NCBI GenBank assembly: GCA_038245295.1
Contig: JBBRSP010000038.1
Span: 1 to 50,879 of the forward strand
DNA: 50,879 nt
Direction of reading: 5' to 3'
DNA from: Candidatus Binatia bacterium
GTDB lineage: Bacteria; Desulfobacterota; Binatia; HRBIN30
A program made the position numbers and the translations under genes. The notes below the pieces were generated by a model that worked only from the letters and a program-made list of their open reading frames with translations, ran no database searches and was not told the origin of the DNA. Below, piece by piece: positions 1 to 50,879 of the stretch. Positions within the stretch are counted from its first letter, which is position 1. Every line of letters begins with the position of its first letter.

Positions 1-1
1 A

Positions 2-130
2 CGCACAGCCCAACATCATCTCAGACGGCTTGCGGAGCTTGGATACACGGTCATGATCGAGCCGAAGAATGCTGCCTGACGGGGCTCTAGGCACGATGGG
101 AGGCAGTCACCCAGAAGACTTTCAAAGCAG
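2..130 (+). mobile_element. 3' end of a probable IS110-family element (transposase C-terminus 2..79 plus short right end)
   Basis: Frame 2 reads RTAQHHLRRLAELGYTVMIEPKNAA* (stop 77-79), resembling the 'RRLxxLGYxVxLEPxxAA*' tail of IS110 transposases. It is followed by ACTTTCAAAGCAG (118-130), resembling an IS110 right end. The rest lies outside the window. Confidence 0.6.
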
Positions 131-192
131 AATGAGAACCGCCGTCCAGACGAGCGCAGGCGTGGGCAGGGGCGCGGGCGAAGGCGGGGGGG

Positions 193-1746
193 CTAAAGCC
201 GCGACTCCTCGTAGTCGAGCTGCTCTTCGAGATGGTGCAGGACGTCGTCGCTGATTTCGCCGGCCTGCCAGATGCGGATCAGCTCGACGCGCTCGGCGCG
301 CACCATGGCACGGCGGATCTGTACGGCCGCGGGTAAGACCGCGCCGTGTGCCGCAAGCTCGAGCTTCGCCGTCGCCATACGTTCGTCGAGATCGGCATGG
401 ATGCGGTCGAGCACGTGCCCGGGCGGTGGCGGATCGACAGTATCCACCGCCGCCATGGCCGCCCGGCAGAGGGCCAAGCGGGCTTTCTGGAATTCAGCTT
501 CGGCGCTGACGTCGCTGCCGATCTTGAGCCAGCGGATGAGTGGCGCCAGCGACAGACCTTGCACGACCAGGGTAACGGCGATGACGACGAAGGTAAGGAA
601 AATGATCAGGTCGCGATACGGAAACGCCTGACCATCGGCGAGTTGTACCGGCAGCGCCATCGCCGCCGCTAGGGAGACGATACCGCGCATGCCGCACCAG
701 CCAAGGATGAACACCTCGCCCGGCAGGTGCGTCGGCTGCTGACGACGCAAGCGCGGCGACAGGAGTATCGGCAGGTAGGTGGCCGGGTAGACCCACCCCA
801 CACGCACCAGGATCGCCACGACGCTGATCGCCGCCGAGTAGAGGGCGAGCTGCCAGCTGCTGTAGCCATGCAAGCGGGCGACGATCGACGACAGCTGCAC
901 ACCGATCAACAGGAAGATGAAGCTGTTCAACATGAACACCAGGATGTTCCACACCGAACGCGCCAGGATGCGCATTTGCGCCGACACCATGCCCGGCGCA
1001 AAACGGCCGCGCACCAGGCCCGCTGCGACGACGGCGAGCACGCCCGAGACGTGCACCGACTCGGCCAACACGTAAGCAACGTAAGGTACCGTCAGGGAAG
1101 CCAGCACCTCGATGAATGGATCACCAAGGTGGCGATGCACCCGCACCGACACAGCGGCGACGACGCCGCCGATGAGAATGCCGCCGGCGGCGATGACGAT
1201 AAAACCAGTGCTCGCCTGCCACGCCGAGAACGAGCCCGAGAGCACAGCGGCAATCGCCATCTTGTAGAGCACGAGCCCCGAGGCGTCGTTCACCAGGCTC
1301 TCGCCTTCCAAAACCGTGACGATGCGCCGTGGCATATGGAGCTTCGAAAGAATCGCCGTCGCCGCCACCGCGTCGGGCGGCGATATGATGGCGCCGAAGG
1401 CAAACGCCGCGGCCCACGGAATCGCCGGGATCAGAAATTTCAACCCCGCGCCGACGACGATGGTCGTGACAATCACCAGGCCGACCGCCAACAATCCGAT
1501 CGGCCGCAGGTTGGCGCGGAAGTCGCGCCACGATGTCAGCAGAGCCGCCTGATACAGGATCGGCGGCAAGACGAGCGCCAACAGCGTCTCGGGTTCGAGC
1601 TGCATCTCGGGCAGACCGGGAACAAAGCCGAGCGCCGCGCCGCCGAGGACCAGCGCGATCGGATACGGCAGCCCGGCGCGGCGCGACAGCCAGCCGAGCG
1701 CCAGGGCACAGAGGAGAAGGAAGATGACGACGCGTACGAGCTCCAT
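193..1746 (-). CDS. Na+/H+ antiporter, CPA1 family (YjcE/NhaP-like)
   Basis: 517 aa, ~12 hydrophobic segments, CPA1 motifs SPPDAVA, LEGESLVNDASGL, VSGVLAVV, GMRGIVSLAAA. Confidence 0.93.
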   Translation of the reverse strand: MELVRVVIFLLLCALALGWLSRRAGLPYPIALVLGGAALGFVPGLPEMQLEPETLLALVLPPILYQAALLTSWRDFRANLRPIGLLAVGLVIVTTIVVGAGLKFLIPAIPWAAAFAFGAIISPPDAVAATAILSKLHMPRRIVTVLEGESLVNDASGLVLYKMAIAAVLSGSFSAWQASTGFIVIAAGGILIGGVVAAVSVRVHRHLGDPFIEVLASLTVPYVAYVLAESVHVSGVLAVVAAGLVRGRFAPGMVSAQMRILARSVWNILVFMLNSFIFLLIGVQLSSIVARLHGYSSWQLALYSAAISVVAILVRVGWVYPATYLPILLSPRLRRQQPTHLPGEVFILGWCGMRGIVSLAAAMALPVQLADGQAFPYRDLIIFLTFVVIAVTLVVQGLSLAPLIRWLKIGSDVSAEAEFQKARLALCRAAMAAVDTVDPPPPGHVLDRIHADLDERMATAKLELAAHGAVLPAAVQIRRAMVRAERVELIRIWQAGEISDDVLHHLEEQLDYEESRL

Positions 1747-1930
1747 CGGACCCTCGGTGGGGCGCCCTAGCGTCTGTTCCGCCGCATGCGCAAGATTCCG
1801 CCCCGGGAATGTGTGGTGGCGGTTCGCGAACCGCGCGGCGGTGGCACCGTAGCCAAGCGGTTGCCGATTCGACTAAACAACACAGGCGAAGCAACGGCGG
1901 GGGCGAAGGCTAGGGAGGAAGGAACCCAGC

Positions 1931-2710
1931 ATGAAACGACTCACCAAACTCAGTCGCTCGGTTGCCGGTAAAGTCGCCATCATCACCGGCGCCGCCAGCG
2001 GCATGGGCCGCGCGACGGCGCATCTGTTTGCCGACGAAGGCGCCAAGGTAGCGATCGCCGATCACAATCAGGGCGGACTCGAAGCCGTGCTCGCTGAATT
2101 AAAATCGGTCGGTGCCGACGCCCACGCCTGGCCACTCGATGTCAGCGACGGCGAGGCCGTGCGGCAGATGGTGCAGCAGGTTGCAGAGCGCTTTGGGCGC
2201 ATCGACATCCTGGTCAACAATGCCGGTGTCAGCCTGCCGGCGCCGATCAGTGCCGACGACTACGAAGACTCGTGGTCGCGCACCATGGCGGTCAATCTCA
2301 CCGCCTACACGAAGCTCGTGCGTGCGTGCCTACCGCATCTGCTCAAGAGTGGCGGCGGCCGCATCATCAACATCGCGTCCACCGAAGGCCTCGGGGCGAC
2401 GGCGATGATCAGTCCGTACACGGCGAGCAAACACGGCGTCATCGGCCTCACCCGCGGCCTCGCCGTCGAACTCGGACCACAAGGCATCACGGTAAACGCC
2501 GTGTGCCCCGGGCCGATCAACACCAGCATGACCGCCGGCATCCCCGACGATGCCAAAGACAAGTTCGCCCGCCGTCGTGTGCCGCTGCGGCGCTACGGCG
2601 AACCGGAAGAGGTGGCACATGCGACGCTGAGCCTCGCCCTTCCGGCCGCGTCGTACATCAACGGCACGACGATCGTCGTCGACGGTGGGATGACAATCAA
2701 GAATACTTGA
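1931..2710 (+). CDS. short-chain dehydrogenase/reductase (SDR)
   Basis: TGAASGMG, NNAG and catalytic YTASK motifs; RBS GGAGGAAGG upstream. Confidence 0.95.
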   Translation: MKRLTKLSRSVAGKVAIITGAASGMGRATAHLFADEGAKVAIADHNQGGLEAVLAELKSVGADAHAWPLDVSDGEAVRQMVQQVAERFGRIDILVNNAGVSLPAPISADDYEDSWSRTMAVNLTAYTKLVRACLPHLLKSGGGRIINIASTEGLGATAMISPYTASKHGVIGLTRGLAVELGPQGITVNAVCPGPINTSMTAGIPDDAKDKFARRRVPLRRYGEPEEVAHATLSLALPAASYINGTTIVVDGGMTIKNT

Positions 2711-3340
2711 ACCTAGGCGGGGGCGCGGGCAGACGTGACGTACAAAGCCGAGATCACGATCGACCAACTCCTACGAATGACGAGTGGCCTGGCGTTGGAT
2801 GAATCGGGAAGTCCGCTGAGCCCCGCGGCGAGCATGCCATTGAAGGCGTGGGCCAGTTGGTGGCCGATGTCATTGCCAGTCTCGGCGGCGCGTAGTGGCC
2901 ATCTTCTGAAACTCGAGCGGCTGTTGGCCCGTCTCACACGCCTCGCCCCTGAAGCTGTAGAGACAGCGGGGTTCCGCTGGTTCATTGCACAGGTTGTTGG
3001 AGGCCGAGGGAGTCCAACAAGGGTAGGCGGCTACGCGGTTTGGCGGGTTTCTTTGTGCACTCTTCAGCACCCCATGCCACCGATCGTAAGCAGCGAGTTG
3101 GCGCATGCGAACATGGGCTCGTCGTGGCGTGTCGGGGACGACGGAGTCGAGTCCCGCGGCTGCCACGCAAGCTTCGGCCCGACCCGATCACCACGACGCC
3201 CATACTGCTGGTCCACAGGCGCCGGGTTCGACGCAACCGGCTCCCCTGTGGGGTCGGCGGATATGCTGCCGCGCGTGTGCGCGGCGATGGAAACGATCCT
3301 TGCCTTCACCTAAATTGCATGGCTGATCTCAGGATCACTC

Positions 3341-4843
3341 ATGTCGAATCCCTACTGTGAGGCACTCAAGATCGACGTGCCACGGCTTGAAGCGTTGCGC
3401 GAGCGGCGTCGGGTGTCGACGTTCGCGCTGTTGATCGTGGCGTTGCTGGAGCGTGGCGCTCCAATGACGCTTCTGGAGGTGGCGCGGCGCTGCGAGCAGG
3501 CCGGGTTTGGCATGGTGCCGGAGCTGTTGATGGCCCTACAGCGCTGCCGGCCGGGGCGTCCGCCCGTCTGGCGCGATGGCGATCTCTATGCACTTGATCC
3601 GCACGATGACGAGTTGAGTCTGCAGGTCTTCATGCTCGGGCTGCGCCCGCCACGCGTAACGCGGTTGGCGCCGACGCGCCAACCGCCGGCGCCTCTCCCG
3701 GGGCCCGAGCAACGATTGACGGTAGGCGAGCTCGACGATGCTTGGAGGGGTGTACATCTCTACGCCTGGTCGCGGCGCGGGATGGTTCTGGCGATCCTCG
3801 ATGCGCACGATCGGCCGCTGCCCCCCGCCGAGGTGGTGGCGTTCGTCGAGGCAAGATCGAAGGTCCACGGGTTGACTACCGACGACAAGAAATTCAAGCG
3901 CCCTGACTGTCCCGTCGAGATCCTTGCCGATGGCCGCTGGGCCATCGCGGCGGGAATGGCAGGAGTGGCAGCGCTGGCGGCCGCTCGCGTTGCCGTGCGC
4001 GAACGACTGGCAATGCTGCGGCGATGGAGCGCGCCGCGTATGGACCCTGCTGAGATCGAGGCACACCGACGCGTTGTGGAGCAGGAGCGGGAGATGCACG
4101 CTGGCGAGCTCGCCAAGCTCCGCCGGGTGATCGTCCACGCCTGGCCCGCATCGAAGCCGCAGGCCATCGTCCTACTTGACGTCAACACCCGTGCGCTTCA
4201 GACGTTTGTCGGCGCCGAGCTCAGCGCAATGCCGCAGCACCTCGATGCGTTCGACGTCATCGCTGCGCTGGGTGCGCGCGCACTCGTGCGCGTGCTCGGG
4301 TACGAGCCGGGCCGGCGACGCCTGGCTGATCTGAGCCCACCCCAGAAAACCAAGCAGATGAACCGACGTGGTCGGATCCTCAGGATCACGCCGGAGCTAC
4401 TGATCCAGGGTTCGTGCGGGATTAGCGAGCCCTTCAGTGTGCCGGCCAAGCTCCAGGGTTATCTGAAGGCGGGCAAGCTCGATATGCTGCGCCGCCGGCT
4501 CGAGGCCGACGCCAAGTCGCTCTACGCCCTGTACCAGTACGCGCGTTTGCACGGATGCGTGCGCCTGCGTTGGGGGTTCGTCGACGAGGGTATCGCTGCC
4601 CCATGGGTGCATCGCGACGAGCCAACGCTCGGGGCTCTGAAGGGTCAGGCCCTGCAACTCGGGCTGGCACTAGAGGTGGTGACCGGCAGCGCCCCCGGCT
4701 GGACCGACCCATGGGCGCGCGTCCGCCGCTGCACCGTGCACAAGCCGGCCGGCAGCTACTGGAGCTATCTCGTCGGCGACGACGGCGCGCCGATCGACGA
4801 CGCCGATGTCCAACTCGCCCGCATCGTCGCCGTGCTGCACTAA
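3341..4843 (+). CDS. hypothetical protein, possibly two winged-helix-like segments
   Basis: 500 aa ORF with AGGA upstream of the ATG; segments LLERGAPMTLLEVARR and ILDAHDRPLPPAEVVAFV resemble each other. Confidence 0.7.
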   Translation: MSNPYCEALKIDVPRLEALRERRRVSTFALLIVALLERGAPMTLLEVARRCEQAGFGMVPELLMALQRCRPGRPPVWRDGDLYALDPHDDELSLQVFMLGLRPPRVTRLAPTRQPPAPLPGPEQRLTVGELDDAWRGVHLYAWSRRGMVLAILDAHDRPLPPAEVVAFVEARSKVHGLTTDDKKFKRPDCPVEILADGRWAIAAGMAGVAALAAARVAVRERLAMLRRWSAPRMDPAEIEAHRRVVEQEREMHAGELAKLRRVIVHAWPASKPQAIVLLDVNTRALQTFVGAELSAMPQHLDAFDVIAALGARALVRVLGYEPGRRRLADLSPPQKTKQMNRRGRILRITPELLIQGSCGISEPFSVPAKLQGYLKAGKLDMLRRRLEADAKSLYALYQYARLHGCVRLRWGFVDEGIAAPWVHRDEPTLGALKGQALQLGLALEVVTGSAPGWTDPWARVRRCTVHKPAGSYWSYLVGDDGAPIDDADVQLARIVAVLH

Positions 4844-5082
4844 GCTGCCCCGCGAGCGAGGCGGGGCTTTGGCGGCGTCATGGTGGCAGTCGTACTCTCG
4901 CGGTCCTGCTTCCAAGGCCCGCCGGTTGCAACTCGCCCAAGCCATGCCTGCGACACTTCGCCCCATAGCCAGAACCAGGGTTTGCCGGTACGCTGCCGGG
5001 TTGACAGCGCGGCTTCCTCAGTAGGCTTGGCGTCCAGTGGTCTGATCGTTGTAAGTGGGGGCGGAGAGGTAGGGAATACGGT

Positions 5083-8000
5083 ATGAGGTGCAGGAATTTC
5101 TCGATTCCCGCGGTCATGATTCTTACGGCAGTGTCGTTCGTATCGTTGATCGCTACGCCCAACCGCACGCAGGCCAGTTGCATCGGGGACTGCAACCACG
5201 ATGGCCGGGTGATCGTAAACGAATGTATCGCCATGGTGAAAGTGTCGCTTGGCGACGCAACGTTGTCGCTGTGTGCAGCCGGGGACGGCAATGGGGACGG
5301 TGAGATCACCGTCGATGAAATTATCGACGCGGTGGCGGCGGCTCTCGACGGTTGTCCCGTAACACCCACGCCGACGCCGCACCCGCAATCGGTTGCCCGC
5401 CAGTGGGATGAAGAGATCCTGGGCGCCATCCGCATCGATTTCCCGCGTCCGCCCGTGCATGCGCGCAATCTTTTCCACCTCTCGGTCGCCATGTGGGACG
5501 CTTGGGCGGCGTATGATCGGTCGGCCCGCGGCTACCTCACGACCGAGAAGCACACCTCGACCACCATCGACGCCGACCGCGCCGAGGCAATTAGCTACGC
5601 TGCGTACCGGGTGCTGTCCGAGCGTTACGCGATCTCGCCCAACGCCGCCACATCTCTCGCGTCGTTCAGCGCGCGCATGACGCGGCTCGGTTATGACCCG
5701 AGCATCAGCACCACTGTCGACGATACGCCGGCGGCCATCGGCAACCGGATCGCGCAAACGGTGATTGCCTATGGCCTTGGCGACGGATCGAACGAAGCCA
5801 ACAACTACACCGACCCAACCTACGTTCCGGTGAATCCCCCGCTCATCGTCGCCTTTCCCGGCACCACGATGGACGACCCGAATAGCTGGCAACCTCTCGC
5901 CTTGTCGCATCAGGTCACACAGAATGGGATTCCTATCCCCGGCAACGTCCAGGTCTACGTCGCCCCACAGTGGGGCCACGTCCTCTCCTTCGCCGCCGAT
6001 CTCAGTGACCTTCTCCCCAACCCGCCGCCACGGCTGCACGATCCGTCGACCGACCAGGATTTCAAGCAGGCAGCCGTGGACGTAATCCGCGCCTCGAGCC
6101 ATCTAACTCCGGACGACGGCGTGACCATGGACATTTCGCCGAACGGGTTCGGCAATAATCCGCTAGCTACGAACGACGGCAGTGGATACGCGGTGAACCC
6201 GGTCACGGGACAATCGTACACCGCCGAGATCGTCAAGCGCGGCGACTTCAGGCGGGTCATCGCCGAGTTTTGGGCTGACGGGCCGAACTCCGAGACGCCG
6301 CCCGGGCATTGGAACGTCCTTGCGAACGCCGTCTCCGACAGCCCACAGATCGACAAGCGTATCGGCGGTACGGGCCCGGTCGTCGACGACCTCGAATGGG
6401 ACGTGAAGCTCTACTTCGCGATCAACGCTGCCGAGCATGATGCCGCCTACGGCTGTTGGGGAACGAAACGGATCTACAACTCCACCCGGCCCATCTCGAT
6501 GGTCCGGTATATGGGCGAGTTGGGGCAATCGTCGGATCCGACAGGACCGTCGTACCACCCCGACGGTCTCCCCCTCGTCCCTGGGCTAGTCGAGGCAATC
6601 ACGCCCGAGTCGAGTGCGCCCGGCCAGCGGCACGCGGCCCTGGCCGCCAATGTGGGCGACATCGCGGTTTACGCTTGGCCCGGCGCGCCCACTGATCCGA
6701 CGGAACAGTACAGCGGTGTGCGGTGGATCCGCGCCAAGGATTGGGCGCCCTACCAAAAAGACACGTTTGTGACGCCGGCTTTCGCCTCGTACACGTCGGG
6801 ACACAGCACCTTCAGCCGCGCCGGCGCCGAAGTGCTCGCGCATTTCACCGGATCGCCGTTTTTCCCAGGCGGCTTAGGTGAGTTTCTTGTGGCGGCGAAT
6901 GCTTTCCTCAAATTCGAGCGCGGTCCGAGCACGGACATCAAACTCCAGTGGGCAACATACTACGACGCCGCGGACCAGGCCGGCCAGTCGCGGATCTGGG
7001 GTGGAATTCACACCCTCGCCGACGACTTTACGGGGCGCTTCATGGGATCCACCATCGGCGACAACGCCTACGACAAGGCCCGCAACTATTGGGAGCCCGG
7101 ATCGGCGGCTACAGTCACGCCCGGCCATACGCGGACACCCAGTCCAGTTCCGGCAACCCCTGGTGGCACTCCGGTTGCGACAACCACGGTGCAGGTGTCG
7201 CCCACGGTGACACCCACACCCACGGCAACCGCTGGGTTGATCAGCACGCCGACGCCGACACCTGAGATCGGCGAGATCCATCCCGTGCTCCAGAAGTTGC
7301 CGGGAGCCCTTCTATCGATTACCGGCACATCCAGCGCCGACGTCTACACCGTGGGCGCCGATGCAAACGACGGCACCGGACCGCTGGTGCTGCATTACGA
7401 CGGACAGACATGGCAGCATCTCGCAACGGGCGTCGCCGGAACATTGTGGTGGATCAGCGTCACACCGATCGATGACAGCTTCTACATGGCCGGCGATCAA
7501 GGGTTGATTCTGCGTTACACACCGTCGACGGGCGCTTTCCAGTCCTACGTCACTCCAACCAAGGGTGCGACGCTCTTCGGCATCTGGGGATCGGACGCCA
7601 GCCACATTTGGGCCGTGGGCGGTGATTTGTCCAATCAAGACACTGGCGGGGTCGTCTGGCGCTTCGATGGATTGGCGTGGCACGTCGACACCACACTAGC
7701 CGAGGCACGCCCGGCTGGTATCCCGACGCTCTATAAGATCTGGGGGCGCAATCAGAATGACATCTACGCCTGCGGCCGCCTGGGGTTGATCTTCCACTTC
7801 GACGGTACGCAGTGGAAGCAGGTCAGCATCGATGCCAGCGGTGTCGATGCGACCGATTTGCCGCTCTTCACGGTGCACGGGAACGAGACGCAGGTAGTTG
7901 CCACGGGCGGCCTGTCTACCGGTGTCATCTACGAGTTGCAGGGCAGCACGTTCGAGAACCGAGCGCCGGCTGGAACGCCGCCGCTAAACGGCATCTTCCT

Positions 8001-8235
8001 GGGGCCCGACGGTACCGGGGTTGCGGTCGGCATCGCAGGCACCATCGCCTCACGCTCTCCGACGGGCTGGCAGTTGCCGACAGGCATCAACACGCCCCTC
8101 GATTTCCACGGCGCATGGATTGACCCCGACGGTGGCGTGTGGGCGGTCGGCGGCGATCTCAGCACCAGCCTAGATCAAGGTTTAGTTGTCTACGGCGGAA
8201 CATCCACGGTCGGTAGCACCATCTCACCCCCCTAG
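5083..8235 (+). CDS. secreted multidomain vanadium-dependent haloperoxidase/PAP2-superfamily protein (dockerin-like N-terminus, Pro/Thr linker, C-terminal beta-propeller-like repeats)
   Basis: Signal peptide; CIGDCNHDGRV...GDGNGDGEITVDE; motifs KRIYNSTRP, PAFASYTSGHSTFS, QSRIWGGIH; TPTPT linker; repeats such as LFGIWGSDASHIWAVG, LYKIWGRNQNDIYACG, FHGAWIDPDGGVWAVG. Confidence 0.85.
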   Translation: MRCRNFSIPAVMILTAVSFVSLIATPNRTQASCIGDCNHDGRVIVNECIAMVKVSLGDATLSLCAAGDGNGDGEITVDEIIDAVAAALDGCPVTPTPTPHPQSVARQWDEEILGAIRIDFPRPPVHARNLFHLSVAMWDAWAAYDRSARGYLTTEKHTSTTIDADRAEAISYAAYRVLSERYAISPNAATSLASFSARMTRLGYDPSISTTVDDTPAAIGNRIAQTVIAYGLGDGSNEANNYTDPTYVPVNPPLIVAFPGTTMDDPNSWQPLALSHQVTQNGIPIPGNVQVYVAPQWGHVLSFAADLSDLLPNPPPRLHDPSTDQDFKQAAVDVIRASSHLTPDDGVTMDISPNGFGNNPLATNDGSGYAVNPVTGQSYTAEIVKRGDFRRVIAEFWADGPNSETPPGHWNVLANAVSDSPQIDKRIGGTGPVVDDLEWDVKLYFAINAAEHDAAYGCWGTKRIYNSTRPISMVRYMGELGQSSDPTGPSYHPDGLPLVPGLVEAITPESSAPGQRHAALAANVGDIAVYAWPGAPTDPTEQYSGVRWIRAKDWAPYQKDTFVTPAFASYTSGHSTFSRAGAEVLAHFTGSPFFPGGLGEFLVAANAFLKFERGPSTDIKLQWATYYDAADQAGQSRIWGGIHTLADDFTGRFMGSTIGDNAYDKARNYWEPGSAATVTPGHTRTPSPVPATPGGTPVATTTVQVSPTVTPTPTATAGLISTPTPTPEIGEIHPVLQKLPGALLSITGTSSADVYTVGADANDGTGPLVLHYDGQTWQHLATGVAGTLWWISVTPIDDSFYMAGDQGLILRYTPSTGAFQSYVTPTKGATLFGIWGSDASHIWAVGGDLSNQDTGGVVWRFDGLAWHVDTTLAEARPAGIPTLYKIWGRNQNDIYACGRLGLIFHFDGTQWKQVSIDASGVDATDLPLFTVHGNETQVVATGGLSTGVIYELQGSTFENRAPAGTPPLNGIFLGPDGTGVAVGIAGTIASRSPTGWQLPTGINTPLDFHGAWIDPDGGVWAVGGDLSTSLDQGLVVYGGTSTVGSTISPP

Positions 8236-8269
8236 GACGCGGCGCGCCGTTTGCGATAAGGCTTGCGGC

Positions 8270-9595
8270 ATGTCAGCGATCCGCAGTCTGGAGCCGCCCG
8301 CGGCCGCACCGAGCGACGCAAGAGAGATCAACCTCGCCTGGCTGTTGCGTCTGCGCTGGGTTGCCATCATCGGCCAGGTAACGATCATCCTCGGTGTGAC
8401 CGTTCTCCTTGGCATCGTTTTACCGCTGCCGCCGATCGCCGCGATCATCGGTTTTGAGGTCGCGACCAATGCCGCCTGTGCATTATGGGCGCGACGCGCC
8501 TTTGCTGTCACGGATGCGGTTCTCGTCGGCTTGCTGACAGCCGACGTCGTTCTACTGACGGCCTTGCTCTACCTTACCGGTGGGCCCGTCAACCCATTCA
8601 GCTTTCTCTATCTCGTACACATCGCGCTTGGAGCGGTGACACTGCGACCCGTGCACACATGGGGTTTAACCGCGCTGGCGTTGCTCGGCTTCGGCCTGTT
8701 GTTTTTCCTACCCGCTTGGCCGGGCGGCACCGACATGGCGACGATGCACGCCGATCACGAGCACATGCGTTTGCACCTGGAAGGCATGTACGTTGCCTTC
8801 GGTGTTGCCGCGGTGTTCATCGTCTACTTCGTGCAGCGCGTGACCGCGGCATTGGCGCAGCGTGATGCCGAGCTTACCGCGGCGCGCAGCCTGGCGCAGC
8901 GGCACGAGATGTTTGCTTCTCTTGGTACGCTGGCGGCCGGTGCTGCCCACGAGCTGGCCACGCCGCTGTCGACCATCGCCGTTGCCGCGCGTGAGATGGA
9001 GCGGAACCTTCAGCGTGGCGTCAGCAGCGGTGAAGCCCTCGACGACATCCGTTTGATTCGGCAACAGGTCATGCGTTGCCAGAACGTCCTGCAGCAGATG
9101 GCGGCGGATGCCGGACAGGGAATGGGCGAGAACCTCGAAGTGGTGCGCGCGGCGGACCTCTTGGATCAAGCACTCGCAGGATCGATCGACGAGGCCGGTG
9201 TCGAAGTTGCGGTCGACGACGATGCGGCGACGCTTGTGGTCACCGTTCCGCCGCATGCCATGGCGCAGGCACTGCGCGGAGTGGTGCGCAACGCCCACCA
9301 GGCCTCGTCGTCAGCGCAGCCTGTCCAGGTTCATGTGTGTCGCGACGGTTCCGATCTGCACATCGAAGTGCGTGATGGGGGAGCAGGTATGGAACCGTCC
9401 ATCCTTCAACACGCGGGTGAGCCGTTCTTCACCACCAAGGCACCCGGCGAAGGTATGGGGCTGGGATTGTTCCTGACGCGTAGCTTGCTTGGCCGCCTGG
9501 GCGGACGGCTCGAGCTTTCGTCGGTGGCCGGGAGCGGAACGTCAGCCGTGCTCGTTCTTCCCGTTGCATCCAACGGCCGCCGGGCGGACCAGTAG
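8270..9595 (+). CDS. regB: RegB/PrrB-family sensor histidine kinase
   Basis: WLLRLRW start, TM helices, GGPVNPF quinone-binding motif, H-box AAGAAHELATPL, RC redox Cys (RCQNVL), HATPase EPFFTTK..GMGLGL; ATG at 8270 chosen. Confidence 0.88.
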   Translation: MSAIRSLEPPAAAPSDAREINLAWLLRLRWVAIIGQVTIILGVTVLLGIVLPLPPIAAIIGFEVATNAACALWARRAFAVTDAVLVGLLTADVVLLTALLYLTGGPVNPFSFLYLVHIALGAVTLRPVHTWGLTALALLGFGLLFFLPAWPGGTDMATMHADHEHMRLHLEGMYVAFGVAAVFIVYFVQRVTAALAQRDAELTAARSLAQRHEMFASLGTLAAGAAHELATPLSTIAVAAREMERNLQRGVSSGEALDDIRLIRQQVMRCQNVLQQMAADAGQGMGENLEVVRAADLLDQALAGSIDEAGVEVAVDDDAATLVVTVPPHAMAQALRGVVRNAHQASSSAQPVQVHVCRDGSDLHIEVRDGGAGMEPSILQHAGEPFFTTKAPGEGMGLGLFLTRSLLGRLGGRLELSSVAGSGTSAVLVLPVASNGRRADQ

Positions 9596-9599
9596 CCCG

Positions 9600-10148
9600 G
9601 TGGTCGAGATTTCTCATCCCTCCATTCTCATCGTTGACGATGATGATGTCTTTCGCGAACGCCTGGCGCGCGCCTTCCGCGACCGCGACTTCGAGGTGCG
9701 TACAGCAGCCGATTATGACGAGGCAATGGTGTTGGCGCGCACCGAATCGCCCGAGCTCGCGGTACTTGACCTGAAGATGCCGGGTCGGTCGGGCCTGGAG
9801 CTGGCCCGCGACCTCCATGGGCTCGACGAATCGACGCGCATCGTCATACTCACTGGCTACGGCAGCATCGCGACGGCGATCGAAGCGGTACGCGTCGGCG
9901 CGACCTACTATCTTCCCAAGCCGGCGGACGCCGACGATGTCCTCACCGCCTTCGCGCGCGGAGAAGCCCCGCCACTGGAGCCACCACGGTCCGACTATCT
10001 TGCCCCGTCACTGGCGCGCACGGAATGGGAACACATCAACCGCGTTCTCTCCGACTGCGGCGGCAACGTTTCCGAAGCAGCGCGTCGTCTTGGTGTGCAT
10101 CGCCGCTCCCTGCAGCGCAAGCTGCAGAAGTACCCGCCGGCGATGTAG
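9600..10148 (+). CDS. regA: RegA/PrrA-family response regulator
   Basis: Receiver ILIVDDD..DLKMPG..TGYGSIATA..YLPKP plus Fis-type HTH EWEHINRVL..GNVSEAARRLGVHRRSLQRKL; GTG 4 nt after regB stop. Confidence 0.92.
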   Translation: MVEISHPSILIVDDDDVFRERLARAFRDRDFEVRTAADYDEAMVLARTESPELAVLDLKMPGRSGLELARDLHGLDESTRIVILTGYGSIATAIEAVRVGATYYLPKPADADDVLTAFARGEAPPLEPPRSDYLAPSLARTEWEHINRVLSDCGGNVSEAARRLGVHRRSLQRKLQKYPPAM

Positions 10149-10168
10149 AGGGGCATAGGACCAGAATG

Positions 10169-10200
10169 ACGAAGGCCGCCTTTGATGGCGGCCTTCGTTT
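10169..10200. terminator. intrinsic terminator hairpin between convergent regA and lysyl oxidase genes
   Basis: Perfect 12-bp stem ACGAAGGCCGCC / GGCGGCCTTCGT, loop TTTGAT, followed by TT. Confidence 0.75.
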
Positions 10201-10217
10201 AGATTCAGGGATTTCTG

Positions 10218-11075
10218 CTAACGCGGCGCGCGCGTCGGCCGCGGAGGCCGGGTAATCGGCGGTCGTGTCGGGCGGGGCGGCCGCGTTGTCCCGGGCGTCG
10301 GCGTCGCCGTCGGCACGGGTATCGTCGTCGGGCTCGGGATCGGTCCCGTGGCGATACGGCCAGGGACGTTGACGCTGACGTAGCCGGAGTTGTCGCCGAG
10401 GTCCTCGTCGACCTCCAGCAGGAAGTTGAGAGGATCGGCGACATTGACCAGGAAGTACTGACCAGCCTCGACCGGCTTGTCGCGTCCAACATCGAGTTCG
10501 ATGTACTGCTCCGGATAGAAGTCGTCGTAGACGTCGGCCCAACCGGCCGAGATGCCCTGCTCGCTCTCCTGAGACAGGCAGTTGCCATACACCTGGCGCG
10601 AGCCGCTGAAGCCGCGCAACGGTTCGATATCGATCAAGCAGAACGACAGTTTCGAAGCGCGCGCCACGATCGGGCCCGTGAGCGGGTCGTCTTTGCGTAG
10701 CTGATACTCGGCGAAGTCGTTGAGGTGCCAGTGGTTGTGCGTCGCGTGGAACTCGAACGTGCCGGCGTCGTGAGTGCAGGTTGTGCCGTCGGACTTCTGC
10801 ACGACCTGAGTCGCCAGTGTGACCTTCTGGCCAAACTGGGTCTCGATGGTCTTACCCTGAATGCGCAGCGGCCCCTGGCCGACGTTGGCGAAGCGCGAGC
10901 TGAAGTAGAGGCGGCGCGTCCCACCACGTTCGACGACACGTGCGCGCGCCGGCGGTAGGGACTTCATGTCCGGCAGAATGACCGCCGGATCGTTGCGGTC
11001 GCACTCCTCGGCGTGTGCGAGTGAGAACGACGATAAGATCAAAAGCCCGATGAACGCGGCAGAACGAAAGCCCAT
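10218..11075 (-). CDS. secreted lysyl oxidase (LOX)-family protein
   Basis: Signal peptide; Cu-talon FEFHATHNHWH; SKLSFCLID (LTQ Lys region); QGISAGWADVY (LTQ Tyr region); Pro/Thr/Arg tail; RBS GGAGG. Confidence 0.88.
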   Translation of the reverse strand: MGFRSAAFIGLLILSSFSLAHAEECDRNDPAVILPDMKSLPPARARVVERGGTRRLYFSSRFANVGQGPLRIQGKTIETQFGQKVTLATQVVQKSDGTTCTHDAGTFEFHATHNHWHLNDFAEYQLRKDDPLTGPIVARASKLSFCLIDIEPLRGFSGSRQVYGNCLSQESEQGISAGWADVYDDFYPEQYIELDVGRDKPVEAGQYFLVNVADPLNFLLEVDEDLGDNSGYVSVNVPGRIATGPIPSPTTIPVPTATPTPGTTRPPRPTRPPITRPPRPTRAPR

Positions 11076-11248
11076 CAATACCTCCTAGCCAAAGCGGGGC
11101 GGACGCTACATCCCGCCCCGGGGGTTGGCAAGCTCTTTTCGTGCAATAGTTTCCCGGTTTGCCCGCGACAGGATGCACGCCGTCGGGGCGCCGGCAAGAC
11201 GAAGCGAGTCTTGCGAGCGGTCCGTGTTGCAAGTAGGCTCGGCCCCAC

Positions 11249-11647
11249 GTGTTCGCTCACCTGCGCCAGCCATTTTACTCATCAGCGCTTCTGTCGGCGC
11301 TACTGATGGCCGTGATCGCCGGCGGGATGGCAAAGGAACCCTCGTGCGACCACTGCCCCAAGAGCTGCCCGATGCATGCGGGCCGGCTTGGCTGTCACGG
11401 CGGCGGCGCGGCAAAAGCGGGGTCGATACCGCATGACTGCGCCAAGCATCAGGGCGGCGGCCTTGGATTTACCCAGACCGGTTGCCACCACGGCACAAGC
11501 GGGGTCACGACGATCGCCGCACGTGCCGTCCTGCCCGTCCCATTGCGCCTGGTGACGTTGGCAGCCGCAGACACAGTCGTCGCCGAGGTCTCGGTAGCCC
11601 TGCCACAAGGCTATCTTGCCCGGCCCTTTCACCCGCCGCGCGTCTAG
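11249..11647 (+). CDS. small secreted Cys/His-rich protein, DUF2946/CutF/CruR-like putative leader ORF
   Basis: N-terminal hydrophobic segment, CDHCPKSCPMH, further CH/CHH motifs, C-terminal RPFHPPRV. Confidence 0.6.
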   Translation: MFAHLRQPFYSSALLSALLMAVIAGGMAKEPSCDHCPKSCPMHAGRLGCHGGGAAKAGSIPHDCAKHQGGGLGFTQTGCHHGTSGVTTIAARAVLPVPLRLVTLAAADTVVAEVSVALPQGYLARPFHPPRV

Positions 11648-11887
11648 TTCTCGGTCGCCGCGTCAAGCCCCGCCGCGACTTGCCAAAAACTGAGATCTTA
11701 ACGAACCGACGTTGTCGCCTACGTGTTCGCGTGGTCACGGCCAGCGTGCCTTTGCGTGCGCTCGGCCTCCGAGCGGCAGCGACCACGAGAATCGGCAGCC
11801 CACTCGTGGCCGGCGATGAGCCCGTCCGTGGAGCAATCGGGCCCGCGTGCTTCGGTGCACCGGCCCATCCATCAAGGAGAACTGTTT

Positions 11888-12946
11888 ATGCAACCAAAAC
11901 TCACCAAGCTGCTCAGCAGCGCCGCACTTGTCCTATGTTTTCTGCCTACGCTTGCCGCGGCTCACGGGCCGACATTGATGATCGGCTCGACCGCGGCGGG
12001 ATCTGGCGCGTTGGCCATCGAGTTTGAATTCACCAGCGTGGCGCGCACCGGCTTCAGCACGCCGGTCGGCCCAGACAGCCTGTACACCGGAGCTTCACCC
12101 TCCCTCGCACAACTCACTGTCGACACGGCGCCGCTGTTCGCCCTCGCCGCATCTACCCAGGTGTCGCTCGAAGTCACCCGCGTCGACGAAGGCAAGACGG
12201 CGGTAAAGATCGGCCCCACGGTTCTCGATGCCGTGGGTGAGAGCGCCGTCATCGGTACTACTCCGTTCACGGAACAGCATCCGGAATGGCAGCTGTTGCT
12301 CAATCTCCCGGAAGGCGAGTTCGGCGAGGGCGACATCTCGTTCAAGCTGACCACGACCTCGGGTTCCTACACGTCCTCCGACGAATACACGCTGCATCTC
12401 TCCAACGGCGTTCTCGGGGCCGTCGATTACGACGTCAACGCCTACGACAGCACCAGCGTTAAGTGCCAACAGACCGTCGGTATCCAGACGCGCACCTTCG
12501 TGCAGAAGAAGCTGGCGATCCTGCGTGCCTGTCTCGACAAGGCGGAGGTGGCGCGCGCCAAGGAATCGCTGCTGGTCGCGCCGGCGGATCTGGCCGCCAA
12601 GCAGGCCGCCGCCGAAAAGGCGTGCGCCGATGCCACCGGCAGCGGGCCCGACAGCGGCACGATGCTCGGCAAGATCGACAAGGCACGCCAGGTCGCCTTC
12701 TCGGCCATCCAGAAGAAATGCGGCACACCCAATCCGCCGTCGATTCCGGCAAGTGCTTCGGGCGATTTCAGCGACGACGATATGCAGCAACACCTGGGGC
12801 TGGCGGGATGCCGTGCCGAGGAACTGGCAGGCGCCGAATACGGTGGTGGTCGCGAGGCGATCGAGGGCTACGCCGTGCGTGCCTCTCAGGGTGGCGACCT
12901 ATTGGGTGATCATCTGTCCTGCCTGAAACCAACAGCGGCCTTGTAA
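11888..12946 (+). CDS. secreted protein: unannotated His-initiated 'HPEWQ' domain plus Cys-rich helical domain
   Basis: RBS AAGGAG; signal peptide ending AAA|HGP; GST..GSGAL, QHPEWQL, FKLTT..Y.SS..Y.L motifs; C-terminal KCQQ..RACLDK..KAC..KKC..GC..SC. Confidence 0.8.
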   Translation: MQPKLTKLLSSAALVLCFLPTLAAAHGPTLMIGSTAAGSGALAIEFEFTSVARTGFSTPVGPDSLYTGASPSLAQLTVDTAPLFALAASTQVSLEVTRVDEGKTAVKIGPTVLDAVGESAVIGTTPFTEQHPEWQLLLNLPEGEFGEGDISFKLTTTSGSYTSSDEYTLHLSNGVLGAVDYDVNAYDSTSVKCQQTVGIQTRTFVQKKLAILRACLDKAEVARAKESLLVAPADLAAKQAAAEKACADATGSGPDSGTMLGKIDKARQVAFSAIQKKCGTPNPPSIPASASGDFSDDDMQQHLGLAGCRAEELAGAEYGGGREAIEGYAVRASQGGDLLGDHLSCLKPTAAL

Positions 12947-13007
12947 GCGAATCGAGGGGTGCGCTTTTGCCGACCGGCAGGAGCGCGCCCCTTCGTTGAG
13001 GTGAACT

Positions 13008-13868
13008 ATGTACCGCTTCGCAAAGTACTTCGTGGCCCTTGGGCTGCTTTTGCTGCGGGCCGGGGAAGCGTCAGCGCACGGCGACGTGATGTTGGTTGGA
13101 TCGACACAGACGAATGCCGGCGCCCTGGTCGCGGACTACGACTACAGCATCGTGTCGCACGCAACCCCAAGTGTGAGTCTCGGCGGCACGACGATTTATA
13201 CAACGATCTACCCGAGCTTCGAATGGCCGAGTGTCGACGATGGCACGTTGCATCTCCTGAAAACCGGCACCCCGATACTGATACAGATCGTCACCATTGA
13301 TCCAGGGCTCGCCGTTCGCCTCGGCAGCACACGCCTCGACGCAGCCGGCAAGAGCGGCAAAATTGGCGACGTGACGGCGGGTGACCATGTCCACCCCGAG
13401 TGGCAGATCAGCTTGCCCGACGGTGTTATCGCGACCTTCCACGTCACCTTTCGTCTGACGACAACAACGCGACCCTACACCCAGTCGGCGGTCTACGAGT
13501 TGGTCTTCGATAACGCCCCAGTCTCTGCCAGCCCGACACCAACGGCGACAATCGATCCAACGCCGGAACCAAACGCAACAGCAACACCTACGGCCACTCC
13601 GACGCTAGCGGCGACCCCCACCCCTACCCCTAGCCCTTCGTCTACGAAAATGGCGACCGCGACGGCGTCCGCAACGACGACACCGACCACCACGTTTGTG
13701 CGTGGCGATGCCAATTGTGACGGTACTGTCAGTGCTGCGGACCTGCCGGCAGAGGTTGCCGTTTTGGCGACCACTACAATTGTTCGCTGCGGCACAGATC
13801 TCGACGACAACGGCGTCATCGACGAACAAGACGTGTCGCTGCTGATCGAGGGGATCTTCACTCCATGA
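13008..13868 (+). CDS. secreted protein: His-initiated 'HPEWQ' domain, Pro/Thr linker, dockerin-like domain
   Basis: RBS GAGG; signal ASA|HGD; HVHPEWQI; TPTP linker; GDANCDGTVSAADL...DLDDNGVIDEQDV. Confidence 0.82.
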   Translation: MYRFAKYFVALGLLLLRAGEASAHGDVMLVGSTQTNAGALVADYDYSIVSHATPSVSLGGTTIYTTIYPSFEWPSVDDGTLHLLKTGTPILIQIVTIDPGLAVRLGSTRLDAAGKSGKIGDVTAGDHVHPEWQISLPDGVIATFHVTFRLTTTTRPYTQSAVYELVFDNAPVSASPTPTATIDPTPEPNATATPTATPTLAATPTPTPSPSSTKMATATASATTTPTTTFVRGDANCDGTVSAADLPAEVAVLATTTIVRCGTDLDDNGVIDEQDVSLLIEGIFTP

Positions 13869-14902
13869 ATACCGCGTCAGCCCGCCACCAGAGGAGCAGA
13901 AGAACGACCATGAGGCTTGGAACAACCTTCCGGCGCACGCCGGTCTTCCGTTTCGTGCGACGCCTATGTTCGAGCGTCGTCTTGATAGGCCTGTTGTCCA
14001 GTGCGGCGACGCGCGCCTTGGCGTGTGACCTGTGCGCCATCTACACGGGCATCGAGCAACGCGAGAGTCGAACCGGCATCTACGCGAGCCTCGCGGAACA
14101 ATACTCGGATTATGAAACATTGCTGCGCGACGGCAGCGATGCGCCCAACCCGGCGGGCGAGAGGATGCATAGCTTCATCACGCAAGTTGGCGCCGGCTAC
14201 AACTTTACGCCGACGCTGGCGCTGCAGGTCAACCTGCCGATCGTCTCGCGGGTCTTCCGCCGTCAAGAAGCGGCGGGAATCGTTGATGGCGACGAGTCAG
14301 GCATCGGCGATCTGTCGCTGCTCGGCAACTGGGCCACCTACGCTAATGTCACGGAGAACACTGTTACCCGGATCACCCTGCTCGGCGGCCTCAAGTTACC
14401 GAGCGGCAACTCGCGTCGAATCAAGGAGGAGCTGAGCGAGGCCGAAGGCTACGAGAGTGGAGTCCACGGTCACGACCTGGCGCTCGGCTCGGGCTCGATC
14501 GACGGTATTGTCGGGGCTCAGCTGTTCTCGAGTTGGCAGCGCGTGTTTGTCACCGCGACGGTGCAGTATGTGGCGCGTACCGAAGGGTCGTTCCACTACA
14601 CCTATGCCAACGACTTGCTCTGGAGCGTCGGACCGGGAGAGTTCGTCGCCCTGGCACACGACTACACGCTTGGGGTGCAGGCCGAGCTCTCCGGGGAGAC
14701 GAAGGGCAATGATACACTCAACGGCCAAAAGGGCAGTGACACGGCGATCACAGCGCTCTACCTCGGCCCCGACCTGCGCTTCACGTGGGGCACATCGATG
14801 GGCGCCAATCTCGCCGTCGATCTTCCGGTTCTGCAGAACAACTCCGCTCTGCAGCTCGTGCCCAACTTCCGATTGCGCGGCGGATTGACGTGGCGCTTCT
14901 GA
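13865..14902 (+). CDS. putative outer-membrane beta-barrel 'transporter' (MetA-pathway/SphA-like) with N-terminal CxxC
   Basis: ATGA overlap with upstream stop (alternative ATG 13910); mature start ALA|CDLC; GIGD, KLPSG, HGHD-LGSGS motifs; alternating beta pattern; C-terminal TWRF. Confidence 0.78.
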   Translation: MNTASARHQRSRRTTMRLGTTFRRTPVFRFVRRLCSSVVLIGLLSSAATRALACDLCAIYTGIEQRESRTGIYASLAEQYSDYETLLRDGSDAPNPAGERMHSFITQVGAGYNFTPTLALQVNLPIVSRVFRRQEAAGIVDGDESGIGDLSLLGNWATYANVTENTVTRITLLGGLKLPSGNSRRIKEELSEAEGYESGVHGHDLALGSGSIDGIVGAQLFSSWQRVFVTATVQYVARTEGSFHYTYANDLLWSVGPGEFVALAHDYTLGVQAELSGETKGNDTLNGQKGSDTAITALYLGPDLRFTWGTSMGANLAVDLPVLQNNSALQLVPNFRLRGGLTWRF

Positions 14903-14990
14903 TGGCGGCTCGGTCATGCATCGAAGAGAAGAATAGAGGCGTCCCCGCTAAGGTCGCCGCCACGCCGGGCACTGCAACCATGTGCCAAAA

Positions 14991-15699
14991 ATGAACGCGG
15001 ATGCACACAGGCCGGCTTCCAGCCGGAACTAAATCGGGCTGCGCCGAATCTGCCCGCAACCCAACCCCCGCCCCGCAGAACGAATTCAACAGGATGGAGA
15101 GGATAAGCAGGATGGAACAGGGAACCCGTTCTTGTCGTGTTCATCCTGTTTATCCTCTCCATCCTGTTAACTTGCGCGTCCTGCGACGAATTGGAACGCG
15201 AGTAAGACGAAGCTGGCTTTGCCCGCAGACCAACGCAGGCCTACTGCCGCAGATGAATGGGATGAACACAGATGGCTTGCCAACCGCCAAGAGGCGCGAT
15301 TCGGGCCTGCGGCCTGCATGGGTATAACAACCGTTCCATTTCTTCCCGGAGCGCCCAGACTTTAGTTCCGTGTTTTGTCACCCTGACGTGTCATCCCGGC
15401 GAAAGAGACTGTCGGAAAACCAAAGTGAAGCAACGTCATCCCGGCGAAAGCCGGGATCTCCTCGAGTGGAAGGCCAAAAATGCTGGGGAGATACCGGCTT
15501 TCGCCTGTATGACGGGGTGTTTTGCGTTGTTTGAAACGATGAACCAGAGAAAACCGACAGTCTCGAAAGATCTCCTCGATTGGAAACTGTGGAATGCTTG
15601 GGAGATTCCGGCTTTCGCCGGAATGACGCAGGTCGGGCTGCTTAGCCTGAGTTGGTTCCGGCTGGAAGCCGGGCTGTGTTCATCCCATTCATCTGTGGC
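14991..15699. repeat. nested cluster of REP-like palindromes
   Basis: ~50-nt inverted pair 14991-15040 / 15644-15692; 27-bp stem 15088-15114 / 15142-15168; 26-nt inverted pair 15246-15271 / 15674-15699; GTCATCCCGGCGAAAGCCGGGATC-type palindromes 15390-15627. Confidence 0.85.
15405..15564. mobile_element. MITE-like element (GAGACTGTCGG termini) inserted in a palindrome loop
   Basis: Perfect 11-bp TIR GAGACTGTCGG / CCGACAGTCTC, flanked on both sides by GAAA; contains a full palindrome at 15435-15513. Confidence 0.7.
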
Positions 15700-15791
15700 G
15701 GGAACTCGCGCCGGCAGTGGTTGGACATCACCGGCTCGTACCGCTTCAACCCACCAAGTTCGCAAGCGGTCGACTGAGAACGAAGGAAACC

Positions 15792-16325
15792 ATGCCGATA
15801 CGACGCCAAGCGATAATTCCCCTGATGAGCGCAGTGCTGTTCGCCCTGACTCTCGCGGTTCACATCGTCCACGCCAGCGTTGTAGTGGGCAACGCTCTTC
15901 CGAGTATCGAGCTCGTTGATTGGCAAGGACGTCCGTTTCGGCTCGCCGATCTGCGCGGCAAAGTGGTCGTGATCGACTTCTGGGCGAGTTGGTGCACGAT
16001 CTGCCGCCAGACCCTGCCGTCGGTCGAAGCAATGGGGCAGCACTTCCCAGCGGGTCAGGTCGTGGTTCTGGGAATCAACATCGACAAGGACGCGGCTACG
16101 GCCGACCGTTTTCTGCGTGACGCCCTTCCGGCGGCGACGATGACGATGTTGCGCGATCCGCAGGGCGCCGTGATGTCACGCTTCGGCGCTGAGGGCATGC
16201 CGGCGATCTATGTCATCGATGCTGATGGAATCGTTCGTTTCGCTGAAGCCGGCTACGGGCCGGCGCGGCTATCCGAGGTTGAGTCGGCGGTGACCCGAGC
16301 TTTACCGCCGACGCCGGCGCTCTAG
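15792..16325 (+). CDS. TlpA/ResA-family periplasmic thiol-disulfide oxidoreductase
   Basis: Signal/TM segment, LADLRGKVVVIDFWASWCTIC, GMPAIYVID; RBS AAGGA. Confidence 0.92.
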   Translation: MPIRRQAIIPLMSAVLFALTLAVHIVHASVVVGNALPSIELVDWQGRPFRLADLRGKVVVIDFWASWCTICRQTLPSVEAMGQHFPAGQVVVLGINIDKDAATADRFLRDALPAATMTMLRDPQGAVMSRFGAEGMPAIYVIDADGIVRFAEAGYGPARLSEVESAVTRALPPTPAL

Positions 16326-16359
16326 CGGTCAGCCTTCTTCCGATTGGTGGAGTGCCACT

Positions 16360-17406
16360 TCAAAAGCGCCAGACCAGGCCGCCACGCAGGCGATAGTCCG
16401 GGACGATCTGCAAGGCAGAATTGTGCTGCAACGCCGGGATGTCGGCGGCGAGCTCGGCGCTGAGCGTCGAACCCCAGGTGAAATGCACGCCGGGCCCGGC
16501 ATAGAGGGAAGTAATTCCCGTGTCGCCCTGGCGCACGCCGTTCAGATCGTCGGTGCCTTTGGTTTCCATGCTGACCAGGGCCTGGATCCCCAGCGAGTAC
16601 GTATGGGTGAGCAGGGCGTAGAAGCCGGGACCGCCCGATACGATCAGCTCGTTGGCGAACTCGTAGCCGTATGAGCCCACCGTGCGCGCGCTGTACTGGC
16701 CGCTCATCGTCGCGAACCAGCGATCGTAGGTCGTCAGCAATTGCGCACCGAGGATGACATCGGTTGAGCCGCTGCCGAGGGTGAGGTCGTGGCTATGGAT
16801 GCCGCTCGGCGGCCCTGTTCCTGTCGTATTATGGTGGGGGCGGAAGCGCGAGCCACAGCCGAACACCGGCGGGATATTCGGGTCGGGGACACAGGTCGAA
16901 CCCGAACCAAGCTCTTCGCGCAAACGGCGCGAGCTGCCGGTCGGCAACTTGACCCCCACCAGGCTGGAGAGACGAACGACCATCGACTCATCGACATAGG
17001 AGAACAATGTTCCGGTGCCGCTGATCGAGACGTCGCCGACGCCGCTTTCATCGCCGCTCACGACACCCGTGCTTTCGACACGGCGGTAGGCGCGGCTGAT
17101 GATCGGTAGATTGGCCTGCACGCTGAACCGCGGATGCAACGTATAGCCAGCGAACACCTGCGTGATCGAACTGTCGAGGTGCTCGTCATACGGGTTGGCA
17201 ACGTCGCTGCCACTCTTCTGCAGCGTGCCGAAGTGGGTAAATTGCTCGGCCAATCCCAGGCGCACACCGGTGCGAGCCTCCTGCAACTCGGTCGCGGTAT
17301 AGACCGCACAGACGTCACAAGCCCAGCTGCGCGCCACGCCTGTAATCAGGAGCCCGCCAAGGACAAGGGTCAGATACAGCTCGGAAACGAGGCCTGAACG
17401 CCGCAT
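16360..17406 (-). CDS. second CxxC outer-membrane beta-barrel, paralogue of 13865..14902
   Basis: SWA|CDVCAVY; shared GDESG.GD, KLP.G.SRR..EEL, HSHDLTLGSGS, ETKG.D.LNG, NSALQ.VP..RLRGGL.WRF; extra Cys/His loop (CVPDPNIPPVFGC..PHH). Confidence 0.8.
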   Translation of the reverse strand: MRRSGLVSELYLTLVLGGLLITGVARSWACDVCAVYTATELQEARTGVRLGLAEQFTHFGTLQKSGSDVANPYDEHLDSSITQVFAGYTLHPRFSVQANLPIISRAYRRVESTGVVSGDESGVGDVSISGTGTLFSYVDESMVVRLSSLVGVKLPTGSSRRLREELGSGSTCVPDPNIPPVFGCGSRFRPHHNTTGTGPPSGIHSHDLTLGSGSTDVILGAQLLTTYDRWFATMSGQYSARTVGSYGYEFANELIVSGGPGFYALLTHTYSLGIQALVSMETKGTDDLNGVRQGDTGITSLYAGPGVHFTWGSTLSAELAADIPALQHNSALQIVPDYRLRGGLVWRF

Positions 17407-17476
17407 GACGAGCGCCTCGTTAGACGAGTGGCGATATCGCCGAAAGGTGGCGAATTGTCGCGGTCCAGGGGCGCTC

Positions 17477-18142
17477 TTACTCCGGTTGCCCCTGTTTGGG
17501 CACCAACTCCAGCGTGTAGGTGGATGACTCACCGTAGGCTGCGGAGACGGAGGTCAGCTTTACCGAAACGTTGTGACCCGTGGCGCTGCCCCCTGGAGGA
17601 ACTTGCAGCTGCCACTCGAGATCCTGATGGATCCCCGGAGTGGTGCCGATGTCGATGGATTGCCCGGCCGTTGTCAGTTCCACGTCCTCGAACTTGAGTT
17701 TGGTGCCGGCGTCGATCGCCACGACTTGCAGGGTGATCGGAACGCCGTCCGGCAGATGGAACAGAGGCAAGCTCGGTTGGTCGTCTTCGGCCTCTTCGAA
17801 GCCGGGTTCGGTGCCGATGTAGAAGGCGGTGCCGCCCTCGCAGGTGTCGCCGGTGCCGCCGATACAGGTCGAAAGGGAGATCGACACCTGTGAGGCCTGG
17901 TCGATGGTCAACCGTCCACCCCCTGCGATCGTTGAACCGAAGATGTTCTCATTGGGCCGTTCGGTTGGGGTTGATGTCGGCAGCGGCGTGTTCATCCGCG
18001 GCGGCGTTGCCGTAGACGTCGCCGCCGGTGTGACAACATCGTGATCGTCGGAGCCGCACCCGGCAAGAACAACCAGCATGCCACACGCCGCCAAGTTGAG
18101 GGCAAACATGAACTGACGTCGAATGGGTAACGGATGCAACAT
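17477..18142 (-). CDS. lipoprotein carrying a third copy of the 'H-x-x-EWQ' domain
   Basis: RBS AGAGGAG; lipobox LAGC; Pro/Thr linker; GSTIAGGGRL, EPGF, IGTTPGIHQDLEWQL, VKLTS..YGESSTYTL. Confidence 0.8.
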   Translation of the reverse strand: MLHPLPIRRQFMFALNLAACGMLVVLAGCGSDDHDVVTPAATSTATPPRMNTPLPTSTPTERPNENIFGSTIAGGGRLTIDQASQVSISLSTCIGGTGDTCEGGTAFYIGTEPGFEEAEDDQPSLPLFHLPDGVPITLQVVAIDAGTKLKFEDVELTTAGQSIDIGTTPGIHQDLEWQLQVPPGGSATGHNVSVKLTSVSAAYGESSTYTLELVPKQGQPE

Positions 18143-18227
18143 GTTCGAAGCTCTCCTCTGTCGATCACGTGCGGCGTTCGAGCCGCGCCACCGCATCCTC
18201 GTATACCCACACGGGGGCAACGGAAAG

Positions 18228-18244
18228 TGCGGCAAATCGTCGCA
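18228..18244. promoter_or_regulatory. RegR/RegA box
   Basis: TGCGGCAAATCGTCGCA = GCGGC-N5-GTCGC with AT-rich spacer, in the divergent intergenic region between the lipoprotein and sulfatase genes. Confidence 0.55.
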
Positions 18245-18398
18245 GGCTGATCGATCCGGCGCGTCGTACTCGATTGGTGGTTGGTCCGTTTGATTCCCAA
18301 GGGTAGGCAACGTCGCCGCCTCGGTTTTCAAATGGACCCACCACCGCTCCATTGCGCCAGCTTGACTTCGACGGGTGCCGAGAACAGGTTGCGGCGCG

Positions 18399-19841
18399 AT
18401 GAACGTGCTCTTCATCACTCTCGACCAGTTTCGCGGCGATTGCTTGTCGGCGGCGCGGCATCCCGTCGTGCGCACGCCACATCTCGATGCGTTGGCCGCG
18501 GATGGCGTTCGCTTCGCGCGACACTACAGTCAGGCGGCACCGTGCGGCCCGGGGCGCGCGTGTCTGTATACCGGGACCTATCAGTTCAACAATCGCGTCG
18601 TCGCCAACGGCACGCCGCTCGACGATCGCTTCGACAACATCGCGCGCGCCGCGCGCCGCGCCGGATTTGCCCCAACCCTGTTCGGCTACACGGACCAGGG
18701 GATTGATCCGCGCCAGGCCACGGGACCGCAAGACCCGCGGCTGTCGACCTACGAAGGCGTATTGCCCGGATTCGACGTACAGCTCGACTTGACCGAGTCG
18801 CACCTGCCGTGGCTCGCCTGGCTCGAATCCCTCGGATACGAAGTGCCCGGCTGGGCCGAGCGGGCGCTGGAAAGTGAACCGGATCGCCCGGCCGAGCACG
18901 GCGTATCCGCATTCCTCACCAATCACCTGGTCGACTGGTTGAAGCGGCAGGAAGGGCCGTGGTTTGCGCACGCCAGCTACTATCGTCCGCATCCGCCGTT
19001 CGCCGCGGCGGGGCATTGGGCGCGCGCCTATGCGCGTGACACCGTGCCGCTACCAATTCCGGCGGCGCCGGAGCGCCATCCGCTGCACGAGGGTATGTTG
19101 TCGCACAAGGCGACGGCGTTCAGCTCCGATGAGGCGGTAGTGCGCGACGTGATCGCGCACTACTACGGCATGGTCAGCGCGGTGGATGCGGAGATCGGAC
19201 GCGTGTGCGAGACGCTGCGCCAGCTTGGTCAGTGGAACGACACATTCATCGTCGTGGCCTCGGACCACGGCGAGTATCTCGGCAATCATGGCCTGATTCA
19301 GAAAGGTGGATTCTTCGAGGACAGCTATCACGTGCCGTGTATCATCCGTGATCCGCGCCGCGACCGACTACGTGGGGCCGTCGTCGAAGCGTTTACCGAG
19401 AACGTCGATCTGTTTCCTACCATCTGTGATGCCGTGGGCCTCGACGTGCCGGCACAATGCGATGGCTTGCCGCTGACACCGTTCCTGCAGGGCCGCGTAC
19501 CGCCGTGGTGGCGAGACGCGGCGCACTGGGAATTCGATTGGCGCGATATCTTCCTGCCGCACGGCGATCATCCGTGGCCCTGGGATCGCTTGCTCGAACA
19601 CCAACACGTGGCGGTGCGGCGCAGTGACGATCGCGCCTACGTGCAGTTCGGCGACGGCTCGTGGTCGTGTTTCGATCTTGCCGCCGATCCGACCTGGCGC
19701 ACCCAGATCACCAATCCGAGCACCGTGCTTGCCGAGGCGCAACGCATGCTGCAATGGCGCTCCCAACACACCGACCGCACGATGACCGGGATGCTTCTGC
19801 GCAATGGCGGCATCGGCCGCTGGCCGCCGCGGCGTGGCTGA
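18399..19841 (+). CDS. sulfatase-superfamily hydrolase, phosphonate monoester hydrolase-like
   Basis: NVLFITLDQFRGD, FGly motif CGPGRA, RPHPPF, SDHGEYLG, VDLFPTI. Confidence 0.88.
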   Translation: MNVLFITLDQFRGDCLSAARHPVVRTPHLDALAADGVRFARHYSQAAPCGPGRACLYTGTYQFNNRVVANGTPLDDRFDNIARAARRAGFAPTLFGYTDQGIDPRQATGPQDPRLSTYEGVLPGFDVQLDLTESHLPWLAWLESLGYEVPGWAERALESEPDRPAEHGVSAFLTNHLVDWLKRQEGPWFAHASYYRPHPPFAAAGHWARAYARDTVPLPIPAAPERHPLHEGMLSHKATAFSSDEAVVRDVIAHYYGMVSAVDAEIGRVCETLRQLGQWNDTFIVVASDHGEYLGNHGLIQKGGFFEDSYHVPCIIRDPRRDRLRGAVVEAFTENVDLFPTICDAVGLDVPAQCDGLPLTPFLQGRVPPWWRDAAHWEFDWRDIFLPHGDHPWPWDRLLEHQHVAVRRSDDRAYVQFGDGSWSCFDLAADPTWRTQITNPSTVLAEAQRMLQWRSQHTDRTMTGMLLRNGGIGRWPPRRG

Positions 19842-19867
19842 CAGACCGCTAGCGCTTGAGCCAACCC

Positions 19868-21151
19868 CTACGGCGCGGCGGCGAGCAGGCTGACGCGAAA
19901 GCGCGAGCCGCGGTCGAGCTCACTCTCGACCGTAAGCTGCCCGCCCATCGCGCGGACAAGGCGGTCGCTGATCGATAGACCGATGCCGAGCCCGCTGAAC
20001 TCCTTGGCGTTGGCGGCGCGGCGAAATGGCTCGAAAACATGCGGCAGATCTTCCGGCGTGATGCCGACGCCGCTGTCGACGACTTCAATTTCGATCATGT
20101 CGCTGACGCGCTTGGCGCGCACGTAGATCTCACCCGCGGGGGTAAACTTGGCGGCGTTGGAGAGCAGGTTCACCAAGACCTGGCGCAAGCGATCTCGATC
20201 GGCTTTGGCGACCATCGACTCAGGTATCTCGACCACCAGGCGCACCGGTTTGTCGCCCAACTCGGCGGGAATCGCGGCGCTGACCTCGCGCAGGAGAGTG
20301 CACAGGTCCACCGCTTCGATACGCATCACCAGTCTGCCCGATTCGATGCGTGAGAGGTCGAGCAGGTCGGCGATGAGCCGCACCAGAACCTGCGCATTGG
20401 TCACGACGCGTTCGAGCGGATCGCGCATCGATTCCGGGAGCGGCCCAAAATTGTCTTCCAGGATGAGGTCGGTATACCCGAGCACGACATTGAGCGGCGT
20501 GCGTAGCTCGTGTGAGATATTGGCGAGGAACATGTTCTTGGCTTCGTTGGCATGAGCGAGGGCGGCGTTTGCCTGACGCAGCTCGTCGGCGCGGTTGAAG
20601 GAAGAGAAGCGATAGCGATCGAGGAAAGCGGCGCCGGCGACCGACAAGCCTCCCACCGAGGCCATGCCCAACGTGATCAACGGAACGGAGACGACGCTGC
20701 GGGCGCCGAACAGCACAGCCGAGACATAGGCGGCGACGGCAGCGACGGCGATTGGTAGTTGGCCCCAGAAGCCGAGCGGCAACCCAACAGTCATGCCGGT
20801 AACGATGTACATCAAGGCAAACGCCATGATCTCGGTCTCACCGCCGAGGCGGACGTGGTAACTGGTGATCATCCCGAAGATCAGCACACAGGTCGTTGAG
20901 GCAACGGCGATCGCGTGCCCACGGCCCCACTGGGTCTGCACGACGGCGACGGCAATGGCGCACAACGACAACTCGACGACAAACGTCGTCATATAGACCA
21001 TCATGCGTTCCGGATGCGCCAAGTACTCGAACAGCCACGCCAGTGAGAATACCGCGGCGAACACGACAGTGATCGCCGGCAACCGTGCCGCAACCAAATC
21101 TGTCGTCTCGCGGGCGTACAGAATGTCGACTGATGGTTGACTCGACGTCAT
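19868..21151 (-). CDS. membrane-bound sensor histidine kinase (no adjacent response regulator)
   Basis: ~6 TM segments, FLANISHELRTPL, NLLSNAAKFT, DSGVGI, FEPF, GLGIGL. Confidence 0.92.
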   Translation of the reverse strand: MTSSQPSVDILYARETTDLVAARLPAITVVFAAVFSLAWLFEYLAHPERMMVYMTTFVVELSLCAIAVAVVQTQWGRGHAIAVASTTCVLIFGMITSYHVRLGGETEIMAFALMYIVTGMTVGLPLGFWGQLPIAVAAVAAYVSAVLFGARSVVSVPLITLGMASVGGLSVAGAAFLDRYRFSSFNRADELRQANAALAHANEAKNMFLANISHELRTPLNVVLGYTDLILEDNFGPLPESMRDPLERVVTNAQVLVRLIADLLDLSRIESGRLVMRIEAVDLCTLLREVSAAIPAELGDKPVRLVVEIPESMVAKADRDRLRQVLVNLLSNAAKFTPAGEIYVRAKRVSDMIEIEVVDSGVGITPEDLPHVFEPFRRAANAKEFSGLGIGLSISDRLVRAMGGQLTVESELDRGSRFRVSLLAAAP

Positions 21152-21299
21152 GTCAGCCAGCCGATCCTGCTACCACGAGTCAATCTCGAACCGTGATTCA
21201 AAATGTGCGACCCCAAGCGTCGCCTATCCACGCCACAACTGGGCGGTCCCCGTCAAGGCATTTGGACCATCTTCGCGCTGGCCAAAGGACCAATCGTGC

Positions 21300-22217
21300 T
21301 CAGCTCTTCGGATGATCCATCAGCCACTGCCAGACGCGCGTCGGGAAGTCGTGGGTGAGGCTCGGGATGTGGCCTCCCCCCTGGATCGTCCACAGCTCGA
21401 CGTCGGTGTTCCGGGCGCAGCCGGCAAACCGTCGGATCGTCGTCTCACTGCCGGCCAGGGTGAAGTCGAGATTCAATGTCGTCGGGTCGAGGAGAAGTCC
21501 GGGGCCACAATGATCGTAGACCTGCCAATGCGCCATCGTCTGCAACTCGCTGGGATAGGGCGCACCGGCCCGACCACCGTTGTAGCGGATCGTCGTGTCA
21601 TTATCGCCGTGGATATCGAGCACGCTCACTGGTTCGGCTGGCACGCAGGCGGCGGGGTCTTCGAACGTTGCTCCTGCCAGACTGACGATGGCGGCGATCT
21701 CGGTGGCCGCATCGCAGGCCAGTCGGTGCGCCATGAAGCCGCCGTTCGAATGGCCGACGACGTAGATGCGGCGCCGATCGACGTTGTAGTCTTGGCGCAC
21801 GGCGGCGATCAGTCCGCGAATGTAGCTGACATCGTCGACTTTGGTGTCGCCGAAATCACAACACGCCGGGGTCGCATTCCAAAAGAGGGCGCCGTCGCCG
21901 GCTTCGGGTGTACCGTCCGGAGCGAGGATCAAGACCCCTTCCTCCTCAACCAGGGCGGCGAGCTTGAGATATTGTTCTTGGAACGAGCCGTTGGCTCCGA
22001 AGCCATGCAAGATGATGAGCAATGGCGCGGCGTGGTCGGACTTGTACGTCGTTGGCACCTGTAGCGTCACCGGCCGCGCGCCGCCGAACTCTGTACGCGG
22101 TACGGCGGGATAACTCTGCGGTGCGACCGTGCCTTCCGAATCATCACCGCACGACGACAACACCATGGAGAAAACACAGGCGGCCAAGAGCCGCGATACG
22201 AACAATCGTTGGCGCAT
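21300..22217 (-). CDS. LpqC/PHB-depolymerase-family esterase lipoprotein
   Basis: Lipobox LSSC; LHG, WNATPACC, DDVSYI, GHSNGG, IHGDND, GGGH. Confidence 0.88.
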   Translation of the reverse strand: MRQRLFVSRLLAACVFSMVLSSCGDDSEGTVAPQSYPAVPRTEFGGARPVTLQVPTTYKSDHAAPLLIILHGFGANGSFQEQYLKLAALVEEEGVLILAPDGTPEAGDGALFWNATPACCDFGDTKVDDVSYIRGLIAAVRQDYNVDRRRIYVVGHSNGGFMAHRLACDAATEIAAIVSLAGATFEDPAACVPAEPVSVLDIHGDNDTTIRYNGGRAGAPYPSELQTMAHWQVYDHCGPGLLLDPTTLNLDFTLAGSETTIRRFAGCARNTDVELWTIQGGGHIPSLTHDFPTRVWQWLMDHPKS

Positions 22218-22389
22218 GCAGAATGTCTACCAGCTTTCCTATTTGGATTCCCATAGATCGTTTGCCAATTCGCCGTATGGCCGTCTGGCTGTCCCGCAGA
22301 CCCTGGACGGCCAAGTGGGCAATTGACGAAATGGCCAGATGCGCGGATGACCCGCGGGCGAATTTCTCGTATACCCGGCACCAATTGTG

Positions 22390-23415
22390 ATGAGCGATAA
22401 CTGCCCGACTTGTGGCGAGCCGGTTGAACCGGGCAACACGTATTGCGCCAATCACCAGACGCCGGTCATTGCCGGACCGCCGAAGGGAGGTTGGGGGAGC
22501 CCGCGTCTTTTCATCGCGTTCCTCCTTTTGCTGGCGGTGTTCCTCTATCCGAAGATCAAGAACATGTTCGGTCGCGCGGAACCGGTTAACGTCGCGCCGG
22601 TCCGATGGGCCACGCCAGCCGCTACGCCAGAAGGAGAGGCCAGCGAAGCTGAGTCGGTGGCGCCGCCGCAAAAGGCTGCGGCGATGATGCCAACGCCGAC
22701 GAGCCCGGCAGCGGACACCAAGGAGACGTTAGCCACGAAGAAGGTCGCCGCAGCGAGCTCGAAGAGTGGCACGCCGGCGGTGGCCGTCGCCGCGTGTGGC
22801 AATGGCATGATCGAGATCGGCGAACAGTGCGACGGTGCGGCGCTTGCGGGCGCCACCTGTGCGACGCTTGGTTTCGCGGGTGATTGCGGTAAAGACGGCG
22901 CGTGTGTGCAACCAGGCCTTGCCTGCCTGAGCGACTGCAGCTTCGACTACTCTGGTTGCACGGCTGAGAGTCAGTTGGCCGTGCAGCGCTTCGTCGATCA
23001 CAAGAACGGGACCATCTCGGATCGGCTGGCCGCCTTGATGTGGGAGCAGAAGTGCGGCGCCGACGATTGCGCCGAGCTGCACAATGTACTCACGACACGG
23101 ACCTGGCAGGCCGGGGCGACTGATTGGGTGAAGGCACTCAATGGCGAAAACTTCGCCGGCCACAACGACTGGCGTCTGCCATCGGTCGAAGAGTTGCGCA
23201 TGCTGCTCGTCGCCGTGCCACCGTGTGGTGACAATATCTGCGATGCCGCATCGGTGTGGGACCGTAAACAGACGGCGCCGGCCGGCTACTGGTCGTCAAC
23301 AACGCTGTCGCTCGACAAGAGCCGCGCCTGGGTCGTCTCGTTTCGCGATGGCGACGTTTACACGGCGGAAAAGGGTCAACCGTTGCACGTGCGCGCCGTG
23401 CGTCGGGAGCGCTGA
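22390..23415 (+). CDS. zinc-ribbon + TM + Cys-rich + DUF1566 (Lcl C-terminal) protein
   Basis: CPTCG..YCANH; TM; CGNGMIEIGEQCDG; RFVDHKNGTISD..LMWEQ, GHNDWRLPSVEEL, YWSST, AWVVSF, VRAVR. Confidence 0.82.
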   Translation: MSDNCPTCGEPVEPGNTYCANHQTPVIAGPPKGGWGSPRLFIAFLLLLAVFLYPKIKNMFGRAEPVNVAPVRWATPAATPEGEASEAESVAPPQKAAAMMPTPTSPAADTKETLATKKVAAASSKSGTPAVAVAACGNGMIEIGEQCDGAALAGATCATLGFAGDCGKDGACVQPGLACLSDCSFDYSGCTAESQLAVQRFVDHKNGTISDRLAALMWEQKCGADDCAELHNVLTTRTWQAGATDWVKALNGENFAGHNDWRLPSVEELRMLLVAVPPCGDNICDAASVWDRKQTAPAGYWSSTTLSLDKSRAWVVSFRDGDVYTAEKGQPLHVRAVRRER

Positions 23416-23417
23416 GG

Positions 23418-24980
23418 ATGACCGCGCACCGCCCACCTGCCGTGTGGAAGGCGCCGCGGGCACTTTCGCTGTTCGTCGGTTTTGTCGGCGTGCTGGGGTC
23501 CATCGCGTGTAACAAGCCGGGGGTGAGCGGTGTCGTCTTACCGTCGGCGGCCGAACGCAGCGGTCTGCCGTGGCAGTTTGTCGAAGTGCGGTTGCTGCGC
23601 GGTCACCTACCCGACGATTTGCAGCAACTGGCCAAGCGCATCCGCGACAAGGCTTTCGCGGAAGCGCGCCAGGAGGTTCTCGGCAACGCGGAGGCCGCGG
23701 TCGACGAACAAGCCGCCGCCTATCAGCGAGCTCGCGCGGCTCTGGGTGAAAATGATCCCCCGGAAGGCGAAGAGCCGGCGTCGATTCGCGGTTGTCTACC
23801 CGCCGCCGAAGCTCAGCTGCTTGCGGCGCGCCGCGACTATCAACGAGCCGTGGCGCAGTTGGCGCCGCGTCTTGCGGCTCTGGGCCTCGACAGCTCCCAG
23901 CCGGATCGCGCTCTGGAGCAATTGCAGAAGATGTTGGAGGCCAAGGTCGAGGCTGAAGCGCGACGTTTGCGCGACGACTATGTGCGCAACCAGCTTGTCC
24001 AACATAGCGCTCTGTTGCTGGCGACCAGCAGCTCCATGGACCGCTTGTGCTGGCGTGTCACCAACAAGCAGGATGTGGCTGTGCGCTTTCGCGGTGCGAG
24101 CGTCGTATACAACGGCCAGCCGCTGCCCGACTCCGTGGCCCAACAAATCTGGATCTTGCCGCGCGCCGATGTCGCCCTGCACGTCCCGAATCAAGGGAAA
24201 GACAGCGATGTGCTCATGCCGGGCGCCGAGTTTGAGGCGTGCTTCTACTCGCGCGGCAAACTCGTTTCCGCCGACGTCCTGACCACCTACGGCTTGCCGA
24301 ATGCTCCTGGTCGCAGCGGTGATTGGGAAGTTCGCTGGCAACAGATTGATCTCGTCGGCCGCGGCGCCGCTGCTATGGCGCCGTCGACTGGCGCGAGACA
24401 CGAGCCGGCACCGCTCATGGAGATTTTCGCCGAGCGTTTACGCGGCACGAGAAGCGACGGCGAGGAGGGCCGCCTCATGGCGGCGCTCAACGACGCACCG
24501 GCGTCGCGTCATGTGAAGGATTCGGAAGCCGGGCTGCTTGCTTGCCATCGCGCCGTCGAGCTCGAGAAGCGTTACGCCGAGCTGCGCCGGACCGTGGCGG
24601 CGATCGAAGCGCAGAAGGCCGACGCCTTTGCCGTCGCCGTGCGGGTGCAGCCAATCGTACAACGCATCCTCAACGACCCGGATCGGGTCCAGCGATGGGT
24701 CGACGACGCACAAGCCTTCATCAAGGCGGCGACGCTCGGCACGATACTGCCTGATCTCGGCGCGACATACACCTTCGACAATCTAACACCTGGATCGTAT
24801 ACGGTTTTGGCTCGCTCGGGCCTTGAAGCGAAACAACCCAAGGTCTGGTTGTTACCGGTACAAGTCGACGGCCATGTAACGCAGGATCTCGAGATGGCCT
24901 TGGCTCGCAACAAGACAATGCGCGCGACACTTGAACAACTGGTGCTCGAGCGCATGGGCCTGAAGCATCCCGCCGGCTGA
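23418..24980 (+). CDS. hypothetical lipoprotein with long coiled-coil segments
   Basis: Lipobox-like SIAC; Ala/Glu/Gln/Arg helices; C-terminal YTFDNLTPGSYTVLA typical of transthyretin-like/CarboxypepD_reg folds; 2 nt after the previous stop. Confidence 0.72.
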   Translation: MTAHRPPAVWKAPRALSLFVGFVGVLGSIACNKPGVSGVVLPSAAERSGLPWQFVEVRLLRGHLPDDLQQLAKRIRDKAFAEARQEVLGNAEAAVDEQAAAYQRARAALGENDPPEGEEPASIRGCLPAAEAQLLAARRDYQRAVAQLAPRLAALGLDSSQPDRALEQLQKMLEAKVEAEARRLRDDYVRNQLVQHSALLLATSSSMDRLCWRVTNKQDVAVRFRGASVVYNGQPLPDSVAQQIWILPRADVALHVPNQGKDSDVLMPGAEFEACFYSRGKLVSADVLTTYGLPNAPGRSGDWEVRWQQIDLVGRGAAAMAPSTGARHEPAPLMEIFAERLRGTRSDGEEGRLMAALNDAPASRHVKDSEAGLLACHRAVELEKRYAELRRTVAAIEAQKADAFAVAVRVQPIVQRILNDPDRVQRWVDDAQAFIKAATLGTILPDLGATYTFDNLTPGSYTVLARSGLEAKQPKVWLLPVQVDGHVTQDLEMALARNKTMRATLEQLVLERMGLKHPAG

Positions 24981-24981
24981 A

Positions 24982-25171
24982 GAGGCTGTCTCAAAACGGC
25001 CGCCTGGCGCAGGTTCATCATTCCCGCGAAGGAGGCTATCGAGAAACTCGGATGCCACCCCGTCATCCCGGCGAAAGCCGGGATCTCGTCGGCCGGAATC
25101 GCAGAAATGCTGGGGAGATTCCGGCTTTCGCCGGAATGACGGATGCTCTGCATTGGGTTTGAGACACCCTC
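24982..25171. mobile_element. MITE-like element (GAGGCTGTCTCAAA termini) carrying a GTCATCCCGGCGAAAGCC palindrome
   Basis: TIR GAGGCTGTCTCAAA / TTTGAGACACCCTC (1 mismatch); internal palindrome 25062-25140; second related end GAGGCTATCGAGAAAC at 25032. Confidence 0.7.
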
Positions 25172-25204
25172 TTTTAGCCTGCGGAGTCGGTAATTCTCGG
25201 ACTG

Positions 25205-26824
25205 TTAGGAGCAAAGCCCGCCGACGCGGCAATGTCGCACATGTTGCAACGCGCCGTCGGTGAATTCGGCACGCAGGTAGCTCGGTGGCTCATGGCCGGG
25301 AGCGCGCACATGCCCGAGCGCGGCGCCGATGTGCAGCGTCATGGTTTGCGGATCCGTCTCTCCGCCCTCGACGAGCGCCGAGCGCATCCGTAGGGACGGC
25401 CGTTCGACTTCGAGGCGACTGGCGCGGTGCACGTGCCCGGAGAAGGTTGTGACACTGCCGCGGACCTCGGCCAGGGCACGCAGAACGCGTGTGATGTTGC
25501 GGAAAGCGACGCCGCGCCGCAAGCCGCTGGCGAACAGCCGGCGCTCGAAAGCCAGCGTGCCGGCCGCATGAGCGTCACGCGGATTTACATCGGTGATCAG
25601 GTCTTCGACGCGTTGGTGCGGCAGCGGATTGAAAAGTGGAGCGTGGAAGAAGAGAGCGGCATGTCCGGCGCCCTCGAGCACGGTCTCCAGCCAACCCAAC
25701 TGTTCGTCACTCGGGCCGGCGCTGTCGGGATCCTCCCATGAGGTCGTCATGCTGCGCGCCAACAGAGCGCGGCGCGGCCAGTCGAGCGATCGCCAGTGCA
25801 GAATCATGTCGCTTCCGGTCTCAAAGAAAACCAGACGGGTGCCGCGCACGTCGATGAAGAAGTCCGTAGCCGGAGCAACCGTCGACCAGTGTTCGTCCAA
25901 GGCGTCGGCGCCATCCGACCCGACGGTGTGCAGCGCCGCACGGTCGGAGAGTCGTACCGGCCACCGGTCCCACAGCCCGGCGAGTTGCAGGAGATGTTTT
26001 GACCGCCCGGGCGTGATGCCAACCGAGCCGAGGCCGGCGACCCGAGGTCGTCGTGGGTTGACGCGATAGTCATGGTTGCCGGGAATTGCGAGAACCGGAA
26101 CCATCAGCGGCGTCAGCAAGGAGAGCAACAGACGCACATTGCTGTCGTTGGATCGTGAAGCCGAGAGGTTCTGCCGCTCGTGATAGATGTGGTCGACGAG
26201 ATCACCGCCGAGGACGACGAGATCCAGCTCGCCGCGCGCCGCCAGTTGGTTACACTCTTCGATGAACGTCGCCAGCAAGCGTTGCGGATGGAAATAGTGC
26301 GCTACTAGATCGGGGGCGTGCTGGGTGATTGCCGCTTCGATCGTGTTCCAGGCGTCGGCGACGTGCAGGTCGGTTGCGAAAGCCAGGCGCAGCGTGCGTT
26401 TACCCGGTGCCAGGATCGCCACGGCGTTGGGCCGTACAATGATACCCTCGCGTGTCAGGTGGAACGCCAGCGCCGTGCGAGGCTTCGGCGGCTCCAGGCT
26501 GGCGGGTACTCGGATCTCGACCTCGAACAACTGTTTCGCAGCGCCGCGGCTGTGTAGGTATTGGGCAGCAAAGCGGTGGGTCGACGCACCATCGAAAGGG
26601 CACAACGCCGTGACAACGAGGTCAGTTGTCGTGCCGGTCAGAGGGCACTGCAATGACAACCCCTTGACCCAGTCGCGGAGCTCGTCGGCGGAGGAGGCGT
26701 ACTCGATCAAGGCGCGGAAGCGACGCTGCTCCCCTTCAATGAACGCCGGGAGCCCCGGCGCCGGCCAGATGATGCGCGGGGTGCTCGCAGAGGTTGTCGT
26801 TGTCGGCGCGCTTGACCTTCCCAT
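25205..26824 (-). CDS. calcineurin-like metallophosphoesterase
   Basis: TDLHV, GGDLVD, PGNHD, FFHAP, SGHVH motifs; start uncertain (26824 or 26863). Confidence 0.85.
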   Translation of the reverse strand: MGRSSAPTTTTSASTPRIIWPAPGLPAFIEGEQRRFRALIEYASSADELRDWVKGLSLQCPLTGTTTDLVVTALCPFDGASTHRFAAQYLHSRGAAKQLFEVEIRVPASLEPPKPRTALAFHLTREGIIVRPNAVAILAPGKRTLRLAFATDLHVADAWNTIEAAITQHAPDLVAHYFHPQRLLATFIEECNQLAARGELDLVVLGGDLVDHIYHERQNLSASRSNDSNVRLLLSLLTPLMVPVLAIPGNHDYRVNPRRPRVAGLGSVGITPGRSKHLLQLAGLWDRWPVRLSDRAALHTVGSDGADALDEHWSTVAPATDFFIDVRGTRLVFFETGSDMILHWRSLDWPRRALLARSMTTSWEDPDSAGPSDEQLGWLETVLEGAGHAALFFHAPLFNPLPHQRVEDLITDVNPRDAHAAGTLAFERRLFASGLRRGVAFRNITRVLRALAEVRGSVTTFSGHVHRASRLEVERPSLRMRSALVEGGETDPQTMTLHIGAALGHVRAPGHEPPSYLRAEFTDGALQHVRHCRVGGLCS

Positions 26825-26913
26825 CGAGGCTTCCGTTGTGCGCCTCGTGCGACCAGGAAGCAATCATCAATCATCGCGGCACGCGCTGCCGGGTAGCTCC
26901 TTGCCTACCGCGA

Positions 26914-27606
26914 CTATCGCGGCACGGGGCTGTGCGGTTGATGCGGCCGGTGCGGCGCGTGGGGCCGACGAGCCGGGAAACATCCGCAAGCGGAAAACGA
27001 CCATCGGAAGCCGCTGCTACAGTTCAGGGCCGGGCAAGCCGGATTGGCCTCGCAATGTCCGGCGACGCATTGCGCAACCTTGAACGCACACGGCTCGGCA
27101 AAGCATGCAACGCCCGGGCCGTTACAAATCGGATCGGGGTCGTCATTCGACAGGGCCCGGCAATCACAGCCGGTGCATGTGTCGTCGAAGAGACGGCAGT
27201 CGGCATCCGAGGCGCACGCGCCGGGCGCATCGGGCACGCAGCGGCACTCGTTCGGTGACCAGTGGAAATTGCGGATACACAGTTGGGTCTGCACACAGGT
27301 GGGCTCGCAGATCTGTTGTGTGCAAACCCCGTCCGGCGGCGTGCAGATGCCGCAACTGGCGTTGCAGCAGACATTGCCGTCGACACAAACGGCGGGGCCG
27401 CAGAGCTCGACTCCGGGCGGGCATTCGAGACGGCAAAGGTCGGGACAAGGATCCAACCCCGGGCATGGTGCGCAGACAATCGTGCATCCGGCTTCTGCCG
27501 CCGCGGGCGGCAGCCCACCGTTCGTTTGGCCGGCGCCCGGCCGGCTGCCCAGGATCAACAGTGCGCTCAGGATCAAGCTTCCCAAGCCAACCCTATGGTG
27601 TTTCAT
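26914..27606 (-). CDS. secreted Cys-rich protein
   Basis: RBS GGAGG; signal peptide; very dense Cys including CGPAVCVDGNVCCNASCGICTPPDGVCTQQIC; His/Pro tail. Confidence 0.78.
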   Translation of the reverse strand: MKHHRVGLGSLILSALLILGSRPGAGQTNGGLPPAAAEAGCTIVCAPCPGLDPCPDLCRLECPPGVELCGPAVCVDGNVCCNASCGICTPPDGVCTQQICEPTCVQTQLCIRNFHWSPNECRCVPDAPGACASDADCRLFDDTCTGCDCRALSNDDPDPICNGPGVACFAEPCAFKVAQCVAGHCEANPACPALNCSSGFRWSFSACGCFPARRPHAPHRPHQPHSPVPR

Positions 27607-27666
27607 CGTAGTTCCTCCGCTGGACTAGCTGTATTCATCGCGGTCTCCACGGTGGCAAGAGCCCCA

Positions 27667-27900
27667 TTACATCGGCGCCGCTTCCTTTGGAACCGAGGGA
27701 GGCATTCCTTCCGGGGCCTGTTCTGGTGGGTTGACGAGGAGCGGCACCGGAGTCGGTGTTGCCACGACGATCGTGAGCGTCGTCGTCGGCACCTGCACGG
27801 TGGCCGTGGGCATCGCGGCTTTCGGTGGTTCGCTCCGGCTACAGCCGGCGATACACCCGGCGAACAGAGCAGCGGACGCAAGGATGGCTGGACGAAGCAT
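27667..27900 (-). CDS. small Pro/Thr-rich lipoprotein
   Basis: RBS AAGGAG; lipobox IAGC; Pro/Thr-rich. Confidence 0.6.
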   Translation of the reverse strand: MLRPAILASAALFAGCIAGCSRSEPPKAAMPTATVQVPTTTLTIVVATPTPVPLLVNPPEQAPEGMPPSVPKEAAPM

Positions 27901-28078
27901 TCTGAGTCTCCTTGCCGACGATGGAAGTCGGCAAGGAAAGACTCAGCAGATTACATGCCCATTGAAGTTGGGTTCGCCTGGTAGGCTTTCCGCGGTTGCG
28001 GTTGGCGCGATACGCTCCAGATCGGAAAACTCTACAAAGGCATCGCGACTCGGTTCGGTTTTCTCCCCGGAAACGCAG

Positions 28079-28369
28079 TTACGGATTCCGGCGCAATGCC
28101 CGAAGCCCGATGGCGCTCAGCACCAGGCACAACCCGGCGATCCCCACCGGCGACAAGGTTGGTGCTGTCGCATCGATGGTTCGCGGCACGGCTTGTCGAA
28201 CCTCCTGCGTGACCAGCGGCGTCGTCTGCAGATCGACGCAGTCGTTGGCGCCGCGTCCGGACCCGCACCCCATTCCCGCGAAGGAGTCTTTCAGCGAACA
28301 AATGCAAGATTCTTGGTTGTAGATCGCTGTCGTTCTGGCATGGATCGCTCGCGTCCTGGCGGCAAGCAA
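28079..28369 (-). pseudogene. possible remnant ending in an IPTL-CTERM-like sorting signal
   Basis: C-terminus APTLSPVGIAGLCLVLSAIGLRALRRNP (motif, TM, basic tail) without a signal peptide. Confidence 0.35.
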
Positions 28370-28398
28370 CTTTAGGGACGCAACGGGATGGTGGCGTC

Positions 28399-30696
28399 AT
28401 GAAGTATCACGTGATGGTCCTCAGTCTGCTGAGTGCGGGACTCATCGGGAGCACGTCGGCGGCGGCGCAAACCGCCTGCAGCGCCGCCCAGGTCTCGGCC
28501 CAGGAAGCTGGATGCCCCGCCGCCGGGGCCTGTGTCATCACCAAAAGCTTCACGTTGCCGTCCGACTGCACATTCGACTTCGGCTCACGCAGCGTCACGA
28601 TGACCCCAACGGCGCGCTTTACGGTCGGCTCGAACTCGCTGATGCTGATGGCCGGATCACTGACGATTCAGCCGCGGCTGGGACCGTCGATCGACGCCCG
28701 CGGCAGCGGCGCGACGGCCCCGACCAACAGTGGCGGCTCGGTGACCATTACGACGAGCGGCGCCGTTACCCTGCAGAAATCGGGCGCGGTGCGAGCCGCC
28801 ATCGATGTCTCGGCGAATCTCCAGGCCGGCAGTATCACGATCACCTCTGGCGACACGGTGACGGTCAACGGCGCGTTGTCGGCGAGTCAGTTGGTGCCCG
28901 GCGGCAGCGGCGGCAATATTACGATTGCGGCGGCGAAGGACGTGATCTCCGCGAGTGGTAGCTCCATCGATGCAACGGGTGGCGTCACTTCCATCAATGG
29001 TGGCGGTGACATCACCATCGACGCGGGCGGCAAGCTCGACTTCGGTGATATCATCGACGTCACCGGCAGCAACGCCGGTAACATCGACCTGTCTTCCGGC
29101 GGCGATTTCATCTCGCGCGGCATCCGCGGCAACGGCAACGGGGACGGCGGAGATGGAGCGACGGTTACCGTCGAAGCCGGAGGCGCCGTGCAGATCCTGG
29201 CGCCGATCCTGTTGCGTGGCAGCGATTCGAACGCCACGGCAGGCGGTGGCGGCGGCACGTTGGGGATCGATGCACTGGGCGGGAGCTTCGTCATGAACGC
29301 TGCCGTGTTCGCCGAAGGTGCCGGTCCGGATGGCGACGGTGGCGAGGTCGATTTCACCTCCACCGGCGATTTCACCCTTGCCAACGGTATTGCCCTGTCG
29401 GTGTCCAGTAACGGTGATTGCGGTTCCGGTGGAACCATCTGCATCGAAGCGAGTCTGAGTGCCTTCTTGAATGGCAATACCAGCGCCGATGGGGGAATAT
29501 CCGGCGGCTGTATCGATATCGCTTCGCACAGCGATATGTCGATTTCGGGCTCCATCACATCAAAGGGCTTTTTCGCGGCCGGACAGGGCGGTGATATCAA
29601 CATCGAGGCCGGCCTCGAGGCATTTGGCGGTCTGACCATCAGCGGCACTCTCAATGTCGGCGGCGGACCCTGCGGCATTGATGGGTGCGGCGACGCCGGC
29701 AGCATCGAGTTGGCCGCGTGTGCACTCAATGTTACCAATGCGGCTATGCTGTTTGCGCGCGCTCCCGGCTCGGGCGGGACGCTGCAGTTTACCGCGCGTG
29801 AGCAGGCAACGATCAACGGCACGGTGAACGCCCTCGGCGAAGGTTCGGGTGGTGCAGACGGCGGCAGTGTGATCATCTTCCCGGACGGCAAACCGCCGGT
29901 AGTCAAAGCAAATGCGATTGCGCCCGTCGCACTGTTGCAGAGCATGCCCAGGTGTACGGCGGCAGGCCAGGCGGACTGCCTCGTTCCTTGCCCGACATGC
30001 GGCAACGGGGTCATCGAGTTTCCGGAAGTATGCGACGGCGGCAATGCCGCGAACTGCGACGGTTGTTCGCACTTCTGTCAGATCGAGACCTGCGGCCCCA
30101 ACATCGTCTGCAGTGCCGCCTGCGATCCGCTATTGGGCTGCGGGCTGATCAGCGGCTGCACCCCGACGCCAACGATCACGCCGACGTTCACGGTGACCCG
30201 CACCGGCACAGCGACGCAAACATTGCGTCCGAGCGCGACCGGAACACCCACGGCGACGGTCCCGGCGATTGCGACGCTGACGATTACGCCGACGACAACC
30301 ATTGTGCCGTCGGCGTCGAGCACGCTGACCGCCACTTCAACACCGCTGCCGCCGACAGCCACGAAGACGCCGACTGCGACGACAACGATAACCGCAACCA
30401 CCATCCCGTCGGCAACCAACACAGCGACGAAAACCGTGACAGTGACAGCTACCTCTACGGCGTCGCCAACGGCGTCGATTTCGCCGACGGTGGCCGCCGC
30501 CAAATGCGTCGGCGACTGCCACGGCGATGGCGAGGTAACGGTCGACGAGTTGCTGTCGATGGTGAACATCGCCCTGGGAAGTGCGCCCGTATCGGGCTGC
30601 CTCGCCGGCGATGGCAACGGCGACGGCGAGATTACCATCGACGAGATCCTCAGTGCCGTAAATGCGGCGCTGAATGGCTGTCCGATGACATCGTAG
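28399..30696 (+). CDS. secreted Gly-rich beta-helix-like repeat protein with Cys-rich repeat, Thr/Pro stalk and dockerin-like domain
   Basis: Signal peptide; repeated GGxI/VxIxA units; CGNGVIEFPEVCDGGN; long Thr/Pro tract; CVGDCHGDGEVTVDEL...GDGNGDGEITIDEI..NGCP. Confidence 0.82.
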   Translation: MKYHVMVLSLLSAGLIGSTSAAAQTACSAAQVSAQEAGCPAAGACVITKSFTLPSDCTFDFGSRSVTMTPTARFTVGSNSLMLMAGSLTIQPRLGPSIDARGSGATAPTNSGGSVTITTSGAVTLQKSGAVRAAIDVSANLQAGSITITSGDTVTVNGALSASQLVPGGSGGNITIAAAKDVISASGSSIDATGGVTSINGGGDITIDAGGKLDFGDIIDVTGSNAGNIDLSSGGDFISRGIRGNGNGDGGDGATVTVEAGGAVQILAPILLRGSDSNATAGGGGGTLGIDALGGSFVMNAAVFAEGAGPDGDGGEVDFTSTGDFTLANGIALSVSSNGDCGSGGTICIEASLSAFLNGNTSADGGISGGCIDIASHSDMSISGSITSKGFFAAGQGGDINIEAGLEAFGGLTISGTLNVGGGPCGIDGCGDAGSIELAACALNVTNAAMLFARAPGSGGTLQFTAREQATINGTVNALGEGSGGADGGSVIIFPDGKPPVVKANAIAPVALLQSMPRCTAAGQADCLVPCPTCGNGVIEFPEVCDGGNAANCDGCSHFCQIETCGPNIVCSAACDPLLGCGLISGCTPTPTITPTFTVTRTGTATQTLRPSATGTPTATVPAIATLTITPTTTIVPSASSTLTATSTPLPPTATKTPTATTTITATTIPSATNTATKTVTVTATSTASPTASISPTVAAAKCVGDCHGDGEVTVDELLSMVNIALGSAPVSGCLAGDGNGDGEITIDEILSAVNAALNGCPMTS

Positions 30697-30697
30697 A

Positions 30698-30820
30698 GGG
30701 AGCTCTTGCGGACACCCACCCATGAGACTCGGCGATTGCGCCGTGCGATCAGCGCCTTGGACGAAAGGCACCGCTCAGCGACTGTTGTCTGGCGGAGGTG
30801 GGTGTCCCTCTTGCGCTCCC
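30698..30820. repeat. long imperfect inverted repeat upstream of ilvD
   Basis: GGACACCCACC (30710-30720) / GGTGGGTGTCC (30797-30807), with outer GGGAGC / GCTCCC. Confidence 0.55.
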
Positions 30821-30999
30821 CCAGGGGATGCGACTCGCGCGTCAGGGTGCGCTGCGGGGAACTTCCCAACCCACTCACTGGTGTGGGCACGGGGCTTCCC
30901 GCCTGGTGCCTGGCAGCCCGTGATCGGTCCGCAGCACGGACGCAAGATGGGGCACGTCACCGCGCGCGGCGGATTGCATTCGATTTGGAGGAACTCAAC

Positions 31000-32703
<1,704 letters not shown>

Positions 32704-32930
32704 GGCGGCATTTCGTTCACGCGGCGTTGCTGCTGCTCGTAGCGTTGGCAAACTCAGGGATTGCACCAGCCGCACTCCCCCGGTGACGCGGTCTTGACGC
32801 CGGCGAGCGGGCGTCGTTCGCGGTGACCGCAACCTGCGCAGACGAGCACCTCCGCTTGCGGACGCTGGGTCGGCAAGCCGCAATCCGCAGTGCACGATTC
32901 GAGCTTTCGAACATCGTCAGATACCTACCC

Positions 32931-32996
32931 TTTAGAGGGGACGATGGAGACGTTGGCATCATACGAAGCCCGGTCCGCGCCATCGCCCGACTCGAC
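32931..32996 (+). ncRNA. relic of a group II intron 3' end (domain VI)
   Basis: TTTAGAGGGGACGATGG...CCATCGCCCGACTCGAC folds as a DVI hairpin with bulged A (32990) and ends in AC; no DV or RT ORF upstream. Confidence 0.55.
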
Positions 32997-33179
32997 CGCA
33001 TCGCCAAACCGGTGCTACCTTCCTCGCCGCTCTCAATGTGGACAACAGGCAGCGCGCAAGGGTACTGGGACTATGGACGAGGGGCCGACCTGGGAATGCG
33101 GCCTGATGATCGTCCCGCCAACTCCCTCGCGCCGTCCGTGGCGTGGCGTTGGCTTGACGAAGTGGAGAGCAGGAGAGCC

Positions 33180-36100
33180 ATGCGACGCACGATCGGTTTC
33201 TCGAGCGCACTCGGATTGGCAGTCGTTGCGATGCTGCTCGCCGCGACGGCCGCCGTCGCCGAGCAGGCGATTCTCGGCAGCAAGGTGCAGATCAAGCAGA
33301 GGCCCGCCCTCGCCGAAACACGCCAGGTCGTCATGGAAGCCAAGGGTGTCGCGACGGCGAGCACGCTGGCCGGCGATCCATCGACCAACGGCGCATCCCT
33401 CACCGTGATCGCGCAAGGCGGAACACCCACCGCACAGATTTTCAGATTGGCGGCGGGGATCTCGCCGTCGGGGAAATCGTACTGGCGTCGAACGCCCTCG
33501 AATCCGGCGCTGCCGGCGAATGCTTGGGAGTACAGGGACAAGAGCGGCGAGAGCTCGGCGGTCGCCAAGCTGTCGATCAAGATCGCGGCGGGCAAGGCGC
33601 TGCTGCGGGCGAAGATTACGGGCAAGGCGGGCCAGCCGGTAGCCGTGGTGCCGCCCGACCCGGGGAGTTATGTCGGCTTCGTGTTCACGATTGATGGTGC
33701 AGGCGGCGACGTTTACTGCACCAGCTTCGGCGGCGCAGCAGGTGGGTCCCTTCTGCAGGGCGGCGCATCAAGATTCGAGATCAAGAAGCCGATTACCAAG
33801 GCGAGCTGTCCCGCTCCGGGTGCGGTCTGTGGAAACGGTGTGGCCGAGTCACCCGGCGAGACCTGCGACGGGGCGGACGACTCCCGCTGCCCGTCGCTGT
33901 GCGGCTCGAGTGGCCTGCCGTGCCAGTGCCCGTCCTGCGGCCCACTGCCCTGCCCGCCTGCCGGGGGACCGTGCGCCATCGCCGGACCCGGCGTCGAAGA
34001 TCCGGTGACGCTAACCTTGGCCGACTACGGAACCTACAGCGCCCCGTTCGCGCTGACCAACAACGGTGACGGTGTGCTGTCGTGGGCTACCGCCATCACC
34101 GAGCCCACCTATGGCACTGTTCGCAATTCCAACCTGCCGGTGCGGCCCAACACCTCGTACGTCTTGCGCGCCCGATTCCGCCTCGCCCCCTCCACCCGCG
34201 CCTATCTGGCCGTCGACACCTACGCCGCAGGGACACCAAAGGACTCCTCCGGAGAGCCAACCATCGCGCGGCATTCAACAACGCTCGGCGTCACCCGCAT
34301 GCGCGACGGCGGCAGCGACGACCGCGAGTGGCAAGAGGCCTGCGTCGCCTTCACCACGTCGCGCAGCGAACGACTTCTCAATGTGCGGATTGGCGGCTTC
34401 GGGAGTGATGCGGGCAATGGCCCCGGAACGGTCAGCATGCGCGACGTCATCCTGCAGACCGTGGCGAAGACCGGCACCTGGGTCAGGTTCGCCGCTGACC
34501 ACCCGCCATCGGCGCTATCGATCGACCTGCTCAGTCGATACCCCCATTTTGCCGCCGCCGCGCCAAGCTTTCCGGTCACGGTCCCGGCGGATGGAACGTT
34601 CAGCGACTGGGTGGACGCGACGCATTTCGCCCCGGGAACGACAGTGACCGATGTCGGACAGGGTGGCAGTGTCTACTACTTCCTGGGCTTCCGCGATGCG
34701 ACTGGCGCAGTCGTCACAGATGTCCCCTTGCGAGTGGAGGTGACGACCAACCCGGATGTGCCGGCGTATTACGCATCGCCGCCTTCACCGCTGGCGCCGG
34801 TGATCTTGCTGTACCTCCCGAGCGAGGACTCCGACCTGAGTTGGCGCCCGGGAATCACCGGCCTGATGGCAGACGAATACAGTCGTCTCCTCACTGGATT
34901 CGAGGCGCGGCATTCGAATCAAACCTTCCGGGTGCCATCGCGGTATCACGCGAGCACCGACATGGGGCCAGCGGGAGCGCTGGTCGATCGACCCGAAATT
35001 GCCGACGTCTCGTCAGAGCTGATGCACGAGGCGGGCTTCAACGGCGTCTGGAGTGTGCTCGGGTACGACGTCGTTACCCAGACGGCAGCTCACGGCATCA
35101 CACACCACTCCACCTCGATCGATAGCGTTTACAACCCGATGTACTACGGCGAAGTTGATTTCGATCCGGCGGCCCAGCACGCTTCCGCCGTCGCCGGGCT
35201 CGAGAGCTACGGTTTGCCCGCCGCGCTGGCGCCCTTCGTGGGGACACCGGAGAACGTGCGGATATTCCTGTTCGACGAGGTGCAGGGGCCGTTCCTGAAG
35301 GCTGGTGATCCACTAAGCCAGGCCTTTTGCACCTACCTCGCCGACAACGGTCAAGCCGACCTGATCGTCAATGGATGCCACAGCGTGGCGCCGCTCGTCG
35401 GAGCGCCGGCGTATTACGCCGCGAGCGCGCCGCCCGCCGCTCCGGCAGCCGATCCGGACGCGGCCCGGCTCTGGTACTGGAAGGTCCGGTTCTACAACTG
35501 GACGGGCGCCGAGATCCTCAAGCAAGTGCGCACGGCAGGCACGGAGGTCGGTGGCGCCAATTTCCCGGTGACCATCAACGTCGGCCAACCGGCGAGTGGC
35601 TACTACAGCTACGCGCCGGGAGTAGAGACGCGCGAGTTGCTGCGGCGGCGACCGCCCGACAACCTACCCACCATCGACATGTTGTGGGGCGAGGAGTTCG
35701 CGCTCGGCCGCTGCTACGCCCAATGGAACAGTGTGGACGCGGACTTCTGGGCTGCACTTGCCGCGCCGACGAGCGGCACGTTCGGGAGCTACGTCCATGC
35801 CAACGACGGCTACGTGCCGCAGAAGGTGCTGTCGAGCGCCAGCCGCGGCGGCCACTCCTTCGACATGTTCACCTTCCCGATGGTGCTCGGGACCGCCGGC
35901 AGCGGCATCAACGCCGCGGCATGGCTCGACCAGGCCGCGACCACCAACGATCTGCTGGCCCGCGTCGAACCGATGCTCTACGACGGCAAACGTCCGCCGC
36001 CAGCGGTCGCCATCTTCTCAGGCCAAACCGACCCGCTATGGAATTTCGCCGATCGATCGGCCGAGTGTTGGCTGTGTTCGCCCAGCACCGAGGACGCGGG

Positions 36101-37037
36101 CATCCACTACCTACTGACACACGCTCATTATCCGGTGGACTTCGCGATCGAGGAGGACATCGGCGCGCTCGTCGGTGGGCAGTGTGTGGACGGCCCAGCC
36201 CTCGACGGCAAGCAGGCGTTGTTCCTCGATCGTAAGTTCGTCTCGAATTGTGCCTTCGCGGCAATCCGCGCCTGGGTCGAAGCCGGCGGTATCCTTGTGC
36301 TCGGCAAGGAGCTGCCGTTGCACAACGAATACGGCCAACTCGAGCCGGCCCGCAGTGCCTGGATCGGCGTACAGGCCGGGCCAGATCGCAGCACCACGGC
36401 TGGAGCCGCTCTCACCTGGAACGGACTGGTGCTCCATCCGGCAGCGGGCGTGCACTATCGAGCTCTCACCGCCAATCCCGGGGGGCCGTCGGTCACGACC
36501 GTCGCCACGTTCACCGCCGGCGACGCCACAGGCGAGATCGCCGCCGCCGACATCACGCGCGGCGCCGGCCTCATCAGGATCGCCAGCTTCAGCGCCGGCA
36601 CCTGGTATCTGATACCGATCAGTGACTGCGCCGGCGCCAGCTTCGCTCCGCTTCACCTCGTGCCGAGCGGCGACATCCGCCCGTTCGGCTTCGATGCGTC
36701 GCTACGCGAGGCGATGACAGCGATCCTGGCCGACAAAGGCGTCGTCGCTACGCGACCGGTGGTGCCATCGGATCCGCTGGTCGAGGGGCAGATCGTTCTC
36801 GATCGTTCGGGGAACAGCGTCACCGGTGGAGCGATCGTCTTGCTGGATTACAACAATAGCCGGGACGATGTGATCACGGTCGAGGTGCCTGGATTGACGG
36901 GTTGCGTGAAGAGTGTCCTGGACGATCGCCAATACACACTCGCGGGCCATACGTTGTCGTTGTCCCTTACCGATCAGGAGGTTCTGGCATTCTCAACGAC
37001 CGGAGCGGGCTGCGTAGCGACGTGGACGGGGCCCTGA
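33180..37037 (+). CDS. large secreted modular glycoside-hydrolase-like protein (GH-A/GH42-like with trimerisation-type domain)
   Basis: RBS AGGAG; signal peptide; Cys-rich CGNGVAESPGETCDG; CBM-like VRPNTSYVLRARFR; IFLFDEVQG; VAIFSG..HYPVDF..AIRAWVEAGGILVL. Confidence 0.65.
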   Translation: MRRTIGFSSALGLAVVAMLLAATAAVAEQAILGSKVQIKQRPALAETRQVVMEAKGVATASTLAGDPSTNGASLTVIAQGGTPTAQIFRLAAGISPSGKSYWRRTPSNPALPANAWEYRDKSGESSAVAKLSIKIAAGKALLRAKITGKAGQPVAVVPPDPGSYVGFVFTIDGAGGDVYCTSFGGAAGGSLLQGGASRFEIKKPITKASCPAPGAVCGNGVAESPGETCDGADDSRCPSLCGSSGLPCQCPSCGPLPCPPAGGPCAIAGPGVEDPVTLTLADYGTYSAPFALTNNGDGVLSWATAITEPTYGTVRNSNLPVRPNTSYVLRARFRLAPSTRAYLAVDTYAAGTPKDSSGEPTIARHSTTLGVTRMRDGGSDDREWQEACVAFTTSRSERLLNVRIGGFGSDAGNGPGTVSMRDVILQTVAKTGTWVRFAADHPPSALSIDLLSRYPHFAAAAPSFPVTVPADGTFSDWVDATHFAPGTTVTDVGQGGSVYYFLGFRDATGAVVTDVPLRVEVTTNPDVPAYYASPPSPLAPVILLYLPSEDSDLSWRPGITGLMADEYSRLLTGFEARHSNQTFRVPSRYHASTDMGPAGALVDRPEIADVSSELMHEAGFNGVWSVLGYDVVTQTAAHGITHHSTSIDSVYNPMYYGEVDFDPAAQHASAVAGLESYGLPAALAPFVGTPENVRIFLFDEVQGPFLKAGDPLSQAFCTYLADNGQADLIVNGCHSVAPLVGAPAYYAASAPPAAPAADPDAARLWYWKVRFYNWTGAEILKQVRTAGTEVGGANFPVTINVGQPASGYYSYAPGVETRELLRRRPPDNLPTIDMLWGEEFALGRCYAQWNSVDADFWAALAAPTSGTFGSYVHANDGYVPQKVLSSASRGGHSFDMFTFPMVLGTAGSGINAAAWLDQAATTNDLLARVEPMLYDGKRPPPAVAIFSGQTDPLWNFADRSAECWLCSPSTEDAGIHYLLTHAHYPVDFAIEEDIGALVGGQCVDGPALDGKQALFLDRKFVSNCAFAAIRAWVEAGGILVLGKELPLHNEYGQLEPARSAWIGVQAGPDRSTTAGAALTWNGLVLHPAAGVHYRALTANPGGPSVTTVATFTAGDATGEIAAADITRGAGLIRIASFSAGTWYLIPISDCAGASFAPLHLVPSGDIRPFGFDASLREAMTAILADKGVVATRPVVPSDPLVEGQIVLDRSGNSVTGGAIVLLDYNNSRDDVITVEVPGLTGCVKSVLDDRQYTLAGHTLSLSLTDQEVLAFSTTGAGCVATWTGP

Positions 37038-37175
37038 TGTCGGGACAGATTTAGGGGCGAACAGCTTGTTGGGAAATCGGGTTTTCCCTGCAACCAATGA
37101 GGGCACCTGGCGGCGAGGGCGACGGCGAGTTCGAGCGAGCACGGTAGGCAATGGCGCAAAAGGGGGGAAGCAGCC

Positions 37176-37418
37176 TCAATCCGAATTGAGCTCTTTTACC
37201 AGGACTGCGGCCTCGTTGCGGCGGAGAAAAGGCAGCGTGAAGGGTGCATCGTAGAAGAGGGCATGCGCGCTGCCCTCCGGTTTCCATTGCGAGTCCGAAA
37301 GCTGTGCGAAGAGCTCCGCCTGGCGTGCCGCCATGTCCTCGCCAGATCCCGAAAAGCGTAAGACGGCAATCGTCTCTTCCGGCGCGGTCACAATGTGCAC
37401 TGCGGGGTCAGTCGGCAG
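37176..37418 (-). pseudogene. C-terminal fragment of a SOUL heme-binding protein
   Basis: LPTDPAVHIVTAPEETIAVLRFSG...FYDAPFTLPFLRRNEA matches the SOUL C-terminus; upstream frame runs into a repeat element. Confidence 0.7.
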
Positions 37419-37483
37419 GCGATCGGACCTTGAGTGATCGCGCGCGCTTCCGCCATGAGCGGCAGACCCTGCGCCCCCGCACA

Positions 37484-37697
37484 GAGACTGTCGATAAAGT
37501 CTAAGGCGGGCTTCGAGACGGCCCCAGGGATCGGATTTCACCAAGTGGGCCTCCTCAGCCCCAACGGGGTGCTTTGATTTCAGGAGGGTTTCCCGTTCGC
37601 GCTGAGGAGGCACCAACTGCGCAAAACCTGCGGGTGCCCCTTCGACGGAGCAGGACAGGCGTCTCGAAGCGCCGTTCTATGCAAAATCGACAGTCGC
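37484..37697. mobile_element. MITE-like element (GAGACTGTCGAT termini) carrying a CTTCGAGACG/CTCCTCAG palindrome
   Basis: TIR GAGACTGTCGAT / ATCGACAGTCGC (1 mismatch); internal arms GCTTCGAGACG / CGTCTCGAAGC and GCCTCCTCAGC / GCTGAGGAGGC. Confidence 0.68.
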
Positions 37698-37928
37698 TTG
37701 CAGCGGCCGGTCTTGCGTAATCCGCTGCCAAACATTCGTAGCAGCCAACCCTCGTTCGCAGTGTCGGTGGATCTTCGCGCCTTTGCACGTCGGCGTGGGC
37801 CTCAACGCGAGAAGCCAGTCGATTCACGCCCGCCGCCGCAGTTGCTGCAAAGCAACGTATGCGGCCGCACTGCAGCATGTCCGCTGCGTTCGCACTGGTC
37901 CGCGTTAGTCGTGGTGCCGAGCGCGTGT

Positions 37929-37944
37929 TGGCACCAGCCTTGCT
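37929..37944 (+). promoter_or_regulatory. sigma54 (-24/-12) promoter
   Basis: TGGCAC-CAGCC-TTGCT, with GG and GC separated by exactly 10 nt; RBS AGGAGG follows at 37958. Confidence 0.75.
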
Positions 37945-37971
37945 GTTACCCAAAGGCAGGAGGTTACGACG

Positions 37972-38073
37972 ATGCAAATCGACATGACGACACAGTTGGT
38001 TCCGATGATCTGGGCGATGATTGCTTTGATGGTGGTTGCAAGCGTGTCGCTGTTCGGCGCGCACTCCCACTAA
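37972..38073 (+). CDS. 33-aa single-TM peptide (below the ORF-track cutoff)
   Basis: AGGAGG RBS; MQIDMTTQLVPMIWAMIALMVVASVSLFGAHSH*. Confidence 0.65.
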   Translation: MQIDMTTQLVPMIWAMIALMVVASVSLFGAHSH

Positions 38074-38126
38074 GACGAGGTGCGAAGAGCCAAGCCTCTG
38101 ACGACCTCGAGACACGGAGAGAGACG

Positions 38127-38366
38127 ATGTTCACCTTACCCACTGTGGCAATAGCTCCAATCGCGAATGGTTTTGGAGCGGTGGTTATCCCGACAATCGA
38201 CGGTGCGTTGTATGGCTGGCTCCTGGTCGCCGTTCTGATCGTAACCGCCTTCGGCATTCTCCGCGCCACGTCGCGCCCCGACTCGGGTCGTATCAACGAG
38301 CCTTCGCAGCCGGCAGCGCGCGAACCCCTCGTCAGCGCGGAGTTACCGAGAAAGATTGCCGCGTAA
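38127..38366 (+). CDS. 79-aa small membrane protein
   Basis: GGAG upstream; MFTLPTVAIAP...YGWLLVAVLIVTAFGILR...RKIAA. Confidence 0.6.
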   Translation: MFTLPTVAIAPIANGFGAVVIPTIDGALYGWLLVAVLIVTAFGILRATSRPDSGRINEPSQPAAREPLVSAELPRKIAA

Positions 38367-38503
38367 CACCCCACGGGCGGCTCCGCGTCCTGGCCCCCTC
38401 CTCGCACGAGGCCGCCCTCCTCGCACTCGGCAAAGCAAGGTTATCGAATCCTGACTGGAAGTTGGCGCCCGAAAGGACGATAGAGCATGGTGGGAACTCT
38501 ACT

Positions 38504-39496
38504 ATGCCAAATGCTCCGTCGAAGTTTTGGACCCGCGTTGTCCTCGTCACTCTTTCGAGTTTGATCACTGCGGCCGTTTCTCACGCCGCGTGTGCACCAC
38601 CGCGGTCCGCACCGGGGGGCAATACGATCTGGGTCGAAGACCTTGTCGTCCCCGCCAACACCACGACGGCGACCATCACCGCACGGTTGAGTACCTCGGC
38701 CGCGGTTGCCGGGGGGCAGAACGACCTGAGTCTCCCTGCGACGCTACGCATCCACAGCAATTCCAACGGCCGCCCCGATTGCGCGGTCAACCCGACCATC
38801 GACAAATCCGGCTCGAGCTTTCTTTTCCGTCCCAACGACTGTGTTGGCGATGCCTGCACATCCATGCGGGCGTTGGTGTTCGCAACGGACAACCTGGAAC
38901 CGATTGCCGATGGAGCCGTCCTTTATACCTGCAACATCGATGTGACGGGCGGCGGTGAGTTTGTCGTCACCGGTGTGGTACTCGGAGACCCCGATGGCCG
39001 TCGCATCGCGGGGGCTGCCGGTCGGGATGGTACGGTGTGCATCGACGATGCGCCACCTCCAACGCCGATACCGACGGCGAGTGCCACAGCGCCGAACACT
39101 CCAACGAATACGTCTACCCGGACACAAACACCCAGTCCAAGCACAACAGCGACGGCCACACCGTCGGCAACGCCTAGTGCGACACATACGCCCACGTTGA
39201 CACGCACACCAACGACAACGCCCACGCCAACCCAAACCGCGACCACGACTAACACGGCAACGGCGACAGCCACGGCAACCGCATCGGCGACGGAGACACC
39301 AACGCAAGCGTCACTCTGCGCCGGCGACTGCAACCGCGATCTCGAAGTCACGATCGACGAATTGATCCTGGCGGTGAACATCGCTCTCGATAACGCGGGA
39401 GTTGTCCAATGCCCGGCCGCCGACCACGATGGCAACCACGAGGTGACCATCGATGAGCTGGTCAGCGCCGTCGGCCGAGCCCTCGACGGTTGCTGA
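38504..39496 (+). CDS. secreted cohesin-like + Pro/Thr linker + dockerin-like protein
   Basis: Signal peptide; beta-sandwich-like segment with VAGGQNDL, RPDCAVNP, MRALV..EPIADGAVLYTCNIDV; Thr/Pro tract; CAGDCNRDLEVTIDEL...DHDGNHEVTIDEL..DGC. Confidence 0.75.
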   Translation: MPNAPSKFWTRVVLVTLSSLITAAVSHAACAPPRSAPGGNTIWVEDLVVPANTTTATITARLSTSAAVAGGQNDLSLPATLRIHSNSNGRPDCAVNPTIDKSGSSFLFRPNDCVGDACTSMRALVFATDNLEPIADGAVLYTCNIDVTGGGEFVVTGVVLGDPDGRRIAGAAGRDGTVCIDDAPPPTPIPTASATAPNTPTNTSTRTQTPSPSTTATATPSATPSATHTPTLTRTPTTTPTPTQTATTTNTATATATATASATETPTQASLCAGDCNRDLEVTIDELILAVNIALDNAGVVQCPAADHDGNHEVTIDELVSAVGRALDGC

Positions 39497-39729
39497 GTTC
39501 TGATCGTACAGCGTATCGCTTACGACGCTGCCGCTGTGCCTGAAAATGCCACCGACGAACGCGTACTCATGGGTGGAGTAGTCTGGCTCCGGCCGGATGC
39601 ATCGGCGCGGCGCCGTAGCTCACCTGCCCCCCCGGGGCCCCTTGACCCTATCCCGGATCCAGCGGTTCCATCTTGGCTCGCAGAGGGGATGATTGGGGGC
39701 CGCAACCGCAAGGTTCAAAAGGAGGACCG

Positions 39730-40647
39730 ATGGCGATGGAAATTGGTGAGTTCATCGAAGTAGCCGGGGCGCTGACAAAACCCTTTCGTGTGACCAACGG
39801 CAAACGCTTTCGCCTCAAGGATTTCGATCCGGCGGACACGTTGGGCTACGGCAGTGAGGATAAACCTCGCGCCAAGGAAGCGCTGGCGATGGGGGTCGAA
39901 GCGCTGTCGGAGCTGCAGGACATGCTCTACGCCCAGGACCGCTGGGGAGTGCTCATGATCCTGCAGGCGATGGACGCAGCAGGCAAGGACGGTACCATCA
40001 GTCACGTCATGTCCGGCGTCAATCCGCAGGGCTGCGAGGTCACCTCCTTCAAAACACCATCCGCCGAAGAGCTCGATCACGACTTCCTGTGGCGTTGCAT
40101 GAAGCGCGTCCCCGAACGCGGCCGTATCGGTATCTTCAACCGCAGTTACTACGAAGAGACGCTGGCCGTGCGTGTGCATCCGGAGTTTCTGCAGAACCAA
40201 AAGCTGCCGCCTCAGCTGATCACCAAATCGATCTGGGACGAGCGCCATCAGGATATCCGTGGCTTCGAGCGTTACCTGTCGCGTAACGGCATCGTTGTCC
40301 GTAAGTTCTTCCTCAACGTCTCGAAGGCCGAACAGAAAAGGCGCTTTCTCGAGCGCCTCGACAACCCAGAAAAAAATTGGAAGTTCTCCGCCAACGACGC
40401 CAAGGAACGCAAGTTTTGGGACGACTACATGAAGGCCTACGAGGACTTGATTCGCCAGACCGCCACCGAGGCCTCGCCCTGGTATGTCGTGCCGGCCGAC
40501 AATAAGTGGTTCACGCGCCTCGTCGTGGCCGCCGCCATCGTCGAGACGTTGGGCTCGCTGAACCTCCACTATCCAAAGGTCAGCAAAGAAGCACGCAAGG
40601 AGCTCGACGCCGCCAAGCGGGCGCTACTGGGCGATAAGAAGGGGTAG
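39730..40647 (+). CDS. ppk2: polyphosphate kinase 2 family (class III-like)
   Basis: QAMDAAGKDG Walker A, FNRSYYE, PWYVVPADNKW; RBS AAGGAGG. Confidence 0.93.
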   Translation: MAMEIGEFIEVAGALTKPFRVTNGKRFRLKDFDPADTLGYGSEDKPRAKEALAMGVEALSELQDMLYAQDRWGVLMILQAMDAAGKDGTISHVMSGVNPQGCEVTSFKTPSAEELDHDFLWRCMKRVPERGRIGIFNRSYYEETLAVRVHPEFLQNQKLPPQLITKSIWDERHQDIRGFERYLSRNGIVVRKFFLNVSKAEQKRRFLERLDNPEKNWKFSANDAKERKFWDDYMKAYEDLIRQTATEASPWYVVPADNKWFTRLVVAAAIVETLGSLNLHYPKVSKEARKELDAAKRALLGDKKG

Positions 40648-40784
40648 ATCGCCAAGGCGGCCCTCGAACGGTAAATGCCGACTTTCCCGTTGGACCGGTT
40701 AAGGCTAGCACCGGCCTGAGCATGCCGAGAACAACCGGGGCGAGCACGCGGCGGCGGCTTCGCTTCGCTGCACAAATCGCTTCG

Positions 40785-42242
40785 ATGAGAGTGCTGCCGT
40801 GCCTTCCGGCGGCGCTGTGCCTCTGTGTGCTGGGTGGCATCGCCATGGCGGCTCCCGGGGGCGGAGGCGAATCGGTGTTCCCGCCATCGCTGGAGAGCTA
40901 CGGTGACGCGCACTTCACCGGGTTGTGGAGCGTGCTGCAAAATCGCGTTGCCAAACAGCCGTTGAATCTCTGGGCTTCGCTCCTCTTTTTCGCAGCGATC
41001 CTGCATACCTTCTTCGCCAGCCGGTTCCTTGCCTGGGCGCATACGCTGCAAGAACGCGCCACCTTGGGACACGCCAGTGCCAGGGCGCGGTTGCTGCATT
41101 TTCTCGGTGAGGTCGAGGTCGTCTTCGGGATATGGTGTGTACCGCTCTTCGCGCTTCTCGCCGCGAAAATCGGCTGGGAGCCGGCGGTCGACTATCTCGG
41201 TCACCGTGTGAGCTACGTCGAGCCGGTGTTTGTGGTGGTCATCATGGCCATCGCGTCGACGCGTCCGGTGATGCAACTGGCGGAGCGCGGCCTGCGCTTC
41301 GTCGCCCAACTCGGCGGTGGCGGAACGGCGGCGTGGTGGTTGACGATCCTGACGCTGGGCCCGATCCTCGGATCATTGATCACCGAGCCGGCGGCGATGA
41401 CCATCGCGGCGCTACTGCTGGCGAAGCAATTCTATGTGCGCCAGCCATCGCCGCGCCTCGCCTATGCGACGCTGGGGCTTCTCTTCGTCAACATCTCCGT
41501 CGGCGGTTCGCTGACGCATTTTGCCGCTCCGCCGGTATTGATGGTGGCCGCGGCGTGGAATTGGTCGACGGCGTTTATGTTCATCCACTTCGGACTCGCC
41601 GCGATGACCGGGATCTGTCTCTCCAACGGGCTCTACTATTTCGCGCTGCGGAAAGAGTTTGCGCAGATGGCCGCGGCGCCGGCGGCGGACACGGCAGCGG
41701 CGGAAGCGCCGGTGCCATTCTGGGTGACCGGCACACATCTGGGTTTCATCTCGTGGACCGTGTTGAACGCCCACTATCCGCCGCTGCTCATCGGTGGCTT
41801 CCTGTTCTTCCTGGCGTTCTACGAGATCACGCGCGAGTATCAGAGTGAGTTCCACTTGCGCTCGCCGCTCTTGGTCGGATTCTTCCTCGCCGGCCTCGTC
41901 GTCCACGGCGGACTACAGCGTTGGTGGATCGAGCCCCTGCTGTCGCGCCTGTCGGACGTGCCATTGCTGCTAGGCGCCACCGTCCTGACCGCGTTCAATG
42001 ACAACGCCGCGATTACCTATCTGGCCACGTTGGTGCCGGGCCTGACTGAGCCGCTGAAACACGCCGTGGTCGCAGGGGCGCTTGCCGGCGGCGGCCTGAC
42101 CGTCATCGCCAACGCGCCGAACCCGGCAGGGCAATCCATCCTGTCACGCCATTTCCCGGATGGCGTCGAACCGATCGGATTGTTGAAGGGAGCCCTCCCG
42201 GCGACCATCATCATGGTCGTGTGCTTCCTCTGCGCGCGCTGA
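40785..42242 (+). CDS. putative Na+/H+ antiporter (DUF1504-like)
   Basis: HFLGEVEVVFGIW, GSLITEPAAMT, NISVGGSLTHFAAPPVLMVA, TAFNDNAAITYL, GGGLTVIANAPNPAG. Confidence 0.85.
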   Translation: MRVLPCLPAALCLCVLGGIAMAAPGGGGESVFPPSLESYGDAHFTGLWSVLQNRVAKQPLNLWASLLFFAAILHTFFASRFLAWAHTLQERATLGHASARARLLHFLGEVEVVFGIWCVPLFALLAAKIGWEPAVDYLGHRVSYVEPVFVVVIMAIASTRPVMQLAERGLRFVAQLGGGGTAAWWLTILTLGPILGSLITEPAAMTIAALLLAKQFYVRQPSPRLAYATLGLLFVNISVGGSLTHFAAPPVLMVAAAWNWSTAFMFIHFGLAAMTGICLSNGLYYFALRKEFAQMAAAPAADTAAAEAPVPFWVTGTHLGFISWTVLNAHYPPLLIGGFLFFLAFYEITREYQSEFHLRSPLLVGFFLAGLVVHGGLQRWWIEPLLSRLSDVPLLLGATVLTAFNDNAAITYLATLVPGLTEPLKHAVVAGALAGGGLTVIANAPNPAGQSILSRHFPDGVEPIGLLKGALPATIIMVVCFLCAR

Positions 42243-42248
42243 ATCAAC

Positions 42249-42272
42249 GTAGGGGCGGTTCGAGAACCGCCC
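42249..42272 (+). repeat. GTAG-type REP
   Basis: GTAGGGGCGGTTCGAGAACCGCCC, 6 nt after the antiporter stop. Confidence 0.7.
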
Positions 42273-42518
42273 GGTGATCCGGCGGCGCGGAGCGCCTCGA
42301 CGTCTCGAAGCGCTGGACATTCTCCAGAGAAACGAGCTCCTCGGGCATGAAGGTGTGCTATCCAGGCGGAAACTGGCGGCTGGAGAATATCAGGCACAGC
42401 TCGGACCGGAGGGGAATAAAATGACTCGTTCTTTCGGAGTTCTCGTCAACCTGCTCGCGGGGCTTGGACTGCAAGCCTCCAAGATCACCAAGGTCCGCCC
42501 CTGATGGCTGTCGACGCT

Positions 42519-43442
42519 ATGTACGACCTCATCGGCGATATCCACGGCTACGCCGATGAGCTGGTCCCACTGCTGGAGACGCTCGGTTACCGTCGGGACG
42601 ATGGGGTTTACTCCCATCCCGACCGCAAAGTGATCTTCCTCGGCGACTTCATCGATCGCGGACCGAAGATTCGCGAGGTGTTGGAGATCGCCCAGCCGAT
42701 GATCGAGCAGGGGAAGGCCCTGGCCGTCATGGGCAACCACGAGCTCAACGCCCTAGCCTACCACACCGAAGATCCGGCGGCGCGCGGCGAATTCCTGCGC
42801 CGTCACACGGCCAAGAATCAGAAGCAGCACCGTCGGACCGTCGAGCAATTGAAGCCGGAAGATCTGGCGTCCTACCTGGAGTGGTTTCGCACCCTGCCGC
42901 TGTGGCTCGACCTCGACGGCTTGCGCGTCGTGCACGCCTGCTGGGACGAACGCGCCATGGCCAGCATCAACGCGGTGCATACGGGCGACACGATCACGAC
43001 GAGCTTTCTGCGTTCGGCTTGTCGCGACGAGCAGCCGTTGTTCGGTCCGGTTGAAGTTCTTCTCAAGGGCAAGGAAGCGCCGCTGCCGCGCGGCCGTTCG
43101 TTCCGCGACCAGGAAGGCCACCGGCGCACCGAGATTCGTACCCGTTGGTATCAGTCGCCCGAAGGGCAAACCTACCGCACGTATGCGTTGCAGTCCGACG
43201 AGGTCACGTGTGACGAGGCCCTCGAGCCGGCCGTCATCGCCGCGGCTGAGCCGTATCCGTCAAACGCCAAGCCCGTGTTCGTCGGCCACTACTGGCTTCT
43301 CGAAGAGAAACCGCAAGTCCTCGCCGATAATCTGGCGTGTCTCGACTACAGTGTCGCCAAAGACGGCTACCTCTGTGCCTATCGCTGGCAGGGCGAGCAG
43401 AAGCTGAGCAACGACAACTTCGTCCGCACCCCACAAGGATGA
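42519..43442 (+). CDS. metallophosphoesterase (ApaH/PrpE-like)
   Basis: IGDIHG, LGDFIDRGP, MGNHE, VHACW, GHYW, CLDYSVAK. Confidence 0.9.
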   Translation: MYDLIGDIHGYADELVPLLETLGYRRDDGVYSHPDRKVIFLGDFIDRGPKIREVLEIAQPMIEQGKALAVMGNHELNALAYHTEDPAARGEFLRRHTAKNQKQHRRTVEQLKPEDLASYLEWFRTLPLWLDLDGLRVVHACWDERAMASINAVHTGDTITTSFLRSACRDEQPLFGPVEVLLKGKEAPLPRGRSFRDQEGHRRTEIRTRWYQSPEGQTYRTYALQSDEVTCDEALEPAVIAAAEPYPSNAKPVFVGHYWLLEEKPQVLADNLACLDYSVAKDGYLCAYRWQGEQKLSNDNFVRTPQG

Positions 43443-43461
43443 CCGGTGGTGTCCACCGCTC

Positions 43462-44772
43462 CTAGGCAACCGGCTTGTCGCGGAACGTAAACTCCGCGAT
43501 CGAGCAGGCGCGCGGCGCACGCGCCCACGGCGATTCCGCCAATGGCTCGTTCGCCGCGTCGATGATGATGTGCCAGGCGCGTTGCGGCTGTGCTCCGCGC
43601 CTTGTAAGCGCCGCCGGATCGAGGCGGCGACAACGCGCTCGCGGGTTGACCGCCGCAATGACGGCGTCGAGGCCGGTGGCCGTCGCGTCGTCGAGAACTT
43701 CGATCCAGCCGCGAGGTGCGGCGTCGACGAGCGCGTCACAATCGTCGACCCAGAATAGGCCGTGTTGGTCGTCGACGAGCTCACAGCCGAAACGGACGTA
43801 CTCGTGTGGCAAAGCCGGGTCGACCTGCAACGTCTTGAGAATCGCTGCCATGTCGTCGCCCGCGATGCCGAGAGCCCGACGGATGCGCTTACCGTAAACG
43901 GGCGCCGCGCCGGCCCAGTGATCACGCGCCACCGTCGCCATCGCCACGTCGCCCCAACGCTGCTGCACGGCGAGATGGCCGGCGCGCACCAGCAGGTGAA
44001 CATCGAGGGCGAACTCTTTGCACTGCGTCACCAGTGCCGCGCGCGACAAGTCCTCGAGCTGCAGAGCAGGAATGAAGGGTCCCGAGTAATCGTCGATGCC
44101 GCCGCCACCGAGTGCCTGATTCGCTGAAAACTTGAACCGACCGGCGCGTGTATCGCGCACGGCGTGAGTCAGCGGATGCTCTTCGACAACTCCGACTTCA
44201 GGCGTGATGCTCACCTGCCAGCGGCACACCGGACCCGTATGTCCCGCCATCAGCGGCGGCCGATGTACCGGGCGGCAGCGGGCTCGGGGGTTGACCTCCA
44301 TCACTGTCGCGTCGAAGGTCGGGTCCTCGATGTCGTGGCACATGCGCTTGATTGCCACCGGGTCGTTGTTGGTGGCGACGGACACCGCGTCGAGAGCGCC
44401 GCAGTAATCGAGCCAGAAGAAACCATCGTCCGCATCAACCAGCTCGAAGCGGAAGTCCATGTACTGATGCGGCGCACCGACGTCGAACTGCAGACCCTTG
44501 AGGATGGCGGCCATGTCGTCACCCTCGATGTGCAGCAGCTGGCGATTGCGTTGATTGAACACCGGGCTGGCACCGCGCCAGGCGTCGATGGCGAAGTCGG
44601 CGGCCGCTGCGGGACCGAAGCGCGTGGCAACGATCGGCATGATCACCCGGCTCTGCACATGGCCAACCAGCATGTACTCGCGACCGAGCCGCGCCAGAGC
44701 GGCGCGAGAGAGGTGAGCGAAGTCGAATTGAGGATCAAAACTGCCGCTGTAATCCGCTCGCCCGTTCTGCAT
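43462..44772 (-). CDS. hypothetical protein made of two homologous halves
   Basis: DYSGxF..LSRAAL..GDDMAAILKxLQxD..ELVD..FWxDxCxAL..VNPRARCR occurs twice; RBS AAGGAG. Confidence 0.82.
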   Translation of the reverse strand: MQNGRADYSGSFDPQFDFAHLSRAALARLGREYMLVGHVQSRVIMPIVATRFGPAAAADFAIDAWRGASPVFNQRNRQLLHIEGDDMAAILKGLQFDVGAPHQYMDFRFELVDADDGFFWLDYCGALDAVSVATNNDPVAIKRMCHDIEDPTFDATVMEVNPRARCRPVHRPPLMAGHTGPVCRWQVSITPEVGVVEEHPLTHAVRDTRAGRFKFSANQALGGGGIDDYSGPFIPALQLEDLSRAALVTQCKEFALDVHLLVRAGHLAVQQRWGDVAMATVARDHWAGAAPVYGKRIRRALGIAGDDMAAILKTLQVDPALPHEYVRFGCELVDDQHGLFWVDDCDALVDAAPRGWIEVLDDATATGLDAVIAAVNPRARCRRLDPAALTRRGAQPQRAWHIIIDAANEPLAESPWARAPRACSIAEFTFRDKPVA

Positions 44773-44830
44773 GTGACGCTCCTTGGTGGGGCGGACACTC
44801 GCACAACCAGTCGGCGAAGCAAATCACGCA

Positions 44831-44907
44831 GCGCGAGCTAAAGCTTGCGCCTACCCATGATCGCCACGCCGGCAGAGGGGCAGGTAGGCGCACGCTTCAG
44901 CCTGCGG
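44831..44907. repeat. pair of GTAGGCGCA-type REPs in opposite orientation
   Basis: 44831-44854 (reverse: GTAGGCGCAAGCTTTAGCTCGCGC) and 44884-44907 (GTAGGCGCACGCTTCAGCCTGCGG). Confidence 0.7.
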
Positions 44908-44935
44908 AGCTGATACGTGTAGACCCTAGATGGGC

Positions 44936-46429
44936 TTACGCGGCCGTAGCCGTGGCCGCCGGCTCGCGCACCGGGTTCTCGAACAGAAGCGCTCCGTCTT
45001 CGAGCGCCCCGAAGCGAATCATCTTCTTGTCGCGCGAGTAGTTCTGCGGATTGAGCCAGGGCTCGCGGTCGCCCTGCTTCGGAAAGCGATGCATCATGCG
45101 TTGCATGTAGCCGGCCGAGAAGCCGTCGATCCACGGGCGTGCGGGCATGTTGTGATCGCTGTCACGCAAGTGCGGCGTTACCTGGCGCGTGCCGGTTTCG
45201 TCCATGTGATTGAGAAGCCGGCAGATGTACTCCGATGTCAAGTCGGCGCGCAGCGTCCACGACGCGTTGATGTAGCCAAAGGTGCACACCAGATTCGGCA
45301 CATCCGAATACATCATGCCTTTGTAGGTCCAGGTCTGTGAGAAATTGACCGGCTTGTCGTCGACGACAAACTGCATCTCACCAAGCACGACCAGGTTGAG
45401 GCCGGTGGCCGTCACGATGATGTCGGCGGCGAGCTCCTTGCCGGATTTCAGTCGGATGCCGGTCTCGGTAAAGCGATCGATGTGATCGGTGACGACTTCG
45501 GCTTTGCCGGAGCGGATGGCCTTGAAGAGGTCACTATTCGGGACCAGACACAGGCGCTGATCCCATGGGTTGTATGTAGGCGTGAAGTGGGTGGCGACGT
45601 CGTAGTCGGGCCCGAGCTCTTTCTGCACGAGCTCGAGCAGCTTCGCTTTGACCTGCTCCGGGTGTGTGCGTGTGCGCCCATAGAGGAACTGTTGCATCGT
45701 GACATTCTTCCAGCGTGTGATCGCATAGGCCCACTTCTCCGGCAGCACGCGGCGTAGGAAGTTGGCGATCATGTCTCTATCGGGGCGCGATACGACGTAG
45801 GTCGGCGAGCGTTGCAGCATGACGATGTGCTCGACGTCACGCGCCATCGCCGGCACAAGCGTCATCGCCGTAGCGCCGGAACCGATGACGACGACTTTCT
45901 TGCCGCGGTAGTCGAGATCCTGCGGCCACTGCTGCGGGTGCACGATCGTGCCGCGGAAGCTGTCGCGCCCTTCGAACTCCGGCGTAAACCCCTGCTTGTA
46001 GCTGTAATAGCCGGCGCATAGGACGAGGAAGTTGCATCGAAAGCGGACGCTGTTGCCCGTATCGGTCTGCACAGCTTCGACGGTCCAGCTCGCGTCGCTG
46101 CTCGACCACGTTGCGCTGTTAGCGCGGTGTCCGGAGCGAATGTGTTTGTCGACGTCGTATTCCGCCGCCGTCTCCTTCAGATACTTCAGGATCGAGCTGC
46201 CGTCGGCGATGGCTTTGGCCTCGCGCCACGGTTTGAAGCGGTAGCCGAGCGTGTGCATGTCGCTGTCGGAACGGATGCCGGGATAACGGAAGAGATCCCA
46301 GGTGCCGCCCAGGGACTGCCGTCCCTCGAGGATCAGGTAGCTCTTGCCCGGGCAGTTCTCGTGAAGATGCACGGCGGTGCCGATGCCGGAGATGCCGGCT
46401 CCGATGATGAGGACGTCAATCTGTTCCAC
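44936..46429 (-). CDS. ethA: EthA-like Baeyer-Villiger flavin monooxygenase
   Basis: GAGISG, GGTWDLFRYPGIRSDSDM, FRGTIVHPQQW fingerprint, GSGATA, PWDQRLC, ATGL. Confidence 0.9.
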   Translation of the reverse strand: MEQIDVLIIGAGISGIGTAVHLHENCPGKSYLILEGRQSLGGTWDLFRYPGIRSDSDMHTLGYRFKPWREAKAIADGSSILKYLKETAAEYDVDKHIRSGHRANSATWSSSDASWTVEAVQTDTGNSVRFRCNFLVLCAGYYSYKQGFTPEFEGRDSFRGTIVHPQQWPQDLDYRGKKVVVIGSGATAMTLVPAMARDVEHIVMLQRSPTYVVSRPDRDMIANFLRRVLPEKWAYAITRWKNVTMQQFLYGRTRTHPEQVKAKLLELVQKELGPDYDVATHFTPTYNPWDQRLCLVPNSDLFKAIRSGKAEVVTDHIDRFTETGIRLKSGKELAADIIVTATGLNLVVLGEMQFVVDDKPVNFSQTWTYKGMMYSDVPNLVCTFGYINASWTLRADLTSEYICRLLNHMDETGTRQVTPHLRDSDHNMPARPWIDGFSAGYMQRMMHRFPKQGDREPWLNPQNYSRDKKMIRFGALEDGALLFENPVREPAATATAA

Positions 46430-46705
46430 GCTGCCGTTCTGACAGAGCGCGCGGGCTGCGGAAAGTAGGGGCCTGGCACCTGGGCTCGGCGGATTCCGGC
46501 TCCGCCGGCGTCCCTCTAGGCGGTGGTTTGAAGTTTACGGTATGAACTGCGCCGATGCGCGGCACCACTGCGTCGCTTCCGACAATCTCGCCTCTACCGC
46601 CCCGAGTAGGCTGGCACCTGCCTTGGGTCGGTGCCGTATTCTGTCACCCTGACATGTCATCGTGAGACTCCCCCTCCGTTGGCAAGAGATCAGGATTCAA
46701 GGCGA

Positions 46706-47761
46706 TCAGCCAGACAGACGTGCCGCCAGCGCCTGGTGTGCGGCGTTTGGCAGCAGGCACGTCGTGCCCATGCGGGGGCCGCGGCGTTGGTGCAGCGCCT
46801 GCACACGCTTGGCCGCGTCGGCGAGCCGTTGACGTGGCAGCTCGCCGCGGCGTACGGCGCGTTTGATCGTCTCGGCGGTTTCGACCGCCTTGTCGAGATC
46901 GTTGCAAACCAGAACACAGTCGGCGCCGGCGGCGAGGGCTTGTACCGCCGCCGAACCAATCGACTGGTGTGCCGCGATGGCGCGCATCTCCATGTCGTCG
47001 GTGGCGATGACACCGTAGAAGCCCAAGTCGCGGCGCAAGAGGGCGGTCAGAATGAGCGGCGACAACGTCGCCGGTCTTTGTACATCGAGTGCCGTGAAGA
47101 CGACGTGGGCCGACATCAACATCGGAATGCCGGCGGCAATTGCGGCGCGGAACGGTACGAGCTCGGTGCGCTCGAGTTCGTCACGCGAGCGGCCGACCGT
47201 CGGCAATTCGAGATGCGAGTCGGTCGCCGTGTCGCCGTGACCGGGGAAGTGTTTACCGCACACCAGTACACCGCCGGCCTCGAGACCATTTGCCATGGCG
47301 AGCGCGAAGCGACTCACAGTCTCCGGGTCGGCCGAGTAGGATCGATCGCCAATCACCGGGTTCTGTGGGTTCGAGTAGACGTCGAGCACCGGCGCGTAGC
47401 TGAGATCGATGCCGACGGACGTCAGCTCGCGGCCCATCGCCAAGCCCACCTGGAATGCCTGCTCCGGGTCGTCACACGCGCCGACCTTGGCCGCCGGTGG
47501 GAAGTGAGTGAATGGTGCGCCGAGACGTTGAACCCGCCCGCCCTCGTGATCAATCGATACCAACGGCTGCGACGGTAGAGCATGCAGCGCCGCACACAAC
47601 TCGGCCACCGCGTCCGGCGTGCCGACATTGCGGCGGAAGAGGATGATGCAACCGGGGGCGATCGCTTCGAGGATCTGACGCGTCGGCGCATCGAGCGTGG
47701 TTCCCGGCAACCCAACGGTCAGAACCTGGCCGACCAACCCGCGTAGTGTGGCGCCCGCCAT
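46706..47761 (-). CDS. nagZ: beta-N-acetylhexosaminidase (GH3)
   Basis: IDHEGGRVQR, APVLD, KHFPGHGDTATDSH, ATDDMEM. Confidence 0.93.
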   Translation of the reverse strand: MAGATLRGLVGQVLTVGLPGTTLDAPTRQILEAIAPGCIILFRRNVGTPDAVAELCAALHALPSQPLVSIDHEGGRVQRLGAPFTHFPPAAKVGACDDPEQAFQVGLAMGRELTSVGIDLSYAPVLDVYSNPQNPVIGDRSYSADPETVSRFALAMANGLEAGGVLVCGKHFPGHGDTATDSHLELPTVGRSRDELERTELVPFRAAIAAGIPMLMSAHVVFTALDVQRPATLSPLILTALLRRDLGFYGVIATDDMEMRAIAAHQSIGSAAVQALAAGADCVLVCNDLDKAVETAETIKRAVRRGELPRQRLADAAKRVQALHQRRGPRMGTTCLLPNAAHQALAARLSG

Positions 47762-47768
47762 GCAAGGC

Positions 47769-48074
47769 TCAGATAGCGATGAGCAGCTCGTCGCCTTCGA
47801 CCTTGAGGTCGAAGCGGTCGACGTTGCATTCTGAGTCTTCGAGACATTCGCCTGACGTCACGTCGTAGGCCCAGCCGTGCCACGGGCAGAGGACACACTT
47901 GCCGTCGATCTCGCCCTCGTGCAGCGGCCCGCCCCGATGCTTGCAAATATTGTCGATGGCGTAGAACGCTCCGTCGATCTTGAACAAGGCGATCTGCCGC
48001 CCGTTGATCTCGACAAGCTTGCTCTGCCCCTCTTGGACTTCCGAAACGGCTGCCGCCCGCACAAAATTCCCCAT
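47769..48074 (-). CDS. Rieske [2Fe-2S] ferredoxin (NirD-like size)
   Basis: CKHRGG ... CPWHG motifs. Confidence 0.92.
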   Translation of the reverse strand: MGNFVRAAAVSEVQEGQSKLVEINGRQIALFKIDGAFYAIDNICKHRGGPLHEGEIDGKCVLCPWHGWAYDVTSGECLEDSECNVDRFDLKVEGDELLIAI

Positions 48075-48312
48075 CACCCACTTCCTTCCATTGCCGCACC
48101 GCTAGCTACCGACGGGCGCGGGCGAATGCAAATCGCGCCGGCCGTACAAGCGGCGCCGAGCGTTACAAACGGGAAAACTGTTGTCATTTTGGCGAACTTC
48201 GGGGACGCCCCAAAGGCTCGCGGGATGTCCCACCCGGGTGGAGGCCAAAATTCGAAGATCAACCGGCGCCCAGCTCACCGCAGGCTGAATCCACTGCTGA
48301 ATCAAAGAATGG

Positions 48313-48336
48313 GTAGGCGCAGGCTTCAGCCTGCGG
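48313..48336 (+). repeat. GTAGGCGCA-type REP
   Basis: GTAGGCGCAGGCTTCAGCCTGCGG; partial inverted copy CCGCAGGCTGAA at 48278-48289. Confidence 0.7.
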
Positions 48337-48361
48337 CGTGTGGCGATGCGACTTGTGGGGG

Positions 48362-50674
48362 TCAGAAAAGCGACAACTGGCGCGGCGGATCTACGATGGC
48401 TTCGAAACTGGTGCCGAAGAAGCGCAGCACGGCATCGGCGATAGGTGCCAGTTGGTGCATGACGTAGTGGTCGTAGTCCGGTTTGGCGGTCAGCTGGTCG
48501 ACCGGTTCCGGCCCATTGTGGGTCATCACGTACTCGATGATCCGGCCGGCGCCATCGATCAGCTTGCGCGCCGCCTTGATGTGCGGCGGGGTCGTCTTGG
48601 TGTAGGAGTCGATGTTCTTACGAATCGCCTTCTTATAGGCCAGCTGATCATCGAACAGACCCGCTCGCAGGGTGCCGACGAAAGTACGGATGAACTCCTC
48701 GACCAGCTCATCGTGGAAGACCAGCTCCAGCAAACGCCGTTGGAAGTGTTTACTCACCGGGCTCCAGTCGCGGCGGACCGACTCCAGACCAACGAACTCG
48801 ATCTCTTCCTGACCGTCGCGCCCCACCAACAACCCGGCATACCGCTTCTTGCTGCCAACCTTGCCGCCGCGCACCTCGGGCAGAAAGAACCGCAGGTAGA
48901 GCTTCTCGAACTCCAGATCGAGCACGCTGTCACAGGCGTAGTCGGCCTGCACGTGAGCCGCCAGAGCCTGACTGATCGTCTCACGCAACTGTTCGGCGCG
49001 CTTGAGCGCCTGGTGCGGGTCAGTCTCGTGCGGATCGATGAACAGCGAGTCGGTGTCGCCGTAAATCACCTCGAAGCCGGCGCGACGTGCCTCGGCGGCG
49101 GCGAAACGGATGAGATGCTGGCCAAACGAGGTGATTGCATTGGCAACGGCGGGTGAGAACAGGCGCGACGCGCTGGCGCCGAGGACGCCGTAGAAGGAGT
49201 TCATGAGGATCTTGATGGCGTTGCTCTTGACGCCGTCACCGGAACGTTTGGCCGCGTCGCGTTCGGCCGACAGCTCCTCCATCAGTTGCGGGATGACACC
49301 CTGCACGTCGCGGCGAAAACGCGCCCCGTTTGGCGCCTCGACGGCCGGCGTGCGCGCCGCATCGACCTCGGCGACGAGGGTCATCGGATCGATGTTGAAG
49401 GTGCGAATGATGCTGGGGTACAGGCTCTTGAAGTCGAAGACCAGGACGTTGCGGAACAGGCCGGGTTTCGACTCCATGACGTAACCGCCGCCAAGCTCGA
49501 CGGCGCTGCGATCGGCGTGCACCGACGGCGCCACCAGGCCGCGGCCGCGCAAGACGCCGAGATAAAGCGAATCGATCGAGGCAATCGAGGCGCTGACACG
49601 ATCGAGCGGCATGCCGGTCAGCAGGCTGCGCTGGATGGCGAGATCGACAAGGCCCGTCTGTTCGAGCAGTCGCGAGACCAGCACACAGTCCTGGAGATTG
49701 TAGTCGATGAGCTTTTGCGGTGCCTCACGATATAGGCGCTCGATCTCGTGATGGCGCCCGTCGCCCTTGATCAACTTCCCTTCGCCCAGGAAGGTCTGCG
49801 CCGCCGTTTCGAGTTTGTAGTCTTCGAGTCGAATGAAGGCGCCGCGCATGAGCGACAGCCCATCGAGCACCAGCCGGCCGCAGACGATGGCGCGCGATTC
49901 GCGCGTGTACGAAGCGTCGCGTTGGAGATCGAGCTCGTCGTCGTTGCGCCCGATCGCGAACTTGACGCCATGGGTTCGCGCCACCTGGAGCAGGTGCGCC
50001 AGGTCAAAGTCGACGACATTCCAGCCGGTGATCACGTCGGGATCGAGGACATGCAGGTACTCGAGAAACCGCCGCACCGCGGCCTTCGGAGAGTGTACGG
50101 GTTCGGAGCGTTCGTACGTACTTCCCTCGTGCACCAGGATGGCGTGCTGCAGGTCGCCCATGTGCATGCCGATGGCGATCAACGCTCCGTCGCGCGCTGT
50201 CTCGATATCGATCGACAAAACCTTGAGTTTTGGCGCCCACACCGCCGGCTGCAGCTCGGGATTGCGCAGAACACGGCCCAATCGGCCTTGCGGCATCGAG
50301 TGTCCGTGGACCTCGAACGCGCCGCGAATGCCACGATCGATCAGATAACGATAGGCGAAACGAACATCGGCTTCGTGGCAGGGGATGCCGCGCGCCTCGA
50401 GGCGGCGGCGCAGCCCCGGCACCTCGCCCGGATTGGCCAGGGTCACTCTCGCCACATTGTCGCCGCCAAACGAATGCAGCTCGGTCGGCTCAACCTGGGC
50501 CGCCGGGGCGACCTTGCCGACAGTCTCAGCGTGTGCCGCGTCGATGAAGAAGTGCGGTCGTTGCCGATCATCGATGATCAGGCATGGCTCGCCGTTCTCC
50601 AACACCCCGTAGAGATGGACTTCGGGGACGCCGTCAACGACGCGGTGGGTCGGGGTCAGGACAAAGCCGCGCAT
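48362..50674 (-). CDS. polB: DNA polymerase II (family B)
   Basis: Exonuclease SIDIET, GWNVVDFD, YNLQD; polymerase DFKSLYPSII, KILMNSFYG, YGDTDS, KKRYAG, GLESVRRD; start 50674 or 50707. Confidence 0.95.
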   Translation of the reverse strand: MRGFVLTPTHRVVDGVPEVHLYGVLENGEPCLIIDDRQRPHFFIDAAHAETVGKVAPAAQVEPTELHSFGGDNVARVTLANPGEVPGLRRRLEARGIPCHEADVRFAYRYLIDRGIRGAFEVHGHSMPQGRLGRVLRNPELQPAVWAPKLKVLSIDIETARDGALIAIGMHMGDLQHAILVHEGSTYERSEPVHSPKAAVRRFLEYLHVLDPDVITGWNVVDFDLAHLLQVARTHGVKFAIGRNDDELDLQRDASYTRESRAIVCGRLVLDGLSLMRGAFIRLEDYKLETAAQTFLGEGKLIKGDGRHHEIERLYREAPQKLIDYNLQDCVLVSRLLEQTGLVDLAIQRSLLTGMPLDRVSASIASIDSLYLGVLRGRGLVAPSVHADRSAVELGGGYVMESKPGLFRNVLVFDFKSLYPSIIRTFNIDPMTLVAEVDAARTPAVEAPNGARFRRDVQGVIPQLMEELSAERDAAKRSGDGVKSNAIKILMNSFYGVLGASASRLFSPAVANAITSFGQHLIRFAAAEARRAGFEVIYGDTDSLFIDPHETDPHQALKRAEQLRETISQALAAHVQADYACDSVLDLEFEKLYLRFFLPEVRGGKVGSKKRYAGLLVGRDGQEEIEFVGLESVRRDWSPVSKHFQRRLLELVFHDELVEEFIRTFVGTLRAGLFDDQLAYKKAIRKNIDSYTKTTPPHIKAARKLIDGAGRIIEYVMTHNGPEPVDQLTAKPDYDHYVMHQLAPIADAVLRFFGTSFEAIVDPPRQLSLF

Positions 50675-50755
50675 CCAGGCCACGTGTAGCTTGGCAGGAA
50701 GGGTCAATCATCTGGCACGCGCGAGGTCGTCGCATGGTGGTAGGCGCAGGCTTCA

Positions 50756-50879
50756 GAGGCTGTCTCAAAACATAGGCTCACCCTTCGACGGGCTCAGGGC
50801 GAGCGGACAAAATGTCTTTGAAAATCAACCAAGCACCCGCTCAGGCTGAGCCTGTCGAAGCCGGCTCCGCAAGGTTTTG
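50756..50879. mobile_element. MITE-like element (GAGGCTGTCTCAAAAC left end) truncated by the window end, inserted in a GTAG REP loop
   Basis: Preceded by REP half GTAGGCGCAGGCTTCA (50740-50755); internal arms CTTCGACGGGCTCAG / CTGAGCCTGTCGAAG; window ends GTTTTG, the start of the expected right TIR. Confidence 0.68.

Follow-up and report, generated by a model that had tools for sequence, protein, structure and literature searches.

A predicted plugged outer-membrane barrel linked to RegBA and a TlpA-type thioredoxin, a candidate copper entry module in a Binatia bacterium

The conserved core of the locus at positions 5083 to 18244 of a contig from Candidatus Binatia bacterium (the window, 50,879 nucleotides) is an outer-membrane barrel with its regulator, often accompanied by a TlpA-type thioredoxin. 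The barrels form an unstudied family of outer-membrane pores with at least 1160 members in several phyla, carried among others by cultured Geomonas strains (L008 and L014). No description of the family was found in the literature on copper, MbnP/MbnH, COG4313/FapF, DUF2946 and the Binatota outer membrane, a survey that covered mostly open-access papers. Sequences and structural models suggest, with a probability of about one half, that the barrel is a TonB-independent, thiol-gated copper entry module: since its gene is headed by a redox-regulator box or a copper-sensor-like leader, it likely brings copper into the envelope. All open reading frames of the region were confirmed where the original prediction had placed them (Table 1).

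Table 1. Features of the barrel locus (positions in the window)
Feature	Position	Strand	Description
Secreted vanadium-haloperoxidase-like protein	5083..8235	+	DUF6851, VCPO_2nd; neighbour, not conserved part
RegB-type sensor kinase	8270..9595	+	GGPVNPF quinone motif, Cys in QVMRC, H-box; NF033792
RegA-type response regulator	9600..10148	+	EWEHI and HRRSLQRKL motifs; NF033791; start codon uncertain
Secreted lysyl-oxidase-family protein	10218..11075	-	PF01186, 39.5 bits (cut-off 20.4); neighbour, not conserved part
CutF/CruR-like leader ORF	11249..11647	+	hydrophobic N-terminus, CDHCPKSCPMH, C-terminal HPP; first in unit 1
Predicted anti-Shine-Dalgarno arm	11645..11652	+	at leader stop codon; pairs with 11877-11884 before next gene
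Unit 1	11888-12946, 13008-13868, 13910-14902	+	two surface-domain genes and barrel 1
Secreted protein, HxHPxW domain	11888..12946	+	first His replaced by Glu; Cys-rich C-terminal domain; predicted mature N-terminal His
Secreted protein, HxHPxW domain	13008..13868	+	intact HVHPEW; Thr/Pro stalk, dockerin-like tail
Barrel 1	13910..14902	+	12-stranded plugged outer-membrane barrel (model); CDLC at predicted mature N-terminus; HGHD in loop beta5-beta6
Interspersed genome-wide repeats	14990..15680		between barrel 1 and TlpA-like gene; outside module
Exported TlpA/ResA-type thioredoxin	15792..16325	+	WCTIC; AhpC-TSA/Redoxin
Unit 2	18142-17477, 17406-16360	-	surface-domain gene and barrel 2
Barrel 2	16360..17406	-	48% identical to barrel 1; CDVC, HSHD
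Weak RegA-type site	17445..17463		just upstream of barrel 2; score 12.4, genome rank 149
Predicted lipoprotein (LAG-C), HxHPxW domain	17477..18142	-	HQDLEW variant; first gene of unit 2
RegA/RegR-type box	18227..18245		upstream of unit 2; published consensus exact

The TlpA-like gene does lie between the two units, as predicted, but it is co-directional with unit 1, of which it is probably the last gene, and about 700 bp of repeats, single positions of which have as many as 175 BLASTN matches in other parts of the genome, separate it from that unit. It is by sequence a TlpA/ResA-type thioredoxin with a CxxC; membership of the Rhizobiales TlpA family was rejected (NF047696, 64.1 bits against a cut-off of 230), and the ResA score is 74.5 against 170. 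The expectation of one surface domain per barrel holds for unit 2 but not for unit 1, which has two such genes. Similarly, the reported lack of a TonB receptor or ABC transporter is correct within the locus but does not extend to relatives: of 65 related loci, 4 have a TonB receptor no more than 6 kb from the barrel; an orthologue of that receptor is present elsewhere in this genome, and an AztC-like ABC system occurs about 5 kb from the barrel at L096, L097 and L099.

Both barrels are predicted to be 12-stranded pores of the COG4313/FapF fold (Z about 24). The model of barrel 1 (pLDDT 92.1) superposes on Pput2725 with a Z of 24.5 (rmsd 2.4 over 249 residues) and on FapF with a Z of 24.2, model residues 4-293 aligning to FapF 88-406. 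The CxxC and HxH motifs first noticed in the sequence are present in both barrels, the latter as HxHD; in the models the plug helix would carry the CxxC at its periplasmic end, and the HxH would face outward in an outer loop. Among the top 120 homologues, CxxC is found in 119 and HxHD in all 120, and P127-S/T128-G129 is conserved as a PTG motif at the base of loop beta5-beta6. CxxC conservation among the 65 related loci was set aside as circular, because one seed pattern was CxxC. The COG4313/PF13557 channels (Pput2725, PDB 4RL8; SphA; TcpY) have the same 12-stranded barrel closed by the N-terminus, with P-T/S-G, whereas identity is 15%, and the present barrel has an N-terminal CxxC and a loop HxHD and is surrounded by metal- and redox-type genes rather than those of aromatic or lipid catabolism. 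Neither window barrel matches the PF13557 profile at E<=0.1, 7 of 36 family members do so (best E 5.3e-8), and a sequence search of solved structures gave no match for barrel or surface domain. FapF, the Pseudomonas amyloid exporter (PDB 5O65), shares the barrel and the helical plug, which according to the accessible text of PMC5557850 spans A89-G101 and points its N terminus at the periplasm. FapF membership was rejected: the predicted mature barrel begins at the plug helix, the periplasmic coiled coil ahead of it and the fap operon are missing, and the plug carries a CxxC.

The surface domain has HxHPxW as its signature, in place of the EWQ first proposed. Both histidines are kept only in the copy at 13008 (that at 11888 reads EQHPEW), whose model (pLDDT 96.7) is all-beta, the HxHPxW domain being a predicted beta-sandwich and the tail matching Dockerin_1 with an E of 0.006. 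The best structural matches of the domain are pilins (Z up to 7.6). A profile search with it yielded 521 clusters and a single-sequence homologue search only the query itself; co-folding of barrel 1 with the intact domain scored 0.01. The predicted N-terminal His of two copies raised the possibility of a histidine-brace or CopC-type site; of 150 homologues, 33 have AH close to the N-terminus, and the fold matches listed include no histidine-brace or CopC-type protein, which speaks neither for such a site nor against it. ZepA/All3515 (PMC10957091) and choice-of-anchor M proteins likewise have a secreted beta-sandwich with histidines, but the similarity is weak and lies in the C-terminal half. 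The All3515/ZepA match is seen in 9 of 82 domain members (best E 2.5e-6) and spans profile positions 138-220 of 227, a range that does not include the ZepA His motif; for NF040463 (cut-off 75) the window proteins have no match and P0207 scores 21.7 bits. Choice-of-anchor M (NF038134) gave no hmmscan match, HxHxxW being aligned by profile-profile comparison at a probability of 22% (E 9e-4). ZepA membership was rejected, scores being far below cut-offs, the H-X2-9-H-F/Y-H motif and PEP-CTERM tail missing (tails are dockerin-like, Cys-rich or none), and the context copper-type rather than Zur-type. An ESM Atlas match (0.89) belongs to a cluster named after MbnP and is a lead only.

Linkage was counted within 5 kb in 200 genomes of the class (probably Binatia), the genome under study excluded. 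Among genomes having both genes, the barrel is close to RegB in 32 of 42, to the HxHPxW domain in 19 of 34, to the copper-binding MbnP in 17 of 31 and to the closest TlpA relatives in 15 of 19, counts that overstate independence because the sampled genomes are kin. The predicted association with RegBA and TlpA is borne out, and MbnPH, which had been put forward for testing, is a frequent neighbour; the surface domain and barrel are not a fixed pair, since 42 of 76 barrel genomes are without a detected HxHPxW gene. Across 65 related loci from several phyla, copper-type genes (MbnP, NosL, SCO, PCuAC, CusAB) lie within 6 kb of the barrel at 15, the copper markers searched for being found at none of the other 50. 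Iron- or zinc-type genes (FeoAB, ZIP, CDF) lie within the same distance at seven, and at six of these a copper-type gene is present as well; FeoA is beside the barrel at five. MbnP and HxHPxW share one open frame at four loci (L020, L100, L102 and L103). This genome encodes MbnP/MbnH (TIGR04052/TIGR04039), above the Pfam cut-off, on contig C15 and outside this locus.

RegB and RegA score 248.7 and 177.6 bits against their NCBIfam models, by far their best families, yet below the cut-offs of 350 and 250, which are passed in none of 201 genomes of the class. The quinone motif (GGPVNPF at 104), redox Cys (QVMRC at 266), DNA-binding helix and site consensus are shared with RegB/RegA (PrrBA, RegSR). 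The known gene order is regB-senC-regA; beside regBA here stand a barrel and a TlpA-type protein, in place of the SenC/PrrC of known systems. The box upstream of unit 2 contains the exact RegR consensus (GCGGC-N5-GTCGC, 18229-18243), as originally reported. The window has two exact matches, and a scan allowing one mismatch found 25 against 25.7 expected; this equals chance, and the plain scan was therefore replaced by a test on relatives. With a matrix built without this genome, the box ranks first among all positions of the 6.63-Mb genome. Upstream of the barrel, the exact published consensus occurs in 8 of 26 genomes with RegB and in 0 of 12 without. Outside the training set, the box was found at 6 of 65 loci; the genomes of four were tested in full and all encode a RegB-like kinase, and at the remaining two regBA is next to the barrel. 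At L049, regBA is beside the barrel and the box is absent. As sequence evidence, then, the box at 18229 is weak alone and strong with relatives. The weak site before barrel 2 lies at the same distance from the barrel as in relatives, and another (4948, score 12.3, rank 160) is upstream of the haloperoxidase. Searches in front of the leader, unit 1 and the TlpA-like gene gave no RegA-type site (best score 5.5), and none of this genome's 45 best sites is a strong one before MbnPH or oxidase genes.

The predicted DUF2946-like leader is confirmed in a looser sense: nothing else in the genome matches as well (E 1.5e-9) an HMM trained on 14 leaders that precede the barrel in relatives. It has no Pfam match at E<=0.1, PF11162 included, and its CxxC lies 92 residues from PP (end HPPRV; 90-98 in relatives) against about 45 between CXXC and RAPP in the strict DUF2946/CruR definition, so strict membership was rejected. 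With 132 aa, PP at -3 and a same-strand gene after a 240-nt gap, it falls within the filters of PMC9973294 (below 150 aa, PP within the last 15 residues, same-strand gene within 1000 nt); a hydrophobic N-terminal stretch, a possible signal peptide, was read by eye. The predicted anti-Shine-Dalgarno helix has a pair probability of 0.8-0.97, reached by 0 of 40 shuffles; across 22 leader loci it exceeds shuffles in only 6 and is missing in 8. Upstream of the barrel at 38 loci, 19 have a RegA box only, 9 a CutF-like leader only, one both and 9 neither, and in this genome one unit has the box and the other the leader; box and leader are likely alternative controls of the same barrel gene.

For copper entry, the outer His pair would pick up the metal, the TlpA-type protein would keep the plug cysteines reduced, and these would take copper and release the gate; reduction of copper-site cysteines by TlpA is described in the accessible text of PMC6669012. 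HxHPxW proteins and MbnP, a copper binder (PMC11951088, available part), may hold copper at the surface or in the periplasm, and the clients would be cuproenzymes encoded elsewhere. Copper shortage would slow a copper-dependent oxidase and leave the quinone pool, which RegB reads (PMC3000548, available part), reduced, whereupon RegA would switch unit 2 on. Unit 1 would read copper directly, ribosome stalling on the leader freeing the ribosome-binding site of the next gene. The whole picture, in which copper crosses the outer membrane through a small barrel with a thiol-switch plug, a dedicated thioredoxin, HxHPxW feeders and two interchangeable sensors (the ribosome and RegBA back-pressure), is tentative and, in our view, less likely than not. 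Against copper entry, the two characterised relatives of the barrel transport peptides or hydrophobic molecules (Pput2725 being a poor channel for polar solutes, according to the accessible text of PMC4493636), the nearest named relatives of the surface domain are zinc-linked, and two of the three domains here lack one His. FeoA or an AztC-like system near some barrels, the 50 loci where none of the copper markers sought was seen, the uneven occurrence of the anti-Shine-Dalgarno helix, the missing box at L049 and the 45 best RegA sites without a strong one before MbnPH or oxidase genes also count against it.

Copper is the likeliest metal, as had been suggested. The same architecture serving zinc, iron or a mixture, with HxHPxW scavenging zinc like ZepA and the barrel as a general divalent-metal entry, seems unlikely. 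Two Cys with two His also suit zinc, and the ZepA and choice-of-anchor M similarities, the seven loci with iron- or zinc-type genes and the fact that CutF-like leaders are not all copper-specific point the same way; however, the ZepA match skips the His motif, the MbnP fusions and the SCO, PCuAC and NosL neighbours are of the copper type, the genes that follow Cys-rich leaders are mostly copper genes, and the need for a reductase is greater at Cu(I) thiolate sites. The leader does not settle uptake versus detoxification, because CruR and CutF respond oppositely to copper. It is improbable, though, that the locus handles excess copper, with the leader acting as in CutF (on with copper), the barrel letting copper out and the surface proteins holding it outside. 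The predicted anti-Shine-Dalgarno helix resembles cutF-cutO and CusA-like pumps lie near the barrel at 3 of 65 loci, but the copper neighbours are mostly assembly or uptake factors (MbnP, SCO, PCuAC, NosL, TonB receptor), as in copper-repressed cruR operons, and no multicopper oxidase was seen among 136 neighbours scanned.

A barrel without a metal role, either exporting small surface proteins as FapF does or relaying TlpA reducing power across the outer membrane through its plug cysteines under RegBA, would agree with the FapF match and shared plug, with the pilin matches and with RegB and TlpA as the most constant neighbours. We regard it as a poor prospect: the coiled coil and fap-like genes are absent, many barrel genomes have no detected HxHPxW gene to export, a Z below 8 reflects a common arrangement, and the invariant His pair, the leaders and MbnP are left unexplained. 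That the whole of 5083-18244 is one system loading metal onto its haloperoxidase and lysyl oxidase, as originally envisaged, is highly improbable. Both enzymes are secreted with motifs intact (in the lysyl oxidase HATHNHWH, KLSFCL and WADVY, which we take to be the three His and the Lys and Tyr of the cofactor region), a weak RegA-type site precedes the haloperoxidase, and a lysyl oxidase gene is divergent from the leader here and near the barrel at L001, the one exception among 65 other loci. Linkage within 10 kb of the barrel is nevertheless found in 0 of 31 genomes for the haloperoxidase and 0 of 22 for the lysyl oxidase, so supply to these enzymes fails as an explanation and both were rejected as conserved clients; a search of 20 barrel genomes from the same order found the haloperoxidase in none, and vanadium-haloperoxidase-like enzymes use vanadate, not copper.

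A close parallel to copper entry by such a barrel is in cruR-crtA(bfrG) of Bordetella and other cruR/CutF copper operons (PMC9426467, PMC9973294, PMC12914433), where an outer-membrane protein follows the same kind of short exported leader with a Cys motif and prolines at its end, and SCO, PCuAC, MbnPH and AhpC-TSA are likewise neighbours. The present locus differs in its small plugged barrel instead of a TonB receptor, in the leader features given above and in the alternation of leader with RegA box. Beyond a few TonB receptors, little is known of how copper crosses the Gram-negative outer membrane, according to the accessible text of PMC12914433, and that of PMC11951088 leaves the biological role of MbnP open. 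If copper entry is correct, the COG4313 fold gains a metal role. The swap of box and leader before the same gene allows a sharp test of whether RegBA senses copper indirectly. The analysis also names a new surface domain with histidines and ties it to MbnP. Orthologues of its copies at 11888 and at 17477..18142 occur at L003, the former in the same gene order.

Every open reading frame named in the original prediction is present in the window (see the table). Family scans found a lysyl oxidase scoring above its family cut-off, a vanadium-haloperoxidase-like protein and a TlpA/ResA-type thioredoxin, and gave a RegB-type kinase and a RegA-type regulator as best family matches, both below the family cut-offs. 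Apart from a weak dockerin tail, these scans matched nothing in the leader, the two barrels or the three surface proteins. The palindromic repeats behind barrel 1 recur across the genome, at as many as about 175 places, including on contigs C1 and C3.

Features of the window and of loci elsewhere (own genome, G000; related loci, L-numbers)
Feature	Position	Strand	Remark
Weak RegA-type site	4948-4966		before haloperoxidase-regB-regA
Haloperoxidase-like gene	5083-8235	+	C-terminal 315 residues, 7288-8232
regB	8270-9595	+	
regA	~9600-10148	+	
Lysyl oxidase	11075-10218	-	
Leader	11249-11647	+	unit 1
Surface-domain gene	11888-12946	+	unit 1
Surface-domain gene	13008-13868	+	unit 1
Barrel 1	13910-14902	+	unit 1
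Short palindromic repeats	14990-15680		between barrel 1 and TlpA-like gene
TlpA-like gene	15792-16325	+	probably unit 1
Barrel 2	17406-16360	-	unit 2
Weaker matrix site	17445		before barrel 2
Lipoprotein with surface domain	18142-17477	-	unit 2
RegA/RegR-type box	18227-18245		upstream of unit 2
Relative of haloperoxidase C-terminus	G000 C35:33211-34137		secreted protein
Second-best RegA-type site	G000 C17:12531		score 21.4
HxHPxW, dockerin-like repeat, CxxxxCH domain	G000 C10:85183-86529; L003:6172-7185; L041:6034-7107		
Second leader family	L005:2786-3169		directly upstream of barrel
ZepA-family gene	L116:1411-2427		
Choice-of-anchor M gene	L116:2536-3378		
Copper-monooxygenase-like gene	L003:2-868		flanks the L003 locus

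The closest homologues that carry a name are from Candidatus Binatia, so the genome probably belongs to this class. Among 201 scanned genomes of the class, our own included, 88 encode the barrel, 39 the surface domain, 38 MbnP and 50 RegB. Linkage was counted in 76 genomes, after dropping our own and 11 with only a weak barrel match (E 7.7e-11 or worse). The barrel lies within 5 kb of RegB on one contig in 32 of the 42 genomes having both, of the surface domain in 19 of 34 and of MbnP in 17 of 31, and the surface domain and MbnP are equally close in 17 of 24; one of the RegB links and two of the MbnP links depend on short barrel fragments, and the fragmentation of many assemblies reduces all linkage counts alike. 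All four orientations of regB relative to the barrel are found (10, 8, 7 and 7), indicating that the two genes have stayed linked through rearrangement. The closest TlpA relatives (E≤1e-24) occur in 19 of the 76 genomes, in 15 of them within 5 kb of the barrel. A fuller related locus, L003, encodes TlpA, MbnP, MbnH, two leaders, the barrel and four surface-domain genes, among them an orthologue of each window copy, and in L020, L100, L102 and L103 MbnP and the surface domain share a single open frame. Our own genome encodes MbnPH (C15), a TonB receptor (C3) and a fourth surface-domain gene (C10) away from the locus. Across 65 further loci, from several phyla, a copper-type gene lies within 6 kb in 15 and an Fe/Zn-type gene in 7, as counted with one example per family from a scan of 136 of 190 picked neighbours.

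At E≤0.001 the barrel has 1160 homologues. The N-terminal CxxC is present in 119 of the best 120, and HxHD in all of them. The structural model is confident (pLDDT 92.1), with a helix at residues 2-15 followed by 12 strands, and its top structural match is Pput2725 of COG4313 (Z 24.5, rmsd 2.4, 249 aligned), followed by FapF (Z 24.2, rmsd 2.7, 248 aligned), with autotransporters ranking after both (Z 19.6). The FapF alignment starts at model residue 4, equivalent to FapF 88, and the FapF plug (A89-G101) enters from the periplasmic side, its N terminus pointing out (PMC5557850), so Cys2 and Cys5 of the barrel are predicted to sit at the periplasmic mouth. Going by residue ranges and the order of the strands, the His pair would lie in the outer loop beta5-beta6, after a P-S/T-G motif.

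A surface-domain profile built from 10 copies matches 521 clusters (50% identity). Conservation centres on HxHPxW, with the His residues in 146 and 130 and the Trp in 124 of 151 aligned rows (best 150 matches); of the window's three copies only that of 13008 retains both His. Modelling gives an all-beta sandwich (pLDDT 96.7), to which no solved structure comes close (Foldseek E 9e-4 at best; highest Z 7.6, to pilins). All3515/ZepA, a zinc-uptake exoprotein (PMC10957091), is weakly matched by 9 of 82 members, over a part without ZepA's His motif, and profile comparison with 15 choice-of-anchor M domains aligned HxHxxW at 22% probability; we treat both sequence similarities as leads, not as family membership. 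In L116 a ZepA-family gene directly precedes a choice-of-anchor M gene, a pairing in line with a common metal-scavenging role for these folds. Three proteins join HxHPxW to a dockerin-like repeat and a CxxxxCH C-terminal domain resembling a c-type cytochrome, and are possible electron-carrying members of the family.

Upstream sequences were compared in 38 class loci, comprising 28 of the 29 best barrel loci other than our own and 10 chosen by hand, mostly for a nearby RegB, so that the set leans towards RegB. The exact published RegR consensus (bioRxiv 10.1101/2023.01.17.523660) occurs within 450 nt upstream of the barrel CxxC in 8 of 26 RegB genomes versus 0 of 12 without RegB; when widened by one letter, a change chosen after inspection of the data, it occurs in 12 of 26 versus 0 of 12, with 0.3 expected by resampling. 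A matrix built from 20 sites, none from our own genome, ranks the box of unit 2 first in the 6.63 Mb genome. Outside the training set, six of 65 loci score 14 or above (from Binatia, Lysobacterales, Bdellovibrionota and one further bacterium), and regBA adjoins the barrel in two of these. A RegB-like kinase is encoded in all five box genomes tested (the other four of the six and a borderline fifth) and in one of five box-less genomes. The second-best site of the genome lies about 270 nt before a gene for a large secreted protein, and secreted genes of similar size follow the boxed operons of L106 and L107.

The leader belongs to a family found upstream of the barrel, with a hydrophobic start, CxxCPxxCPMH and terminal prolines; an HMM of 14 relatives, two of them duplicates, gives it as the best match in the genome. 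It fits the length, proline and position filters described for CutF-like proteins (PMC9973294), but falls outside the spacing definition of DUF2946 (PMC9426467). Of the 38 loci, 19 have only the box, 9 only the leader, 1 both and 9 neither, a tally in which the matrix was trained on the same loci and kin are not independent. In our own genome unit 1 stands behind the leader, with no box, and unit 2 behind the box. Among the 65 loci, the CxxCPxxCPMH leader is present in 13 and a different small Cys/Pro ORF in 13 others, mostly Verrucomicrobia, and neither type occurs in any of the six box loci. This second family (GKHPCPLC ... LTPPPR; L005 and 12 further loci) has no Pfam or NCBIfam match. In the predicted fold of the gap, a helix forms between eight bases at the leader stop and the ribosome-binding region of 11888. 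Across 22 leader loci with start codons chosen by eye, such a helix beats all but at most 2 of 40 shuffles in 6, with different paired letters in each, and is absent in 8. A ribosome stalled on the leader would open this helix; copper might either cause or relieve the stall.

We put at about one half the probability that the barrel is a gated entry for copper, the likeliest of the readings. In it linkage and motifs are observed, the topology is predicted, and metal, direction, gating and clients are inferred. The outer His pair would capture the metal, with HxHPxW proteins or MbnP as its possible source, the thioredoxin would hold the plug cysteines reduced, much as TlpA reduces ScoI and CoxB (PMC6669012), and the reduced cysteines would receive the metal, releasing the gate. 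RegB responds to the quinone pool (PMC3000548). A lack of copper at the oxidase could therefore act as an indirect on-switch for the module, and this would account for the ability of a RegA box and a copper-sensor-like leader to substitute for each other. Every partner type and the barrel fold itself are already known; in the literature searched, neither a metal-linked barrel of the COG4313 fold nor the HxHPxW domain nor the swap of box and leader was described.

A similar gate might instead admit zinc, iron or mixed metals, which is unlikely, if the least so of the alternatives. Somewhat less probable again is copper detoxification, and an export or redox-relay role for the barrel is about as doubtful. 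The full locus model of the original prediction, which placed the haloperoxidase and lysyl oxidase in one system with the barrel, is very improbable: they occur in 31 and 22 of the 76 genomes, and within 10 kb of the barrel in 0 of 31 and 0 of 22, the one exception for lysyl oxidase, L001, lying outside the set.

The haloperoxidase-like gene is preceded by a weak RegA-type site and followed, after a 35-nt gap, by regB. It was not found in 20 barrel genomes from the same taxonomic order, and it may be an insertion into the regBA transcript. Over its C-terminal 315 residues, which have no Pfam match, its product is 53% identical to another secreted protein, encoded on C35. At least four further lysyl-oxidase-like genes are present in the genome (C1, C9, C7 and C17), one of them 72% identical. 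Several paralogues of the copper-monooxygenase-like gene flanking L003 are found in our own genome, on C31, C33, C16, C7 and C2, and their products are possible copper clients.
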